64,000 nt of DNA, from positions 2,196,350 through 2,260,349 of the forward strand of contig OW818696.1 of assembly GCA_942493355.1 (NCBI GenBank). Direction: 5' to 3'. Made by a program: the position numbers and the translations under genes. The notes beneath the pieces were generated by a model. It did no database searches, was not told the DNA's origin, and saw only the letters and a program-made list of their open reading frames with translations. Positions 1-64,000 of the stretch are shown piece after piece; position 1 is the stretch's first letter; every line of letters starts with the position of its first letter. This DNA comes from an uncultured Desulfovibrionaceae bacterium. GTDB lineage: Bacteria; Desulfobacterota; Desulfovibrionia; Desulfovibrionales; Desulfovibrionaceae.

Positions 1-723
1 CGGCGCGACAAGCCGGGCCGCTTCCAGCTGGCCGAGGGCGGCACCATCCTGCTCGATGAGATCGGCGACCTGCCCCTGCCGCTGCAGGCCAAGATTCTGC
101 GCGTGCTGCAGGAGCGCGCCTTCGAGCCCCTGGGCGGGGTGGAGAGCGTGGCCACGGACGTGCGCGTGGTGGCCGCCACCAACCGCGACCTCGACCGCAT
201 GGTGGCCGAGGGGACCTTCCGCCAGGACCTATACTACCGCCTGAACGTGGTGCGCATGACTCTGCCCCCCCTGCGCGAGCGCAAGGGCGACCTGCCGCTT
301 TTGGTGGACTACTCCCTGAAGCGCCGCCGCATCAGCCAGGCGGGCGGCAAGGACATTCAGGGCGTTTCGCCGGAGGCCATGCGCCTGCTGGCGGCCCACA
401 GCTTTCCCGGCAACATCCGCGAGCTGGAGAATATTCTGGAGTACGCCAGCATCCTGTGCCCCGGCGGGCTCATCCAGGTGGAGCACCTGCCTGCGGACGT
501 GCGCGCTTGCGAGCACCCCGGCCCCGGCGCGGACAAGCCGCCCACCATGGAGGACATTCGCCACCAGGCTTGCGTGGAGGCCGTGGAGCGCAACGGCGGC
601 AACAGGAACGCCGCCTGCCGCGACCTGGGCATCAGCAAGGATACGCTGCGGCGCATCCTGAGCCGGGGCGAGCCAGGTTCGGAGGACGACCCGCTGGATC
701 TTGGCAACCAGGTGCTGACGTAA
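1..723 (+). CDS. sigma-54-dependent transcriptional activator, C-terminal part (5' end outside window)
   Basis: Frame 1 is open from nt 1. EBP AAA+ motifs ILLDEIGDL, RVVAATN, FRQDLYYRLNV, PPLRERKGDL, PGNIRELEN. C-terminal Fis-type HTH AACRDLGISKDTLRRIL. Stop TAA 721-723. Confidence 0.9.
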   Translation, partial: RRDKPGRFQLAEGGTILLDEIGDLPLPLQAKILRVLQERAFEPLGGVESVATDVRVVAATNRDLDRMVAEGTFRQDLYYRLNVVRMTLPPLRERKGDLPLLVDYSLKRRRISQAGGKDIQGVSPEAMRLLAAHSFPGNIRELENILEYASILCPGGLIQVEHLPADVRACEHPGPGADKPPTMEDIRHQACVEAVERNGGNRNAACRDLGISKDTLRRILSRGEPGSEDDPLDLGNQVLT

Positions 724-803
724 AATTCATCGTACTGACGTAAAATTCGTCAGGGTGGCGTAAAATTCGTCCGGCCCGAGGCCTGGGACGCAAATTTCGT
801 CCG
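716..803. repeat. four phased copies of a 14-bp palindromic motif (ACGTAAAATTCATC 718-731, ACGTAAAATTCGTC 738-751, GCGTAAAATTCGTC 758-771, ACGCAAATTTCGTC 788-801)
   Basis: Read directly. Start-to-start spacing is 20, 20 and 30 bp. Each copy has GACG/CGTC-type inverted arms around an AT-rich centre. Lies between convergent genes. Confidence 0.85.
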
Positions 804-875
804 TTTGCCCTGGCTTGCGTGCCAGTCGCTCATCGAGAAGCAACTGGCCACCAAAATTCTTTCGCTTTTTTTGAA

Positions 876-2546
876 TCAGCCCAGGCGCGCGCAGGCCAGC
901 GGCATGCGCCAGCCGGAGCCGAAGCTGCGCCAGGCCACCTTGATGCCCGGGGCGGCCTGCCTGCGCTTGAACTCCGCGCCCTTCACCAGCCTGCACACCC
1001 GCTCCACCGTGGCCGCGTCAAAGCCCGCCAGCGCTATCTCGGCGGCGGTCTTGTGCTCCTCCACGTGCAGCGCCAGGATGGCGTCAAGCTCGTCGTAGGG
1101 CGGCAGGGAGTCCTGGTCGGTTTGGCCGGGGCGCAGCTCCGCCGAGGGGGCCTTGGTGAGGATGGCCTCCGGGATCACCGGGCCGAGCACCTGGTTGATG
1201 TGCCGGGCCAGGGCGTACACCTGGGTCTTGGGCAGGTCGCTGATGACGGCGAAGCCGCCGGACATGTCGCCGTAGATGGTGCAGTAGCCCACGGCCAGCT
1301 CGCTCTTGTTGCCGGTGGTCAGCAGCAGGGCGCCGGTTTTGTTGGAAAGCGCCATGAGCAGGTTGCCGCGGATGCGCGACTGGATGTTCTCCTCGGTGGT
1401 GTCCTGGCCCTTCTCCGGGGCCAGGGTGGCGAAGCCCTCGGTCAGGGCGGCGTCGAACCCGCGCATGAGCCCCTCGATGGGGATGGTGCGCGTGGGCATG
1501 CCAAGGTTTTTCGCCAGCTCCAGGGAGTCGTCGATGCTGCCCTGGCTGGACCAGGGCGAGGGCATGAGCACGCCGACGACGTTCTGCGCGCCCAGGGCCG
1601 CCACGGCCACGGCGGCCACCACGGCGCTGTCGATGCCGCCGGAGAGGCCCAGCAGCGCCTTTTTGAACCCGCACTTGCGCAGGTAGTCCCGCGTGCCCAG
1701 GGTGAGCGCGCGCCAGCTTTCCGCCGGGGCGGAGAGGTCGTCCCGCGCCAGGGGGCCGGGCTGGCCCAGATCCGCCACCAGCACGTCTTCCTCAAAGCCC
1801 GCCGCCCGCGCCAGCAGCGCGCCGTCCGGCCCGTACAGGGCGCTGCGGCCGTCGAACACCAGCTCGTCGTTGCCGCCCACCTGGTTGCAGTAGGCCAGGG
1901 GCAGGGCGCGGCGCTGGGCGATGGAGGAGAGCATGTCGTGCCGGAGGGCCTGCTTGCGCAGGCTGAAGGGCGAGGCGGAAAGATTGACGAGCAGCTGGGC
2001 TCCGGCGCACACGGCGGCCTCCACGGGGTCCACGGGGTACAGGCGGTGCGGCCAGTAGTCCTTGTCGTTCCAGAGGTCTTCGCAGATGGTGACGGCCACG
2101 CGCAGGCCCCGGTATTCCACAACCCCGGAACCGCCCAGTGGAGCTGGCTCGAAGTAGCGCGCCTCGTCGAACACGTCGTAGGTGGGCAGCAGGGACTTGC
2201 GGATGCTGCGGCGCACGCTGCCGCCCTCGCACCACAGGGCCGCGTTGAACAGCGCCTTGCCGAGGTCCGAGGGGTTGGGCTCCGGGCAGCCCAGGATGAG
2301 CGCCGGACCGGCGGGGTGCGCGGCCTCAAGGCGCGCGGCCAGGGCGTGGGCCTCGGCCCAGGCGGCCTTGCAGAACCCGGCGTACAGCAGCATGTCGCGC
2401 GGGGGGTAGCCGGTGAGGGCCAGCTCCGGGGTCAGGCAGAGCTCCGCCCCCTGGGCCACGGCGGTGGCGTAGGCGGCCTCGATGCGCGCGGCGTTGCCGT
2501 GGAGGTCGCCCACCACGGGGTTGAGCTGCAACAGGCCGATGCGCAT
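876..2546 (-). CDS. nadE: glutamine-dependent NAD+ synthetase
   Basis: 556 aa. N-terminal nitrilase/CN-hydrolase domain (MRIGLLQLNPVVGDL...CEDLW) plus C-terminal NAD synthetase domain with the SGGIDS PP-loop (GLSGGIDSAVVAAVA). ATG at 2546. Confidence 0.92.
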   Translation of the reverse strand: MRIGLLQLNPVVGDLHGNAARIEAAYATAVAQGAELCLTPELALTGYPPRDMLLYAGFCKAAWAEAHALAARLEAAHPAGPALILGCPEPNPSDLGKALFNAALWCEGGSVRRSIRKSLLPTYDVFDEARYFEPAPLGGSGVVEYRGLRVAVTICEDLWNDKDYWPHRLYPVDPVEAAVCAGAQLLVNLSASPFSLRKQALRHDMLSSIAQRRALPLAYCNQVGGNDELVFDGRSALYGPDGALLARAAGFEEDVLVADLGQPGPLARDDLSAPAESWRALTLGTRDYLRKCGFKKALLGLSGGIDSAVVAAVAVAALGAQNVVGVLMPSPWSSQGSIDDSLELAKNLGMPTRTIPIEGLMRGFDAALTEGFATLAPEKGQDTTEENIQSRIRGNLLMALSNKTGALLLTTGNKSELAVGYCTIYGDMSGGFAVISDLPKTQVYALARHINQVLGPVIPEAILTKAPSAELRPGQTDQDSLPPYDELDAILALHVEEHKTAAEIALAGFDAATVERVCRLVKGAEFKRRQAAPGIKVAWRSFGSGWRMPLACARLG

Positions 2547-2575
2547 GGCGTCCGTCCCCCTCGTCCTTGTGGCTG

Positions 2576-3616
2576 TCAGTCTTTGCAGGAGCAGGAGTCC
2601 GGGGCGGTCGGTAGTCCCGTTCTCGTCTCACCGTGCACAAGCTCCCGCACCTTGAAGGGCATGTTGCCGGAGACCGCGTCGTGGGTGTTCACCAGCACTT
2701 CCAGTATCAGGCCCGTGCTCATGAAGCCAAGCGACGAGAGGTAGAGCAGCACCGCGCCCAGGAAGGGCGGGCGGGTTCCCATGTGCTCGCCCAGGAAGAC
2801 CTTGCCATACAGCAGCCAGCACATGATGAGCGAGGCCACCATGAACAGCCACAGGCTGATGCGCCCGAAGAGGTACACCGGGCGCTGCTTGTAGGAGTTT
2901 TGGAACCACAAAAGCACGATGTCGAAGAGCACGTCGATGCTGCGGCCGATGCCGTAGTGGCTTTTACCCGCAAAGCGCGGCGGGGCGCTGGTGGGCACCT
3001 CGCACACCGCGCCGCCCTGGCTGTACACCAGGGCCGGGATGAGCCTGTGCTGGCCCTCGCGCAGTTTGAGCCCGCGCGCCACCTCGCCCTTGATGATGGA
3101 CAGCCCGCCCATGTCGTGGATGTCGCACTTGCTGGTGGCGCGCATGAGGTAGTTGGCGATGAGGCTGGGGATGCGCCGCAGCAGCAGCGACTCCTGCCGC
3201 TTTTGCCGCACGCCCTTTACCAGGTCGTAGCCCTGGCGGATCTTTTCGATGAGGCTTGGCACCTCCTCGGGCGGGTGCTGGAGGTCGCCATCCATGATGA
3301 CGACATACCGGCCGCGCGAGTGCTGGATGCCCGCGTAAATGGCCGTGCACTGGCCCCGGTTGCGCGCCAGGAAAACGCCCAACAGGTGCGGGTCGGCGGC
3401 GGCCAGCTCGCGGATGATCTCCGGGGTGGCATCGGTGCTGCCGTCGTTCACCAGGATGATCTCGTAGCTGGCGCCCATGCCGCTGAGGGCCGCGCCCATG
3501 CGCCGGTGGAACTCGCGTACGCAGAGCTCCTCATTGTGCATGGGGGTGACGATGCTCACCTCCACGGGGAAGGTCTCGGCCTCGGGCGCGGGAATATGTG
3601 ATTCGGGTGTGGACAT
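2576..3616 (-). CDS. family-2 glycosyltransferase, polyprenyl-phosphate sugar transferase-like (ArnC/GtrB type) with C-terminal TM helices
   Basis: Internal ATG at 3616 (MSTPESH...). GT2 motifs VSIVTPMHNEE, ILVNDGSTD, VIMDGDLQHPP. Two hydrophobic C-terminal helices. The 206-aa N-terminal extension in the track ORF is Arg/Pro-rich and overlaps the next gene. Confidence 0.85.
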   Translation of the reverse strand: MSTPESHIPAPEAETFPVEVSIVTPMHNEELCVREFHRRMGAALSGMGASYEIILVNDGSTDATPEIIRELAAADPHLLGVFLARNRGQCTAIYAGIQHSRGRYVVIMDGDLQHPPEEVPSLIEKIRQGYDLVKGVRQKRQESLLLRRIPSLIANYLMRATSKCDIHDMGGLSIIKGEVARGLKLREGQHRLIPALVYSQGGAVCEVPTSAPPRFAGKSHYGIGRSIDVLFDIVLLWFQNSYKQRPVYLFGRISLWLFMVASLIMCWLLYGKVFLGEHMGTRPPFLGAVLLYLSSLGFMSTGLILEVLVNTHDAVSGNMPFKVRELVHGETRTGLPTAPDSCSCKD

Positions 3617-3654
3617 GGGCTGGTTTTCCGTCCGTTTTGTGCGTGGGTGAAAGA

Positions 3655-4569
3655 CTATTGCCGCACCGCTGGCCGCGCTGTGCGGGTGGCCGGGTCGAGC
3701 TGTCCGTAATGGGCCAGGCGGGCCCCGGCCTCGCGCAGGGTGCGCCCCCAGCCGGGAGCGGCCAGGGCGTCGCGCTCCGCCTGCCACTGGCTGGCTATGC
3801 GCATGGGGCCGTAGTCCTCCGGCAGCGGGCCGTCTCCCGTCATCTCTCCGTGCAGGGGCGCGCCGGGGTGGCACACCAGCTCCAGCACGCCGGGCCGCAC
3901 ACGCTTCATATACGCGCCAAGGCGCTCCGGCAACAGGTCCGCGCCCTGGTCGGCGATGCCGAACACGCAGTCCGGGCAGGCCACGCCGGTCGGGATGTTC
4001 TGGAGCTTGTGGAACAGGCCGAAGGTGTTGAGCACGCGGCAACGCAGGGCGCCCTTGTCCCAGCGGGTGAGCGGCAGGCGCTCCACGGGCCTGCGCACCC
4101 AGTGGATGCCGTGGCGGGCGGCCACGCGGCAGGCGGCCTCGAACAGTCCTGGCCAGGCGTGGATGTGCTTTTCGCTGTCCACATGGGTGGGGCTGACGCC
4201 GAGCTCGATGGCGCGCTCGATCTGGCGCGACCACTCGCGCTCCACATCGGCCACGGTGAAGGCCTTGGTGAGGTAGCGGCCGAAAAGTTCCGTGTAGTTG
4301 CCCAGAAACAGGCCGTCCGGCCGGAGCAGGCCGGGAATCTCGTGGGCCGGGCTTTGCGGGCGGCCGCGCAGGATGTTCAGGTGCACGCCGATGCCGATGG
4401 AGTCGGTATCCGCACTGAAGGCGCGGGCGGCGGCGGCGGCATCGGGCGCGTTCACCAGCAGGGTGGCGCTGGTTACGCGGGAGAGGGCCGCCAGGTCTTC
4501 CACGGCGCGCCGCACCGCGGGCGAGAGCCCCAGGTCGTCCACATTCACAACAACATGCATGGCGCGCAT
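3655..4569 (-). CDS. YdjC/ChbG-family carbohydrate deacetylase-like protein
   Basis: Start taken at MRAMHVVVNVDDLGLS (ATG 4569, alternative 4560). YdjC-type motifs NVDDLGLS and HVDSEKHIH. Confidence 0.8.
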   Translation of the reverse strand: MRAMHVVVNVDDLGLSPAVRRAVEDLAALSRVTSATLLVNAPDAAAAARAFSADTDSIGIGVHLNILRGRPQSPAHEIPGLLRPDGLFLGNYTELFGRYLTKAFTVADVEREWSRQIERAIELGVSPTHVDSEKHIHAWPGLFEAACRVAARHGIHWVRRPVERLPLTRWDKGALRCRVLNTFGLFHKLQNIPTGVACPDCVFGIADQGADLLPERLGAYMKRVRPGVLELVCHPGAPLHGEMTGDGPLPEDYGPMRIASQWQAERDALAAPGWGRTLREAGARLAHYGQLDPATRTARPAVRQ

Positions 4570-4778
4570 GCTACCCTCTGGCGGTCCGAAGGTAAAGCGC
4601 AGCGCGCCACGGTCATCGTGGAGGCCGGGCAGTGGCCGAACATGCTGCGGCGCAAAGGCGGGCGGGAACTCGCGAGCATTTTTTTCACTAGCCAACTTTC
4701 CAGGCCTCGGATAGAAGAGAACAAAATGATACCACACCGCTCCGGGGCGTACCGGGGCGGAATATGAGGAGGATTAGA

Positions 4779-5429
4779 ATGCTCATCGAGAATTGGATGA
4801 CCAAGGACGTCATCACCCTGACCCCTGAGACCTCCATGATGAAGGCCTCCAAGCTCATGAAGGAAAAGCGCATCAGCCGCGTTCCCGTTGTGGACGAGAA
4901 GGGCGCGCTGGTGGGCATCGTCTCCGACCGCGACATCAAGGACGCCTCCCCCTCCAAGGCCACCACCCTGGACATGCACGAGCTGTACTACCTGCTCTCC
5001 GAGGTGAAGCTTAAGGACATCATGACCAAGAAGGTCATGACCATCCGCGTGGGCGAGACCGTTGAACGGGCCGCCGTGATCCTGCTGGAGAACAACATCG
5101 GCGGCCTGCCGGTGGTGGACGAGGCCAACAAGGTCGTGGGCATCGTCACGGACTCCGACATCTTCAAGGTGCTCATCCGCATCACCGGCGTGCAGGAGGG
5201 CGGCATCGAGATTGGCCTGCGCCTGCCCAACCAGCCCGGCGGCCTGGTGCCCGTGCTGGACCACCTGAAGGACGCCGGAGCCCGCGTCATGAGCCTGCTG
5301 ACCTCCTGCGAACCCGCTGAGGTGGGCATGCGCGATGTGTTCATCCGCATCCGCGACCTGGACAAGGCCGAGCTGAACAAGCTGAAGGCCAGCATGAAGG
5401 ACAAGTTCGAAGTGCTGTACTGGGTGTAA
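4779..5429 (+). CDS. CBS-pair domain protein with C-terminal ACT-like domain (AcuB-like)
   Basis: ATG 4779 preceded by GAGGAGG (4766-4772). Two CBS repeats (MTKDVITL...VPVVDEKGALVGIVSDRDI; MTKKVMTI...LPVVDEANKVVGIVTDSDI). Confidence 0.8.
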   Translation: MLIENWMTKDVITLTPETSMMKASKLMKEKRISRVPVVDEKGALVGIVSDRDIKDASPSKATTLDMHELYYLLSEVKLKDIMTKKVMTIRVGETVERAAVILLENNIGGLPVVDEANKVVGIVTDSDIFKVLIRITGVQEGGIEIGLRLPNQPGGLVPVLDHLKDAGARVMSLLTSCEPAEVGMRDVFIRIRDLDKAELNKLKASMKDKFEVLYWV

Positions 5430-5457
5430 GCTCAGCTGGCGAAAGCTGGAAACACAA

Positions 5458-5491
5458 GGCCGGGGGCATTCGCTGCTCCCGGCCTTTTTTG
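5458..5491 (+). terminator. rho-independent terminator after the CBS gene
   Basis: GGCCGGGGGC...GCTCCCGGCC stem followed by TTTTTT (5485-5490). Confidence 0.6.
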
Positions 5492-5537
5492 CGCGCAAGC
5501 GCCTTGTGTGGCGTTCGCGGCCCTCTGGAGGGGGCGG

Positions 5538-6260
5538 CTAGTTCTTCAGGTCGCCCTCCGGCGTGGCGGGAATGGCCGGGGCGGCCTCCGGGCTCGGCTT
5601 TTCGCTGATGACCTCGGCCCCGGTGCCCACGGTGGGCTTGTCGTACACCTCCGCCTTTGGGGCCTGGGCCTTGGCGGGCGAGCCAGGGGTGATGGGGGTG
5701 CTGGGCGCGCTGGAGTTTGCCGGTGCGCCCGGCGTGCCCATGCGGGCCTTCAGCGCGGCCACGTCCTGCTCCTTGGCGGCCACGCGCTGCCGCATGTCGC
5801 GCACCATGAGGTCCGTGGCGTTCTGCTTGCCCTGGAGCTGCAGGCGTTCGCCCTCGCTCTTGATGCGGTCGGCCTTCAGGTCGTTCAACAGCTTGGTGTT
5901 CTCGTCCGGCTTGCCCAGCCTCTGGGCCATCACGGCCTCCAGCCTGGCGATGTCCAGGGCCAGCTTGGCGCTCTGCTCCTGGGCCTTGGCCAGGTCGACG
6001 CCAAGGGCGGCGTAGTCGCGCTGGGTGTCGGCCAGCTCCTGCTTCATCTTGGCCAGGGTCAGGTCCTCGGAGGCCACGGCCAGCTCCGCGTCGGCGGCGT
6101 TGATAGCCCCGCGCTTGTCAAAGGGCACCTGGGCCACCAGCTGGGGGTCCACATTGGGACCGAACCAGCCGGCCTGGGCCGGGGGGGCGCAAGGGCCAGA
6201 GGTGCAGGCGAGGGCCGCCAGGGCGGCGGAAAGGGCGAGGGCGGGCAGTCTGCGTCGCAT
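5538..6260 (-). CDS. secreted coiled-coil protein of unknown function
   Basis: Start taken at MRRRLPALALSAALAALAC (signal-peptide-like; ATG 6260). Long heptad-like Q/K/E/L/A-rich region and a Pro/Ala-rich tail. Host-like codon usage. Directly downstream of the NtrC-type gene. Confidence 0.6.
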   Translation of the reverse strand: MRRRLPALALSAALAALACTSGPCAPPAQAGWFGPNVDPQLVAQVPFDKRGAINAADAELAVASEDLTLAKMKQELADTQRDYAALGVDLAKAQEQSAKLALDIARLEAVMAQRLGKPDENTKLLNDLKADRIKSEGERLQLQGKQNATDLMVRDMRQRVAAKEQDVAALKARMGTPGAPANSSAPSTPITPGSPAKAQAPKAEVYDKPTVGTGAEVISEKPSPEAAPAIPATPEGDLKN

Positions 6261-6317
6261 GGCGTGTCTCCTTTTTTGTGCTTGGGGCGGCCCTGGGGTG
6301 TCCGGCAAAGCCCCTGG

Positions 6318-7817
6318 CTAGTCCGTGGTCAGGCCATAGCCCTTGAGCTTGCGGTACAGGGAGCTTCTGTCGATGCCCACGGCCTCGGCCAGTTTGCTCA
6401 CGTTGCCGCCGAACTCGCGCAGCTTGGCCTCCAAAAAACGGGCCTCGAAGGCCGCGCGGGCCGCCTTGAGGTCCAGGGGCCCGGCCGGAAAGCTCGACGG
6501 GATGTCGTCGTCCTCATCGGAAAGCTGAGCGGGTTCGCCCAAGAGCTGGCCTTCCAGCTGGGCGGCTGGCGCCGCTTCCCCTCGGGCCTGGGCGGCTGGC
6601 GCCGCTTCCCCTCGGAGTTGGGCGGCTGGCACCGCCTCTATCCGCGCCTGGGCCAGAATCTCCGGCGGCAGGCGGTCCGGGCCCACCTCGCGGCCGCCGT
6701 GGATGATGAGCATGCGCTCCACGAAATTCTTTAGCTCGCGCACGTTGCCGGGCCAGGGGTAGGTGGAAAGCATCGCCAGGGCCGTGGGGCTGAAGCCGAC
6801 GCGCTTGAACGCGCCCCGGCGCAGCATCTGCTCCACAAAGTCCTCAATGAGCAGCGGAATGTCCGTGGCGCGCTCCCGCAGGGGCGGCACGGTGAGCGGG
6901 ATGACCTTGAGGCGGTAGTACAGGTCCTCGCGGAAGTTTCCGGCCTTGATCTCGGCGGGCAGGTCCTTGTTGGTGGCGGCGATGACCCGCACATCCACGC
7001 TGATGGTCTTGCGCCCGCCCACGTGCTCGAAGCGCTGCTCCTGCAGGATGCGCAGTATCTTGGCCTGGGTCTTCAGGCTCATGTCGCCTATCTCGTCCAA
7101 AAACAGCGTGCCCTTGTTGGCCAGCTCGAACTTGCCGATTTGGGCCTTGTCCGCGCCGGTGAACGCGCCCTTCTCATGCCCGAACAGCTCGCTCTCGATG
7201 AGTTCCTCAGGAATGGCGGCGCAGTTGACCGCCACCAGCGGCTGGGCGGCGCGCAGGCTTTGGGCGTGCAGCAGGCGCGCGGCAATCTCCTTGCCGGTGC
7301 CGTTCTCGCCGGTGATGAGCACCCAGGCGTCCGTGGGGGCCACCTGGCCTATCATCTCGCGCAGGGCCTGCATGGCTGGGGACTCGCCGGTGAGGCGGAT
7401 TTCCTGCTCGCCCAGGGAGTGGCGCAGGGCCAGGTTTTCCTGGCGCAGGCGCGCCACCTCCAGGGCCTTCTCCGCCGCCAGCACCACCTTGTCCAGGGAA
7501 AGCGGCTTCTCGATGAAGTCGAAGGCACCCTTCTTGATGGCGGTGACAGCGGTTTCGATGTTGCCGTGCCCGGAGATCATGACCACGGGCAGGTCGGGCC
7601 TTTCGGCGCGGGCGCGTTCCAGCACGGCAAGGCCGTCCATGCCGGGCAGCCAGATGTCCAGAAACATGAGGTCGAAGGGTTCGGACTCCAGGGCTTCCAG
7701 GCCCGCCTCGCCGGTCTCGGCCTCGGCCACGGCAAAGCCCTCGTCCTCCAGAATGCCCCGGAGCGAAAAGCGGATGCCGGACTCGTCGTCCACCACGAGG
7801 ATGCGGCCCTTATGCAT
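6318..7817 (-). CDS. sigma-54-dependent response regulator (NtrC family)
   Basis: REC domain (ILVVDDE...FLDIWLPGMDG), AAA+ EBP (GENGTGKE, canonical GAFTGA, LFLDEIGDM, RVIAATN), Fis HTH (VSKLAEAVGIDRSSLYRKL). ATG 7815-7817 overlaps the TGA of the upstream gene by 1 nt. Confidence 0.92.
   Translation of the reverse strand: MHKGRILVVDDESGIRFSLRGILEDEGFAVAEAETGEAGLEALESEPFDLMFLDIWLPGMDGLAVLERARAERPDLPVVMISGHGNIETAVTAIKKGAFDFIEKPLSLDKVVLAAEKALEVARLRQENLALRHSLGEQEIRLTGESPAMQALREMIGQVAPTDAWVLITGENGTGKEIAARLLHAQSLRAAQPLVAVNCAAIPEELIESELFGHEKGAFTGADKAQIGKFELANKGTLFLDEIGDMSLKTQAKILRILQEQRFEHVGGRKTISVDVRVIAATNKDLPAEIKAGNFREDLYYRLKVIPLTVPPLRERATDIPLLIEDFVEQMLRRGAFKRVGFSPTALAMLSTYPWPGNVRELKNFVERMLIIHGGREVGPDRLPPEILAQARIEAVPAAQLRGEAAPAAQARGEAAPAAQLEGQLLGEPAQLSDEDDDIPSSFPAGPLDLKAARAAFEARFLEAKLREFGGNVSKLAEAVGIDRSSLYRKLKGYGLTTD
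6561..6650. repeat. 3 x 30-bp tandem repeat inside the NtrC-type gene (linker before the HTH)
   Basis: GGCGGCTGGCGCCGCTTCCCCTCGGGCCTG / ...GGAGTTG / GGCGGCTGGCACCGCCTCTATCCGCGCCTG. Encodes EAVPAAQLRG-EAAPAAQARG-EAAPAAQLEG. Confidence 0.9.
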
Positions 7818-9256
7818 CAATCCTCCAGATTGCAGGCCGCCAGGGGGGGCTGCAGTTCGGCCTTGTCCCAGCAGGTGCTGCTGGCCTCAAAGGAAAAGCG
7901 TGCGGAGTGCATGAGCTCCAGGCAGGCCTCGGCGGCCTCGGGGTCGTAGAGCCTCCCGCTGCCGTTTTCGATCTCCTCCAGGGCGGCGGGCAGGCCCAGG
8001 CTGGCGCGGTAGGGCCGGTGGGAGCTCATGGCCTCCACCACATCGGCCACGGCCAGTATGCGCGCCTCCAGGCAGATATCCGGCCCTTTGAGGCCGCCGG
8101 GGTAGCCGGAGCCGTCCATGCGCTCGTGGTGCTCCAGCACGGCCCGGGCCACGGGCCAGGGGAAGGAGACCTCGCGCAGGATTTCAAAGCCCACCTCCGG
8201 GTGCGCCTTCATCAGGCCCATCTCCATGTGGGAAAGCCTGGCGGGCTTGGAGAGGATCTCCGCCGGGACGTAGATTTTGCCGACATCATGCAGGATGGCC
8301 GCCACCTCCAGCCCCTCCAGGGGGTCTGGGGGCAGGCCCAGCTCCCGGCCGATGGCGCAGGCCAGCCGCGCCACGCGCTGCTGGTGGCCGCCGGTGTACG
8401 GGTCGCGCTTTTCGGCCATGCTGGCCAGGGCGCGCACGGTTTGGCGGAAGGTGGTGCGCAGGGCGGCCATGCTCGCCCGCAGGTCGGCATCGGCCTTCTT
8501 TTTAAGGGAAACATTGCGCAACACCATGACCCGGCCCTGGAAGCTGCCGTCGACACCGGTGAGCGGAGATACGGAGATGCTTACCGGCAGCTCCAGGCCC
8601 CCGGCCGTGCGCAGCAGCATGTCCTCGCACATGGGGTGGGAGCCGCAGGGGTTGCAGATCTCCTCCAGGGCGGAGACGGGCAGGCCGGTCTCCTGCTCCC
8701 GGATGGTGAACAGGGCCGGAACCTCCGCGCCCAGGGCGGTTCTCTTGTCCAGGCCAAGCTGGGCCAGTGCCGCGGGGTTCAGGTAGGTCACGCGGCCCTC
8801 GGTGTCGGTGGAAAGCACCGCATCGGAAAGGCTGCCCAGGGTGGTGGAAAGCAGGCGCTCGTTGTCCTGCAGGCGCACCTCGGCCTTGTGCTTGAACAGG
8901 GCCATCTCCACGGTGAGGGCCAGCTCGTGGTCCTCAAAGGGCTTGGTGAGGTAGCCCAGGGGGTTGGTGTGCTTGGCGCGGTCCAGGGTTTTTTGGTCGG
9001 TGTAGGCGGTGATGTACACCACGGGCAGGTTGTAGCTTTCGCGCAGCAGGGTGGCGGTCTCGATGCCGTCCATGCCGCCCTCAAGCATCACGTCCATGAG
9101 CACGAGGTCCGGCTTGGTGGCCTTGGCCAGCTCCACGGCCTTGGAGCCGGTGACGGCATGCCCCACCACCTCGTAGTCAAGGCGCACCAGCCGCGCGCGT
9201 ACGTCCAGCGCAACGATGGTTTCGTCCTCGACAATGAGGATGCGTCCCTTGCTCAT
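7817..9256 (-). CDS. response regulator with PAS and HD-GYP (c-di-GMP phosphodiesterase-type) domains
   Basis: REC (ILIVEDE...LMDVMLEGGMDG), PAS-like middle region, HD-GYP motifs ILHDVGK and HHERMDGSGYPGGL. Confidence 0.9.
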   Translation of the reverse strand: MSKGRILIVEDETIVALDVRARLVRLDYEVVGHAVTGSKAVELAKATKPDLVLMDVMLEGGMDGIETATLLRESYNLPVVYITAYTDQKTLDRAKHTNPLGYLTKPFEDHELALTVEMALFKHKAEVRLQDNERLLSTTLGSLSDAVLSTDTEGRVTYLNPAALAQLGLDKRTALGAEVPALFTIREQETGLPVSALEEICNPCGSHPMCEDMLLRTAGGLELPVSISVSPLTGVDGSFQGRVMVLRNVSLKKKADADLRASMAALRTTFRQTVRALASMAEKRDPYTGGHQQRVARLACAIGRELGLPPDPLEGLEVAAILHDVGKIYVPAEILSKPARLSHMEMGLMKAHPEVGFEILREVSFPWPVARAVLEHHERMDGSGYPGGLKGPDICLEARILAVADVVEAMSSHRPYRASLGLPAALEEIENGSGRLYDPEAAEACLELMHSARFSFEASSTCWDKAELQPPLAACNLED

Positions 9257-9275
9257 CCGTGCTCCTTGAAAGGGT

Positions 9276-10301
9276 CTAGGGTTGCCGCGTGCCAGTCAGC
9301 ATGCCGGTCTGCTCATCCGGCTCCGCCAGCACATCCGCCAGGGCGCCCGCCAGGCCGGGGTGCCGGAACCGGTAGCCCGCCGCCGTGAGGCGCGTGGGCA
9401 CGGCCCGCACGCCGGAAAGCAGAACCTCCTGCGCCATTTGGCCCAAGATGAGCCGAAGCGCAAGCCCCGGCGCGGGCAAAAACGCCGGGCGGCCCAGGGC
9501 CTTGCCCAGGGCCCGTGCGAACCCTCGGGAGTCCACGGCCTCCGGCGCGGCAAGGTTGAAGGGGCCGCTGAGCGCCGTGGCGGCGGGGTTTGCCGCCGTT
9601 TGCCCCGTGGCGGGCTCCAGCGCGCCGAGCAGGAAAAGTATCGCCCCCACCTCGTCGTCCAGGTGAATCCAGGGCACCATCTGCCTGCCGTTGCCCAGGG
9701 GGCCGCCCAGGCCCAGGCGGAAGGCCGGGAGCATCTTGGCCAGCGCGCCACCCCGGCCCAGCACCATGCTGGTGCGGACGACGGCGCGGCGCACGCCCAA
9801 GGCTTCGGCCTCCTGGGTGGAGGCTTCCCAGCGGCGGGAAACCTCGGCCAAAAAGCCCGTGCCGGAGGGTTCGTCCTCGCCCACGGGCTCCGTGCCGCGC
9901 GGGCCATAATACCCCACGGCCGAGGCCTGGATGAGGGCGGCGGGCATGCCCGCGCCCGCGCTTGCGGCGCGCCGCAGGGCGTCCACCACCGCCGCGCCCG
10001 CGCTCAGGCGGCTTTGCAGAATGCGCTGCTTCTTGTCCTCGGTCCAGCGGCCCTCGGCGATGTTCTCGCCCGCGAGGTTGACGATGGCCGACTCCGGGCC
10101 GAGCAGGTGCGCCCAGCCCTCGCCCGTGCGCCCGTCAAAAGGCACTCCGATGATGGGTGATGCGGGTGTTTTGGCACCCAGGGCCATGGCGACTTTTTCC
10201 GGCCGCCGCGAGGGCACGATGATCTCATGCCCCTGTGCGGCAAGACGCCGCGCCAATGTGCCGCCGATGAAGCCGGTGCCGCCGAGGATGATGATACGCA
10301 T
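9276..10301 (-). CDS. TIGR01777/YfcH-like NAD-dependent epimerase family protein (SDR fold + DUF1731)
   Basis: Rossmann motif MRIIILGGTGFIGGTL. C-terminal region typical of YfcH-like proteins. Confidence 0.8.
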   Translation of the reverse strand: MRIIILGGTGFIGGTLARRLAAQGHEIIVPSRRPEKVAMALGAKTPASPIIGVPFDGRTGEGWAHLLGPESAIVNLAGENIAEGRWTEDKKQRILQSRLSAGAAVVDALRRAASAGAGMPAALIQASAVGYYGPRGTEPVGEDEPSGTGFLAEVSRRWEASTQEAEALGVRRAVVRTSMVLGRGGALAKMLPAFRLGLGGPLGNGRQMVPWIHLDDEVGAILFLLGALEPATGQTAANPAATALSGPFNLAAPEAVDSRGFARALGKALGRPAFLPAPGLALRLILGQMAQEVLLSGVRAVPTRLTAAGYRFRHPGLAGALADVLAEPDEQTGMLTGTRQP

Positions 10302-10377
10302 GCTTGTACGAATACCCCGAATGGTTCAGCACCGCAAGCGGGAGCGCCAGGACAAGCGGCCAGTTTAGGCGGCCAGT

Positions 10378-10863
10378 TTAGGCGGCGGGGGCCTTCGCCT
10401 TCCACAGGCGGGACTGCCCCCACAGGGCGGCGATATACGGGGGCAGGAACGCGGTGACCGGACCGGCGGCCTCCCACAGCCCCGGCATGGGCACGCCCTC
10501 GAAGCGCCAGGCCAGCCAGGCCAGGGTCATCATGCCCGGCCAAAGCAGGGCGGCTGCGCGCCCGGCCGCCAGGGCCATGGAGCTGCCGTAGGCCTCCTGC
10601 GCCAGGGTGTTCTGCACCAGGTAGGCTTCCTTGTTGCCCCTTTGGGCGGCCTCCACCGACATGTCCGCGCGGTGCTTGGTCTCGCCCTCCACCTGCTGGC
10701 GGCGGGTGCGGTGCGCATAGGCCACCAGGGCCGAGCAGACCCTGCCCAGCAGGGCCGAGACAATGGCCAGCACCAGCACGCCGAAATAGAACCCGGCCTC
10801 TGGCCAGGGCAGGAGACGGAAGGGCACGATGAGCATGGCGTCGGCGATGGCGAAGGGGGTCAT
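10378..10863 (-). CDS. small integral membrane protein, unknown function
   Basis: 161 aa, ATG 10863, roughly four hydrophobic helices, host-like codon usage. Directly downstream of the TauE-like gene. Confidence 0.55.
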   Translation of the reverse strand: MTPFAIADAMLIVPFRLLPWPEAGFYFGVLVLAIVSALLGRVCSALVAYAHRTRRQQVEGETKHRADMSVEAAQRGNKEAYLVQNTLAQEAYGSSMALAAGRAAALLWPGMMTLAWLAWRFEGVPMPGLWEAAGPVTAFLPPYIAALWGQSRLWKAKAPAA

Positions 10864-10939
10864 GGGGCGGGGGTATCCGTGGCGCTTGGAAAAGAAAGGC
10901 CGGGCCCCCAGGAGGGAGCCCGGCCCGAGGAGTGCGTGT

Positions 10940-12202
10940 TTAGACGCCGGGGATCTTGATGCCGTAGAAGCCGGCGAGCAGGTAGCCCACGCCGATGTAG
11001 AAGGACAGCACGATGAAGATGCGCTTCATCAGGGAGTCGGAGAGGTACTTGGAGGTCATGGGGCCCACGACGGAACCCACGGTGATGCCCACCAGCTCCA
11101 GGCCGATGAGGCTCCACTCGATGGGGGTGCCCTTGCTCATCAGGGTGATGATGCTGGTGACCATGCCCACGAGCACGGCCAGGGCGCTGGTGCCGGCGGC
11201 CAGGTACATGGGCAGCTGGGTCACGCTGGTCAGGAAGGGCACCAGCAGGAAGCCGCCGCCGACGCCCAGGAAGGCAGCCGCGGCGGAGATGACGATGCCG
11301 CCCAGGAAGGGCAGCAGCGGGTTGAACTTGAAGGGCACGCCGTAGAAGGTGAACTCGCAGGTGGACAGGGTGAACTTCTGGATGTTCAGGCCGATGGTGC
11401 AACCTTCCAGGCTCTCGCCGCACTTCTGCTTGCGCACGACTTCCTCAAAAGCCTTGGCGGCTTCCTTGGCGGTCTTTTTCTTGCTCTGGGCGCCGGGGGT
11501 GGTCTCGTAGAACAGCCAGCAGCCCAGCACGAGGACGAACAGGCCGAAGTAGCCCTGGTAGGACTTGAAATCGAGCTTGCCGGCGGAAAGCTCCTGCGCG
11601 CCCCAGGCGCCGATGAGCGAGCCAAGGCCCAGGCTGATGGCCAGGGGCAGGACCAGGCGGCCCATTTTCAGGTAATTGAAGGAGCTGATGGCGGCGGAGG
11701 TGCCCACCAGGAACTGGTTGGAGGCCTTGATGGAGTCGGTGATGACCTTGCCCAGGTCCGGGGCGGTCTTCTTCAGGGCGCCGGCGTAAGCGCCGAAGCC
11801 GAACACGCTCATGTGGCCCACGCCCGCCATGACGCCGCCGAAGGCGCCCACGGTGGAGAAGATCCAGCCGACCCACACGGCCCAGGCGAAGGCCAGGATG
11901 GGGTTGACGGTGGGAGCGCCCGGGATGCCCAGGAACCCGGCGGGCTTGCTTTCGTCGATCATGCCCGGCTCGGTGCCGCGCGGGGCTTTCTCGATGGCGG
12001 CGGCAAGCTTGTTGACCTTGGGCGCGCCAGCGGCCTTGGCCGCGTCTGCCGGAGCTGCGGCTGCGTCCGTGGCGGCCTTCACCGCCTCGGCGGCGGGCTT
12101 GGCGGCGTCAGCGGGGGCGGCCTGCTGGGCCGTGGCGGCACCGATCCACAGGGTCAGGGCCAGGGCGGCGATGGCCGCGGTGATTAGGGAGCGTTTGAAC
12201 AT
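10940..12202 (-). CDS. TauE/SafE (DUF81) family anion exporter-like membrane protein with signal peptide and Ala/Pro/Lys-rich N-terminal extension
   Basis: Real start MFKRSLITAAIAALALTLW at ATG 12200-12202, preceded by AAGGAGG. Two 4-TM halves with GxGGG-type motif (FLGVGGGFLLVP). The upstream part of the track ORF overlaps the FeS gene in another frame. Confidence 0.8.
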   Translation of the reverse strand: MFKRSLITAAIAALALTLWIGAATAQQAAPADAAKPAAEAVKAATDAAAAPADAAKAAGAPKVNKLAAAIEKAPRGTEPGMIDESKPAGFLGIPGAPTVNPILAFAWAVWVGWIFSTVGAFGGVMAGVGHMSVFGFGAYAGALKKTAPDLGKVITDSIKASNQFLVGTSAAISSFNYLKMGRLVLPLAISLGLGSLIGAWGAQELSAGKLDFKSYQGYFGLFVLVLGCWLFYETTPGAQSKKKTAKEAAKAFEEVVRKQKCGESLEGCTIGLNIQKFTLSTCEFTFYGVPFKFNPLLPFLGGIVISAAAAFLGVGGGFLLVPFLTSVTQLPMYLAAGTSALAVLVGMVTSIITLMSKGTPIEWSLIGLELVGITVGSVVGPMTSKYLSDSLMKRIFIVLSFYIGVGYLLAGFYGIKIPGV

Positions 12203-12279
12203 TTTCACAGAGTCCTCCTTGGCAAAATGTGTCGTTTCGTCCCGGTGGTGCCGGGTCGATATAACCGGGGTCGGGGGGG

Positions 12280-12735
12280 CTAGGGCCTGGGCCGGATGAA
12301 GGTCAGCGCCTTCGCCGTGCAGCCGGTGACGCAGGCCGGGTCGAGGCCCTGGTCCACGCGGTCCTTGCAGTAGTCGCACTTTTTCACTTTGTTCAGGGAC
12401 TCCACAAAAACGGGCACGTCCCAGGGGCAGGCCTCGGCGCAGCGCTTGCAGCCGATGCAGGCGTCCATGTCCAGCCACACCAGGCCGTCTTCCGGGCGCT
12501 TGGCCAGCGCGCCGGAGGGGCACACCTTGACGCAGAAGGGGTCGTCGCACTGCATGCAGTTCTGGTACACAAACTCCATGCGCGGCCTGCCGTCCGGCCC
12601 GTTGAAGGGGCCAAGGGCCTTGATTCTGTTCAGGGACTGGCCAGGGGGCATGTGGTTTTTGACGTTGCAATGCACGAGGCAGGATTTGCAGCCGATGCAG
12701 CGATTGGGATTGAGTGCGATGCGATAAATGCTCAT
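12280..12735 (-). CDS. 4Fe-4S ferredoxin-type subunit of a molybdopterin oxidoreductase (DmsB/PsrB-like, four-cluster)
   Basis: Cys motifs CIGCKSCLVHC, CMQCDDPFCVKVCP, CIGCKRCAEACP, CDYCKDR...CVTGC. No signal peptide. Confidence 0.9.
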   Translation of the reverse strand: MSIYRIALNPNRCIGCKSCLVHCNVKNHMPPGQSLNRIKALGPFNGPDGRPRMEFVYQNCMQCDDPFCVKVCPSGALAKRPEDGLVWLDMDACIGCKRCAEACPWDVPVFVESLNKVKKCDYCKDRVDQGLDPACVTGCTAKALTFIRPRP

Positions 12736-13070
12736 GTGCGTACTCCGCCGTGCGTCCTGTGCGTCATTGCCAGGATTCGTTTGTCTGCGTCGTCATGGGG
12801 TGGCCTGGGCAGGCCTGAAAAATGACCGGAGCGGGAACCCCCATGAGGTATCATCCCTACTTGAAATTCTGAACCACAAAGGGCGGGAACTTGTCAATGG
12901 GAGACTGAACTCGTTCTTTTTTTCTCAATAGCTCCTTTTTCGCCAGAGCTATGTTAGGGGAGAAAAAAATGTGCGAGCAGGTCCAGACCGGGGCCTTTCC
13001 CACTAGCCTCATTCGCGGGAATAGGGTAGGGGGGTATGCACTACATCCGAGATTGTTTCAGGAGGTCGGC

Positions 13071-15170
13071 ATGGCCAGCAAGAAGAAGGTCTACAGCGTG
13101 TGTGGCATGTGCAGCGTCCGCTGCCCCATTGAAGTGAATGTGGAAGACGGACGCGTTTACAATGTGTTCGGCAACGCCAACGCCGCGGGCCTGAAGGGAT
13201 CGCTGTGTGCGCGCGGCGCGGCCGGGCCTGCCCTGTTGTACGACGACGAGCGCCCCCAGACCCCGCTCATCCGCGAAGGTGCGCGCGGCGAGGGCAAGTG
13301 GCGCAAGGCCAGCTGGGACGAGGCCCTGGATTACGTCGCCTCCCGCCTGGCGGACATCCGCCAGAAATACGGCCCGGAGTCCCTGCTGTTTTCCGACCGC
13401 GGCGGCCCCTACATGGATCTTTCCCGCGCCTTTGTGCGCGGCTTCGGCTCGCCCAACTACTGCAACCACGACACAGCCTGCGCGCGCAACGTGCAGCACG
13501 CGGCGCTCTCCGTGTTCGGCTTTGGCCGCAAGGAGCTGGTGTACGACCTGAAGAGCGCCCGCCACGTAGTGCTGCAGAGCCGCAACATCCTTGAGGCCAT
13601 CAACGTCAAGGAAGTGAACGACCTGCTGGACGCCCGCGACGCTGGCTGCAAGCTCACGGTCATCGACATCCGCGCCAACGTGCCCGGCGCCAAGGCCGAC
13701 AATTTCTTCCTCATCCGCCCCGGCACGGACTACGCCTTCAATCTGGCCGTCATCAACGCCATCATCACGGAAAAGCTTTACGACCGCAAATTCGTCAAGG
13801 AATGGATCGAGGACTTCGAGACCCTGAAGACCTTTGTGGAGCCCTACACCCCGGAGTTTGCCGAGAAGGAGACCGGGGCCAGCGCCCAGGCCATCCGCGC
13901 CTTCGCCCGCCAGCTGGGCAAAACCGCGCCCGCCGTCATCTGGCATCCGGGCTGGATGACCGCCCGCTACGGCGACTCCTTCCACGTCAGCCGCACCGCG
14001 TACATCATCAACGCCCTTCTGGGGGCCTACGGCGCCAAGGGCGGCCTGCCCATCGGCTGCAAGGCCTCCGATGTGGGCCGCAAGGGCCTGAAGCCCCTGA
14101 TGGAGCTGTTCCCCAAGCCGGAGCAGAAGCGCGTGGACGGCGCGGGCTGGGCCGAGGGCCTGACCCACTTCGACGGCGGACCGGGGCTGGTGAACCTGGC
14201 CTACGACGCCATCGTGACCGGCAAGCCGTACCCCATCAAGGCGTACATCGCCCACCGGCACGACCCGCTCATGGCCTTCCCGGACCCCACCCACGTGAAG
14301 AAGAAGTGGGACAACCTGGACCTGCTCGTTTCCGTCACCTTCAGCTGGTCCGACACGGCCTGGTACTCCGACGTGGTGCTGCCCATGAGCACCTACCTGG
14401 AGCGCGAGAGCATCATCGCCAGCAAGGGCGGGCTCAAGCCGCAGTTCTTCCTGCGCCAGCGCGCCATCGATCCGGTTTACGACACCAAGGCCGACTGGGA
14501 GATTTACGCCGGGCTGGCCGCCCGCCTGGGCATAGACGCCCTGGCCGTGAAGACCCCCCAGGAACTTTGGGCCAAGCAGCTGGAAGGCACGGGCGTTTCC
14601 GTGGAGGACTTTGCCGCCAAGGGGTTTGTGGAGCTGGCCGAGAAGCCCACCTACAAGCCCGTGTCGTTCAAGACCCCCTCCGGCAAGTTCGAGGTGCTTT
14701 GCGCCAAATTGGACAAGGACGGCCTGGCCTCCCTGCCGCCGTACGTTTCCCCGGCCAAGCCCCCGGTGGACCACTTCCGCGTGACCTTTGGCCGCTGCGG
14801 GCTGCACACCCAGGGCCACACCGTGAACAACCCGCTGCTGTTTGAGCTGATGCCGGAGAACATGCTCTGGATCAACAAGACCCGCGCCAAGGCGCTGGGC
14901 ATCGACCACATGGACATGGTGGAGGTTTCCGCCGCGGGAACCAAGAAGGGCGGACGCCTGCGCGCTTACGTCACGGAGTTCATCCACCCGGAGGCGGTGT
15001 TCATGATCCACGGCTTTGGCCACGAGCTGCCGGTGGAAAGCCGCGCGCGCGGCCGGGGCGTCTCGGACAACGAGCTCATGCCCTGCGGCATAGAGAGCTG
15101 GGACAAGGGCGGCGGCGCCATCAACATGCAGGAACACTTCGTCACGGTGCGCCGGGTCGAAGGGGAATAG
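13071..15170 (+). CDS. molybdopterin (bis-MGD) oxidoreductase catalytic subunit, Psr/Phs-like, no twin-arginine signal
   Basis: ATG 13071 preceded by CAGGAGG. N-terminal FS0 motif VCGMCSVRCP. Candidate Cys Mo ligand in NHDTACARN. Length and organisation match the DMSO-reductase superfamily. Confidence 0.9.
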   Translation: MASKKKVYSVCGMCSVRCPIEVNVEDGRVYNVFGNANAAGLKGSLCARGAAGPALLYDDERPQTPLIREGARGEGKWRKASWDEALDYVASRLADIRQKYGPESLLFSDRGGPYMDLSRAFVRGFGSPNYCNHDTACARNVQHAALSVFGFGRKELVYDLKSARHVVLQSRNILEAINVKEVNDLLDARDAGCKLTVIDIRANVPGAKADNFFLIRPGTDYAFNLAVINAIITEKLYDRKFVKEWIEDFETLKTFVEPYTPEFAEKETGASAQAIRAFARQLGKTAPAVIWHPGWMTARYGDSFHVSRTAYIINALLGAYGAKGGLPIGCKASDVGRKGLKPLMELFPKPEQKRVDGAGWAEGLTHFDGGPGLVNLAYDAIVTGKPYPIKAYIAHRHDPLMAFPDPTHVKKKWDNLDLLVSVTFSWSDTAWYSDVVLPMSTYLERESIIASKGGLKPQFFLRQRAIDPVYDTKADWEIYAGLAARLGIDALAVKTPQELWAKQLEGTGVSVEDFAAKGFVELAEKPTYKPVSFKTPSGKFEVLCAKLDKDGLASLPPYVSPAKPPVDHFRVTFGRCGLHTQGHTVNNPLLFELMPENMLWINKTRAKALGIDHMDMVEVSAAGTKKGGRLRAYVTEFIHPEAVFMIHGFGHELPVESRARGRGVSDNELMPCGIESWDKGGGAINMQEHFVTVRRVEGE

Positions 15171-15207
15171 GGCAGGGGCAGGGCCCCACAGCCCGGAACA
15201 CAACGCC

Positions 15208-15246
15208 AAGGGCGGCCTCTCCTGCACGGGGGGCCGCCCTTTCTGC
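15208..15246 (+). terminator. terminator hairpin after the Mo-oxidoreductase gene (may act on both strands)
   Basis: AAGGGCGGCC (15208-15217) pairs with GGCCGCCCTT (15232-15241), followed by TCTG. Lies between convergent genes. Confidence 0.5.
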
Positions 15247-15261
15247 GTGCTGCGTTTCGGC

Positions 15262-16440
15262 CTATTCGTCGAAGTTGAGCAGGTCGCCGCGCACGATGGC
15301 CCCCTTGCCGAAGCGGCCGCGCACGGCGTCCAGGGCGCTGTCCAGCGCGCCCCTGGGTCTGGCGGCGGCCTCCGGCTCCAGCAGGGAAAGCTGTCGTGGC
15401 CGCTGGCCAAACTGCGAAACGCCCACACCGATGAGCCTGAGGTCCTGGCGAGGGTTCAGTTCCGCCAGCAGGGCCAGCGCGGTTTCGAAGATGCTCTGGG
15501 TGTCGTTGACGGGCTCTGCCAGGGTGCGCGAGCGGGTGACCTGGGTGAAGTCCGCGAACTTGGCCTTGAGGGTGACGGTGCGGCCGCGCACGCCCTGGGC
15601 GCGCAGGTCCGCGCCCACGCGCTCCGCCTGCAGCAGCAGCCAGCGGCGCAGGGTGGCCGGGTCGCGCGTGTCGCGCTCGAAGGTGTTCTCCGCGCTGGAT
15701 GACTTGGGCGGGGTGAAGGGCGTCACCGGGGTGTCGTCGTGGCCCTGGGCCAGCTCGTGCAGCCACTGGCCGCGTTCGCCCAGCCTGCCGCGCCAGAAGG
15801 TGGCCGAGTGCTTCAGCACATCGCCCGCCGTGCGCACGCCCAGCCCGGTGAGCACCTCCAGGGTGCGCCCGCCCACGCCGGGAATCTTGCCCACGGGCAG
15901 CGCGTCGAGGAAGGCGCGCACCTGGTGCTGGTGGATGATGGTCTGGCCGCCGGGCTTGTTGTAGTCCGAGGCGATCTTGGCCAGAAAGCGCACCGGCGCA
16001 ATGCCCACGGAGCAGCTGAGCTGCGTCTCGCGGCGCACCTCGGCGCGGATGGTGGCGGCCAGCTCCTCCGGCGGGCCGAAGAGCCGTTCCAGGCCCGTGG
16101 CGTCCAGGTAGGCCTCGTCCACGCTGGCCTGCTCCACCAGGGGCGAAAAGCGCTGCAGCACGGCCATGACGAGGCGGGAGAGCTCCTTGTAGCGCCACAT
16201 GCGCACCGGCACGAACAGCCCGTGGGGGCACAGCTTTTTGGCCTGTGCCACGGGCATGGCCGAGCGCACGCCGAAGGCGCGGATCTCGTAGCTCGCGGCG
16301 GAGACAACCGAGCGCGGGCCATCGCCCACGGCCAGGGGGCTGCCGCGCCACTCCGGGTGGTCCAGCTGCTCCACGGAGGCGAAAAACGCGTCCATGTCGA
16401 TGTGTGCGATGAAGCGCTCCGGCTCGGTGTCCTGGTGCAT
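15262..16440 (-). CDS. dinB: DNA polymerase IV (Y-family)
   Basis: IAHIDMDAFFASVEQ, SVDEAYLD, and little-finger domain. 392 aa. Confidence 0.93.
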   Translation of the reverse strand: MHQDTEPERFIAHIDMDAFFASVEQLDHPEWRGSPLAVGDGPRSVVSAASYEIRAFGVRSAMPVAQAKKLCPHGLFVPVRMWRYKELSRLVMAVLQRFSPLVEQASVDEAYLDATGLERLFGPPEELAATIRAEVRRETQLSCSVGIAPVRFLAKIASDYNKPGGQTIIHQHQVRAFLDALPVGKIPGVGGRTLEVLTGLGVRTAGDVLKHSATFWRGRLGERGQWLHELAQGHDDTPVTPFTPPKSSSAENTFERDTRDPATLRRWLLLQAERVGADLRAQGVRGRTVTLKAKFADFTQVTRSRTLAEPVNDTQSIFETALALLAELNPRQDLRLIGVGVSQFGQRPRQLSLLEPEAAARPRGALDSALDAVRGRFGKGAIVRGDLLNFDE

Positions 16441-16572
16441 GGGGCAGTGGTACGACAGGACGGCGCGGAAGGGAATGGGCAGGGCCCAAGCCGGTGGCGG
16501 CGGCGCAAAAAAAGGAGCCGCCCCTGCGTTGGCAAGAGCGGCCCCGTTGTGCGGGCTTGGGCCTGTGTCGGT

Positions 16573-18888
16573 CTAATCCTGCATGTTGTTGATGATGCGC
16601 TTGAGCTCCTGGGCCAGGCGCGAGAGGTCGGAGACGGCCTGCGCGGACTGGTTCATGGCCTCGGCGGTCTCGCTGGCGATGCGGTTGATGTCCTCGGTGG
16701 TGTGGCTGATTTCCTCGCTGGCGGCGGACTGCTGCTCGCTGGCGGTGGCGATGCTGCGCACCTGGTCGGCCGTGCGTTCCACCATGCCCACGATCTCGCG
16801 CAGGGCCTCGCCCGACTTGCCCGCCGTGGCGGTGCTTTGCTGGATGGCGGCGGTGGTGGCCTCGGTGCCCTCGATGTTTTTCTTGGCGCTGTCCTGCACG
16901 GCCTTGATGTACGCGCCGACTTCGTTGGTGGCGGTCATGGTCTTCTCGGCCAGCTTGCGCACCTCGTCCGCCACCACGGCGAACCCGCGCCCTGCGTCGC
17001 CCGCGCGGGCGGCCTCAATGGCGGCGTTGAGGGCCAGCAGGTTGGTCTGGTCGGCAATGTCGGCGATGACGGTCATGATCTGGCCGATGCCCTGGGCCTG
17101 CTTGCCCAGCTCGCCCATGTCGACCTTGAGCGCCTCGGCGCTGGTGTTGATCTGGTTGATGGTCTTCACCACATCGTCCACCAGGCGCGCACCCTCCTGG
17201 GCCCTCGTCTTGGCCTGCTCGGCCAGTTCCGCCGCGCTGGAGGCGCTGGAGGCCACTTCCATGACCGTGGCGTTCATCTCCTCCATGGCCGTGGCGGCCT
17301 CGCCCGTGCGGGCGCGCTGCTCCTCGGTGCCGCGGCTGGACTGCTCGATCTGGGCCGAGAGTTCCTCGGAGGCGCTGGCCACCTGGTCGGAAACGGTGTT
17401 GGCCGCCGCCGCCGCGTTGGCTATCTTCTCGTTCTGCTCGGCGATGCGCTTCTGCTGGGTGCGGATGTCCGTCAGGTCGAACCACACAGCCAAGGTTCCT
17501 ATGTTGTTGCCGTCAAGGTCGGTGAAGGGGGTGGAGGTGACGTCGAAGACGCGCTCCGTGCCCTTCACCGAGGTGTGGTTCGCCTCGATGTTCATGGTGC
17601 GGTTTTCACGCATGGCCTTCATGGACAGGGTCTCGCGGTTGTCGTCTTCCCACAGGAAGCCGCCGGAGGTTTGCCCGTAGTAGTCCGTGGGCTTGCCGGT
17701 TTTGTCCAGGGCCTTCAGCATCTGCTCGTTGGTGAAGGTCACCTTGTTGTTCGTGTCGAACACGGCGCAGGGCATGACGAAGCCGGAGAGCACCCCCTGG
17801 GAGAAGCCGAGCTTGTTCTTCAGCTCCGCCACCATGCCGCGGATGTTGTCCGCCAGGCTGGCCAGCTCGAACCGGAAGCTCGTGCCCAGGGAGACGGTGA
17901 AGTTGCCGTGGGCGATGTTGTTGGTGAAGGCCTCGATCTCGTTGATGGGCCTGACCACGAGCCGGTTGATGATGACGGTGATGGTGCCGATGAGCACCAG
18001 CACGATGACCAGGCCGATGCCCAGCAGGATGTTGCGCTGCATGGTGGCGGTGTGGGTCATCTCGGAAACGTAGGCGCTCATGCACACGGCCCAGCCGGTG
18101 TCCGGGTCGGTGGAGACGGTGAGGAACTTCTCCTCGCCCTTCCAGTCGTAGAACATGCTGCCGTTTTTCAGCTCCAGGGCCTTGCGGATGAACTCATGCT
18201 CGCTCAGGTCCTTGAGCATCAGGCTCTTGTCCACGGCGTGGGCGATGATGGCGCCCTTGTTGTCGACCATGAAGCCGTAGCCACGCTCGCCAAAGCGCGG
18301 CGGGTCGATGAAGGACTTGGTGAAGGTTTCCCAGCGGGGGAAGGCTCCCACGCCGCCCAGCACCTTGCCGTCCGCGCTTTTTATGGCCTTGGCCACGGAG
18401 AAGATGAACAGCTCGCCATCGCCGCTCTTGGCCTTGATGATTTTGTTGGCCACGAACAGATCCTGCCCGGCCACGACGGCCTTGACGTAGTCGCGGTCGG
18501 CGCGGCTTTGCCCGGTCAGGTCCTCCATCTTGGCGTTGTACCCGGCCAGGATGATGCCCTTGGCGTCGAACACGAAAATGGCCCAATAGTCTTTATTGGC
18601 CTTGATGTAGTCTGCCAGGCGCTCCTTGGCGCGCTTGGGGTCGCCCTCAACGGCTTCGACGATGGCTTTTTGGATGGCCAGGGTTTCCACCATGGTTTTG
18701 GTGTTGCCCATGTAGGCGTCCAGGGAAGCCTGCGTTGCGGCGGAGACCTGGTTCATGGAGCTTTGCTCCAGCTCCAGCGCCAAGTTGTACGATGACCTGG
18801 AAACGAAGATGACGATTGCCGCCACGGCGAGGACCACTGCCAGCGCCACCGAGGCGATGAGGACGCTGCTGATGCTTTTACGGAACAT
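16573..18888 (-). CDS. methyl-accepting chemotaxis protein (Cache-type periplasmic sensor, HAMP, PAS, MA domain)
   Basis: Real start [19 protein letters not shown] at ATG 18888. Highly conserved signalling hairpin [38 protein letters not shown]. Confidence 0.92.
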
Positions 18889-18943
18889 GAGTTCACCTCT
18901 CCCGTTGAAAAACGTTGGCCAGCCCTTGCGGTGCGGCTGTTGA

Positions 18944-18975
18944 ATATTTCGGTAGAATTTCACCAAATCTTTACA
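18944..18975 (-). promoter_or_regulatory. weak sigma-28 (FliA)-like promoter upstream of the MCP gene
   Basis: On the minus strand, TAAAG (18969-18973) - 16 nt - CCGAAATA (18945-18952), about 55 nt upstream of the ATG. Spacing and the -10 match are imperfect against TAAA-N15-GCCGATAA. Confidence 0.25.
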
Positions 18976-19222
18976 GGAGCGCGGCGTTTGCTGCGCCAAA
19001 ACCGGGCAAAAAGCGTAACCTGGGGCCGTCTGTTCCCCTTGCGGCCGCCGCCGCATGGGCTTGTGCCTTGTGTTTTCCGTGCTGCGCAGCCACTCTGCTG
19101 TAGCGCCCGCGGTGCGTCGCTGTTCCAGCGCGGGCCTGCCGATGATGTGCGGCATGGGTCCTGGCTTCAGCGATTGTGTATTCGTACCCATCTTTAGGCA
19201 GATCACAGCATTTATGGCAATA

Positions 19223-19251
19223 TTGCGCAGTGATTTTTGCGATGCTATATT
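19223..19251 (+). promoter_or_regulatory. sigma-70-like promoter (TTGCGC - 17 nt - TATATT)
   Basis: Hexamers at 19223-19228 and 19246-19251 with an exact 17-nt spacer. Lies ~280 nt upstream of the lepA start. Confidence 0.3.
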
Positions 19252-19531
19252 TACAAGGCGCACGGCGTGCCGCAGCATGGGCCAAAGCGCAGCCGCTTGG
19301 CATGGCGCTGCGTCTGAATGGAGCAGTGGCATGGGCTTACCCCACTTTGCCCCCGGGGAGCGTCTTTGCCACCAGTTGCTGCGCCCCTTCAGTGCGGGCG
19401 GGCGCAACGCGGAAGGCGCGTTCTCCCATTAGACAGCCGGGCAATTATGCCGTACAAGGCTCTCGCCCTCCATGGGGCACGAGAGCCAACGCCGGGGCAA
19501 CCCGAACCACCCCGACACGCGGACGAGGACC

Positions 19532-21340
19532 ATGATAGAGACAAAATTCATTAGAAATTTCAGTATCATCGCGCACATTGACCACGGCAAGTCCACCCTT
19601 GCCGACCGCATCCTGGAACTCACAGGGGTGGTCTCCGCGCGCGACCAAAAGGCCCAGTACCTGGACAAGATGGACCTGGAGCGCGAACGCGGCATCACCA
19701 TCAAGGCCCAGACCGTGCGCATTCCCTACACCGCGCGCGATGGCCAGAAGTACATCCTGAACCTCATCGACACACCGGGCCACGTGGACTTCTCCTACGA
19801 GGTCTCGCGCTCGCTGGCCGCCTGCGAGGGCGCGCTTCTGGTGGTGGACGCCTCCCAGGGCGTGGAGGCGCAGACCCTGGCCAACGTGTACCTGGCCCTG
19901 GACAACGACCTGGAGGTCGTGCCGGTCTTGAACAAGATCGACCTGCCCAGCGCCGAGCCGGAGCGCGTTTCCCGCGAGATCGAGGAAGTCATCGGCCTGG
20001 ACTGCACCGACCCGGCCCTGGTGAGCGCCAAGAGCGGCCTGGGCGTGGCGGACCTCATCGAGCGCATCATCACCCACCTGCCGCCGCCCAAGGGTGACGC
20101 CACCGCCCCCTTGAAGGCGCTTATTTTCGACTCCTGGTACGACACGTACCTGGGCGTCGTGGTGCTGTTCCGCATTCTGGACGGCACGCTCCGGCGCGGC
20201 GAGAAGATTCGCATCTTCTCCTCCGGCCGTGAGTTCGAGGCCATGAAGCTCGGCGTGTTCTCGCCGGAGAGCGTCGAGGTCCAGGATTTGGGCCCCGGCG
20301 AGGTCGGCTTCCTCTGCGCCAACATGAAGGACCTCTCCGACGCGCCCGTGGGCGACACCATAACCAAGGCGGAGAACCCCACCAAGGAGCCATTCCCCGG
20401 CTTCAAGAAGGTCAAGCCCATGGTGTTCTCCGGCCTGTACCCGGTGGAGCCCAACGAGTACGAGATGCTCAAGGTGGCGCTGGAGAAGCTGCAGCTCAAC
20501 GACGCGGCCTTCAGCTTCGAGCCGGAGACCTCCAAGGCCCTGGGCTTCGGCTTCCGCTGCGGCTTCCTTGGGCTTTTGCACATCGAAATCATCCAGGAGC
20601 GGCTGGAGCGCGAGTTCCAGGCCCGGCTCATCACCACCGCGCCCTCGGTCATCTACAAGGTGGAAACCACCGACGGCCGCAATCTGCAGATCGACAACCC
20701 GAGCCTGCTGCCCGACCCCAGCCACATTGCCGCGCTGTTCGAGCCCTACGCCAAGGTGGAGATCCACGTGCCCAACGATTTCGTGGGCAACGTGCTCGGC
20801 CTGTGCGAGGAGAAGCGCGGCATCCAGAAGGACATGAAGTACCTGACCGCCAGCCGCGTGGTCATCACCTACGAGATGCCCTTCGCCGAGATCATGTACG
20901 ACTTCTTCGACAAGCTGAAGTCGACCACCAAAGGCTACGCCTCGCTGGATTACGAGATCATCGACTACCGCCAGTCCGACCTGGTGCGCCTGGACATCCT
21001 CATCAACACCGAGGCCGTGGACGCCTTCTCGGTCATCGTGCACCGCGACGCGGCCTACCGCTTTGGCCGCAGCCTAGCCGTGAAGCTCAAGAAGAGCATT
21101 CCCCGCCAGATGTTCGAAGTCATCATCCAGGCCGCCATCGGCAACAAGATCATCGCCAAGGAGCGCGTGGCGCCCTTCCGCAAGGACGTCATCGCCAAAT
21201 GCTACGGCGGCGACATTACCCGCAAACGCAAGTTGTTGGAAAAACAGAAAGAAGGCAAACGCCGCATGCGCCGCATGGGCAATGTGGAAATTCCGCAGGA
21301 GGCCTTCCTGGCCGTGCTCAAGGCTGGCGACGACGACTAA
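19532..21340 (+). CDS. lepA: translation elongation factor 4
   Basis: [33 protein letters not shown]. The whole length is typical of EF4. ATG 19532. Confidence 0.97.
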
Positions 21341-21386
21341 TCCCCATGGAAACCAGGGCGGCCCCCCCGCCCCGCAAGGAACCAGA

Positions 21387-22106
21387 ATGAATCCCAGATG
21401 GCTCAAGACGCTCAAGGAATACGTGGAGGCGCTCATCGTCGCCGCGGTGCTGGCGCTGTTCATCCGCGCCTTTGTTGTGCAGGCCTTCAAGATTCCCACC
21501 GGCTCCATGCTGGAAACCCTGCAGATCGGCGACCAGCTGCTGGTGAGCAAGTTCCACTACGGCGTCAAGCTGCCCTTCACCGAGCGCGTCCTCATCCCCG
21601 TTTCCGAGCCGATGCGCGGCGACATCATTGTTTTCGAGTACCCCTTTGACGAGGTTTTGGACGCCACGCGCCCCAACCTCAAGGATGTGGACTTCGTCAA
21701 GCGCATCGTGGGCCTGCCCGGCGATACGGTGGAGATCCGCGCCAAGGAGGTCTTCGTCAACGGCCAACCCGCCACCGGCCCGTACGTGCAGCACGTGCGC
21801 GAGGACGTGGAGCCCAGCCCCCTGCCCGAGGGACACCCCGAGGTGACCGTGGACTTCAAGGGCTACTTTGACCACTGCGAGGACGCCTCGTCCATCTGCC
21901 GCGCCAAGCGCGACTGGATGCCCAAGATCACCGTGCCCGAGGGCAAGTTCTTCGTCATGGGCGACAACCGCGACGAATCCTTCGACTCCCGCTTCTGGGG
22001 CTTCGTCAGCCGCGAGAGCATCAAGGGCAAGGCCATGGTCATCTATTGGTCGTGGACCGGTCCGGGCAACATCCGCTGGGAGCGCCTGGGCAAGATGCTG
22101 CACTAG
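21387..22106 (+). CDS. lepB: signal peptidase I
   Basis: IPTGSMLETLQIGD (catalytic Ser), VKRIVGLPGD, GDNRDESFDSRFWG. Classical lepA-lepB synteny. Confidence 0.93.
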   Translation: MNPRWLKTLKEYVEALIVAAVLALFIRAFVVQAFKIPTGSMLETLQIGDQLLVSKFHYGVKLPFTERVLIPVSEPMRGDIIVFEYPFDEVLDATRPNLKDVDFVKRIVGLPGDTVEIRAKEVFVNGQPATGPYVQHVREDVEPSPLPEGHPEVTVDFKGYFDHCEDASSICRAKRDWMPKITVPEGKFFVMGDNRDESFDSRFWGFVSRESIKGKAMVIYWSWTGPGNIRWERLGKMLH

Positions 22107-22128
22107 CCCGCTTCGGCAGGGGTGACCG

Positions 22129-23058
22129 GTGCTCGGGGAAGGCCAGTCCGGCAGTGGCCGGGCCACGCTGCTGCTGGCCGCCACGGCGCTCATCTGGAGC
22201 TCCGGGGGGCTGGCCATCAAGCTGGTGGACCTGCACCCCCTGGCGCTCACGGGGGTGCGCAGCGCACTCTCCGCCCTCACGCTGGCGGTGCTGTTCCGCA
22301 CAAGGCTCCGCCTGTGGCCCACGCCCGGGCAAACCATGCACACCAGGCACACCTGGGCGCAGCTGGGCGCGGCGCTCGGCTATGCGGGCCTGCTGCTCAG
22401 CAACGTCGTCGCCACCAAGCTCACCACCTCGGCCAACGCCATTTTGCTGGCCTACACCGCGCCGCTATACGTGGCGCTTTTTGCCCCGCGCCTGCTGGGC
22501 GAGCGCACCCGCCCCGGCGACTGGCTGTTCATCCTGGCCGTGCTCTCCGGCATGGTTCTGTTCTTCCTCGATAAGCTCTCGCCCACGGGCCTCTGGGGCA
22601 ACCTTGTGGCCGTGGGCACGGGCCTGTGCTACGCCGCCTTCACCCTGTGCATGCGCGCCCAAAAAGACGCCTCGCCCGTGGACTCCGTGGTGCTTGGGCA
22701 TCTCCTCACCGCCCTTGTGGGCCTGCCATTCCTGTTCCTGGGGCTGCCCAGCGCGGAAGGCTGGCTCGGCCTGGCCTACCTGGGCATCGTCCAGCAGGGC
22801 GTCTCCCTGGCCTTGTACGTCTGGTGCATCAAGCGCCTGGGCGCGCTGGAGGCCATCCTCATCATGACCCTGGAGCCCATTCTGAACCCGGTGTGGGTGG
22901 CCCTGGGCTATGGCGAAATCCCGGGTGTCTGGTCGCTGCTGGGCGGGGCGGTGGTGCTTGTGGCCGTCACCCTGCGGGGGATCGCCGGCGCTCGCGGCCA
23001 GTGGAGCGCTGATTCGGAGGCTCCCCCCGGCGGGATGGGCGCTACCTCGGCGTTGTAG
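22129..23058 (+). CDS. EamA/DMT-family transporter
   Basis: GTG start in the track. About 10 hydrophobic helices in two EamA-like repeats (LLAATALIWSSGGLAIK...). Confidence 0.8.
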   Translation: MLGEGQSGSGRATLLLAATALIWSSGGLAIKLVDLHPLALTGVRSALSALTLAVLFRTRLRLWPTPGQTMHTRHTWAQLGAALGYAGLLLSNVVATKLTTSANAILLAYTAPLYVALFAPRLLGERTRPGDWLFILAVLSGMVLFFLDKLSPTGLWGNLVAVGTGLCYAAFTLCMRAQKDASPVDSVVLGHLLTALVGLPFLFLGLPSAEGWLGLAYLGIVQQGVSLALYVWCIKRLGALEAILIMTLEPILNPVWVALGYGEIPGVWSLLGGAVVLVAVTLRGIAGARGQWSADSEAPPGGMGATSAL

Positions 23059-23142
23059 CGGCCCATCCCGCCATCCTTCCTCGACAAACGCCCCTCGGTA
23101 GGGCATGCTCTATAGGCAACCGCGCACAAGAGGAGTCCCCCC

Positions 23143-24678
23143 ATGATAGCCAAGGTGAACACCGCCGCACTGCTGGGCATAGAGGCCCACCCCGTGGACC
23201 TGGAGGTGGACTTGGCGCGTTCCGGCCTGCCCGCCTTCACCCTGGTGGGTCTGGCCGAGGGAGCCGTGCGCGAGGCCAAGGAGCGCGTGCTGGCCGCCCT
23301 CAAGAACGCGGGCTTCCGCCTGCCGCCCTCGCGCATCACCGTGAACCTGGCCCCGGCGGACCTGCGCAAGGAGGGCAGCGCCTACGACCTGCCCCTGGCC
23401 CTATGCCTGCTGGCCGCCAGCGAGACCCTGGACGCCGAGCGCCTCCACGGCTGGTACATGGCCGGGGAGCTTTCCCTGGACGGCGCGCTCAAGCCCGTGC
23501 CGGGCATTTTGCCCCTGGCGATTCTTGCCAGGGACAAGGGCGCCAAGGGCCTCATGGTGCCAAGGGCCAACGCGGCCGAGGCGGCGGTGGTGCAGGGGCT
23601 GTGCGTGTACGGGGTGGATGGCTTGGCCCAGGCCGTGCGGCTTGTCACCGGCGAGGAAGCCATGGACCCGGCGGTGGTGGACGTGGACGCCGTGTGGGCC
23701 GAGCAGGCCGCCCACGCGGGGGACTTCGCCGAGGTGAAGGGCCAGGACCACGCCAAGCGCGCCATCGAGATCGCCGCGGCTGGCGGGCATAATCTGCTGT
23801 TCGTCGGTCCGCCCGGCAGCGGCAAGACCATGCTCTCGCAGCGCATTCCCACGGTGCTGCCGCCCCTGACCTTCGATGAGGCGCTGGAGGTGACCAAAAT
23901 CTACTCCGTGGCGGGCATGCTGGAGCGCGACGCGCCCTTGGTGGTCACGCGGCCCTTTCGCAGCCCGCACCACACCATTTCCGACGCCGGGCTCATCGGC
24001 GGCGGCGTCACCCCGCGTCCGGGCGAGGTTTCCCTGGCGCACCGCGGCGTGCTGTTTTTGGATGAACTGCCGGAGTTCAAAAAGCATGTGCTGGAGGTGC
24101 TGCGCCAGCCCCTGGAAGACGGCCAGGTGACCATCTCGCGGGCGGCCATCGCGCTCACCTACCCCTCAGACCTGATGCTGGTGGCGGCAATGAATCCCTG
24201 CCCCTGCGGCTACCTGACGGACGACCGGCATGTGTGCACCTGCCAGCCCGCCACCATCCACCGCTACCGCTCGCGCATCTCCGGCCCGCTCATGGACCGC
24301 ATCGACCTGCAGGTGGAGGTGCCCGCCGTGCCGTATGAGGATCTCAAGGCCCCGCGTGGCAGCCGCGACTCCGCCACCATGCGCGCGGGCATCGTGCGGG
24401 TGCGCGCCCTGCAGGCGCACAGGTACGAGGGGCTGCGCCTGCGTCTGAACAGCGAGCTCTCCGGCGCGCACTTGGAGCGCTGGTGCGCCGTGGCCGAGCC
24501 GGAGCAGAAGTTCCTGGAGCGCGCGGTGAGCCGCCTGGGCCTTTCCGCCCGGGCCTACACGCGGGTGCTGCGCATCGCGCGCACCATCGCTGATTTGGAG
24601 GGCAGCGAGGGCATCGTCATTCCGCACCTGGCCGAGGCCATCAACTTCCGCACCATGGACAGGGTGGGGCAGGCATAA
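23143..24678 (+). CDS. comM: YifB/ComM-family Mg-chelatase-like ATPase
   Basis: Lon-like N domain (ITVNLAPADLRKEGSAYDLPLAL), Walker A GPPGSGKT, VLFLDELPEF, zinc-ribbon-like CPCGY...CTC. RBS AGGAG precedes the ATG. Confidence 0.93.
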   Translation: MIAKVNTAALLGIEAHPVDLEVDLARSGLPAFTLVGLAEGAVREAKERVLAALKNAGFRLPPSRITVNLAPADLRKEGSAYDLPLALCLLAASETLDAERLHGWYMAGELSLDGALKPVPGILPLAILARDKGAKGLMVPRANAAEAAVVQGLCVYGVDGLAQAVRLVTGEEAMDPAVVDVDAVWAEQAAHAGDFAEVKGQDHAKRAIEIAAAGGHNLLFVGPPGSGKTMLSQRIPTVLPPLTFDEALEVTKIYSVAGMLERDAPLVVTRPFRSPHHTISDAGLIGGGVTPRPGEVSLAHRGVLFLDELPEFKKHVLEVLRQPLEDGQVTISRAAIALTYPSDLMLVAAMNPCPCGYLTDDRHVCTCQPATIHRYRSRISGPLMDRIDLQVEVPAVPYEDLKAPRGSRDSATMRAGIVRVRALQAHRYEGLRLRLNSELSGAHLERWCAVAEPEQKFLERAVSRLGLSARAYTRVLRIARTIADLEGSEGIVIPHLAEAINFRTMDRVGQA

Positions 24679-24704
24679 GGCGCAGGGCGCGCCGTTTGGG
24701 GGTG

Positions 24705-25304
24705 CTACTTGCCGCCCTCGGCTGGGGCGACTCCCGGGGCCGCCGGAGCGCCCGGAGTCTCTGGAGCTGGGGCGGTGGCGTTGGCCTGCTTGTTGGCCGC
24801 ATCGCGCATGGCCCGGAACTCCTCATCCAGAATGGCCGGGATGGGCCGGTTCCAGAAGGTCTCCTTGGCCTGCTCCTTGGCGTCCATCTTGGGCGGGCAC
24901 ACCGTTATGGGGGCCTTCACCGGGCATTCCGGGGAGGAATAGGCCACGGCGAGACACTTGCCCGAGGAATCCGGCTCGTACTGGAACACCCGGCGCATGG
25001 CCCTCCAGGTGCGGTCCTGCACCACCACCTGTCCGTCGCCCGTTACCGCGCACAAAAACTCAGAATTCTTGGAGGCATAGAACACCGAGATGATGTACAC
25101 ATCCTCGGTGAGCTTGCCCATGTAGCCGAACGCGCTTGTTTTTTTGCACAGCATGCGGGCCAGCACCTGCTTGCACAGGCTGAGCTTCATGTCGTCGCCC
25201 GCGGCCAGGGACGGGCGCGGGGCCAGCAGGCAGCAGGTCAGCAGGGCCGTGCCCAGCAACAGATAGGCCGATAGGGGGCGGATGGCGCGGAGGGGCTTAC
25301 GCAT
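24705..25304 (-). CDS. secreted Cys-rich protein, unknown function
   Basis: Start MRKPLRAIRPLSAYLLLGTALLTCCLLA (signal-peptide-like) at ATG 25304. 199 aa, Pro/Ala-rich tail, host-like codon usage. Confidence 0.6.
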   Translation of the reverse strand: MRKPLRAIRPLSAYLLLGTALLTCCLLAPRPSLAAGDDMKLSLCKQVLARMLCKKTSAFGYMGKLTEDVYIISVFYASKNSEFLCAVTGDGQVVVQDRTWRAMRRVFQYEPDSSGKCLAVAYSSPECPVKAPITVCPPKMDAKEQAKETFWNRPIPAILDEEFRAMRDAANKQANATAPAPETPGAPAAPGVAPAEGGK

Positions 25305-25515
25305 TGCGGGGTTCCACCGTGAGGAAGGTTTGAAAGCCGTCGGGGCTGTCGGTTTCGCACTGCATGGAGCACCCGGCGCACTGGTAGCTGCCGGGCTTGA
25401 AGTGCCACTGCGCCTTGCCGGGGCAGGGGCACTGGAAATAGCTGTAGACCGAGGCGGAAACCGCGCCCTTGTAGGGCCGGTAGCCCTGCTGACGAATAAA
25501 GTCGAGAAAGCGCAT
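25297..25515 (-). CDS. small Cys-rich protein (72 aa), unknown function
   Basis: CPC...C..C..C pattern (FQCPCPGKAQWHFKPGSYQCAGCSMQC). The 3' end overlaps the start of the downstream gene by 8 nt, which suggests an operon. No recognisable family. Confidence 0.4.
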   Translation of the reverse strand: MRFLDFIRQQGYRPYKGAVSASVYSYFQCPCPGKAQWHFKPGSYQCAGCSMQCETDSPDGFQTFLTVEPRNA

Positions 25516-25742
25516 GCCTTCATTCCTCGCGTGCCTGGGTCAAAAATGGGTCGCCTCGCGGTGCCTGGCGCCCGCCGTCCGCCGTGTATGTAGCCTTTCC
25601 CCACAAAAATGCAAACCCTGGCGCACATGGCCCCAGGCTGGGGGGGCAGCGGGGAGATATGGCTCCCCCCCTTGATTTTTTTGTGAAAGGGGCCGAAAGA
25701 AACTATCTACGTATCCTGGGAGGCGGGCTCCGCGACCTGATC

Positions 25743-25798
25743 GGTCATGCCAGAGCAGCCATGCCAGAGCGGTCATTCCAGAGTGGTCATGTTGTAGC
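25743..25798. repeat. 4 x 14-bp tandem repeat just upstream of the 524-aa ORF
   Basis: GGTCATGCCAGAGC / AGCCATGCCAGAGC / GGTCATTCCAGAGT / GGTCATGTTGTAGC, read directly. Confidence 0.85.
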
Positions 25799-25815
25799 GG
25801 CGAGGGGGGCAGAGG

Positions 25816-27390
25816 GTGGAGCAGCACGAGCCGGAAGGGCCACACATGGAGCGCGGAAGCAGGCCGGAGTGGCCCGACCGCCTGAACGCCTATTTCGCCG
25901 CCCTGCGCCCGCTGAAGGAGCGCGGCGCCATGCGCGAGGTGCTGGAGCGCGAGCTGCTGCTTTCCTTCATCGCCGTCAACAGCGGGGGCATCAGCGAGTA
26001 TCCGCTGCTGGAAAAGCAGCAGCAGAGCATCGTGAACACCCTGTGCCGCCGCCTGGACCACCCCGCCGATGCCGTGCTGCGCAAGCTGGCCGCCAATTTT
26101 CCCCTGCTGCTCAACCGTCTGGACAAGGAACTGGCCGGCGGCGACGAGGCCGCCCTGAGCCTGGCCACGGCCCAGGCGCGCAACACCGAGTCGTTGCTGA
26201 TGAAGAGCGTGCAGGGCATGGTGTTCGCCATGGGCCTCACCACCGACAACTTCGAAGAACTCATCATGCGTCACTTCGGTGGCCCGGGCCTCTCGCAGTT
26301 TGGCGACATCATCAAGAACAACGAGTTCGACCAGGGCTTCTGGCGCGAATTCGTCGAACGCTTCATCGCCAACCACGTGGCCGATGGCTACGAGCACCTG
26401 ACCGACTCCGGCAAGTTCCAGCTTTCCAAGGACGGCCAGCAGGTGGTGGTGCGCTTTTTGTTCGACGACGTGCTGGCCACCCTGCACGACTCGCCGGGCG
26501 TCATCGAGAAGACCCGCGTGCAGGCCGCCTTCGAGGCCGCAAGCGCGGACGACGGCGAGAGCCAGGCCCGCCGCAAGGTGGTGCAGGCCTGCTTGCTTAA
26601 GGGGCTGGCGTTTTTGCCCAGCGAGCTGCTGCTGGAGTATGTGGAAAGCGCCGCGCTCATCGTGTGCATGGACCCCGTGGCCAAGAGCCTGTATCGGTCC
26701 ATGCAGGCGCGGGCGGCGGGCCAGCCGCACCCGGAGGACGAGAAGCACCCCCTGCCCTTTTTGATGGAACAGAGCGTGGCCCTGGCCCTGGGGGCTATTC
26801 TGGTGCTCAGCCAGTCGCGGGAGCAGTTCCTGGCCGCCCTTGGCTCCCTGCGCTCCGATGAACTGGACGCCGTGCGCGCCCTGGCCCAGGGGCTGTCCAT
26901 TGAGTCTTTGGAGCGCGTGCTGTTCTTTTTGCTGGAGAGCGCCTTTGTGGGCCACCTGCGGGAGAAAGCCCGCGATGAGGGCGCCAAGGTGACGGTGCGC
27001 AGTGTTTCGGCCCGGCGCTGCCCCGTGCCCGCCGTGGACGCCCTGGCCTCGCGCGGCATGACGCGCATCCGCAAAAGCCAGCTGTGGACCCAGGACCCCA
27101 CCCGTGGCGACATGCTGCTGTTCAAGACCAAGAACGTGCAGCAGCTGAGCTCGCTGATGCAGGTGCTGCAACTGGAGGAGCCGCTCCAGGCGCTGGTGCG
27201 CGCCCTGTGGGACCGCGCCCCGCTGCGGCGCGACTTCCTGGTGGTCATCGACCTGGCCCAGGTGGCCCGCACCACGCAGAACGTGAAGGCCAAGCTCGCG
27301 GAGATTCTGGGCAAGTTCCGCGTGATGCCGCAGGCGCCGCCCCCGCCGGTTCCCGGCGCCGTGCAGGAAGCCCCTGCGGAGCCCGCTTAG
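25816..27390 (+). CDS. large soluble protein of unknown function (524 aa)
   Basis: Balanced amino-acid composition and GC3-rich host codons, in contrast to the low-complexity antisense ORF 25540-27171. Start uncertain (GTG 25816 or ATG 25846). No motif I recognise. Confidence 0.7.
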   Translation: MEQHEPEGPHMERGSRPEWPDRLNAYFAALRPLKERGAMREVLERELLLSFIAVNSGGISEYPLLEKQQQSIVNTLCRRLDHPADAVLRKLAANFPLLLNRLDKELAGGDEAALSLATAQARNTESLLMKSVQGMVFAMGLTTDNFEELIMRHFGGPGLSQFGDIIKNNEFDQGFWREFVERFIANHVADGYEHLTDSGKFQLSKDGQQVVVRFLFDDVLATLHDSPGVIEKTRVQAAFEAASADDGESQARRKVVQACLLKGLAFLPSELLLEYVESAALIVCMDPVAKSLYRSMQARAAGQPHPEDEKHPLPFLMEQSVALALGAILVLSQSREQFLAALGSLRSDELDAVRALAQGLSIESLERVLFFLLESAFVGHLREKARDEGAKVTVRSVSARRCPVPAVDALASRGMTRIRKSQLWTQDPTRGDMLLFKTKNVQQLSSLMQVLQLEEPLQALVRALWDRAPLRRDFLVVIDLAQVARTTQNVKAKLAEILGKFRVMPQAPPPPVPGAVQEAPAEPA

Positions 27391-27457
27391 CTCAGGCGGA
27401 GCCCGCTTAGCCCCCGTGCAGCCGCTTAGCTCAGTCGAACCCGCTTAAGCCCCCGTC
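27376..27457. repeat. four degenerate ~20-bp direct repeats (core CCGCTTAG/CCGCTTAA) that include the gene's stop codon
   Basis: GCGGAGCCCGCTTAGCTCAG / GCGGAGCCCGCTTAGCCCCCGT / GCAGCCGCTTAGCTCAGTC / GAACCCGCTTAAGCCCCCGTC. Confidence 0.8.
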
Positions 27458-27461
27458 AAAG

Positions 27462-27484
27462 AAAAAGGCCGCCAAAAGGCGGCC
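27462..27484 (-). terminator. rho-independent terminator after purU
   Basis: GGCCGCC-AAAA-GGCGGCC hairpin (27467-27484), followed on the minus strand by TTTTT (27462-27466). Confidence 0.55.
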
Positions 27485-27497
27485 CTGTTCCCCTCGC

Positions 27498-28478
27498 CTA
27501 GGCGAAGACGATGGTCTTGTTGCCGTCCACCAGCACACGGTCCTCCAGGTGCCAGCGCACCGCGCGGGAGAGCACCTGGCGCTCGATGTCGCGCCCGAGC
27601 AGCTTGAGTTCGTCCAGCCGGTGCCGGTGCGACACGCGGATGACGTCCTGCTCGATGATGGGGCCCTTGTCCAGCCTGCCGGTGACGTAGTGCGCCGTGG
27701 CGCCGATGAGCTTGACCCCCCGCTCGCTGGCGCGGCGGTACGGGTCGGCCCCCTCGAAGGCGGGCAGGAAGGAGTGGTGGATGTTGATGATGCGCTGCGG
27801 AAAGCGCTTCACGAAGGCCGGAGTGAGGATGCGCATGTAGCGCGCCAGCACGATGAAATCCACCGGGCCGCCCGGCTGGCCGTCCAAAATCTCCATCATG
27901 CGCTCCTCCGGAATGGAGAGGCCGCGCGTGCGCGGGGCGTCGCCCGCCTCGGGCACGTGCACATGCTGGAACTGCACGCCAAAGGACTCCACGGCGCGGC
28001 CCAGGTCCGGGTGGTTGCTGATGACCACGGGAACCTCGGCGTGCATTTCGCCGCGCCCCACGCGCCACAACAGGTCCATCAGGGCGTGGTCCTGGCGGGA
28101 GACGAGCACGGCCATGCGCTTTTTGCGCCGGGCCGAAACAAGCTGCCACTTCATGTCGTAGTTGGCCGCCACCTCGCGGCCAAAGTCCCGGGCGAGCTCG
28201 TCGATGCGGCCCTCCAGCCCCGGCAGGTAGAACTCCTGCCGCAGGAAGAACCGCCCGCCCTCCGGGTCGGTGGAGTGCTGGTCGGAATGGGTGATGTTGA
28301 CGCCGCGCTGATGCAGAAAGCCGCTCACCGCGGCCACGATGCCGGAGCGGTCCGGGCAGGTGACCAGCAGGCGGGCGCTCCCGGCCTGGGCCGGGGCGTG
28401 GGGCTTGCACGCGGAAACGTGCCCGGCGGCCTGTGTGGGGGCAGGGCCGGGACGGGGGGAGGTGGCCTTGGCGGTCAT
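27498..28478 (-). CDS. purU: formyltetrahydrofolate deformylase
   Basis: Start MTAKATS at ATG 28478. ACT domain (LLVTCPDRSGIVAAVSGFL) plus formyl-transferase domain (INIHHSFLPAF, ATAHYV). Confidence 0.92.
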   Translation of the reverse strand: MTAKATSPRPGPAPTQAAGHVSACKPHAPAQAGSARLLVTCPDRSGIVAAVSGFLHQRGVNITHSDQHSTDPEGGRFFLRQEFYLPGLEGRIDELARDFGREVAANYDMKWQLVSARRKKRMAVLVSRQDHALMDLLWRVGRGEMHAEVPVVISNHPDLGRAVESFGVQFQHVHVPEAGDAPRTRGLSIPEERMMEILDGQPGGPVDFIVLARYMRILTPAFVKRFPQRIINIHHSFLPAFEGADPYRRASERGVKLIGATAHYVTGRLDKGPIIEQDVIRVSHRHRLDELKLLGRDIERQVLSRAVRWHLEDRVLVDGNKTIVFA

Positions 28479-28483
28479 GGGGC

Positions 28484-28741
28484 TTACGCTTCCTCCCCGA
28501 AGAGGGCTGCGGCCTTGGCCGCGAGGCTCTGGTCCGCGCCGGCTCCAGAGCCGCCGCCACCGGTTCCCATGGCCGCGGCAAGCCCGGCGAGTGTGCCCGC
28601 CGCGCCGCAGTAGCCTTTGTCGCCGCCGGGGCCAAAGCGCCACATCATACACATGCTGCCCAGGCAGAACTTGAGCTTGTCGTCATGGGTCTTCAGCAGC
28701 GGGCAGTACTTGAACTTGGCGTCGGTCTCGGCAAGCAGCAT
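28484..28741 (-). CDS. small Cys- and Gly/Ala-rich protein (85 aa), unknown function
   Basis: ATG 28741 preceded by GGAGA. GC3-rich host codons. Stop TAA 28484-28486 lies 5 nt before the purU ATG. Confidence 0.55.
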   Translation of the reverse strand: MLLAETDAKFKYCPLLKTHDDKLKFCLGSMCMMWRFGPGGDKGYCGAAGTLAGLAAAMGTGGGGSGAGADQSLAAKAAALFGEEA

Positions 28742-28770
28742 GGCGTCTCCGTATGGTTGCTGGCGCGGGC

Positions 28771-29940
28771 CTAAAGGGCCTTGGCCGTGGGGGCGGCGGG
28801 GAAGTCCACCAGCGGGCGCTTGCCCAGGCGGCTCTTCAGGTACTCCACCAGGATGGCGCTCACGCGCTCCTCGCGGTTCATGATCTTGGCGTACTTGCCG
28901 CCCTCAACCACCTTCTGGAACTCGCTCTTGTTCATGGCCGGGGAGGTTTTGGCGATGTTCTCGATGGCCACGGCGTAGGCGTTGATCTTGCGCTCCAGCT
29001 CGGCGTCGCTCAGGTTGGAAAGCTCGCGCACGCGCAGGGCCAATTCGTCGGGGTCGGGCAGCTTGTCCGACTCCACGATGCGCTTGAAGGCGTTGGCGTA
29101 GCGGGTGGCGCCGTCGTTGATGTGATCCTTCATCACCACGTTCATGCCAGCCCAACCGGCGCGCAGCCACTTGAAGAGCATGAAGGTGGTCTGGTTCGGG
29201 CTGTCCTCTATGAACACCTGCACCGAGGCGGAGTCGTACATGTACGTGTCGGCCCAGCCGATGAGGCCCTTGTTCAGCCCATTGATGCCGGAGTAGAAGT
29301 AGCTCCACTCGCCGTCATCCAGAATAACGGCCTTTTTGCCCACGGTGGACTTGTCCTTTTGCTTGGACACGGAGATGAGCACGTTCTTGCCGTTGTATTT
29401 GGTGAGGATGATGAGGCGGTTGAGGTCGTAGCGGTAGTAGCCGCCGCCGAAGGAGTCCGGCGCGTTGACCTCGTACTCCGTGCCCCAGAGGGCCACGGGC
29501 TTGTCCAGCTTGCCCAGGTGCAGCCAGGGCTTGGGATCCTTGTTGATGATGTCGCTTCCGGCATACCAGCCGCCCAGGCGCAGCACGCTGGGGAAGAGCA
29601 GGTAGTTGGGGATGGCCGGGTTGTAGCAGTAGCGCATCATGCGCGACAAGGAGGTCTTCATGGTCATGCGCAGCACGCTGCCGTTGCCGTCGATGCGTTT
29701 ATTGGGCACCAGGGTGCGGCCATCGCCGGAGGTTTTGCTGACGAAATCGAGCAGGGCGTCGTAGTCGCCGGGGTTCACGGCGCTGTGCTTGTGTTGGTTC
29801 AGCTCCAGCAGCGCGCCGATGTCCTGCTCCACGGTCGCGGGCAGGGCTGCCAGGGCGGCGCAGGGAAGAAGCACAAAGGCCAGGACAAGGCTTACAAAAA
29901 AGTGTCCGCGCGTGGTACGGGCGGTATGGATCGAGGTCAT
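28771..29940 (-). CDS. secreted protein of unknown function (389 aa)
   Basis: Start MTSIHTARTTRGHFFVSLVLAFVLLPCAALAALP (signal peptide) at ATG 29940. Globular, Tyr/Asn/Lys-rich middle region. No recognisable family. Confidence 0.7.
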   Translation of the reverse strand: MTSIHTARTTRGHFFVSLVLAFVLLPCAALAALPATVEQDIGALLELNQHKHSAVNPGDYDALLDFVSKTSGDGRTLVPNKRIDGNGSVLRMTMKTSLSRMMRYCYNPAIPNYLLFPSVLRLGGWYAGSDIINKDPKPWLHLGKLDKPVALWGTEYEVNAPDSFGGGYYRYDLNRLIILTKYNGKNVLISVSKQKDKSTVGKKAVILDDGEWSYFYSGINGLNKGLIGWADTYMYDSASVQVFIEDSPNQTTFMLFKWLRAGWAGMNVVMKDHINDGATRYANAFKRIVESDKLPDPDELALRVRELSNLSDAELERKINAYAVAIENIAKTSPAMNKSEFQKVVEGGKYAKIMNREERVSAILVEYLKSRLGKRPLVDFPAAPTAKAL

Positions 29941-29997
29941 CGGTAACCCTCTGGTATGGCGGCGGATGTGGCGAAGTGCCTCCCGCCTGGACCCTAC

Positions 29998-30026
29998 AAT
30001 ATAATGACGATTGTGGCGGCTGGCAA
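29998..30026 (-). promoter_or_regulatory. sigma-70-like promoter for the 389-aa / 85-aa / purU operon
   Basis: On the minus strand, TTGCCA (30021-30026) - exact 17-nt spacer - TATATT (29998-30003), ~55 nt upstream of the ATG at 29940. Confidence 0.45.
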
Positions 30027-30171
30027 GCAATGCGTTGGGGGGGCGCGCGTGGCGGTTCTGACTGCTCTGGCGGTGGATTGAGCTATGGTTCCCTTCCACC
30101 CTGAAACAGGCTAAACGCAGGATGCGGGCGCGATGAGTCCTGCCCGCGAAATTCCTTTTCCGGGGTGCCAC

Positions 30172-30918
30172 ATGTCCTTTCCCTTGGCCGTGCTCGTCTC
30201 TGGAGGCGGTTCCAACCTCCAGTCCATCCTTGATAAAATCGACTCCGGCGCCTTGCCAGCCGAGGTTCGCGTGGTGCTTTCCAACAAGCCGGACGCCTAT
30301 GGCCTGACGCGGGCGCGGGAGCGCGGTATTCCGGCCGTGGCCCTGCCCCATGCGGACTTCCCCACGCGCGCGGCCTTTGATGCGGAGATGGTCCGCGTCA
30401 TCAACGCCCATGGCGTGGACGCCAAGGTAGGGGCGGTGGTGCTGGCCGGGTTCATGCGCATGCTCACCCCGGAGTTCCTGCGCGCCTTCCCCCAGCGGGT
30501 GGTCAACATCCACCCCGCGCTGCTGCCCAGCTTTCCCGGCACCCACGGCGCGCGCGACGCGGCCGACTATGGCGTACGCCTGGCCGGGTGCACCGTGCAT
30601 TTCGTGGATGAAATCATGGACCACGGCCCGGTGATCATCCAGGCGGCCGTGCCCGCGCTTCCCGGGGAGGGCGGCGATGCCTTGGCCGCGCGCATCCTGG
30701 CCCTGGAGCACTGCATCTACCCCCAGGCCATCGGCTGGTTGGCCCAGGGCCGTCTGGCCATCGAGGGCCGCCACGTGCGCCTTTCCGCGCCCGCCGCCCC
30801 CGCGCCCGCCGCCCCCGCGCCCGCCGCCCCCGCAGCCGTGCCCCTGGCCAGCTGGGGCGGTGCGGAACGCCCGTATCTCGTCAGCCCGGGCCTGGAGCCG
30901 GGCTTCCTGCCCAGATAA
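30172..30918 (+). CDS. purN: phosphoribosylglycinamide formyltransferase with a ~45-aa Pro/Ala-rich C-terminal extension
   Basis: LAVLVSGGGSNLQSI, NIHPALLPSFPG, GCTVHFVDE. ATG 30172. Confidence 0.92.
   Translation: MSFPLAVLVSGGGSNLQSILDKIDSGALPAEVRVVLSNKPDAYGLTRARERGIPAVALPHADFPTRAAFDAEMVRVINAHGVDAKVGAVVLAGFMRMLTPEFLRAFPQRVVNIHPALLPSFPGTHGARDAADYGVRLAGCTVHFVDEIMDHGPVIIQAAVPALPGEGGDALAARILALEHCIYPQAIGWLAQGRLAIEGRHVRLSAPAAPAPAAPAPAAPAAVPLASWGGAERPYLVSPGLEPGFLPR
30787..30832. repeat. 3 x 15-bp tandem repeat (GCGCCCGCCGCCCCC) in the purN 3' extension
   Basis: Read directly. Encodes APAAPAPAAPAPAAPAA. Confidence 0.85.
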
Positions 30919-30932
30919 CCACAGCGCCGGAG

Positions 30933-31502
30933 GTGTCCGTGGAGCGATTCCGCCTGAGTCTGACCGACGAGGAAAAACGCTACCTGAAAGAGCTGGTGCG
31001 CCTGTCCATCGCCCGCCGTCTGGCAGCCACACCCGGCACCCTGGCCGCCACACCGCCCGAGCCGCCCACGGAGCTGCTGCGCCGCGAGCTTGGGGCTTTT
31101 GTCACCCTGACGCTTGAGGGCAACCTGCGCGGCTGCATCGGCAACGTGCTGGGCAGCGGCCCGCTGTACCAAACCGTGTGGAACATGGCCCAGTCCGCCG
31201 CCTTTGAGGACCCGCGCTTTCCCCCGGTGACGCAGCGGGAGTTCGACGCCCTGAGTGTGGATATCTCCATTCTGGGCCCGGTGGAGCCCTGCCCGGACCC
31301 CGCCGAGGTGGTCGTGGGTCGCCATGGGCTCATCATGAGCCGGGGCGGGCGTTCCGGCCTGCTGCTGCCGCAGGTGCCGGTGGAGTGGGGCTGGACCCGC
31401 GAGCAGTTCCTGGCCCAAACCTGCCGCAAGGCCGGGCTGCCCGAGAGCGCCTGGCGGGATCCGGGAACCCAGGTCTTCTGGTTCGAGGCCGAGGTGTTCT
31501 AG
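30933..31502 (+). CDS. AMMECR1-domain protein
   Basis: GAFVTLTLEGNLRGCIGN, DPRFPPV, GLLLPQV. GTG start at 30933 or 30939. Confidence 0.88.
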   Translation: MSVERFRLSLTDEEKRYLKELVRLSIARRLAATPGTLAATPPEPPTELLRRELGAFVTLTLEGNLRGCIGNVLGSGPLYQTVWNMAQSAAFEDPRFPPVTQREFDALSVDISILGPVEPCPDPAEVVVGRHGLIMSRGGRSGLLLPQVPVEWGWTREQFLAQTCRKAGLPESAWRDPGTQVFWFEAEVF

Positions 31503-31569
31503 CGAAAAAACCGATTGATACTGCGAAAAACATGGATGACTTTGACATATTCGTTTCTCTGGTGTTACA

Positions 31570-31600
31570 CCTTCAGGTAATCGTATGTAGTGCCGATATG
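31570..31600 (+). promoter_or_regulatory. possible sigma-28 (FliA)-type promoter upstream of the second MCP gene
   Basis: GCCGATAT (31592-31599) matches the GCCGATAA -10 consensus 7/8 and sits ~50 nt before the start codon. The -35 TAAA element is poor (TCAG). Confidence 0.3.
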
Positions 31601-31649
31601 CTCCAAGAGTAGTCGCACTTGCGAAATACACCTCTCCCCGGAGGCACCT

Positions 31650-33662
31650 GTGAAGCGTATCACCATCAAAATGCTCTTGGCTGTGCTGGCCCTGTCCGCG
31701 CTGGCCGGCTTTGCTACAACACTCGCGCTGTTTACCTACAATTCCAATAGGGTAAACACAACCTTCGAGTACATGCTCAACGTTGAGGAAGCTCTTCTCG
31801 GCAGCCTGCAGGAGATGTATGCCCAGGGGCTGCAAACCGAGCAGGCCACGCGCAACGTCGTCCTCAACCCCGGCGATAAGAAGGCCCGCGAGAACTACGA
31901 GGCCGCCCACGGCAAGTTCCGCAAGGCGCTCGAGGAGGCCGCCGCCCTGGCCAAGGGCGAGATGAAGACGGAGCTGGGCAAGCTGACCCCGCTGTGGGAC
32001 GAGGGCCACGCCCTCAAGACAGAGGTGATGACCCTGGCGGCGGACGGCAAGGGCCAGGACGCCATCGCGCTTTTGAACACCAAGGAAACCAAGAAGTGGC
32101 GCGAGACCAAGGACATCATCCAGAAGCAGATCGAGCTGCAGGCCAAGAAGTCCAAGGCCGCCTACGCCGCCTATAAGGCTGAGGACGACCACATGTTCTG
32201 GGTCGTGGTGGGTGTGGGCGTCATTATGCTCGTGGGCATGGCCCTGGCGCTGCTCGTGGGCGCGCGCATGATTCTGAAGCCCTTGCAGTCCATCCGCGGC
32301 TTTGCCCAGTGCCAGGCCGGCGGCGACTTCAACACCTGCCTTGAGGGCGAGTTCTACGGCGAAATGCGCGAGGTGGGCGAGGCGCTGCAAGCCATGAGCG
32401 CCAAGGTGCAGGAGTCACTGGGCTTCACCCAGGGCGTGCTGCGCGGCATAGCCACCCCGTATGTGGTGGTGGATGAAAAAGCCACCTTGCTCATGACCAA
32501 CCAGTCCCTGGTCGACATCCTCCAGCACGACGGCAAGCCCGAGAACTACATCGGCCAGCATGTGGCCCACTTCTTCTACGGCGACGCCAAGCGCGAAACC
32601 GTGCTCTCCGTCGCCATGCGGGAAAACAAGACCATCCTGCGCGAGGTGGACCTGACGGGCCGCAAGGGCGCCACCCGCCGCATCAACATCGCCGCCTCGC
32701 CCCTGTACAATGCCATCACCGGCCAGCTCATGGGCGCGCTGTGCCTGTATACCGACCTTACCGAACTGCGCGAGAAGGAAGCGCGCATTGTGGCGCAGAG
32801 CGAGGCCGTGACCCAGGCCGCCAAGAGCGCCGAGGACATCATGCGCTCCCTCACCGACCACACCGCCCGCCTGGCCACGCTCATCAGCGAGGTGGAGGAC
32901 GGAGCGGCGCAGCAGCGCGAGCGCGTGGCCCACACCTCCTCCGCCATGACCGAGATGAGCGACTCCATCCGCTCCGCCGCGGAAAGCGCCGCCGGAGCCG
33001 CCAACGGCGCGGATGACGCCGCCGAAAAGGCCCGTAGCGGCGCGGGCGTGGTCCAGCAGGTGCGCAACTCCGTGGAGCAGGTGCAAACCCAGGCCCTGGC
33101 CCTCAAGGTGGAAATGGGCGGCCTGGGCAAGCAGGCCGAGGCCATCGGCCAGATCATGAACGTTATTTCAGACATTGCCGACCAGACCAACCTGCTGGCG
33201 CTGAACGCCGCCATTGAAGCGGCGCGCGCGGGCGACGCCGGGCGCGGCTTTGCGGTGGTGGCCGATGAGGTGCGCAAACTGGCCGAGAAGACCATGACCG
33301 CCACCAAGGAAGTGGGCGATGCCATCGCCAGCATCCAGCACGGCACGCGCAGCAACGTGGAGCAGGTGGAAGGCACCGTGCGCACCATCGAGCAGACCTC
33401 CACCCTGGCGGGCAGCTCCGGCGCGGCGCTGAACGAGATCGTCGACCTGGTGACCCGCACCACCGACCAGGTGCGCACCATCGCCGCCGCCGTGGAGGAG
33501 CAGTCCGCCACCAGCGCGGAGATCAACATGGCCGTGGAATCCATCAACGACATCGCCCAGCGCACGTCCATAGGCATGGACGAGGCCTCGCGCAACGTCG
33601 ACGAGCTGAAGGCCCTGGCCGAGCAGCTGCGCGGCATTGTGGACGGCATGGCCGCCGGGTAG
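31650..33662 (+). CDS. methyl-accepting chemotaxis protein (four-helix-bundle sensor, HAMP, PAS, MA domain)
   Basis: GTG 31650 preceded by CGGAGG. TM1 [14 protein letters not shown]. Signalling hairpin [38 protein letters not shown]. Confidence 0.9.
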
Positions 33663-33685
33663 AGCCCTGGAGAGAGACTGAACGC

Positions 33686-33732
33686 GGGGGCGGGAGGGGG
33701 AACTTTTTACAGAAAGTGCCCCTCCCGCCCCG
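33686..33732 (+). terminator. strong GC hairpin after the MCP gene
   Basis: GGGGCGGGAGGGG (33687-33699) pairs with CCCCTCCCGCCCC (33719-33731). A T-rich tract follows (GTTTGTTTGG). Confidence 0.55.
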
Positions 33733-33755
33733 GACGTTTGTTTGGGTGTCCAAAA

Positions 33756-33796
33756 GCAAAGAGCTCCCCCCGGCCATGCCAGGGGGAGCTCTTTGC
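33756..33796 (-). terminator. terminator hairpin for the convergent hemC/HhH transcription unit
   Basis: GCAAAGAGCTCCCC (33756-33769) pairs with GGGGAGCTCTTTGC (33783-33796). TTTTGG follows on the minus strand. Confidence 0.55.
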
Positions 33797-33890
33797 TTGG
33801 TGGGAGGTCAGTAAGTGAAGCTCATAATTTGAGGACACTGCCAAGAAGTGGAACACGCTTACGAGAGGGCGGCCCTAGGGAACTCTCCCG

Positions 33891-34187
33891 CTAGTCCTTC
33901 CAGTTCCACCATTTCAGGCGCTCGGGGTCGGGTGCGGGCGTTTCGGCGAAGTACACGGCGCAGCGCAGCACGTAGAGCATGCAGCGGTCCACATGCTGCC
34001 CGGCCAGGGTCTCCAGCTGGGCGTACAGCTCCTCCGGGCTTTTGCCGCGCAGATCCTCCACCCGGCGCAGCCCCATCAACCAGAAGTCAACGGCGATGGT
34101 TTTGCCCACGCCGGGAATGCGCCGGAAGTCCTTGAGGACGGCCGGGTCCGGCGTTTGCCCGGGGCTAGCTGCGAGCATATACCTCAT
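33891..34187 (-). CDS. helix-hairpin-helix domain protein (Cdd1/pathogenicity-locus-like)
   Basis: [35 protein letters not shown]. The start (ATG 34187 or 34178) overlaps the hemC 3' end. Confidence 0.6.
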
Positions 34188-35091
34188 CGAGGATGGCCTT
34201 GCCGCCAGCGGCGAGCACCTGCCGGGCCAACTCCGAGCCCAGGTCCCAGGCCTTGCCGGCCGGGCCGGTGGCGACCAGCCTGATGGGGGTTTCGCCGTTC
34301 ACCCCGGCCACAAAGCCCGTGAGGGTGATGGTGTCGCCGTCAAGCTGGCTCCAGGCGGCGATGGGCACCTGGCAGCCGCCGTCCAGGCCGGTGAGGAAGC
34401 CGCGTTCGGCGGCCACCTGGGCGCTGGTTTCGGCGTGGTTCAAAAAGGCCAGCAGCTCGGCCATTTCCGGGCGGTCCTTGCGGTACTCGATGCCGAGGGC
34501 TCCCTGGGCCACGGCGGGCAGAAAGCGCGGCGGGCCGAGTATTTCCATCTTGGGCGCGCTGAGGCCCAGGCGGTTCAGGCCCGCCGTGGCCACCACGATG
34601 GCGTCGAACTGGCCCTCGATGAGCTTGCGCACGCGGGTGTCCAGATTGCCGCGCAGGCTTTCGATGTTCAGGTCGGGCCGCAGGGTCATGAGCTGGGCCT
34701 GCCTGCGCAGGCTGCTGGTGCCCACCTTGGCTCCCTTGGGCAGGGCGTCCAGGCCGTCGTAATTGACGGAAAGCAGGCTGTCGGTGGCGGCCTCGCGCAC
34801 GGGGATGACGCCGACGATGAGCTCCTCGGGCAGCTCGGTGGGCACGTCCTTCATGCTGTGCACGGCGAGGTCGGCGCGGCCGTCCAGCAGCGCTTCCTCG
34901 ATCTCCTTGACGAACAAGCCCTTGCCGCCGACCTTGGCCAGGGGCACATCGAGGATCTTGTCGCCGGTGGTTTTGATTTTGAGCAGCTCGACCTCGAGGC
35001 CGGGGTACTGGGCGCGCAGAAGCGCGGAAATGTGATTGGCCTGCCAAAGGGCCAGCATGCTGCCGCGGGTGGCGATGGTGACTTGTTTCAT
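34165..35091 (-). CDS. hemC: hydroxymethylbilane synthase (porphobilinogen deaminase)
   Basis: [51 protein letters not shown]. Confidence 0.95.
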
Positions 35092-35104
35092 GTGCTGACC
35101 GGAC

Positions 35105-35353
35105 CTAGTGGCAGGAGGAGCAGTTGCCGCCGGAGCAGCCGGAGCAGCCGCCGCCGGAGGGTGCGGAAGGAGCCGGGGAGGCCGTGGCGTCGTGTTCGTT
35201 GGCGCCGCCGCCCACCTTGGCCCGGCAGCAGCTCATGAGCTTCTCGGTCTTGGTGGAGCCGCAGGAGGGGCACACGGCCTCTTCCTCCTGGCCGAAGACA
35301 AGCTCCTCGAACTGGTTCTTGCACCGTTTGCACACGTATTCGAAAATGGGCAT
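35105..35353 (-). CDS. FmdB-family zinc-ribbon protein
   Basis: [19 protein letters not shown]...CPSCGS and a Gly/Cys/Ser tail. ATG 35353. Confidence 0.8.
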
Positions 35354-35501
35354 TGCGGGTCTCCTCGCAGCGTCGGTTGCGGCCGGGACGGGTGTCCGGA
35401 AGGTGGTCCGGAAGCATGGTCCGGGACGGCGCTGTGTGTAGCGCAAATCGCGCCCACTGGCAACGCCGCCCCGGCACCGGGCCGTGCTATTCGGATGTGG
35501 T

Positions 35502-38102
<2,601 letters not shown>

Positions 38103-38446
38103 ATAGGTACCGTCCTGCGCCGGGCCGACATGACGGCGGTGGCCGGTGGCCGGGCGCTTTTGCCTGCGCATGCGGCAGGGTTTCGTGGGGGACTTCTTTC
38201 GTTTCAAACAGTGGCTCCTTGCCCGACAGTATTCCCGGCGCGGCGAACTCGTGTCGCTGCATCGGGCCAGGGGGATGGGCTCAAGGTGAGTATGGTAAGG
38301 CTGGATTGCCAGCTGGCAAGGGCCAGGGGAGCGAAAAGAGGGGGCAAAAGGCCGAAAAGGGGCGGAAAAGAAGCGATTTTACGGCCTGTTTGCGCCGGGG
38401 GACAAAGTGGAGCATGCCGGTACGCGAAGCGGGGCGCGGAGAAGGT

Positions 38447-38731
38447 CTAGCGGCGTACTGCGAAGCCCTGGAACACCTCGGGCTCGTCCTGGCGCAGGGT
38501 GGCCTCCACGGTCGCCACCAGGGCGGAGGGCGGGCCCTCGTGCAGGGCCAGGCGGAAGCTCTCCAGCGCCGCCGCTTTCCCCTGCGCCACGCCGCGCACA
38601 CTGCCGTCCGGCTCGTTGCGCACCCAGCCCACCAGCCCCAGGCTGCGCGCCGTCATCTGCGTCCAGCCGCGAAACCAGACGCCCTGGACGCGGCCTGTTA
38701 CGTGGAAGTGGAGGGTGGGATAGTTTAACAT
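38447..38731 (-). CDS. acyP: acylphosphatase
   Basis: HFHVTGRVQGVWFRGW...GWVRNEPDGSV. Start taken at MLNYPTL (ATG 38729-38731). The track's longer N-terminus runs into the low-GC island. Confidence 0.88.
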   Translation of the reverse strand: MLNYPTLHFHVTGRVQGVWFRGWTQMTARSLGLVGWVRNEPDGSVRGVAQGKAAALESFRLALHEGPPSALVATVEATLRQDEPEVFQGFAVRR

Positions 38732-38732
38732 A

Positions 38733-40499
38733 TTAAAGTTTAGAGAACTCATCGAGGTTCATTAAAATGGTCTTTATCTCAGTTGGAACTGTTTCAGGGG
38801 TAAAGCATGAGAGTATGTCATTTTCGGTTAACGAGATAGAGTAAGTCGACTGGAGATGGTCATTCAATTTGCTTAGAACTAGTTTGCCTGGGACAAGGTT
38901 GAGGCGAGTTGAAAAATCATCCCAAACAGCTGAAAAGTCACGCAGGATCGTTGCGATAATTGTTGAATCGTCGATGGACTTGTTGCTCGACTTCATGGCG
39001 GTTTGACGCCTTGATATAAATTGACCTTGTATTGTTTCTTTGAGTTCTTCTGTTACTTCATTAAGTGCTGAAAAAGATGATCCTGTGTATGTTGATTTTG
39101 AACTTGTTCTGTGGCTTCGCTCCTCAAGTTTGTTGTGAACAGCAATGTCAAGAACATCTGGTACAAGTAAAAAGTTTTCTAGCTCTTTTCTTGTGTGGAT
39201 GTGAACTAGCTTGCATGTTTTTGATAAGGCTTGTCCCTCCAATTCAACTTCCTGATCTGTGCGGTAGTCGCGATCAAATATGGCTGTAGCGAGAACTTTT
39301 GCTGAGAGAGCTTTTTCAGTCCCATCGATAAAATACTTTATCTTTAGTGGGTTAAATCCTTGTGTTGGGACGACAGCAAAGCTTGACCTTAGTGCAACAG
39401 AGCGTAGCCCAAGTATAAATGCGAATTGTGATAGTACTCTGAAGTCTTTCCCTTCGACAAAAACAATCTTTTTCGTTTTGGCAATTTGAGTTAGTGTCGG
39501 GTTAAGGTTGGAGCCTAGCGTGTCGAAAATTTTCTTCATGTGAGTTGGGTCGCCGACGCGCTTAGCTGAACGTGCGGATTTGCTTACAATGAGAAGTTCG
39601 TTGATGCTTGCTTCTGCAATTATTTCAGGTGAGTGTGTGGCGAGTAGTATGTCAGATTTCATTGTGCGGAGAATGGAAACGAGCTGCCTTTGTATGTCAG
39701 AGTGCAAGTAAATGTCTGGTTCGTCGATTATGAATAGGGAGGAGTTTTGATTGTTTACAACAAATGTGAGCATTTGGCACCAGACTTGAAATCCAAAGCC
39801 AGCCCAAAACACTTCTCTGTCTATTCTGTCTTCAGGGCAAAACATTCTTAGGAGTGGTTTCGAGTGCGTTTCGTCAATTTCAGGTTTTTTTATATCCATA
39901 CCAGGCCACGTGCGCTGAATTAGTTCTCGGAAAGCATCAAATTTGTCAGAATAGTGATACCAGATATTTCTGAAATTGCGAGAAGCCTTGTGCGTTAATA
40001 ATGCTTCTCTTGCTGCATCCTTTTGAAACAGTACTTCTTCGTGGTCAACAGGCCCGAGAACTGGAACAAATCCGATGCTAATTTTATATTTATCTTTGAA
40101 TCCAGTCGGTGAATTTGGGACTTTTCCTTGGCCACCACATATTAAATTGCACACACCAGATTCAGGAAAGTATAATTGCAAAGTAAGATTTCCGGATGTT
40201 CTAAATGTTACAGAGGCTGGCTTGGAGTCGTCATAGTTGTGATAGATATTTTCTGCTGCTACTGGTATGTTACTTAAGTTGATTTCGTAACCCTTTGTCT
40301 TTCCATCTGGCCCAGATACAATTGTTGGTTTTTTGTTTCTGGCTTTTCTTAATGCTTCCGACAGGATCCGTATCGCTCCAAGTATTGTTGACTTCCCAGC
40401 GTTGTTTGCTCCAACAAGTATGTTGAATTTTTCAAGCGATACGGAGAAAAAACTAAACGCTTTGTAATTAGAAAAATGTATTGAAGTAATACGCTGCAT
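38733..40499 (-). CDS. fused ABC-type ATPase / Toprim (OLD-family or DUF4435-like) protein; candidate phage-defence nuclease (class-1 OLD or merged PARIS AriA-AriB-like)
   Basis: 588 aa. Walker A GANNAGKST (aa 30-38), Walker B LFIIDEPD (aa 255-262), LLATHS (aa 285-290). Toprim-type VFVEGKDF (E349), IFDRDY (D409/D411), KELENFLL (aa 438-445). GGAGGG RBS at 40507-40512. AT-rich codon usage unlike every other gene in the window. Confidence 0.85.
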   Translation of the reverse strand: MQRITSIHFSNYKAFSFFSVSLEKFNILVGANNAGKSTILGAIRILSEALRKARNKKPTIVSGPDGKTKGYEINLSNIPVAAENIYHNYDDSKPASVTFRTSGNLTLQLYFPESGVCNLICGGQGKVPNSPTGFKDKYKISIGFVPVLGPVDHEEVLFQKDAAREALLTHKASRNFRNIWYHYSDKFDAFRELIQRTWPGMDIKKPEIDETHSKPLLRMFCPEDRIDREVFWAGFGFQVWCQMLTFVVNNQNSSLFIIDEPDIYLHSDIQRQLVSILRTMKSDILLATHSPEIIAEASINELLIVSKSARSAKRVGDPTHMKKIFDTLGSNLNPTLTQIAKTKKIVFVEGKDFRVLSQFAFILGLRSVALRSSFAVVPTQGFNPLKIKYFIDGTEKALSAKVLATAIFDRDYRTDQEVELEGQALSKTCKLVHIHTRKELENFLLVPDVLDIAVHNKLEERSHRTSSKSTYTGSSFSALNEVTEELKETIQGQFISRRQTAMKSSNKSIDDSTIIATILRDFSAVWDDFSTRLNLVPGKLVLSKLNDHLQSTYSISLTENDILSCFTPETVPTEIKTILMNLDEFSKL

Positions 40500-40544
40500 T
40501 TGGATTCCCTCCGAACAATGGAAACTTGTAAGCTTGGGGAATGA

Positions 40545-40550
40545 ATCATA
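40545..40550 (-). promoter_or_regulatory. -10-like hexamer TATGAT upstream of the island gene
   Basis: Lies in AT-rich DNA ~45 nt upstream of the ATG at 40499. No well-spaced -35 was found, so the call is weak. Confidence 0.2.
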
Positions 40551-40821
40551 CTACGCAATTATGCAATTAAGCCATGTCATGTGCTTTTTGCTCTCCCATT
40601 ACCCTCAATGATATCCATAATCCGCTCTTTCTGTCCACCCCGCCAACCCCGGTGCGGCCATGCGCACCCGCTCCTTTCCTTCGCCCTGCATCTTCCAGCC
40701 AGTCCTGCTCGAACAAGATGGCTCTGGTTTTGAGAGTGGGCATGGCGGCAGATATCCGCCACCGTAAAGACGGTGCTCCCCGCCCCCCCCAGGTCGTGCT
40801 GTCGTGGTGGGGCGCGAGCTG

Positions 40822-41055
40822 ATGCGCCTGCTGGAGGTGAAGATGGACGGCCCCCGGTGGCATCATGGCTCGCGCATCGGCCAGGAAATGGCCAGGGAGC
40901 TGGGGCCGGAGGGGGGCGAGCGCCTTATCGCCGCGCGGAAGCGCGAGGGACTTGAGCTGAAGGGCAAGTCCGGCCTGGTGTTAGACCAGATGACCGGCCC
41001 GGCGCCCGGCCCGCTGCCTAGTCAGGAAGCAGGCCCGCAGGAGCTGAAGATTTAG
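40822..41055 (+). CDS. possible small protein (77 aa), unknown function
   Basis: ATG 40822. GC3-rich, host-like codons (MRLLEVKMDGPRWHHGSRIGQEMARELG...). Its stop overlaps the convergent radC stop. No RBS or family recognised. Confidence 0.25.
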   Translation: MRLLEVKMDGPRWHHGSRIGQEMARELGPEGGERLIAARKREGLELKGKSGLVLDQMTGPAPGPLPSQEAGPQELKI

Positions 41056-41879
41056 AGTAGGCCCGCCTCCTGAAAGCTGAAATGGCTGCCCTCGGTGACC
41101 ACCAGGTGGTCCAGCACGCGCAGGCCAAGCTCCTCGGCGCTGCGTTTGATGCGGCGCGTCAGGTCGTGGTCCGCCGTGGAGGGGGCCGGGTCGCCGCCGG
41201 GGTGGTTGTGCGCCAGTATGAGGCCAGAGGCCGAGTGCTTGAGCGCCAGGGCCAGCACCTCGCGCGGGTAGACGGCGGTTTGGTCCACCGTGCCGCGCCC
41301 CACGCGCTCCCAGCAAATCAGCCGGTTCTTGTTATCCACCAGCGCCACCCAGAATTCCTCCACCGGCAAGTGCCCGATGCGCGCGCGTGCGGCCTGGGCC
41401 ACCACCTCCGGCCCGCTGAACACGGTGCGCTGGCGCACGGGCTCCTCGCCCAGGCGCGCAAACACCTCCCGCAGCACGGCCCAGTGGCCCGCCATGCCCT
41501 CGCCGCAGCCCTTCACCTCGGTCAGCGCCTCCGGTGTGGCGGTTATGACCCCGCGCAGGCTGCCGAAGCGCGTCAGCAGATCCTTGGCCAGCGGCTTGGT
41601 GTCGCGCCGGGGCAGCACCTGCCCAAGCAACAACTCCAGCAGCTCGTAGTCGGCCAGCACGGCGGGCGCGGCGGAGAGTTTCTCGCGCAGGCGCTGGCGG
41701 TGTCCCAGGTAGTGGGGAGCGGGCTCTGCGACTTTGGGCGTGGGCGTGGCTGTTTTGGAGCTGGCAGTGGTGGCTGTGGAACTGGTGATGGCTGTGGGAA
41801 CGGAGACGAGGACAGCCTGGGCTGCCGGAGGGGCCGTTGCGGCCTTGCGCGCGGGCTTCCTGGGGGGATGGTCCGGCAT
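41052..41879 (-). CDS. radC: RadC-family JAB/MPN domain protein with an ~55-aa Pro/Ala/Thr-rich N-terminal extension
   Basis: HhH region (LADYELLELLL...PLAKDLLTRFGSL) and JAMM motif ILAHNHPGGDPAPSTADHDLT. The ATG shares one nt with the holA TGA (TGATG). Confidence 0.88.
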   Translation of the reverse strand: MPDHPPRKPARKAATAPPAAQAVLVSVPTAITSSTATTASSKTATPTPKVAEPAPHYLGHRQRLREKLSAAPAVLADYELLELLLGQVLPRRDTKPLAKDLLTRFGSLRGVITATPEALTEVKGCGEGMAGHWAVLREVFARLGEEPVRQRTVFSGPEVVAQAARARIGHLPVEEFWVALVDNKNRLICWERVGRGTVDQTAVYPREVLALALKHSASGLILAHNHPGGDPAPSTADHDLTRRIKRSAEELGLRVLDHLVVTEGSHFSFQEAGLL

Positions 41880-42961
41880 CAGGGGCGCCCCTGGGGTTTC
41901 TGCTGCCCTGCCTGTGCGCCGGGCTGGCCGGGTCCTTGGCCAACTCCCGTCTGCGGAAGTCCGCCCTGCATAAGCGCGGAAAGCTCGGCCACGTAGGCCT
42001 CCAGGGCGTCGTCCGGCCTGCGTGTGCCGCCGATGACGGCCAGGTTGGTGTCGAGGGTCAGCTCGATGATGCGGGCGATGCCGGCCCGGCCCAGGCGCTG
42101 GGCCATGCGCGTCATTTCCGGCTTATCGCTGGGGCGCATGCGCACCTTGGCGCCCTCGCCCTCGTTCAGCATCCACAGCTGGCGGGCCTGCCAGGCCACG
42201 TAGCCCAGGAGCTGGAACAGGATCTTGTCGCCGCTGGGGCGCAGGTGGTCGTCCAGCACGCGGGCCCAGGCCCCGCGCATGGCGGCGGGGTTCTTGGCCG
42301 CCGGGGTGGCCAGGGCCTTCATGAAGTCGAAAAATTCCATGTCGCCGTGGGGGGCCACCAGCTGGGCCAGCTCCGGGGTGATGAGCTTGCCGTCGCCAGC
42401 CGCCAGCTCAATCTTGTCCAGCTCCGTCCCGGCGGCGAAGGCGTCTCGCGGGAGGGCGTCGATGAGGGCGCGCTTGGCCGCGGGGTCCAGTGTCAGGCCC
42501 TTTTCCGCCGCCCAGGTGTCGATGTGCCGGGGCAGGGAGGCATCGGTGAGGCCCGGCGAGCTCCAGACCCATTTGTTTTTCTCCGCCGTTTGCCACAGGG
42601 CGCGCTTGGGCAGGAAGTGCGGCACCGCCGGGGTGCCGGGGTCCTTCCACTTGCCCTCCAGGCAGAACACCGGCAGCACCGTGCTGGCCGTGTTCTTGAT
42701 GCCCTCGCCGATGCGGTCCCAGGTCTCGGCCTTCATGGCGTCGGCCCGGCGCAGCAGCAGCACGGTGGGGGTGGAAAACAGGCTCTGGGTGGTCAGCTCC
42801 GCCCAGAAGGCGGGGGGGAAGGGCTCGTCGTCGCCCCAGAAGACTTTCTTGGCCGCGCCCTGGCCCAGCGCTGTGCCCAGCTCCGCCGCCTGCCTGCGCA
42901 GGAGTTCCGCATCCGGGCAGATGAGGAAGCGGTAACCCGGCCTGGCCGTTGGTCGGAGCAT
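41879..42961 (-). CDS. holA: DNA polymerase III delta subunit
   Basis: 360 aa. N-terminal YRFLICPDAELL pattern. Conserved leuS-lptE-holA synteny. Confidence 0.75.
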   Translation of the reverse strand: MLRPTARPGYRFLICPDAELLRRQAAELGTALGQGAAKKVFWGDDEPFPPAFWAELTTQSLFSTPTVLLLRRADAMKAETWDRIGEGIKNTASTVLPVFCLEGKWKDPGTPAVPHFLPKRALWQTAEKNKWVWSSPGLTDASLPRHIDTWAAEKGLTLDPAAKRALIDALPRDAFAAGTELDKIELAAGDGKLITPELAQLVAPHGDMEFFDFMKALATPAAKNPAAMRGAWARVLDDHLRPSGDKILFQLLGYVAWQARQLWMLNEGEGAKVRMRPSDKPEMTRMAQRLGRAGIARIIELTLDTNLAVIGGTRRPDDALEAYVAELSALMQGGLPQTGVGQGPGQPGAQAGQQKPQGRP

Positions 42962-42971
42962 GGCGGGCCTC

Positions 42972-43496
42972 CTAGTAGCCCTGGGTCAGCAGGTCGGCTA
43001 TGCGGCGTATGGCCATGTCGGTCACGCGCTGGTCCGCGCCGTCGGAATCGCCGGGGAAGAAGGTTTCGCCCTGGCTCTGCTCGCCGGAGTCCCAGAGCAG
43101 CATGTTGTCCGAGGCCCTGTGCACGCGCACGGAAAAGGTGATGACCGTGCTGAGCTTGAGGGACTGGTCGGCCTGGCCGGACACCTGCGTGGAGCGGGTA
43201 TATTGCTTGATGTGCACCACGAGCAGGGAGGTGGCCTTGGCGCGGTCCACCCACGTGACCAGGCGGCGGCGGGTGAACTCGTCGCGGATGAGGCCGCGCA
43301 GGCGCGGCTCCAGCCAGGGCTCAACCGTGGGGTTCTCGATGCGCGCTATGGCCATCTGCTGGAAGGCCGGGTCCAGGCGGGTGTCGGCCTCTGTTTGGGC
43401 CACGGTGCCGCCGGTGAAGCCATAGCCGCAGCCGGACAAGACGAAGGCCAGGCTCAGCGCCAGGGCTAGGCCAAGGGCCCGTACAGGTCGCGTCAT
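42972..43496 (-). CDS. lptE: LPS-assembly lipoprotein LptE
   Basis: Lipobox LSGCGY. 174 aa. Lies between leuS and holA. Confidence 0.75.
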   Translation of the reverse strand: MTRPVRALGLALALSLAFVLSGCGYGFTGGTVAQTEADTRLDPAFQQMAIARIENPTVEPWLEPRLRGLIRDEFTRRRLVTWVDRAKATSLLVVHIKQYTRSTQVSGQADQSLKLSTVITFSVRVHRASDNMLLWDSGEQSQGETFFPGDSDGADQRVTDMAIRRIADLLTQGY

Positions 43497-43545
43497 GAGT
43501 CCCTCCTCGCGCTATCGCCGTTCCACAGGGCTTGGGGGGCTGGGG

Positions 43546-46053
43546 TCAGCCCGCCACCACGTTCACCAGTTTGCCCGGCACCACGATGAGCTTTTTGATG
43601 CTCTTGCCTTCCAGGTGGCGCACCACGTTCTCGTGGGTCATGGCCACCTGGCGCACGGCCTCCTGGTCCAGCGCGGCGGAGACGGTGAGCCTGCCGCGCA
43701 CCTTGCCGTTCACCTGCACCACCAGCTCTATCTCGTCCTGCTCCAGGGCTGCTTCGTCGTAGCCGGGCCAGGGCAGGGTGGCCAGCTGGCCGCCGTGGCC
43801 CATCAGCCCCCAGAGTTCCTCGCACATGTGCGGGGCAACGGGGGAAAGCAGCGTGAGCACCGTGGAAAGCGCCGAGGACAGCACCAGAGGGCCTTCGGGC
43901 GCGCCCAGCAGGGCGTCCTTCTGGGCGTACATCTCGTTCACCAGCTCCATGAGCGCGGCGATGGCGGTGTTGAACTGGAACTTGTTCTCCATGGCGCGGG
44001 TGACCTTGCGCACGGTGTCGTGCTCGCGGCGGCGCAGGTCCTTGGCCGCCGGGGAAAGCTCGCCCAGCTCGGCCACGGGGGCGCAGGGGGCGATGGCCCG
44101 CATGGCGCCGGAGTCGGCCAGTTCCTCGGCCAGGCGCCACACGCGGTTCAGGAACCGGTACGCGCCCTCTATGCCCGCGTCGCTCCACTCCAGGTCCTTC
44201 TCCGGCGGGGAGGCGAAAAGGATGAACAGGCGCGTGGCGTCGGCCCCATATTTGCCGATCATGGAGTTGGGGTCCACCACGTTGCCCTTGCTCTTTGACA
44301 TCTTGGCGCCGTCTTTGAGCACCATGCCCTGGGTGAGCAGGTTCTGGAAGGGCTCGGCCAGCTCGGTGTAGCCGCAGTCGCGCAGGGCTTTGACGAAATA
44401 GCGGGAATACAGCAGGTGCAGGATGGCGTGCTCGATGCCGCCGATGTACTGGTCCACGGGCATCCAGTACTTGAGGGCCTCGGGGTCGAAGGCCGCGTCC
44501 GTCTTGCGGGCGCTGGTGTAGCGCATGAAGTACCAGCTGGACTCCATGAAGGTGTCCATGGTGTCGCACTCGCGCTTGGCCGCGCCGCCGCAGGTGGGGC
44601 AGGTGGTGTTCACAAAGGAATCCAGCATGGGCAGGGGCGAACGGCCGTCGTCGCGCACCTGGGCGTCCTCGGGCAGGCGCACGGGCAGCTGGTCGTCCGG
44701 CACGGGCACAATGCCGCATGTGTCGCAGTACACCACCGGAATGGGCGCGCCCCAGAAGCGCTGGCGGGAAATGTTCCAATCGCGCAGGCGGTAGTTCACC
44801 GTGGCCTTGGCTAGGTCGTTCTTGGCCAGGTGCTCCACCATGGTGAGCTTGGCCGCGGTGTTCTCCAACCCGTCGAAGGGGCCGGAGTTCACCAGCACGC
44901 CGGGGTCGGCGTAGGCCTCGGTCATGGTGGAGATGTCGAGGGCCTTGTCCTTGGGCTGAATGACCACCTGCATGGGCAGGGCGTACTTTTTGGCGAACTC
45001 GAAGTCGCGCTGGTCGTGGGCGGGCACGGCCATCACCGCGCCGGTGCCGTAGCCCATGAGCACGAAGTTGGCCACGTGGATGGGCATCTCGCGCCCGGTG
45101 AGCGGGTTGACGCAGTATGCGCCGGTGAACACGCCTTCCTTCTCAAGGTCCTCGGCCCCGCGCTTGATGCGGTCCATGTTGGCCACCTCGCGGCAGAAGG
45201 CGCGCACCTCGTCCGCCTTCTCGTACCCGGCGATGAGCTTCTCCACCATGGGATGCTCGGCGGCCAGGCTCATGAAGGTGGCGCCGCAGAGGGTGTCGGG
45301 CCGGGTGGTGAAGACCTCGATGGTCTCGTCCAGGCCTTTGACCTGGAACGTCACCTGCGCGCCCACGCTCTTGCCTATCCAGTTCTGCTGCATGGTGATG
45401 ACGCGGTCGGGCCAGCTGCCCTCAAGCAGCTTCAGGTCGTCGATGAGCTCCTCGGCGTAGGCGGTGATTTTGAAGAACCACTGCTCCAGCTGCTTCTGCT
45501 CCACCTCGGCGTCGCAGCGCCAGCACTTGCCTTCTTCCACCTGCTCGTTGGCCAGCACGGTTTGGCAGCCCTCGCACCAGTTCACAGGCGAGTTTTTGCG
45601 GTACACTAGGCCTTTTTCAAGAAATTTGAGGAAAAAGCGCTGCTCCCACTGGTAGTAGCCAGGGTGGCAGGTGGCCAGTTCGCGCCGCCAGTCGTAGGAA
45701 TAGCCCAGGCGGCGCAGCTGGGTGCGCATGTCCGCGATGTTGGCGTAGGTCCAGGCGGCGGGGTGGGTCTTGTTCTTGATGGCGGCGTTTTCCGCGGGCA
45801 GGCCAAAGGCGTCCCAGCCCATGGGGTGCAGCACGTTGAAACCGCGCATGCGCTTGTAGCGGGCCACCACGTCGCCGATGGAGTAGTTGCGCACGTGCCC
45901 CATGTGGATCTTGCCCGAGGGGTAGGGGAACATCTCCAGCACGTAGTACTTGGGACGCGAGCCGTCGGCCTCCACCTCAAAACAGCCGGACTGCTTCCAG
46001 GCGCCCTGCCACTTCTCCTCAACCTGCTGCGGATCGTATTTGCCAAAACCCAT
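43546..46053 (-). CDS. leuS: leucyl-tRNA synthetase
   Basis: [14 protein letters not shown] (HIGH), KMSKSKGN (KMSKS), editing domain. 835 aa. Confidence 0.97.
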
Positions 46054-46067
46054 GCGCTGCTCCCCCG

Positions 46068-46091
46068 AAAAAAGGCGGCTGGTTGGCCGCC
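46068..46091 (-). terminator. terminator-like hairpin between nusB and leuS
   Basis: On the minus strand, GGCGGC-CAACCA-GCCGCC followed by TTTTTT (46068-46073). It ends only 14 nt before the leuS ATG. Confidence 0.5.
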
Positions 46092-46107
46092 CCCCGTCCT
46101 TGTCGTT

Positions 46108-46701
46108 CTACTTTCCGTCCCGTTCGTCGCCGCCCGCGTCGCCCTGCTTGTCCGCGTTCGGCTCGGCCTTTTTGCCACCCTTGGACTCAGGCTTCGGCTC
46201 GGGCTTCTTGTCGCCTTTCTTCTCGATCTTCTTGTCCACCGCCTCAAAGCGGCCCTGATCCACGGCCCTGGCCACGGCATCGAGGATGCCGTTGACGAAC
46301 CCGCGCGAGTTCTCGTCGCCGAAGCTCTTGGCCAGCTCGATGGCCTCGTTGATGGCCACCTTGAGCGGGATGTCGTGGCGGTGCAGAATCTCGTACAGGG
46401 CCAGGCGCAGGATGCCCAGCTCCACCTTGGCGATGCGGCCGATCTTCCAGTGGTCGGAATGTTTGCCGATGACCTTGTCGATGTCGTCCAGATGCTCGCA
46501 GATGCCCATGAACAGCTGGGAGGCGAAGGTCACGGCCTCCTCGCTGTCGCAGTCCATCACCGCCGGGTTGTTGGCGAAGGTGCGCCGCAGGGCGGTTTGC
46601 TCCAGCGAATAGTGCGAGTGGAAGGCCAGGCCGAAGATGACCTGGAAGGCCAGGGTGCGTCCCTGTCTGCGCGTGCCTTTGCGCTTGTCCGTTGTCGTCA
46701 C
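46108..46701 (-). CDS. nusB: transcription antitermination factor NusB with a Lys/Glu/Pro-rich C-terminal tail
   Basis: RRQGRTLAFQVIF, AKVELGILRLALYEI, INEAIELAK. No ATG is available. GTG 46701 (7 nt after AGGAG) is preferred over the track's TTG 46704. Confidence 0.9.
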   Translation of the reverse strand: MTTTDKRKGTRRQGRTLAFQVIFGLAFHSHYSLEQTALRRTFANNPAVMDCDSEEAVTFASQLFMGICEHLDDIDKVIGKHSDHWKIGRIAKVELGILRLALYEILHRHDIPLKVAINEAIELAKSFGDENSRGFVNGILDAVARAVDQGRFEAVDKKIEKKGDKKPEPKPESKGGKKAEPNADKQGDAGGDERDGK

Positions 46702-46750
46702 CAAAGAACTCCTGCGGAAGGGGCGGGCGCGCCCACCGCTTCCTGATGCG

Positions 46751-46783
46751 AAAAAAGTGCCCGCCGGGAAAGGCCCCGGCGGG
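46751..46783 (-). terminator. hairpin plus T-tract after ribH
   Basis: On the minus strand, CCCGCCGGG...CCCGGCGGG followed by CACTTTTTT. Confidence 0.5.
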
Positions 46784-46792
46784 AGAAAACTG

Positions 46793-47263
46793 CTACAGCT
46801 GGGCCACCACGCGGGCGGTCTCCAGCATGGCCATGGCGGCGTCCACGCCCTTGTTGCCGGCCTTGGAGCCAGCGCGCTCGATGGCCTGCTCGATGTTGTC
46901 CGTGGTGAGCACGCCGAAGCCCAGGGGAATGCTGAACGAAAGGCTCACCTGGGCCAGGCCCTTGGCGCACTCGTTCACCACCACGTCGAAGTGCGGGGTG
47001 GCGCCGCGGATGACCGCGCCAACGCACACGATGCCGTCGTACTTGCCGCTCTTGGCCAGCTTTTGGGCCACCAGCGGCATTTCGAAGGCGCCGGGGATCT
47101 TGACGATGGTCAGGTCCTCGCGGGAGGCGCCGTGGCGGGTCAGGGCGTCCACGGCCCCGCCGATGAGCTTGTCCACGATGAAGTCGTTGAAGCGGCTGGC
47201 CAGGATGGCAACTTTGAGGCCCTTGGCTTCCAGCTGTCCTTCAATGGTCTTGATGTGCGGCAT
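46793..47263 (-). CDS. ribH: 6,7-dimethyl-8-ribityllumazine synthase
   Basis: Start MPHIKTIEG at ATG 47263. [26 protein letters not shown]. Confidence 0.95.
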
Positions 47264-47326
47264 GAGTCGTCTCCTTTGTGCCAAAAGTGGCGTGGCGGAA
47301 CTGGCGTGCAAAACGTGCGGCGTGGC

Positions 47327-48544
47327 CTACTTCCTGGTTTTGCCCATGGTCAGCAGGTGGCCCATCTTGTCTTTCTTGGTTTGCAGGTAGCGCTCGTTCA
47401 CGGAGCAGGCGGTCATCTCGATGGGCACGCGCTCCACCACCTTCAGGCCGTAGCCCTCCAGCCCAACGATTTTCTTGGGGTTGTTGGTGATGAGCCGCAT
47501 CTGCGAAACGCCCAGGGAGACGAGGATCTGCGCGCCGGTGCCGTATTCGCGCAGGTCCGGCTGGAAGCCGAGCTTGGCGTTGGCCTCAACGGTGTCGTAG
47601 CCCTCGTCCTGCAGGTGGTAGGCCTTGATCTTGTTGCCCAGGCCGATGCCCCGGCCCTCCTGGCGCATGTACAAAAGCACGCCCGCGCCTTCCTTCTCGA
47701 TCATGCACATGGCCGCGCCCAGCTGGTCGCCGCAGTCGCAACGCATGGAACCGAACACATCGCCGGTGAGGCACTCGCTGTGCACGCGCACCAGCACGGG
47801 CTTGTCCGGGCTGATGTCGCCCTTGAACAGGGCGATGTGGGTGCGGTGGTCGCCCTCCGCCTGGAAGGCGGCGGTGGTGAAGTGGCCCCAGCGGGTGGGC
47901 ATGTCGGCCTCGGCCAGCTTGGTCACGGCCTTGCCGCCAAACTTCATGCGGTGCTTGATGAGCTCGGCCACGGAGCAGATTTTGAGGCCGTGCTCCTCCG
48001 CAAAGACTTCCAGGTCCGGCATGCGGGCCATCTGGCCGTCGTCGCGCATGATCTCGCAGATGACGCCAGCGGGCTTGCATCCGGCCAGCCGCGCGATGTC
48101 GACGCTGCCCTCGGTTTGCCCGGCGCGCACCAGCACGCCGCCGCTGCGCGCGCGCAGGGGGAAGATGTGGCCCGGAGTGACGATGTCGTTGGCTTTGACG
48201 CCATCGGCCACGGCGGTGAGGATGGTGTGGCTGCGGTCGAAGGCGGAGATGCCGGTGGTGACGCCTTCGCGCGCCTCGATGGACACGGTGAAGTTGGTGC
48301 CGAACTTGCTTTGGTTCGACTGGGCCATGAGCGGCAGCTCGAGCTTGTCGATCATGGCCGGCTCCATGGCCAGACAGATGAGCCCGCGGCCGAACTTGGC
48401 CATGAAATTGATGATTTCTGGGGTGGTCTTCTCCGCCGCTACAACAAGGTCGCCCTCGTTTTCGCGGTCCTCGTCGTCCACCATGATGACCATCCGGCCC
48501 TGCCGGATGTCCTCAATGGCTTCCTCAATGGTACACAATGGCAT
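47327..48544 (-). CDS. ribBA: bifunctional 3,4-dihydroxy-2-butanone-4-phosphate synthase / GTP cyclohydrolase II
   Basis: [50 protein letters not shown]. Confidence 0.95.
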
Positions 48545-48974
48545 GGGGCACCTCTCAGACGCCGGGCGGTATCGCTCGCGGCGGAATTCTCAAACATCGG
48601 AACCAAGCCATTTACCCCAAAAGTGGCCGAAGGGGAAAGCCCTTTTTTGGGGGTGCAAATGCGGCGATATTCCAGCCGGATGCGCCCGGTGTGCATGCGG
48701 CTGGAAGAACGCCCGCAGCCCGTTTATGCCCCGCCTGCCTCGTTTGCCCCCCACCTGCGCACAACCCGCCACGGCCGTCCTTGACGCCAGATCCCCCCTG
48801 CGGGTATACAGCGCGCTGACCAACCCGCCCCGCGTGACTGGCGAAGCGTGGAACAAACCACGAGGAAGCGCCGGGGCGTCCACATGCCGCTCGCCTGGGC
48901 CGCGCCCGAGTTCTGCTCGGACGCGCTACCGATACCCTCCCCCCACACGCGGGAGGCCACCCTCGGAGGCGCTC

Positions 48975-50198
48975 ATGCGGCCCTTTGCCCACGCGACCAC
49001 AGCCACCACCGCCACCCTTGCCGATCTCCGGCGCGACTTCTCGCTCTCCGCCGCCGTTGCCGGGCTCATCGCCGTCATCGTCAGCTACGGCGGTCCGGCC
49101 GCCATCATCTTCCAGGCCGCGCACAAGGCCAACCTCACCCCCGGCCAGATAACCAGCTGGATCTGGGCCATCTCCATCGGCAGCGGCGTGGCGGGCATCC
49201 TGCTCAGCCTGCGCTACCGCGTGCCGGTCATCATCGCCTGGAGCACGCCCGGCGCGGCGCTCTTGGCCGCGGGCTGGGCCGCCTATCCCTACCCGGAGGC
49301 CATCGGCGCGTTCCTCTTCGCGGGCATCGGCATCACCATCTTTGGGGCCACGGGCCTGTTTTCCGCGCTCATGGAACGCATCCCCCGCGCCGTGGTGGCC
49401 GCCATGCTGGCGGGCATCCTGTTCCGCTTCGGCGTGGAGGTATTCACCTCGCTCACGGCCTCGCCGCTGCTTGTGGCGCCCATGCTGGGCTGCTACCTGC
49501 TTATGAAGCGCCTGAAGCCGCGCTACGCCATTCTGGCCACCCTCTGCGTGGGCCTGGCCGGGGCCGGTGTGCTGAACCTGCTGCGCCTGGACGCCCTGCA
49601 CGCCGCCTTCGGGGCCGCCCTGGCCGTGCCGGAACTCACCGCGCCGCAGTTCAGCCTGGGCGCGCTCATCGGCATCGGCGTGCCGCTGTTTCTCGTCACC
49701 ATGACCGGGCAGAACGCCACGGGCCTGGGCGTGCTGCGCACCGCCGGGTACAACACCCCGGGCGGACCGCTGGTGGCGGCCACGGGCGCGCTCTCCACGC
49801 TGCTCGCCCCCTTCGGCTCCCACGGCATCAACCTCGCAGCCATCACCGCCGCCATCTGCACCGGGCCGGAGGCCCACGGCGACCCGGACCGGCGCTATGT
49901 GGCCGGGGTGGTCTGCGGGCTGGCGTATCTGGTGGTCGGGCTCTTCGGGGCCACGTTGGTGGGCGTGTTCGCCGCGCTGCCGCCCGCGCTCATCGCCGCC
50001 ATCTCCGGCTTGGCGCTGTTCGGCGCGCTGATGAGCGGCCTTTCGCAGGCCATGGACGATGAGCCCAGGCGGGAGGCCGCGCTGGTCACCTTCCTGGTCA
50101 CCGTGTCCGGGCTGTCGGTGTTCGGCATCGGCGCGGCCTTCTGGGGGCTGGTGGCCGGGGTCGCCACCGATGCCGCCCTGCTGGCGCGCAGGAAGTGA
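48975..50198 (+). CDS. benE: BenE-family (benzoate:H+ symporter-like) membrane transporter
   Basis: ATG 48975 preceded by GGAGG. About 12 TM helices and BenE-like segments ([38 protein letters not shown]). The 5' 450 codons of track ORF 47625-50198 are antisense to ribBA. Confidence 0.85.
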
Positions 50199-50312
50199 TG
50201 ACGTAAGCATAAATTGGGGAAAGCAAGGGCGGACGCCAACGCTGCTGATGTTTTTGCCTCCCCCGTTGTGCCATCCCCCACTAAACGTTTTTGAGGGGGG
50301 TGAGGGGGGCCT

Positions 50313-50360
50313 GGGGGGAGCGGGGGGAACTTTTTTCAAAAAGTTCCCCCCGCTCCCCCC
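50313..50360. terminator. perfect 48-nt palindrome acting as a bidirectional terminator between convergent genes
   Basis: GGGGGGAGCGGGGGGAACTTTTTT / CAAAAAGTTCCCCCCGCTCCCCCC. A/T runs at the centre and GC-rich arms. Confidence 0.6.
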
Positions 50361-50374
50361 GGCTTCTTCCACGC

Positions 50375-50620
50375 CTAGTAGGGCATGCTCTTGGCGTCGG
50401 CCGGGGCGATTTCTTCCCAGTCGGCCACGGGCGCAAGCTCCTGGGGCACAAACTCCCAGCGTTCGCCCTCGCGCAGGGCGTATTCCGGGTTGTCGTCGTG
50501 CACCAGGCGGTCCAGGGCGGCTGCGGCTTCGGCCAGATCTTCGCTGGGCAGCCCCATGATGGTCTCGGGGTGGCGGGTGCCGTCTGGCATGACGCGGTAA
50601 ACGAGGTAGAGCGAGCGCAT
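50375..50620 (-). CDS. small acidic protein (81 aa), unknown function
   Basis: ATG 50620. Host-like codons (MRSLYLVYRVMPDGTRHPETIMGLPSEDL...). No family recognised. Confidence 0.5.
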   Translation of the reverse strand: MRSLYLVYRVMPDGTRHPETIMGLPSEDLAEAAAALDRLVHDDNPEYALREGERWEFVPQELAPVADWEEIAPADAKSMPY

Positions 50621-50791
50621 TGCGTGCCTCCGGTGGCTGGTTTGGTGGGCATCCTAATCGCGCGCGGGCCTGGCGTAAAGCCCTGGCCTTGACGCGTTGG
50701 GAACCTGACCCTAGATTGCATGCTGTTGTCGAGTGCACTTCCCTTCGTATGACACCCTGGGCAGCGCTTTCCCCCCAACGCCGGAGCCTCC

Positions 50792-51925
50792 ATGCGTTTT
50801 TACGTCATCTTCACGCTCATCTTCATGCTCATGCTTTTTGTGGTGCTGCTGCAAGTGCGCCGCCAGGCGGGCCTGGGGCGGCGGGCCTTCGGGCTCACGC
50901 TGCTGGCCGGGCTTGGCGTCAGCGCCTTTCTGGCCTCCACGCGGCTTATGCCCGAGAGCTGGAGCATGGTGCTGGCGCGACCCGCCTGGTGGCTGGGCTA
51001 CGGCACCTTCGGCCTGGTGGCCTACCTGTTCTTGTATCAGGTCATCACCTTCTGCGCGGAGATGGCGGCCCGGCTGCTGCTCTCGCGTGTTTGCCCGAAC
51101 CTGGCGCCGCGCCTGCGCTCGCCGCGCGCGCTGCTGGCCGTTTCCGGGCTGGCGTTCATCACCGTGGCCTGGGGCATCCATGCTGGGGGCGATGTGCGCG
51201 AACTGCGCCACGAGATAGCCACGCCCAAGGTGAGCGCCCCGGTGCGCGTGGTGGTGGTGAGCGACCTGCACCTGGGCGCGCTGAGCTTGGCCTCCCGCGT
51301 GGAGGCCTTGGCGCAGCAGGTGCGCGACCAGCGGCCGGATATTTTGCTTTTGGCGGGGGATATCGTCAACGACCACCCCGAGGCGCTGGAGCCGTATGCG
51401 CGGCTTTTGGCGGGCATTGAGCCCCGCCTGGGCAGCTTTGGCGTGTTCGGCAACCACGAGCGCTACGAGGGCGACGGGCGCAGCGCCAGGGTGTTCCGCT
51501 GGGCCGGGTCGCGGCTGCTGCGGGGCGAGGTGGTGACCCTGCCCGAGGCCGGGGTGCAGATTTTGGGCATCGATGATCCGGGCCGGGCCGGGGACGTGAC
51601 GGCGGCCATCAGCCAGGAAGTGAATGAGCTTGCGCCGCAGCTTGATCCGGCCATGTTCCGCATTTTGATGAACCACCGGCCCGTGGCCTGGCGCGAGGCG
51701 GTGAAGCCCCTGGGCATCGAGCTGACGGTTTCCGGCCACACGCACCGCGGGCAGCTGTTCCCGTTCTACCTTGTGGTGCGCCTGACCACGGAGTTCATGG
51801 GCGGGTTTTACGAGGAGGACGGGCTGACCCTGGCCGTGAGCGGCGGGGCGGGCTTCTGGGGGCCGCCCATGCGCGTGCTGGCTCCGGCGGACATCCTGGT
51901 GCTGGATATTGTGCCCGCGAGGTAG
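50792..51925 (+). CDS. membrane-anchored metallophosphoesterase (YkuE-like)
   Basis: Four N-terminal TM helices, then VVVVSDLHLG, LLAGDIV, GNHE, SGHTHRGQ. Confidence 0.85.
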   Translation: MRFYVIFTLIFMLMLFVVLLQVRRQAGLGRRAFGLTLLAGLGVSAFLASTRLMPESWSMVLARPAWWLGYGTFGLVAYLFLYQVITFCAEMAARLLLSRVCPNLAPRLRSPRALLAVSGLAFITVAWGIHAGGDVRELRHEIATPKVSAPVRVVVVSDLHLGALSLASRVEALAQQVRDQRPDILLLAGDIVNDHPEALEPYARLLAGIEPRLGSFGVFGNHERYEGDGRSARVFRWAGSRLLRGEVVTLPEAGVQILGIDDPGRAGDVTAAISQEVNELAPQLDPAMFRILMNHRPVAWREAVKPLGIELTVSGHTHRGQLFPFYLVVRLTTEFMGGFYEEDGLTLAVSGGAGFWGPPMRVLAPADILVLDIVPAR

Positions 51926-51952
51926 TGCCCGCAAGGTAGTGCCCGCAAGGTC
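51911..51952. repeat. 3 x 14-bp tandem repeat covering the stop codon of the metallophosphoesterase gene
   Basis: GTGCCCGCGAGGTA / GTGCCCGCAAGGTA / GTGCCCGCAAGGTC. The first copy supplies codons V-P-A-R and part of the TAG stop. Confidence 0.85.
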
Positions 51953-52012
51953 GCGGCGCGCACATGGCTGTGGACCGCGCCGTGGTTCTCGGCTAGGGTC
52001 CGGCCACTGAGA

Positions 52013-53470
52013 ATGTCCCCCAAGGGAGCGCCCGTGGAAAGACTTATGCCCCGCAGGCTGGGCATCACCGCAAAGCTGCTCATCTGGTGCATGGTGCTGG
52101 TCGCCATCTTCTACGCCACCACCACGGTGCTCTTGTTGCGCATCCAAAACCTGGTGGAATCCTCCAGCGCCATCGTCAACACCAATTACGACATCGACAA
52201 GTCCGCCCAGCGCATGATCCAGCAGCTGCTCTCCCTGGAGGAGAACCGCAAGCGCTTTGAGATATTGCAGAAAGACGTGTACATGGAGAGCTTTCTGACC
52301 GACTTGCAGGACTTTGGCAAAACGCTGACCAGCGTGCTGGAGCGCCACCCGGACTACCGCGAGCCCTGGGCCGAGCTGACCAAGGAGTACACCATCGTGC
52401 TCTCGCGCAGCACGAACCCGGAGACCAAGTCCTTGCCGGACAGGACCATTACCCGCTGGCTGGATATCTTGTCCGACACGCGGCAGGCCAACCAGGAGGA
52501 CATGGAGGCCAGGCTGCACGAGCTGGCCGAGCGCAGCAGGCAGGCCGAGCGCCTGGGCTTCATGGGGCTCATCGCCAGCATCACCCTGGGGGTGCTGGGC
52601 AGCGTGTTCATCGCCTACCGCCTGAACCGCTCGCTCTCGGAGATCCGCCGGGGCATCCGCGAGCTGGGCCGGGGCGAGCCCTCGGCCCCGGTGCGCGTCA
52701 TGAGCACCGACGAGCTGGGCGAACTGGCCCAGGCCTTCAACAGCATGGCCCAGCGCCTGAAGGAAGAGGAGCGCATGCGCCAGGACTTCATCGCCATGCT
52801 CTCCCACGAAATCCGCACCCCGCTGACGAGCATCCGCGAGAGCGTGGACCTTGTGGCCGACGGTGTTTTTGGTGAGGTGAACGAGAAGCAGCGCCAGTTC
52901 CTCGACATCTCGCGCCAGGAGGCCCTGCGGCTGACACACCTTTTGGAGCGGCTGATGCAGGTGTCGAGCCTGGAGTCGCAGCGGCTGCGCCTTTCCACAA
53001 AGCCGCTGGACGCCAGCGCCCTGGCCCGCGCCGCGGTGGACCGCCTGATGCCCACGGCCATGGCCAAGAACATCGCGCTTAAAACAGAGCTGCCCGAAGG
53101 CTTTGTTTTTGTGGAGGCCGACCAGGAACACGTGAGCCAGGTGCTGGTCAACCTGCTGGGCAACGCCATCAAATTTTCCCCGCCGGAGTCGGTGGTCCGC
53201 GTGAGCGTGACCCCGGAGCCAACGGGCGACTCGGTGATCTTTTGCGTGGTGGACGAGGGCCCTGGCATCGCCCCGGAGGAGCACGAGCGCATCTTCCTCA
53301 AGTATTACCGGGAGGCCTCCGTTCGGGGCAGCGTGGACGGCCTGGGGCTGGGGCTCTCCATCGCCAAGGGCATAGTGGAGGCCCACGGCGGCACCCTGTG
53401 GCTGAACAGCGCGCCCGGCTGCGGGGCCAGCTTCTGCTTTTCCCTTCCCAAGCCAAGGGCGATGGTATAG
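52013..53470 (+). CDS. sensor histidine kinase (2 TM, periplasmic domain, HAMP, HisKA, HATPase_c)
   Basis: H-box FIAMLSHEIRTPLTSI, N-box LVNLLGNAIKFS, DEGPGI, GLGLSIAKGIVEAHGG. Start ambiguous (ATG 52013, GTG 52034, ATG 52046). Confidence 0.9.
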   Translation: MSPKGAPVERLMPRRLGITAKLLIWCMVLVAIFYATTTVLLLRIQNLVESSSAIVNTNYDIDKSAQRMIQQLLSLEENRKRFEILQKDVYMESFLTDLQDFGKTLTSVLERHPDYREPWAELTKEYTIVLSRSTNPETKSLPDRTITRWLDILSDTRQANQEDMEARLHELAERSRQAERLGFMGLIASITLGVLGSVFIAYRLNRSLSEIRRGIRELGRGEPSAPVRVMSTDELGELAQAFNSMAQRLKEEERMRQDFIAMLSHEIRTPLTSIRESVDLVADGVFGEVNEKQRQFLDISRQEALRLTHLLERLMQVSSLESQRLRLSTKPLDASALARAAVDRLMPTAMAKNIALKTELPEGFVFVEADQEHVSQVLVNLLGNAIKFSPPESVVRVSVTPEPTGDSVIFCVVDEGPGIAPEEHERIFLKYYREASVRGSVDGLGLGLSIAKGIVEAHGGTLWLNSAPGCGASFCFSLPKPRAMV

Positions 53471-53473
53471 AAA

Positions 53474-54112
53474 ATGGTCATGTCGAAACGTTTTCCCCGC
53501 ACCCTTTGTGCGATGCTGCGCGCGCGCGCCTTGTCCGCTGTGCTCATTCTGGCGCTTGGCGCCCTTTCCGGCTGCGCCACATTCGGGCCGGGGGGGGGCT
53601 TTTCCTCCACGGGCGAGTTGCAAAGCGCCTACCTGCTGGCCGTTGATTCCTACTTGGCCGGGCAGTACGAGAAGTCCGCCAGCATTTTTCAGCGGCTTTC
53701 CGGCACCACGGCCGACCCTGTGCTCGCGCGCAAGGCGTACTTCGGCCTGGCCTGCGCCAAGCTGGCCGTGGCCAGCACCCCGGAAGACCTGCACGAGGGC
53801 CTGACCCTTTGGAACACCTGGGTGCAGATGACCCCCGAGGGCCTGCCCGCCGAGGATCCGCGCCTGATCACCCCGCTTTTGCCCCGCCTGTCCCCGGCGC
53901 ATATACCCAACAGCCCGGCCATCCTCACCGAGGGCGAGATTGACCGCGAGCTGAAGCGCAGCAAGCGCCTTGCCGGCTGCCAGGACGACACGGACAAGCT
54001 GCGGGAGATGCTGCGCAAAAAGACCGCCGAGGCGGAAGGCCTGCGCAGCCAGCTCAACGCCCTGGAGCGTTTGCACCAGGAAATCAGCCACAAGAAGAAG
54101 GGTTTGGAGTAG
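53474..54112 (+). CDS. lipoprotein with TPR-like region and C-terminal coiled coil
   Basis: Lipobox LGALSGC. 212 aa. Starts 4 nt after the kinase stop and ends 10 nt before the EBP start. Confidence 0.65.
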   Translation: MVMSKRFPRTLCAMLRARALSAVLILALGALSGCATFGPGGGFSSTGELQSAYLLAVDSYLAGQYEKSASIFQRLSGTTADPVLARKAYFGLACAKLAVASTPEDLHEGLTLWNTWVQMTPEGLPAEDPRLITPLLPRLSPAHIPNSPAILTEGEIDRELKRSKRLAGCQDDTDKLREMLRKKTAEAEGLRSQLNALERLHQEISHKKKGLE

Positions 54113-54122
54113 CCACCAGCAC

Positions 54123-55643
54123 ATGGAAAGCCCCAAGCACAATGCCTCCCCCCCTGCTTCCCAGGGCACTGGCGCCACCATCCTGGTGGTGGACGACGAC
54201 AAGAACATCCTGCAGGTGCTGGAGGCGCGGCTTTCCAGCGCCAAGTACCGCACCCTCACGGCCAGGAGCGCCGAGGAAGGCGTGGAGCTTTTGGCCCAGC
54301 AGCCCGTGGACCTCGTCGTCTCCGACGTGAAGATGCCCGGCATGGGCGGGGTGGGCCTGCTGAAGGAAGTGTTGGAGCAATGGCCGCAGATCCCGGTGAT
54401 CCTGCTCACGGCCTATGGCAACATCCCGGACGCGGTGTCCACCATACGCTCCGGCGCGGCGGACTACCTCACCAAGCCTTTCGACGGCCACCAGCTGCTC
54501 CAGAAGATCGAGACCCTGCTTGGCCGTGGCGCCAAGGAGCGGGCGCACAAGCCCGCCAAGGGCAAGGCCGTCAGCGATGTGCTGTGGGGCGGTAAAAGCC
54601 CTGCCATGCGCGATTTTTACGCCATTTTGGAGCGCGTGGCCCACACGGACGCCGGGGTGCTCATCCTGGGCGAGAGCGGCACGGGCAAGGAGATGGTGGC
54701 CCGGCTGCTGCACGACCAGAGCGCGCGCGCCAAGGGGCCCTTTGTCATTGTCGACTGCGGCTCCACCCAGCCCACCCTGCTGGAGAGCGAACTTTTCGGC
54801 CACGTGAAGGGTTCCTTCACCCACGCCGTGCGCGATAAGAAGGGGCTGATGGAGGAGGCCGACGGCGGGACCCTGTTCCTCGACGAGATCGGCAACATCT
54901 CCCCGGAGATGCAGACCAGACTTCTGCGCTTCCTGCAGGAGCGCACCATCCGCCGCGTGGGCGACACCCGCGCCATCCCGCTGCACTGCCGGGTCATCGC
55001 CGCCACCAACGCCGATCTTTCCGCCCTGGTCAAAAAGGGCGAGTTCCGCGAGGACCTGTACTTCCGCCTCAAGGTGGTGACCCTCAAGGTGCCGCCCCTG
55101 CGCGAGCGCAAGGAGGACATCCCGCTTCTTGTGGAGCGCTTCCTGGAGATCTTCTGCGCGGAGCAGGGCCGCCCGCCCATCACCGCCTCGCCGGAGACCA
55201 TGCAGCTGCTGATGTCCCACAACTGGCCGGGCAACGTGCGCGAGCTGAAGCACGCCCTGGAGGGTGGGGTGGTGTTCTGCTCCGGCACGGTGCTGCGCCC
55301 CCGCGACATCCAGCTCGACCAGCTGCACGCCGCGCCGGAGAGTGCGCCTGCTCCCGCCAGCTTGCCCACCGCTGCGGAGGCGGCCCCCGCCCCGCTGACC
55401 AATGGCAGTGGCCACGGCAATGGCCAGGCCAATGGGCCTGGCAACGCTCAGGCCAACGGCGGCCCGTCCGCCGATTCGCTGTCGCTGGAGGACAACGAGC
55501 ACCAGGCCATCCTGCGCGCCCTGGAGCGCACGGCCTGGGTCAAAAAGGCCGCCGCCGACCTGCTGGGCATCAGCCGCCGCGCCATCCACTACAAAATCAA
55601 GAAATACAACATCCACGTGCCAGGCAAAGACCAGGACGAATAG
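54123..55643 (+). CDS. sigma-54-dependent response regulator (NtrC family) with variant GSFTHA loop
   Basis: REC (ILVVDDD...VVSDVKMPGMGG), AAA+ (GESGTGKE, GSFTHA in place of GAFTGA, LFLDEIGN, RVIAATN), Fis HTH (AAADLLGISRRAIHYKI). ATG 54123. Confidence 0.93.
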   Translation: MESPKHNASPPASQGTGATILVVDDDKNILQVLEARLSSAKYRTLTARSAEEGVELLAQQPVDLVVSDVKMPGMGGVGLLKEVLEQWPQIPVILLTAYGNIPDAVSTIRSGAADYLTKPFDGHQLLQKIETLLGRGAKERAHKPAKGKAVSDVLWGGKSPAMRDFYAILERVAHTDAGVLILGESGTGKEMVARLLHDQSARAKGPFVIVDCGSTQPTLLESELFGHVKGSFTHAVRDKKGLMEEADGGTLFLDEIGNISPEMQTRLLRFLQERTIRRVGDTRAIPLHCRVIAATNADLSALVKKGEFREDLYFRLKVVTLKVPPLRERKEDIPLLVERFLEIFCAEQGRPPITASPETMQLLMSHNWPGNVRELKHALEGGVVFCSGTVLRPRDIQLDQLHAAPESAPAPASLPTAAEAAPAPLTNGSGHGNGQANGPGNAQANGGPSADSLSLEDNEHQAILRALERTAWVKKAAADLLGISRRAIHYKIKKYNIHVPGKDQDE

Positions 55644-55673
55644 CCTCCGCAACTGCTCCCGCCCCAACCCCAT

Positions 55674-55697
55674 GCCCGCGCCCAGCGGGCTTTTTTT
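55674..55697 (+). terminator. rho-independent terminator after the EBP gene
   Basis: GCCCGC-GCCCA-GCGGGC followed by TTTTTTT (55691-55697). Confidence 0.65.
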
Positions 55698-55776
55698 GGG
55701 CCTGTCGCCCCCCCCACCAAGAAGGGAACTGGCGCGAACGGGGAACGGGCACGAGCGCGGAACGGGCGCGGGGCGC

Positions 55777-55807
55777 AAAAAAAGGGAGGGCGCGAACGCC
55801 CCCCCTT
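55777..55807 (-). terminator. rho-independent terminator after ppiD
   Basis: On the minus strand, GGGGGGGCG-TTCG-CGCCCTCCC followed by TTTTTTT. Confidence 0.6.
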
Positions 55808-55851
55808 GGTGGTGGATCTTTAATGGTGGTCGGCTGTGCCGGATACGGAGG

Positions 55852-57759
55852 CTAGTTGACCAGATCCTGGCGGACGACCTCGACCTTGGCCGTGGCGCGC
55901 AGGTTGGCCAGCAGGGCGTTGAACAGCTCCTGGCGGAAGGCCGCCGAGCCCTGGGAGGTCCAGAAGCGCTTCTCCTTTTCCCAGACTTCCTCCGGGGCGG
56001 GGATGCGCTCGTTCAGGCGGGCAAGGGCCACACCGGCGGGAACCTCGAAGGGGGTCTTGAGCCAGTTGTTGTCCGCGGCGGAGAAGATGCCCATGAGCAG
56101 CTGGGGGTTGCCCCCGGTTTGGGCGATGGCGGCCTGCCTGTCCAGGGGCGGGGTGGTCTTCAGTTCGGCCTTCAGGCTGGCCTGGGCCTGCTGGGTGGTG
56201 GCGGGGTCGATGAGCTTGGCGAGGACGGCCTGGGCCTTGTCCATGGCCAGCTTGCGGGCCTCCTGGGACTTCACCTCGGCCAGCACCTCGGCCTTGACCT
56301 TGTCCAGCGGCAGCACGGACTCGGCCTGGTCCTCGATCTTCTCGGCCAGCAGGTAGCCCTTGGAGGGCTCCATGGCCAGGGGGGTCTTGGCGCCAGCGCC
56401 CACGGCCAGGGCGAACAGGCTCTCCACGGCCTCCTTTTTGAGGCCAAAGGTGCGCTGCACCATGGCGGCGTCCATGAGCTCGCTCTTGCGGGTGGCCAGG
56501 TTCAGGTCCTTGGCGATTTTTTCCAGCTTCACGCCCGCGGCCATCTGGTCCAGGCTCTGGTCCAGAATCTCGTTCACCTTCTCATTGGCCTTTTCTTCGG
56601 CCAGGCGGCGCTTGATGTCGGCCTTGGCCGCCTCGAAGGGAACCTTGCCCGCCGGGCGGGAGGCCTCCAGCTTGATGATGTGCCATCCGTACTGGGTGCG
56701 CACGGGCTCGCTGACCTGCCCGGGCTTGAGCGCGAAGGCCGCGTCCTCAAAGGGCTTGACCATCATGCCGCGGGAGAACCAGGGCAGGTCGCCGCCGGTG
56801 GGGGCGGTGCCGGGGTCTTGGGAGAACTTTTTGGCAACGGCCTCGAAGGGGCCCTTCTTGGCCTGGGCCAGGATGTTCTTGATGTCGGCCTCGGCCTTGG
56901 CCTCCTGCTCCTTGGTGGCGGAGGGCGGCACCATCAGCAGGATGTGCCGGGCGTGCAGCTGCTCCGGGTGCAGGAAGCTGTCGGGGTTGCTCTCGTAGTG
57001 CTTCAGCACGGCCTCGTCACTCACGGTCTGCCCGGCGGCCAGCTCGGCCACGGTGATGGGCAGGAACTCCAGGCGCAGGCGGGCGGGAACCTTGAAGCGC
57101 TCCTTGTTGGACTCGTAGAAGGCGGCAAGCTGCTCGTCGGTGGGCTTCGCCTGGTCCAGGAAGTCCTTCACCGGGAAGATGACGTAGTCCATGCGCACGG
57201 TTTCCCGCGCCCACTGGAACAGCCCCTTGGCCTCCGGCTCGGTGAGCAGGGAGGAAACGGTGGTCATGGCCTGGAGCTTCTGCACCAGCTGGTTGCTTTT
57301 CAGCTCGGCCTCAAAGCGCTCCGGCGTGGTGTGGTTCTGCGCCAGGGCGTTCTTGTAGATGGCGCTGTCGAAAGTGTTCTGGGCGTTGTGGAAGGAGGGG
57401 ATGCTGCTGATGAGCGCGCGCAGCTCCGCCGGGGAAACCACAAGGCCCATCTTGTCAGCGGAGGCCAGCACCAGCTTGGTGTTCACCAGCTGGGCCAGGA
57501 TGCTCTGCTTGAACTGCGGGGTGTTCAGCTCCTCGGCGGTGAGGCCGGGGTTCTGGCGGCGCATGGCCGTGATGGTGTCCTCGTAGGCTTTCTGGAACTC
57601 CCGCGCGGAGATGGGGGCCCCGTCGACATAGGCCACGACCGGCTCCTTCTTGTCGGAGAGCCCGCCCAGGCCAAAGGAGAAAATAAAGACAACGATGATG
57701 ATGCCGAAGGCGATCTTGATGCCCCAGCTTTCTGCGTTCTGTCGTAATTGTTCTAGCAT
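55852..57759 (-). CDS. ppiD: periplasmic chaperone / peptidyl-prolyl isomerase PpiD
   Basis: N-terminal TM anchor (IKIAFGIIIVVFIFSF), SurA_N-like region, parvulin domain (ARHILL...GGDLPWFSRGMMVKPFEDAAF...QYGWHIIKL). Confidence 0.85.
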   Translation of the reverse strand: MLEQLRQNAESWGIKIAFGIIIVVFIFSFGLGGLSDKKEPVVAYVDGAPISAREFQKAYEDTITAMRRQNPGLTAEELNTPQFKQSILAQLVNTKLVLASADKMGLVVSPAELRALISSIPSFHNAQNTFDSAIYKNALAQNHTTPERFEAELKSNQLVQKLQAMTTVSSLLTEPEAKGLFQWARETVRMDYVIFPVKDFLDQAKPTDEQLAAFYESNKERFKVPARLRLEFLPITVAELAAGQTVSDEAVLKHYESNPDSFLHPEQLHARHILLMVPPSATKEQEAKAEADIKNILAQAKKGPFEAVAKKFSQDPGTAPTGGDLPWFSRGMMVKPFEDAAFALKPGQVSEPVRTQYGWHIIKLEASRPAGKVPFEAAKADIKRRLAEEKANEKVNEILDQSLDQMAAGVKLEKIAKDLNLATRKSELMDAAMVQRTFGLKKEAVESLFALAVGAGAKTPLAMEPSKGYLLAEKIEDQAESVLPLDKVKAEVLAEVKSQEARKLAMDKAQAVLAKLIDPATTQQAQASLKAELKTTPPLDRQAAIAQTGGNPQLLMGIFSAADNNWLKTPFEVPAGVALARLNERIPAPEEVWEKEKRFWTSQGSAAFRQELFNALLANLRATAKVEVVRQDLVN

Positions 57760-57802
57760 GCTGACTCCGGTGCTGATTGCGCTGTGGTGCTGCTCGCGGG
57801 CC

Positions 57803-59725
57803 CTAGGACAGGCGTACGGTGTTGAGCAGTCCGCCTGATTGGATAATCGTGAGCTCCTTGGCCGTCAAATCATTTGTCACGGCAACCTTGGCGGAACCGT
57901 TCACGATGATGTTGAGCGGCTTGCCCGGAGCGATCTTTCCGGCCGCGATGGTCAGGGTGTCCCCCTGGGCCAAGGTGTCGTAATCGCTCTTGTTCACAAG
58001 AATGAGCGGCAGAATGCCGAAGTTGACCAGGTTGGCGCGGTGGATGCGGGCAAGGCTTTTGACGATGACGGCCTTGACGCCCAGGTGGCGCGGGGCCAGC
58101 GCGGCGTGCTCGCGGCTGGAGCCCTGGCCGTAGTTCTCGCCGCCCAGGATGAACCCGCCGCCCAGGGCCTTGATGCGGCTGACGAAGTCCGGGTCCACCT
58201 TGGTGAACACGTGCTCGCTGATGGCCGGAATGTTGGACCGGAGCGCCATGATCTGCGCGCCAGCGGGCATGATGTGGTCGGTGGTGATGTTGTCGCCCAC
58301 CTTGAGGGCGATTTTGCCCTCCACGGTGTCGGTCATGTCGGTGAAGCGCTCCAGGGCCACGATGTTGGGCCCGCGCAGCACCTCCACCTTGGCGCCATCC
58401 TCCGGGGGGAAAACGAAGAGCTGGCGGATGCTGGGCACGCGCTTGGGCAGCTCAGCCTTCTTGGGCGGGGTTCCCCAGGTGGCGGGGTTGGTGAACTTGC
58501 CGTTCAGGGCGGCCTGGGCGGCGGTGAGCGGGCTCACCAGATACACCTGGGCGTCCTGGGTGCCGCTGCGGCCCTCGAAGTTGCGGTTGAAGGTGCGGGC
58601 GCACACGCCCTTGCTCACCGGGGAGCCGCCGATGCCGATGCACGGGCCGCAGGCGCATTCGAGGATACGCGCTCCGGCGTCCAGCAGCGGGTCGAGCAGG
58701 CCCTCGGCGGTGAGCAGCTTGAGCACCTGCTTGGAGCCGGGGGCGATGAGCAGGTCCGTGGCGGGGTTGATGCGCTTGCCCTTCAGCAGCTCCGCCGTGG
58801 CCTTGAGGTCGGTGTAGGAAGAGTTGGTGCAGGAGCCGATGGCGGCCTGGTCCACCTGCATGCCGTCCAGGTCGGCGATGCGCACCATGCGGTCGGGCAT
58901 GTGCGGGGCGGCGGCCAGGGGCTCGATGGCGCAGAGGTCGATCTCGACCTCCTCGTCGTAGGTGGCCTTCTTGTCCGCCGCCAGGGCAACGAAGTCTTCG
59001 GGCCGGCCCATGCGCGCCAGGAACTTCTTGGTCTGGGCGTCGCTGGGGAAAATGCTGGTGGTGGCGCCCAGTTCCGCGCCCATGTTGGTGATGGTGGCGC
59101 GCTCCGGCACGGTGAGGGTGGCCACGCCCGGACCGGTGAACTCCATGACCTTGCCCACGCCGCCCTTGACGGTGAGCAGGCCCAGCAGGTGCAGGATGAC
59201 GTCCTTGGCGCTGGCCCAGCCGGTGAGCGCACCGGTGAGGTTCACGCGGACCACCTTGGGCATGGGCAGCATGTAAGCCTCGCCCGCCATGGCCAGGGCC
59301 ACGGAAAGGCCGCCCGCGCCGATGGCCAGGCTGCCCACGCCGCCAGCGGTGGGGGTGTGGGAGTCGGAGCCGATGAGGGTTTTGCCGGGCTGGGCGAAGT
59401 TTTCCAGGTGCAGCTGGTGGCAAATGCCGGTGCCCGCCGGGGAAAACACGATGCCGTACTTGGCGGCGATGGTGCGCAGGTAGCGGTGGTCGTCCGGGTT
59501 GCGGAAGCCCGTCTGCAGGGTGTTGTGGTCAACGTAGCTCACGGAGAGTTCGGCGCGCACGCGGGGGATGCCGATGGCCTCGAACTGGAGGCAGGCCATG
59601 GTGCCGGTGGCGTCCTGGGTGAGCGTCTGGTCGATCTTGAGTCCTATCTCGCTGCCGGGGGTCATCTTCCCGGTGATGAGGTGCTGGGCGATGATCTTCT
59701 GCGTCAGGTTGCGGGCCTTGGCCAT
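57803..59725 (-). CDS. aconitate hydratase (640-aa short form)
   Basis: IDQTLTQDATG, GSDSHT, CGPCIG, swivel domain with GGENYGQGSSREHAA. Confidence 0.92.
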   Translation of the reverse strand: MAKARNLTQKIIAQHLITGKMTPGSEIGLKIDQTLTQDATGTMACLQFEAIGIPRVRAELSVSYVDHNTLQTGFRNPDDHRYLRTIAAKYGIVFSPAGTGICHQLHLENFAQPGKTLIGSDSHTPTAGGVGSLAIGAGGLSVALAMAGEAYMLPMPKVVRVNLTGALTGWASAKDVILHLLGLLTVKGGVGKVMEFTGPGVATLTVPERATITNMGAELGATTSIFPSDAQTKKFLARMGRPEDFVALAADKKATYDEEVEIDLCAIEPLAAAPHMPDRMVRIADLDGMQVDQAAIGSCTNSSYTDLKATAELLKGKRINPATDLLIAPGSKQVLKLLTAEGLLDPLLDAGARILECACGPCIGIGGSPVSKGVCARTFNRNFEGRSGTQDAQVYLVSPLTAAQAALNGKFTNPATWGTPPKKAELPKRVPSIRQLFVFPPEDGAKVEVLRGPNIVALERFTDMTDTVEGKIALKVGDNITTDHIMPAGAQIMALRSNIPAISEHVFTKVDPDFVSRIKALGGGFILGGENYGQGSSREHAALAPRHLGVKAVIVKSLARIHRANLVNFGILPLILVNKSDYDTLAQGDTLTIAAGKIAPGKPLNIIVNGSAKVAVTNDLTAKELTIIQSGGLLNTVRLS

Positions 59726-59782
59726 GAAAAGCTCCTCCTCAAAGGGCGCACAAGCCCGTGCGCCGTGTTGATTCCAGATGAA

Positions 59783-60076
59783 CTACAGCGCCAGCTTGTC
59801 CGGGTCGCCATACATGGCGGACTCGTCTATGCCGAGGCGGATACGGTTGATTTTTTTGCGCTTGAATTCGATCTCCACATCCAGCCGGAGCTTGTCCTTC
59901 TGGAGGCGGTAGATCTCCGTGGCGTGGTACACGCCGTTGACGTGGTCCTCGGCGGCAATAAGCTCACGGACCCGGCGCACACATTCGTCGCGCTGGGCCG
60001 TGAACTCGGCCATTGCGGCCTCGCACTGGGCGATGAGCTCAGACTCGGACGCGTCGACGTTTGGGCTTTGCGTCAT
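59783..60076 (-). CDS. small helical protein (97 aa), unknown function
   Basis: ATG 60076 preceded by GGAGA at 9 nt. Overlaps the 3' end of the upstream gene by 38 nt. Host-like codons. Confidence 0.5.
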   Translation of the reverse strand: MTQSPNVDASESELIAQCEAAMAEFTAQRDECVRRVRELIAAEDHVNGVYHATEIYRLQKDKLRLDVEIEFKRKKINRIRLGIDESAMYGDPDKLAL

Positions 60077-61757
60077 CTATGGGGGTCTCCTTGGGCGCGG
60101 GGGGAATCTCGCGCACCTTGGGCAGGGCGTTGTAGCAGGCCCAGAACCTGGGCCAGAGGGCGGCCAGGCCGCCGGGGTTGTCGATGGAGATGCCCGGCAT
60201 GGGGAAGGACAATAGCGCCAGGGCCAGGGTCATGTGCGGGCTGGGGCTTGTCCAAACGCCGGTCCAGAGGAGAGGCCCGGCCGACCGGCCGGCGTCCTTG
60301 TCGGCGGGCAGCACCACGATGGCGCCGTCCTTGTCCTCGGTGGCGGCACCCAGGCGGTCCAGCAGCTCCTGGGCCACGGCGCGGTGCACGGTCTGACCGG
60401 CGGCGGGCAGCTGCACGGTGGCGCCACCGGCCTTTACGGCCAGGGCCAGGGCCAGGGGCAGCAGATCGGGGTCCGTGCCCATGCCAAGGGTGACGCCCGC
60501 GTACAGCGGGGCGCTGCGCAGCAGCACGGCGCTGGCGTCGTCGGTTTTCAGGGCCTCCACGGCCAGGCCGAGGGCGGCGAGGTCCGCGGCCAGTGCCTTG
60601 GGCGGCACGTAGGTGCCGGAGAGCTTGGCCACGCCGCCGGCAAAGGCGGGCAGGGCCAGCAGGTAGGCGGCCAGGGCGGTGTCGAGCGGGAGCTCCGGCG
60701 CGTAGGGCACCTTGGGCTTGCCAGCGGGCACGATGTATTCGTTGTCCTGGCGCTTGGCCTTGATGCCGCACAGGGCCAGGGCCTCCAGGGCCTCGTCCAG
60801 GGCCTTGGCCTGCATCAGGGCGGCGGCGGGATCGGCGCTGAGGGCCAGGCGCAGCCCCTCGGGGTAGCTCCAGGCGGCCAGGGCCAAAGCCTGGGCGAAC
60901 AGGGGCGGGGTGTCCGCCGCGAGTTCCACGCGGGCGGCCATGTCGCCGCCGGATTCCAGGCGCACGGGCAGGCCGCGGCTGCGGGGGTTCATGGAGGCCA
61001 GGCGCGCGCCCAGCTTGGGCAGCAGGGTCTCCAGGGGCCGCAGGTCGAGGAGCTTGAGCTCCGCGCCGCCCGCGAACTTGGAGCGTCCGGCCTCGCGCAG
61101 GGCGAAGGCGATGAGCGTATACAGGGTGAAGGGCTCATCGCCGCAGAAAATAAGGATGTCCTCAAAGCGCAGGGGGCCGAATTCGCCAGCCTCGCGCCCG
61201 GATTTGTGGGAGGCGTCGGGCTGGCTTTCCAGGCGGTCGTCGGTCCAGGAGAGGTGCGCGCCAGCCTGGTTGAGGCCCTTGACCAGCTCGATGAGCGGGT
61301 CGTTGAGCACCACGCCGGTGAGGCGCAGGTTCTGGCCCGTGGCGGCGGCCAGCACGGCCAGCATGCGCGTCAGCGCCAGGGAGCGCGGGCCGGAGATGTC
61401 GATATCGGCTGCCTCGGAGCGGGGAACCATGGTGAAGGGCTTGTCCGCGCTGCGGCGGCCCTCCGGGGTTTCCAGGCCGAAGCTGCCCAGCAGGGCGAAG
61501 AGCTGGCGCGCCATGCGCTGGTCCAGGTTCTGGGCGCGCGCTGCTTCCTCGAAGTTGGCCCAAAGGCGCTTCTCGGTTTCGCGGTCCAGCACCTGCCTGC
61601 CCTTGGCGGCGCGCTGCACCAGCTTGCTGCGGCGGGAAAGCATGTAGATCAGCTTGCCATCCATATCGAGGAGGTCCTCGAGGGGATTGGCGCGGGGGCG
61701 CTTGTCCTGGCCACGGTCGAATGTGATGGGTCGGTCGGTCATGGGTCGGTCTGTCAT
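60039..61757 (-). CDS. fusion of an AroQ-type chorismate-mutase-like domain and a divergent EPSP-synthase-fold domain
   Basis: Start MTDRPMTDRP at ATG 61757. CM-like LEDLLDMDGKLIYMLSRRSKLVQRAAKGRQVLDRETEKRLWANF. The remainder aligns by eye with the enolpyruvyl-transferase fold, but the canonical motifs are replaced (see findings). Confidence 0.7.
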   Translation of the reverse strand: MTDRPMTDRPITFDRGQDKRPRANPLEDLLDMDGKLIYMLSRRSKLVQRAAKGRQVLDRETEKRLWANFEEAARAQNLDQRMARQLFALLGSFGLETPEGRRSADKPFTMVPRSEAADIDISGPRSLALTRMLAVLAAATGQNLRLTGVVLNDPLIELVKGLNQAGAHLSWTDDRLESQPDASHKSGREAGEFGPLRFEDILIFCGDEPFTLYTLIAFALREAGRSKFAGGAELKLLDLRPLETLLPKLGARLASMNPRSRGLPVRLESGGDMAARVELAADTPPLFAQALALAAWSYPEGLRLALSADPAAALMQAKALDEALEALALCGIKAKRQDNEYIVPAGKPKVPYAPELPLDTALAAYLLALPAFAGGVAKLSGTYVPPKALAADLAALGLAVEALKTDDASAVLLRSAPLYAGVTLGMGTDPDLLPLALALAVKAGGATVQLPAAGQTVHRAVAQELLDRLGAATEDKDGAIVVLPADKDAGRSAGPLLWTGVWTSPSPHMTLALALLSFPMPGISIDNPGGLAALWPRFWACYNALPKVREIPPAPKETPIDDAKPKRRRVRV

Positions 61758-61903
61758 GGATACTTCTTTTATATGGAGTGTAAGAGGCGCACCATAGCCG
61801 GAAAACCTCCGGGCGGCAAGAGCGGTCGTGGAACGGATTATTGCGGGCAATGCAAGGGTTTTCTTGCCGAACAATCGACGGCGGCATAGGGGTTTTTGTG
61901 TAG

Positions 61904-61928
61904 TATTATCCAAAATATTTGGATAATA
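61904..61928. promoter_or_regulatory. perfect 11-bp inverted repeat (TATTATCCAAA-ATA-TTTGGATAATA), candidate operator upstream of the liv operon
   Basis: Read directly. Lies 77 nt upstream of the livG ATG, in the AT-rich divergent promoter region. Confidence 0.4.
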
Positions 61929-62004
61929 AGATTTGGTCTGACAAAATAAGCAAATCTTCGCGCTTGATTTTTTTTGCTATGCCTCTGTATACCATCTGCC
62001 ACTT

Positions 62005-62760
62005 ATGGCGACTCTCGAACTTTCCGACATCAGCGTCCGCTTCGGCGGCCTCCAGGCACTCACCGATGTCTCCTTCCGCGTGCGCGAGGGTGATATCGTT
62101 GGTCTTATCGGTCCCAACGGGGCGGGCAAGACCACCGTATTCAACGTTATTACCGGTGTGTACAGGTACTGCGCCGGGCAGGTGGCCTACGACGGAAACG
62201 TCCTGGCTGGCCGTCGGCCCCACCAGATCCTTGCCCTGGGCGTTGCCCGCACCTTCCAGAACATCCGCCTGTTCCAGAACATGACGGCCCTGGAAAACGT
62301 GATGGTGGCCCAGCACTGCCGCACCAAGGCCGGGGTTGTGGGCGCCGTGTTGCGCCTGCCCTCCCAAAAGCGGGAGGAGGGGCGCATACGCAAGCGCGCC
62401 ATGGAAGCCCTGGACTTCATGGGGCTTTCCGAGTTCGCGGGCGAGGTGGCCTCCAACATGGCCTATGGCTTGCAGCGCAGGCTGGAAATTGCCCGCGCCC
62501 TGGCAAGCGAGCCCAAGACCCTGCTGCTGGACGAGCCCGCCGCGGGCCTGAACCCGGCGGAAAGCCTGGACCTGATGAACACCATTGCGCGCATTAGCGG
62601 GCTTGGCATAAGCATTTTGATGGTGGAGCACGACATGAAGGTGGTCATGGGCATTTGCCGCCACATCGTGGTGCTGGATCATGGGGTGATGATCGCCGAG
62701 GGCAAGCCGGAGGAAATCCAGCGCGACCCCAAGGTGATCGAAGCATATCTTGGCCAATAA
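62005..62760 (+). CDS. livG: branched-chain amino acid ABC transporter ATP-binding protein
   Basis: [43 protein letters not shown]. Confidence 0.92.
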
Positions 62761-62786
62761 TCACTTATAAGAAGGGGGAAGTTCAG

Positions 62787-63953
62787 ATGAAACGTGCGCT
62801 TACTTTGATTTCCACGCTTCTTCTCGTTGCGTTCATGGCCTTTGGCTGTGGCGGCGAGAAGAAGGATGAGAAAAAGGCTGAGGCTCCCAAGGCCGGCATC
62901 AAAATCGGCACCCTGAGCCCCCTGACCGGCCAGTATGCCGCTGACGGCAACGACATCAAGAACGGCGTGCTTGCCGCCGTCGAGGTCATGAACGCCGAGA
63001 TGGGCCCCCTTGGCCCCGTCACCGTCCAGGCCGAGGACGACGCCTGCGATCCTCGCCAGGCCGTGGCCGCCGCCAACAAGCTCATCAGCGAGAAAGTCAC
63101 CGCCGTTGTGGGCGCCTACTGCTCCAGCGCCACCATCCCCGCTTCCGAGCCCCTCATGGCCGCCAAGATCCTCATGATCACCCCGGCCTCCACCAACGAG
63201 AAGGTCACCGAGAGCGGCCTGAAGTACATGTTCCGCACCTGCGGCCGTGACGACGACCAGAGCAAGGCCGCCGTGAAGTTCGCCGTGGAGCACCTGAAGG
63301 CCAAGACCATCTACCTGGTGGACGACAAGACCACCTACTCCCAGGGCCTGGCCGACAGCGTTGAGAAGCTGGCCCCCGGCGCCGGCATCAAGGTGCTGGG
63401 CCACGAGCACGTGAACCAGGGCGACAAGGACTACTCCGCGGTGCTCACCAAGGTGAAGGCCGCCAAGCCCGATGTCTTCTACGTCAGCCTGCAGAACAGC
63501 GCCTCCGCCGCGCCCATGCTCATCCAGGTTGCCCGCCTCGGCATCAAGACCAAGATCCTCGCCCAGGACGCCGTGTACCATCCGCAGCTGATGGAACTGG
63601 CCAAGGACGCCGCCGAGGGCGTGTACCTGACCTTTGGCTACACCGACAAGGAAACCCCGGCCTACAAGCAGTTCTATGACACCTACAAGGCCAAGTTCGG
63701 CGAGCCCGGCGCTTACTCCGCCTATGCCTACGACTCCGCCCTGGCCTACCTGAAGGCCGTGAAGGCCGCTGGCGGCACCGATGCCGACAAGGTCAACGCC
63801 GAGATGCGCAAGGTCGACTTCGCCGGCGCCTCCAAGCAGATCAAGTACAAGGAGAACGGCGATTCCGGCTCCAATTACGTGATCCAGGTTGTGAAGGGTG
63901 GCAAGTTCGAGAACTTCTGGAACCCCGAGAACGGCCAGCTGTTCAGCAAGTAA
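62787..63953 (+). CDS. branched-chain amino acid ABC transporter substrate-binding lipoprotein (LivK/LivJ-like)
   Basis: ATG 62787 preceded by AAGGGGGA. Lipobox AFGCGG. Type-I periplasmic binding fold segments (IKIGTLSPLTGQYA, VTAVVGAYCSS). Confidence 0.9.
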   Translation: MKRALTLISTLLLVAFMAFGCGGEKKDEKKAEAPKAGIKIGTLSPLTGQYAADGNDIKNGVLAAVEVMNAEMGPLGPVTVQAEDDACDPRQAVAAANKLISEKVTAVVGAYCSSATIPASEPLMAAKILMITPASTNEKVTESGLKYMFRTCGRDDDQSKAAVKFAVEHLKAKTIYLVDDKTTYSQGLADSVEKLAPGAGIKVLGHEHVNQGDKDYSAVLTKVKAAKPDVFYVSLQNSASAAPMLIQVARLGIKTKILAQDAVYHPQLMELAKDAAEGVYLTFGYTDKETPAYKQFYDTYKAKFGEPGAYSAYAYDSALAYLKAVKAAGGTDADKVNAEMRKVDFAGASKQIKYKENGDSGSNYVIQVVKGGKFENFWNPENGQLFSK

Positions 63954-63978
63954 TCCCAAGTCCAAGAGAACACACGGC

Positions 63979-63998
63979 AGGGGCCCTTCGGGGCCCCT
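63979..63998 (+). terminator. GC hairpin after the binding-protein gene (terminator or attenuator; any T-tract would lie outside the window)
   Basis: AGGGGCCC-TTCG-GGGCCCCT. Confidence 0.35.
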
Positions 63999-64000
63999 CG

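Follow-up and report, generated by a model that had tools for sequence, protein, structure and literature searches.

An acquired OLD-like ATPase–Toprim gene in a Desulfovibrionaceae bacterium is a candidate stand-alone defence nuclease

Here we describe an acquired, stand-alone gene for an OLD-like ATPase–Toprim protein in a 64,000-nt stretch of DNA from an uncultured Desulfovibrionaceae bacterium (the window). Its product belongs to a large, uncharacterised family of ~590-aa proteins, and its most likely role, which we hold to be probable, is that of a phage-defence or abortive-infection nuclease.

A low-GC gene in a variable cargo slot

The gene occupies positions 38733..40499 of the minus strand (stop codon 38733-38735) and encodes 588 aa. 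Its GC content is 40.6% (GC3 37%) against 66.6% in the remaining window, with a GC gap of -0.26, and it is the sole tract of such low GC: no 500-nt stretch elsewhere in the 64,000 nt falls below 53%. A preliminary description of this DNA had reported a single low-GC ORF of this length. Recomputation confirmed this: the hand-counted GC values were identical (33.3%, 38.3% and 76.7%) and all of the motif positions given below were exact; the AT-rich DNA upstream of the ATG, put at ~70 nt, instead measured ~120 nt and reaches ~40620. The island is not an assembly chimera. The read sets SRR14559659 and SRR14559660, assembled independently, were 100% identical to window positions 36824-41611 and 38648-40655, respectively, so that both island junctions are spanned between them, and the island protein sequence is the same in two samples.

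Upstream of the start codon, the AT-rich 5′ leader (40500..40637, minus strand) holds two elements recognised as consensus matches only: a Shine–Dalgarno GGAGG (40508-40512, minus strand) 8 nt ahead of the ATG, and a sigma-70-like promoter match, TGGACA-18-TATCAT (40637-40608, minus strand). On the downstream side, the island is bounded by the acylphosphatase gene acyP (38447..38731, minus strand), within which DNA homology to relatives picks up again at 38718. The stop codon of the island gene (38735-38733) lies 1 nt ahead of the likely acyP start, ATG 38731 (TAAtATG), and a longer version of the acyP ORF, reaching into the island gene, is probably spurious. We found no terminator between this stop and the acyP start, and the arrangement suggests that the two genes are probably co-transcribed.

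The upstream boundary is a decayed DUF2059 gene (40658..41055, plus strand), beyond which lies radC. The remnant retains 32 nt that match the start of the gene (40658-40689), followed by an internal loss of ~220 nt and a C-terminal part that persists as an 83-aa ORF (40804-41055); the gene is whole (215 aa) in the relative L008. A scan of genome collections yielded six close relatives, none of which has an orthologue of the island gene. The radC...acyP arrangement is kept in only two of the six (L008 and L009), and in both the slot is occupied by different low-GC cargo, including an NsnA/GmrSD-like gene and a HEPN gene, which are recognised defence cargo. In Desulfocurvus-like bacteria, the radC/DUF2059 | acyP slot is filled by a different low-GC set of genes from one genome to the next, the two-gene cargo of L009 being wholly unannotated; scanning metagenomes for the slot added only two short contigs. 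The comparison of the acyP–radC locus proposed earlier therefore revealed different cargo in relatives, but no empty site among the six, as the two that retain the slot are both filled. We found no convincing direct or inverted repeats and no tRNA gene delimiting the island, so insertion by a site-specific element is unsupported. The low GC and the other cargo at the same site in L008 and L009, together with decay of the adjoining DUF2059 gene, uphold the earlier proposal of horizontal acquisition: the island gene was acquired into a variable cargo slot.

A complete ATPase head

Residues 1-310 (39570..40499, minus strand) form a complete OLD-type ABC ATPase, as indicated by Pfam matches, alignment and PDB matches. 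The N-terminal half matches AAA_21 (3.4e-20) and AAA_15 (3.4e-18), in support of the ABC/SMC-type head proposed earlier, and its PDB matches are GajA, PtuA and OLD. The head contains Walker A GANNAGKST (residues 30-38, with K36), a signature-like GFGFQ (234-238), Walker B LFIIDEPD (255-262, with D259/E260), the D-loop H266 and LLATHS (285-290) with the H-loop H289; K36, GFGFQ, D259/E260, H266 and H289 are invariant across 37 homologues. The D-loop histidine follows Walker B at the same distance (+7) as in P2 Old and Thermus scotoductus (Ts) OLD (PMC7049728). In full-length Foldseek searches, the best matches were the class 2 protein GajA of B. cereus (8sm3, 3.6e-13) and Ts OLD (6p74, 7.6e-13).

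A predicted Toprim–helical nuclease module

Residues 340-445 (39165..39482, minus strand) are predicted to adopt a Toprim fold whose acidic set (E349, D352, D409-x-D411 and E439-x-E441) is complete. The AlphaFold model of the C-terminal half (pLDDT 91) has the canonical four-strand beta-alpha-beta Toprim topology, with strands at 344-348, 375-378, 403-409 and 431-435. The motifs are VFVEGKDF (346-353), IFDRDY (407-412) and KELENFLL (438-445), and they supply the putative metal ligands E349 (39453-39455), D409/D411 (39267-39275) and E439/E441 (39177-39185, with N442 beside), all encoded on the minus strand and all invariant; D352, a further putative ligand, is likewise invariant in the 37-homologue alignment. 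From the glutamate to DxD there are 60 residues, and from DxD to ExE 30. By the pattern of the superfamily, the glutamate and DxD would make up the metal A site, and D352 with E439-x-E441 the metal B ligands.

Several comparisons point to the same assignment. A phmmer alignment to GajA pairs VFVEG with LLIEG, which places the GajA Toprim glutamate at E349. Using hhalign, the family matched P2 Old with 97% probability over residues 195-430, covering the glutamate and DxD and pairing E349 with E398 and D409/D411 with D453/D455, the catalytic residues of P2 Old (PMC7049728); hhalign of the C-terminal profile alone against P2 Old was uninformative. A fold search of the C-terminal model returned the Toprim and helical domains of Burkholderia OLD (6nk8) as the only significant PDB match (probability 1.0, E 2.7e-3, TM 0.50 on the target, 265 alignment columns), with Ts OLD (probability 0.90) and the DnaG Toprim (0.85) below significance. 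Against predicted viral structures nothing significant was found, only generic likeness to Toprim, RloB and primase, and profiles of the C-terminal module, from the family alone or from two families combined, gave only spurious matches to PDB sequences.

Neither residues 300-588 of the window protein nor the tail alone had any Pfam or PADLOC match, even at E <=10. Among 22 C-terminal halves of relatives, Pfam-type matches were to OLD-like_TOPRIM (6/22) and DUF4435 (3/22, best 3.2e-6), and PADLOC matches were to AriAB (14/22, 6e-10), AriB (10/22, 2e-9) and mad4 (7/22), all three weak at 17-36 bits. The Toprim placed earlier at residues 340-450 is thus backed by the GajA and P2 Old alignments, the predicted fold and the profile matches of relatives. 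Of the checks proposed for it, structure prediction and fold search gave a significant match, to Burkholderia OLD, and the Pfam/PADLOC search succeeded in relatives but not in the window's own C-terminal half, so that relatives, fold and motifs are what carry the assignment.

The remainder of the protein (residues 446-588; 38736..39164, minus strand) is predicted to be all-helical (pLDDT >90). It contains W526, an invariant G538-K539 (K539 at 38883-38885, minus strand, from the homologue alignment) and a terminal helix at 573-587. The ~135-aa tail of the preliminary description is indeed helical, but not devoid of a recognisable motif as stated there, given the invariant Gly-Lys. We read these ~140 aa as the probable helical part of the nuclease module and not as an extra domain, because AriB profiles in relatives extend over most of the tail (model positions 3-200 of 236), because 6nk8 matches and because G538-K539 shows the same invariance as the metal ligands. 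Indeed, when the family is compared with a sister family that has 15-19% identity to the C-terminal half of the window protein, no columns other than E349, D409, D411, E439, E441, G538 and K539 are invariant in both. In Burkholderia pseudomallei (Bp) OLD, a conserved lysine comes from the helical domain, which begins at the metal-B motif (PMC6755086).

A widespread family with patchy distribution

The family comprises >2,000 clusters at 50% identity, of ~590 aa, in many phyla and with a patchy distribution. Some members are named 'ATP-dependent (endo)nuclease' by NCBI, and one has a precomputed PF14491 match. The closest relative of the window protein has <=60% identity, and the protein is the most divergent sequence of its alignment; it keeps all 118 columns that are invariant in the 37-sequence alignment, including the ATPase and Toprim catalytic residues.

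In nine homologue loci of different phyla there was no conserved neighbour gene, in line with the single-gene system proposed earlier. Frequently nearby were transposases, a toxin–antitoxin pair, Fic, TIR/GASH/DO-GTPase genes and DUF4062, and several loci adjoin housekeeping genes, among them feoAB and ribonucleotide reductase. In none of the ten other loci was the homologue gene richer in GC than its flanks, the two being essentially equal in L020. The family was absent from annotated phage and plasmid collections apart from two Cupriavidus chromids, and tblastn found no phage homologue; its link to mobile defence islands is therefore indirect.

Two apparent associations were rejected. A reverse transcriptase (RT) upstream in two of the first loci sampled had raised a class 3-like arrangement, but an RT is nearby in only 2/9 loci. 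One distant homologue with an end-to-end alignment (99.7%) is embedded in a BREX-1 operon; it belongs to a sister family of ~620 aa, and this single case was not repeated at two further loci.

Placement among OLD classes and related systems

No Pfam, NCBIfam or PADLOC model matches the protein at family level; the Old, AriAB and GajA models score 50-90 bits. Within PADLOC, AriAB is the top-scoring model for each of the 37 members of the family (best E 2.7e-26), with rival models scoring near-equally (AriA 3.9e-23, Old 5.2e-23, NsnB, and GajA 6.3e-21). On the window protein itself, AriAB reaches only 64 bits and Old 72 bits, the best stretch of the latter being residues 1-48 only. Among the 22 C-terminal halves, only AriAB, AriB, mad4 and AbiLii matched, and Old and GajA never did.

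Operationally, a class 1 OLD is a single gene of 500-600 aa without an adjoining helicase or RT (PMC12392090), and the window protein is encoded by just such a lone 588-aa gene, with no downstream UvrD-like helicase or RT/ncRNA cassette. Class 1 includes P2 Old, Ts OLD, Vibrio cholerae (Vc) OLD and E. coli YbjD. P2 Old shares the 97% hhalign probability, yet there is no family-level sequence match. The second acidic motif follows DxD by 30 residues here, by 47 in Ts OLD and by 88 in P2 Old (PMC7049728); Ts OLD ends without a C-terminal helical domain (PMC7049728), whereas the window protein has one of 140 aa after the Toprim; and the candidate catalytic lysine lies in that helical domain, whereas in class 1 OLDs it comes just after the metal-B motif.

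Class 2 offers the layout of the C-terminal half, as Bp OLD (6nk8) also has a Toprim followed by a helical domain, the latter being ~50 residues longer here. In contrast to class 2, no GajB/UvrD-like helicase gene adjoins the gene, either in the window or in the nine homologue loci. As for class 3, the retron effectors, there is no adjoining RT in the window and no Rfam retron RNA match, and the protein reaches 42.6 bits with the NCBIfam model for the retron Eco8 effector, whose cutoff is 250.

With PARIS (class 4), the protein has the AAA_15/AAA_21-type ATPase in common, the Toprim–helical module of its relatives matches AriB and AriAB, and the approximate motif spacing of AriB is similar (PMC12409363). 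PARIS is triggered by anti-restriction proteins (Ocr, Ptr1/2) and cleaves tRNA anticodon stems (PMC11464382, PMC12409363), and fused, single-gene ariAB forms are documented (PMC9122126, PMC11464382); in the literature, experiments on merged AriAB were found only in the PARIS papers. The PARIS detection rule asks for DUF4435 (PF14491) at >=27 bits together with AAA_15/AAA_21 (PMC9122126), and we found no PF14491 match in the window's C-terminal half at E <=10. E. coli AriB was not detected by sequence profile against PDB sequences, nor was an AriB chain among the top 50 fold matches of the C-terminal model. Ahead of Walker B, the ATPase is ~80 residues shorter than the merged AriAB model, a shortfall that points to an absent coiled-coil or trigger-sensing insertion. 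Two-gene systems show further likeness: mad3 and AbiLi match the ATPase, and mad4 matches the C-termini of 7/22 relatives. However, MADS MAD3/MAD4 and AbiLi/AbiLii are split in two genes within larger loci, unlike the single-gene window protein, on which the NCBIfam MAD3 model scores 60 bits against a cutoff of 420.

The protein thus fits three classes in different respects: its context is that of class 1 OLD, its C-terminal layout that of class 2, and its sequence affinity is with class 4/AriB. The preliminary description had offered class 1 OLD or merged PARIS. Both families show partial likeness, but the protein is a family-level member of neither; the distinct subtype for which that description left room is borne out at the level of the sequence family.

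Alternative explanations

Were the protein a DNA-targeting class 1 OLD of the Vc OLD/Ts OLD type, it would act as a lone nickase or exonuclease on replicating phage DNA, without tRNA cleavage. The operational definition (PMC12392090) describes it well, fold searches rank DNA-cutting OLDs (6nk8, 6p74) and GajA highest, the NCBI name borne by some members agrees and a helical domain with a conserved lysine mirrors the DNA-binding domain of Bp OLD (PMC6755086). However, the PADLOC Old model finds its best stretch in the first 48 residues only, the archetype Ts OLD lacks the 140-residue helical domain (PMC7049728), by sequence the Toprim module leans towards the AriB/DUF4435 group, and tRNA is now reported as a target of P2 Old itself (PMC12445682). 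We consider this reading fairly unlikely. Still lower, and distinctly unlikely, stands a true merged PARIS (AriAB), in which the ATPase would sense Ocr and other anti-restriction proteins, and specific tRNAs would be cleaved at the anticodon stem by the DUF4435 part. The uniform PADLOC preference for AriAB, the confinement of C-terminal matches to AriAB, AriB, mad4 and AbiLii, the PF14491 match in one member and the existence of merged ariAB genes all argue for it, as does the distant homologue inside BREX-1, a system inhibited by Ocr. Against it are scores far under family level with AriA, Old, NsnB and GajA nearly equal, the missing PF14491 match, the failure of profiles and top fold matches to recover AriB, the short ATPase and the restriction of the BREX association to one case in the sister family.

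That the gene serves outside defence, as a DNA-repair or cell-cycle ATPase–nuclease like archaeal Cran1 or as a selfish addiction gene that only stabilises its island, seems improbable. OLD-family proteins with other roles are known (Cran1; PMC12796447), several homologues sit beside housekeeping genes and co-transcription with acyP is probable; but the distribution is patchy across phyla with no orthologue in six of six close relatives, gene GC does not exceed that of the flanks in the ten other loci, neighbours are often mobile or conflict genes and the same slot holds recognised defence cargo in a relative. Least probable is an inactive passenger, a decaying remnant without present function. 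The decayed DUF2059 gene next door, the divergence of the window copy and its C-terminus unmatched by Pfam and PADLOC would suit such a remnant, but the frame is full length with 118/118 invariant columns kept, a good Shine–Dalgarno sequence and a promoter-like site (consensus matches) precede it, and the same protein occurs in two samples.

Proposed mechanism and significance

Our best reading, made from sequence, is that of a stand-alone, ATP-controlled abortive-infection nuclease, which would make this a credible and unsurprising immune gene. The protein may dimerise head to head through its ATPase domains, and the binding or hydrolysis of ATP, linked to some cue of infection, would then license the tethered Toprim–helical modules. 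These would form a two-metal active site, possibly completed by K539 of the helical domain, analogous to K562 in Burkholderia OLD, and the enzyme would cut a nucleic acid essential to phage or cell, thereby stopping infection. Mechanistic precedents exist (PMC6755086, PMC7049728, PMC12445682, PMC11464382, PMC12409363, PMC12392090). As to the substrate, we lean very slightly towards structured RNA, such as the tRNA anticodon stem cut by AriB and P2 Old, over DNA nicking, because of the sequence affinity with AriB/DUF4435 (a weak profile signal) and the motif spacing, which is nearer to that of AriB and RNase M5 than to that of Ts, Bp or P2 OLD. In PARIS, the nuclease is activated by release from an AriA hexamer; here, activation by release of a free AriB dimer is impossible because the nuclease is covalently tethered to its ATPase.

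Two questions in the OLD field are whether bacterial single-gene ATPase–Toprim proteins defend alone, and whether fused AriAB-type proteins act like class 1 OLDs or like PARIS (PMC10568477). The present family is abundant, undescribed at family level in Pfam, NCBIfam and PADLOC, and mixes features of classes 1, 2 and 4. Tentatively, and with less confidence than in a defence role, we suggest that it may form, together with the ~620-aa sister family, a distinct and widespread class of single-chain OLD-like immune nucleases, in which a compact ATPase, devoid of the AriA coiled-coil or trigger insert, would keep an AriB-like Toprim–helical module permanently attached; the activation logic of such a class, and possibly its trigger and substrate, would differ from those of P2 Old, Gabija, retron effectors and PARIS. 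The family provides a compact one-protein model with mutational targets at K36, E260, E349, D409/D411, E439/E441 and K539, and core-gene-flanked cargo slots such as radC/DUF2059 | acyP are productive ground for new defence systems.

Boundaries and expression signals of the island gene

The island gene (38733–40499, minus strand; 588 aa) has a GC content of 40.6% (GC3 37%), compared with 66.6% for the remaining window. It forms the single sharply edged low-GC tract of the window, with every other 500-nt stretch of the 64 kb at 53% GC or more. A far weaker dip, the only other one, lies at 61751–62250 (0.54), with an ORF junction near 61.9 kb. Recomputing the three GC values counted by hand in the preliminary description gave exact matches, and all motifs quoted there were found at the residues given. 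AT-rich upstream DNA is likewise present, but it extends for about 120 nt (to about 40620) instead of about 70 nt. Independent assemblies of two sequencing runs gave contigs 100% identical to window 36824–41611 and 38648–40655, and the island junctions are therefore real.

The island gene ends with TAA (38735–38733), one base ahead of an ATG at 38731. Comparison of the acyP N terminus encoded from this position (MLNYPTLHFHV) with those in two close relatives that keep the radC/acyP slot, L008 (MKSPTTLHFHV) and L009 (MHMTTLHFHI), points to this ATG as the true start of acyP. A longer acyP ORF (101 aa, from 38752), which overlaps the island gene, is probably spurious. By consensus match only, a Shine–Dalgarno GGAGG lies 8 nt ahead of the island ATG and a sigma-70-like TGGACA-18-TATCAT at 40637–40608 (minus strand). 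We found no terminator between the island gene and acyP, and Rfam detected no RNA, retron or otherwise, close to the island gene. Because the native upstream region of acyP is displaced by the insertion, acyP and the foreign gene now probably share a transcript.

Two further features of the window were recorded. A ZMP/ZTP riboswitch at 48824–48907 (plus strand) scored 53.5 bits against Rfam RF01750, above the gathering score. The C terminus of the Lon ORF (35502–35680, minus strand) carries a Lys/Ala/Pro-rich repeat tail of about 55 residues (AKPGAKGAKPAKPEAKAEVKPEVKVEAKPAAKVEAKPAAKKPVAKKPVAKKTTVKKA), which is histone H1-like and unusual for Lon.

An OLD-type ATPase joined to a Toprim nuclease module

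In a Pfam scan, residues 25–294 matched AAA_21 (3.4e-20) and also AAA_15 (3.4e-18), consistent with the ABC/SMC-type ATPase head proposed from the sequence. PADLOC, NCBIfam and PDB sequences returned the OLD-type ABC ATPase group (Old, AriA, AriAB, GajA, PtuA, NsnB, MAD3 and AbiLi) at similar moderate scores. Among 37 aligned full-length homologues, the Walker A K36, the signature-like GFGFQ (234–238), the Walker B D259/E260, the D-loop His H266 at +7 from Walker B and the H-loop H289 were all invariant, and the ATPase therefore looks catalytically competent. A D-loop His at +7 also occurs in Ts OLD and P2 Old (PMC7049728).

Residues 300–588 themselves matched nothing in Pfam or PADLOC, so the Toprim call of the preliminary description required other evidence, which alignments, structure prediction and fold search supplied. 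A phmmer alignment with GajA extends across the Toprim glutamate, pairing LLIEG with VFVEG, and the alignment of the family profile with P2 Old (97% probability) begins at the signature motif and takes in both the Toprim Glu and the DxD. AlphaFold models made from family alignments for the full-length protein (pLDDT 83) and the C-terminal half (pLDDT 91, pTM 0.86) predict a canonical beta-alpha-beta-alpha-beta-alpha-beta Toprim fold at 344–435, followed by an all-helical domain. The top PDB fold matches of the full-length model were GajA (3.6e-13) and Thermus OLD (7.6e-13). The C-terminal model had one significant PDB match only, 6nk8 (probability 1.0, E 2.7e-3), the Toprim plus helical C-terminal region of Burkholderia OLD; Ts OLD (probability 0.90) and DnaG Toprim (0.85) came next. 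In individual scans of C-terminal halves from 22 relatives, Pfam reported OLD-like_TOPRIM in 6/22 and DUF4435 in 3/22, and PADLOC reported AriAB in 14/22 (best 6e-10), AriB in 10/22 (best 2e-9), mad4 in 7/22, and Old or GajA in none (0/22).

The helical tail of about 135 residues had been described as lacking any motif; it contains an invariant G538-K539 and is best read as part of the nuclease module. This assignment is indicated by the Gly-Lys pair, by the AriB model (236 positions), of which positions 3–200 aligned to the best-matching relative, ending at about residue 565 in full-length numbering, and by the 6nk8 fold match, which spans 265 alignment columns and therefore covers helical sequence past the Toprim domain. 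A sister family was reached through a Nostoc plasmid protein that aligned end to end with the island family (99.7%, residues 6–585 versus 4–598). In a combined C-terminal alignment of the island family with this sister family, which is 15–19% identical to the window's C-terminal half, E349, D409, D411, E439, E441, G538 and K539 were the sole invariant columns. Conservation of the Gly-Lys equals that of the metal ligands, which makes its lysine the obvious candidate for the active-site residue. Class 2 OLDs have a helical domain that starts at the metal-B T-x-E motif and provides the catalytic K562 (PMC6755086); in the island protein the helical part starts at E439-x-E441.

Place among the OLD classes

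OLD classes are set mainly by context: class 1 is a lone gene of 500–600 aa, class 2 occurs with GajB, class 3 is accompanied by a retron RT and its ncRNA, and class 4 is split into AriA/AriB, sometimes fused (PMC10568477, PMC7049728, PMC12392090). In context and size the island gene is class 1, and its product resembles class 2 in C-terminal layout, since the Toprim is followed by a helical domain that bears a conserved Lys; Ts OLD lacks this helical domain. The nuclease module is closest to AriB/DUF4435 in both sequence affinity and the spacing of its motifs. That spacing is E-60-DxD-30-ExE; the corresponding values are 54/47 for Ts OLD, 55/51 for Bp OLD and 55/88 for P2 Old (PMC7049728), and approximately 57/28 for AriB (PMC12409363). 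Pfam found no DUF4435 in the island protein, E. coli AriB was missed by both profile and fold searches, and the best PADLOC E-values across the 37 members were all 1e-21 to 3e-26 for AriAB, AriA, Old, NsnB and GajA. Judged by sequence, the island protein is a family-level member of none of these systems. It is indeed smaller than AriA plus AriB, as remarked earlier, and the gap lies mostly in the ATPase, which, ahead of Walker B, is about 80 residues shorter than the AriAB model.

A large family in varied neighbourhoods

More than 100 full-length relatives (51–60% identity) occur in Syntrophales, Elusimicrobia, Actinobacteria, Acidobacteria, Verrucomicrobiota and others. A C-terminal-module profile search returned 2,139 clusters at 50% identity, in which all full-length members have the layout of about 590 aa. 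This large family is without prior family-level description. No annotated phage carries it, and the only plasmid records with a member are two Cupriavidus chromids.

No neighbouring gene was common to nine genomic contexts, which included Fic, a Gp49/HTH toxin–antitoxin pair, DUF4062, a TIR/SEFIR-GASH-DO-GTPase cluster, IS110, DDE and Y1 transposases, and housekeeping genes. In 10/10 other loci, the GC content of the homologue gene was no higher than that of its flanks. Reverse transcriptase genes lay just upstream of the homologue in two of the nine contexts (L003 1924–5697, 1257 aa, weak RVT_1 match; L004 4058–4963, 301 aa, RVT_1 match) and in none of the remaining seven, and may simply be defence-island company. 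In two unrelated genomes feoA/feoB lie upstream of the homologue (L006/L007 975–3337; L016 2694–4882), possibly by coincidence. The distant homologue WP_114083283.1 (625 aa; L023 3989–5866, Nostoc sp. ATCC 53789 plasmid pNsp_c) is encoded between pglX and pglZ of a BREX-1 operon; its family (600–650 aa, hundreds of members) has no Toprim or DUF4435 annotation, and two more of its loci lay outside BREX.

A cargo slot between radC/DUF2059 and acyP

The window shares lptE-holA-radC with six Desulfocurvus/Desulfovibrionaceae genomes (RadC 76–87% identical). A DUF2059 gene is convergent with radC in five of the six and is missing altogether in L009. Downstream, acyP is kept in two (L008 and L009), and lon also in L008. 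Comparison of these two with the window revealed no empty site: the island gene is in neither, but each carries a different low-GC insert (35–46% GC) in exactly the same slot, giving three unrelated inserts (window 38732–40650; L008 2985–4900; L009 8716–10127). The L008 cargo comprises a GmrSD_N/NsnA-like gene (PADLOC NsnA 1e-71) and a RiboL-PSP HEPN gene. That of L009 encodes a 307-aa protein and a 163-aa membrane protein, neither with a significant match in Pfam or PADLOC, and is a candidate defence pair of unrecognised type. The radC/DUF2059–acyP slot is a cargo hotspot.

DNA homology between the window and L008 extends from radC as far as 40872. A further 32 nt match at 40689–40658 (the DUF2059 start), with about 220 nt missing in between, and homology restarts at 38718, within acyP. 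The slot limits are therefore the 5' ends of DUF2059 and acyP. The DUF2059 gene of the window (40658–41055, plus strand) is decayed: its start region and a C-terminal 83-aa ORF are left, and comparison with L008, whose gene is intact (215 aa), shows that about 220 nt of the middle are lost. Horizontal acquisition, as first proposed, is supported by the low GC, by the other cargo at the same site and by the absence of an island-gene homologue from all six relatives (0/6), which speaks against a gene shared throughout the group. As no tRNA, integrase or flanking repeats were found at the island, cargo swapping by recombination in the conserved flanks is the most likely route.

Discussion

The reading of the island gene as a horizontally acquired, single-gene OLD-like immune nuclease is credible, and our analysis supports and sharpens it. 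A lone, acquired gene encodes a single chain that joins an ATPase of competent appearance to a Toprim fold, in which the acidic set is complete, and to a helical domain bearing an invariant Lys. By analogy with characterised relatives, ATP-dependent head-to-head dimerisation would control the nuclease, catalysis would use two metals with K539 assisting (PMC6755086), and the outcome would be abortive infection. In P2 Old, cleavage is activated by ATP hydrolysis (PMC12445682). In PARIS, AriB is released from an AriA hexamer; the island nuclease is tethered to its ATPase, making this type of activation impossible. AriB and P2 Old cleave tRNAs in the anticodon stem (PMC11464382, PMC12409363, PMC12445682), and Vc OLD, Ts OLD and GajA cut DNA (PMC12392090, PMC7049728). 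Given the AriB-like affinity of the nuclease module, we lean slightly towards RNA over DNA as the substrate.

The island system is a variation on a known OLD-like theme, plausible rather than surprising to a specialist. Its value lies in offering a compact test case for the activation of stand-alone or fused ATPase–Toprim proteins, and in revealing a cargo slot between radC/DUF2059 and acyP.
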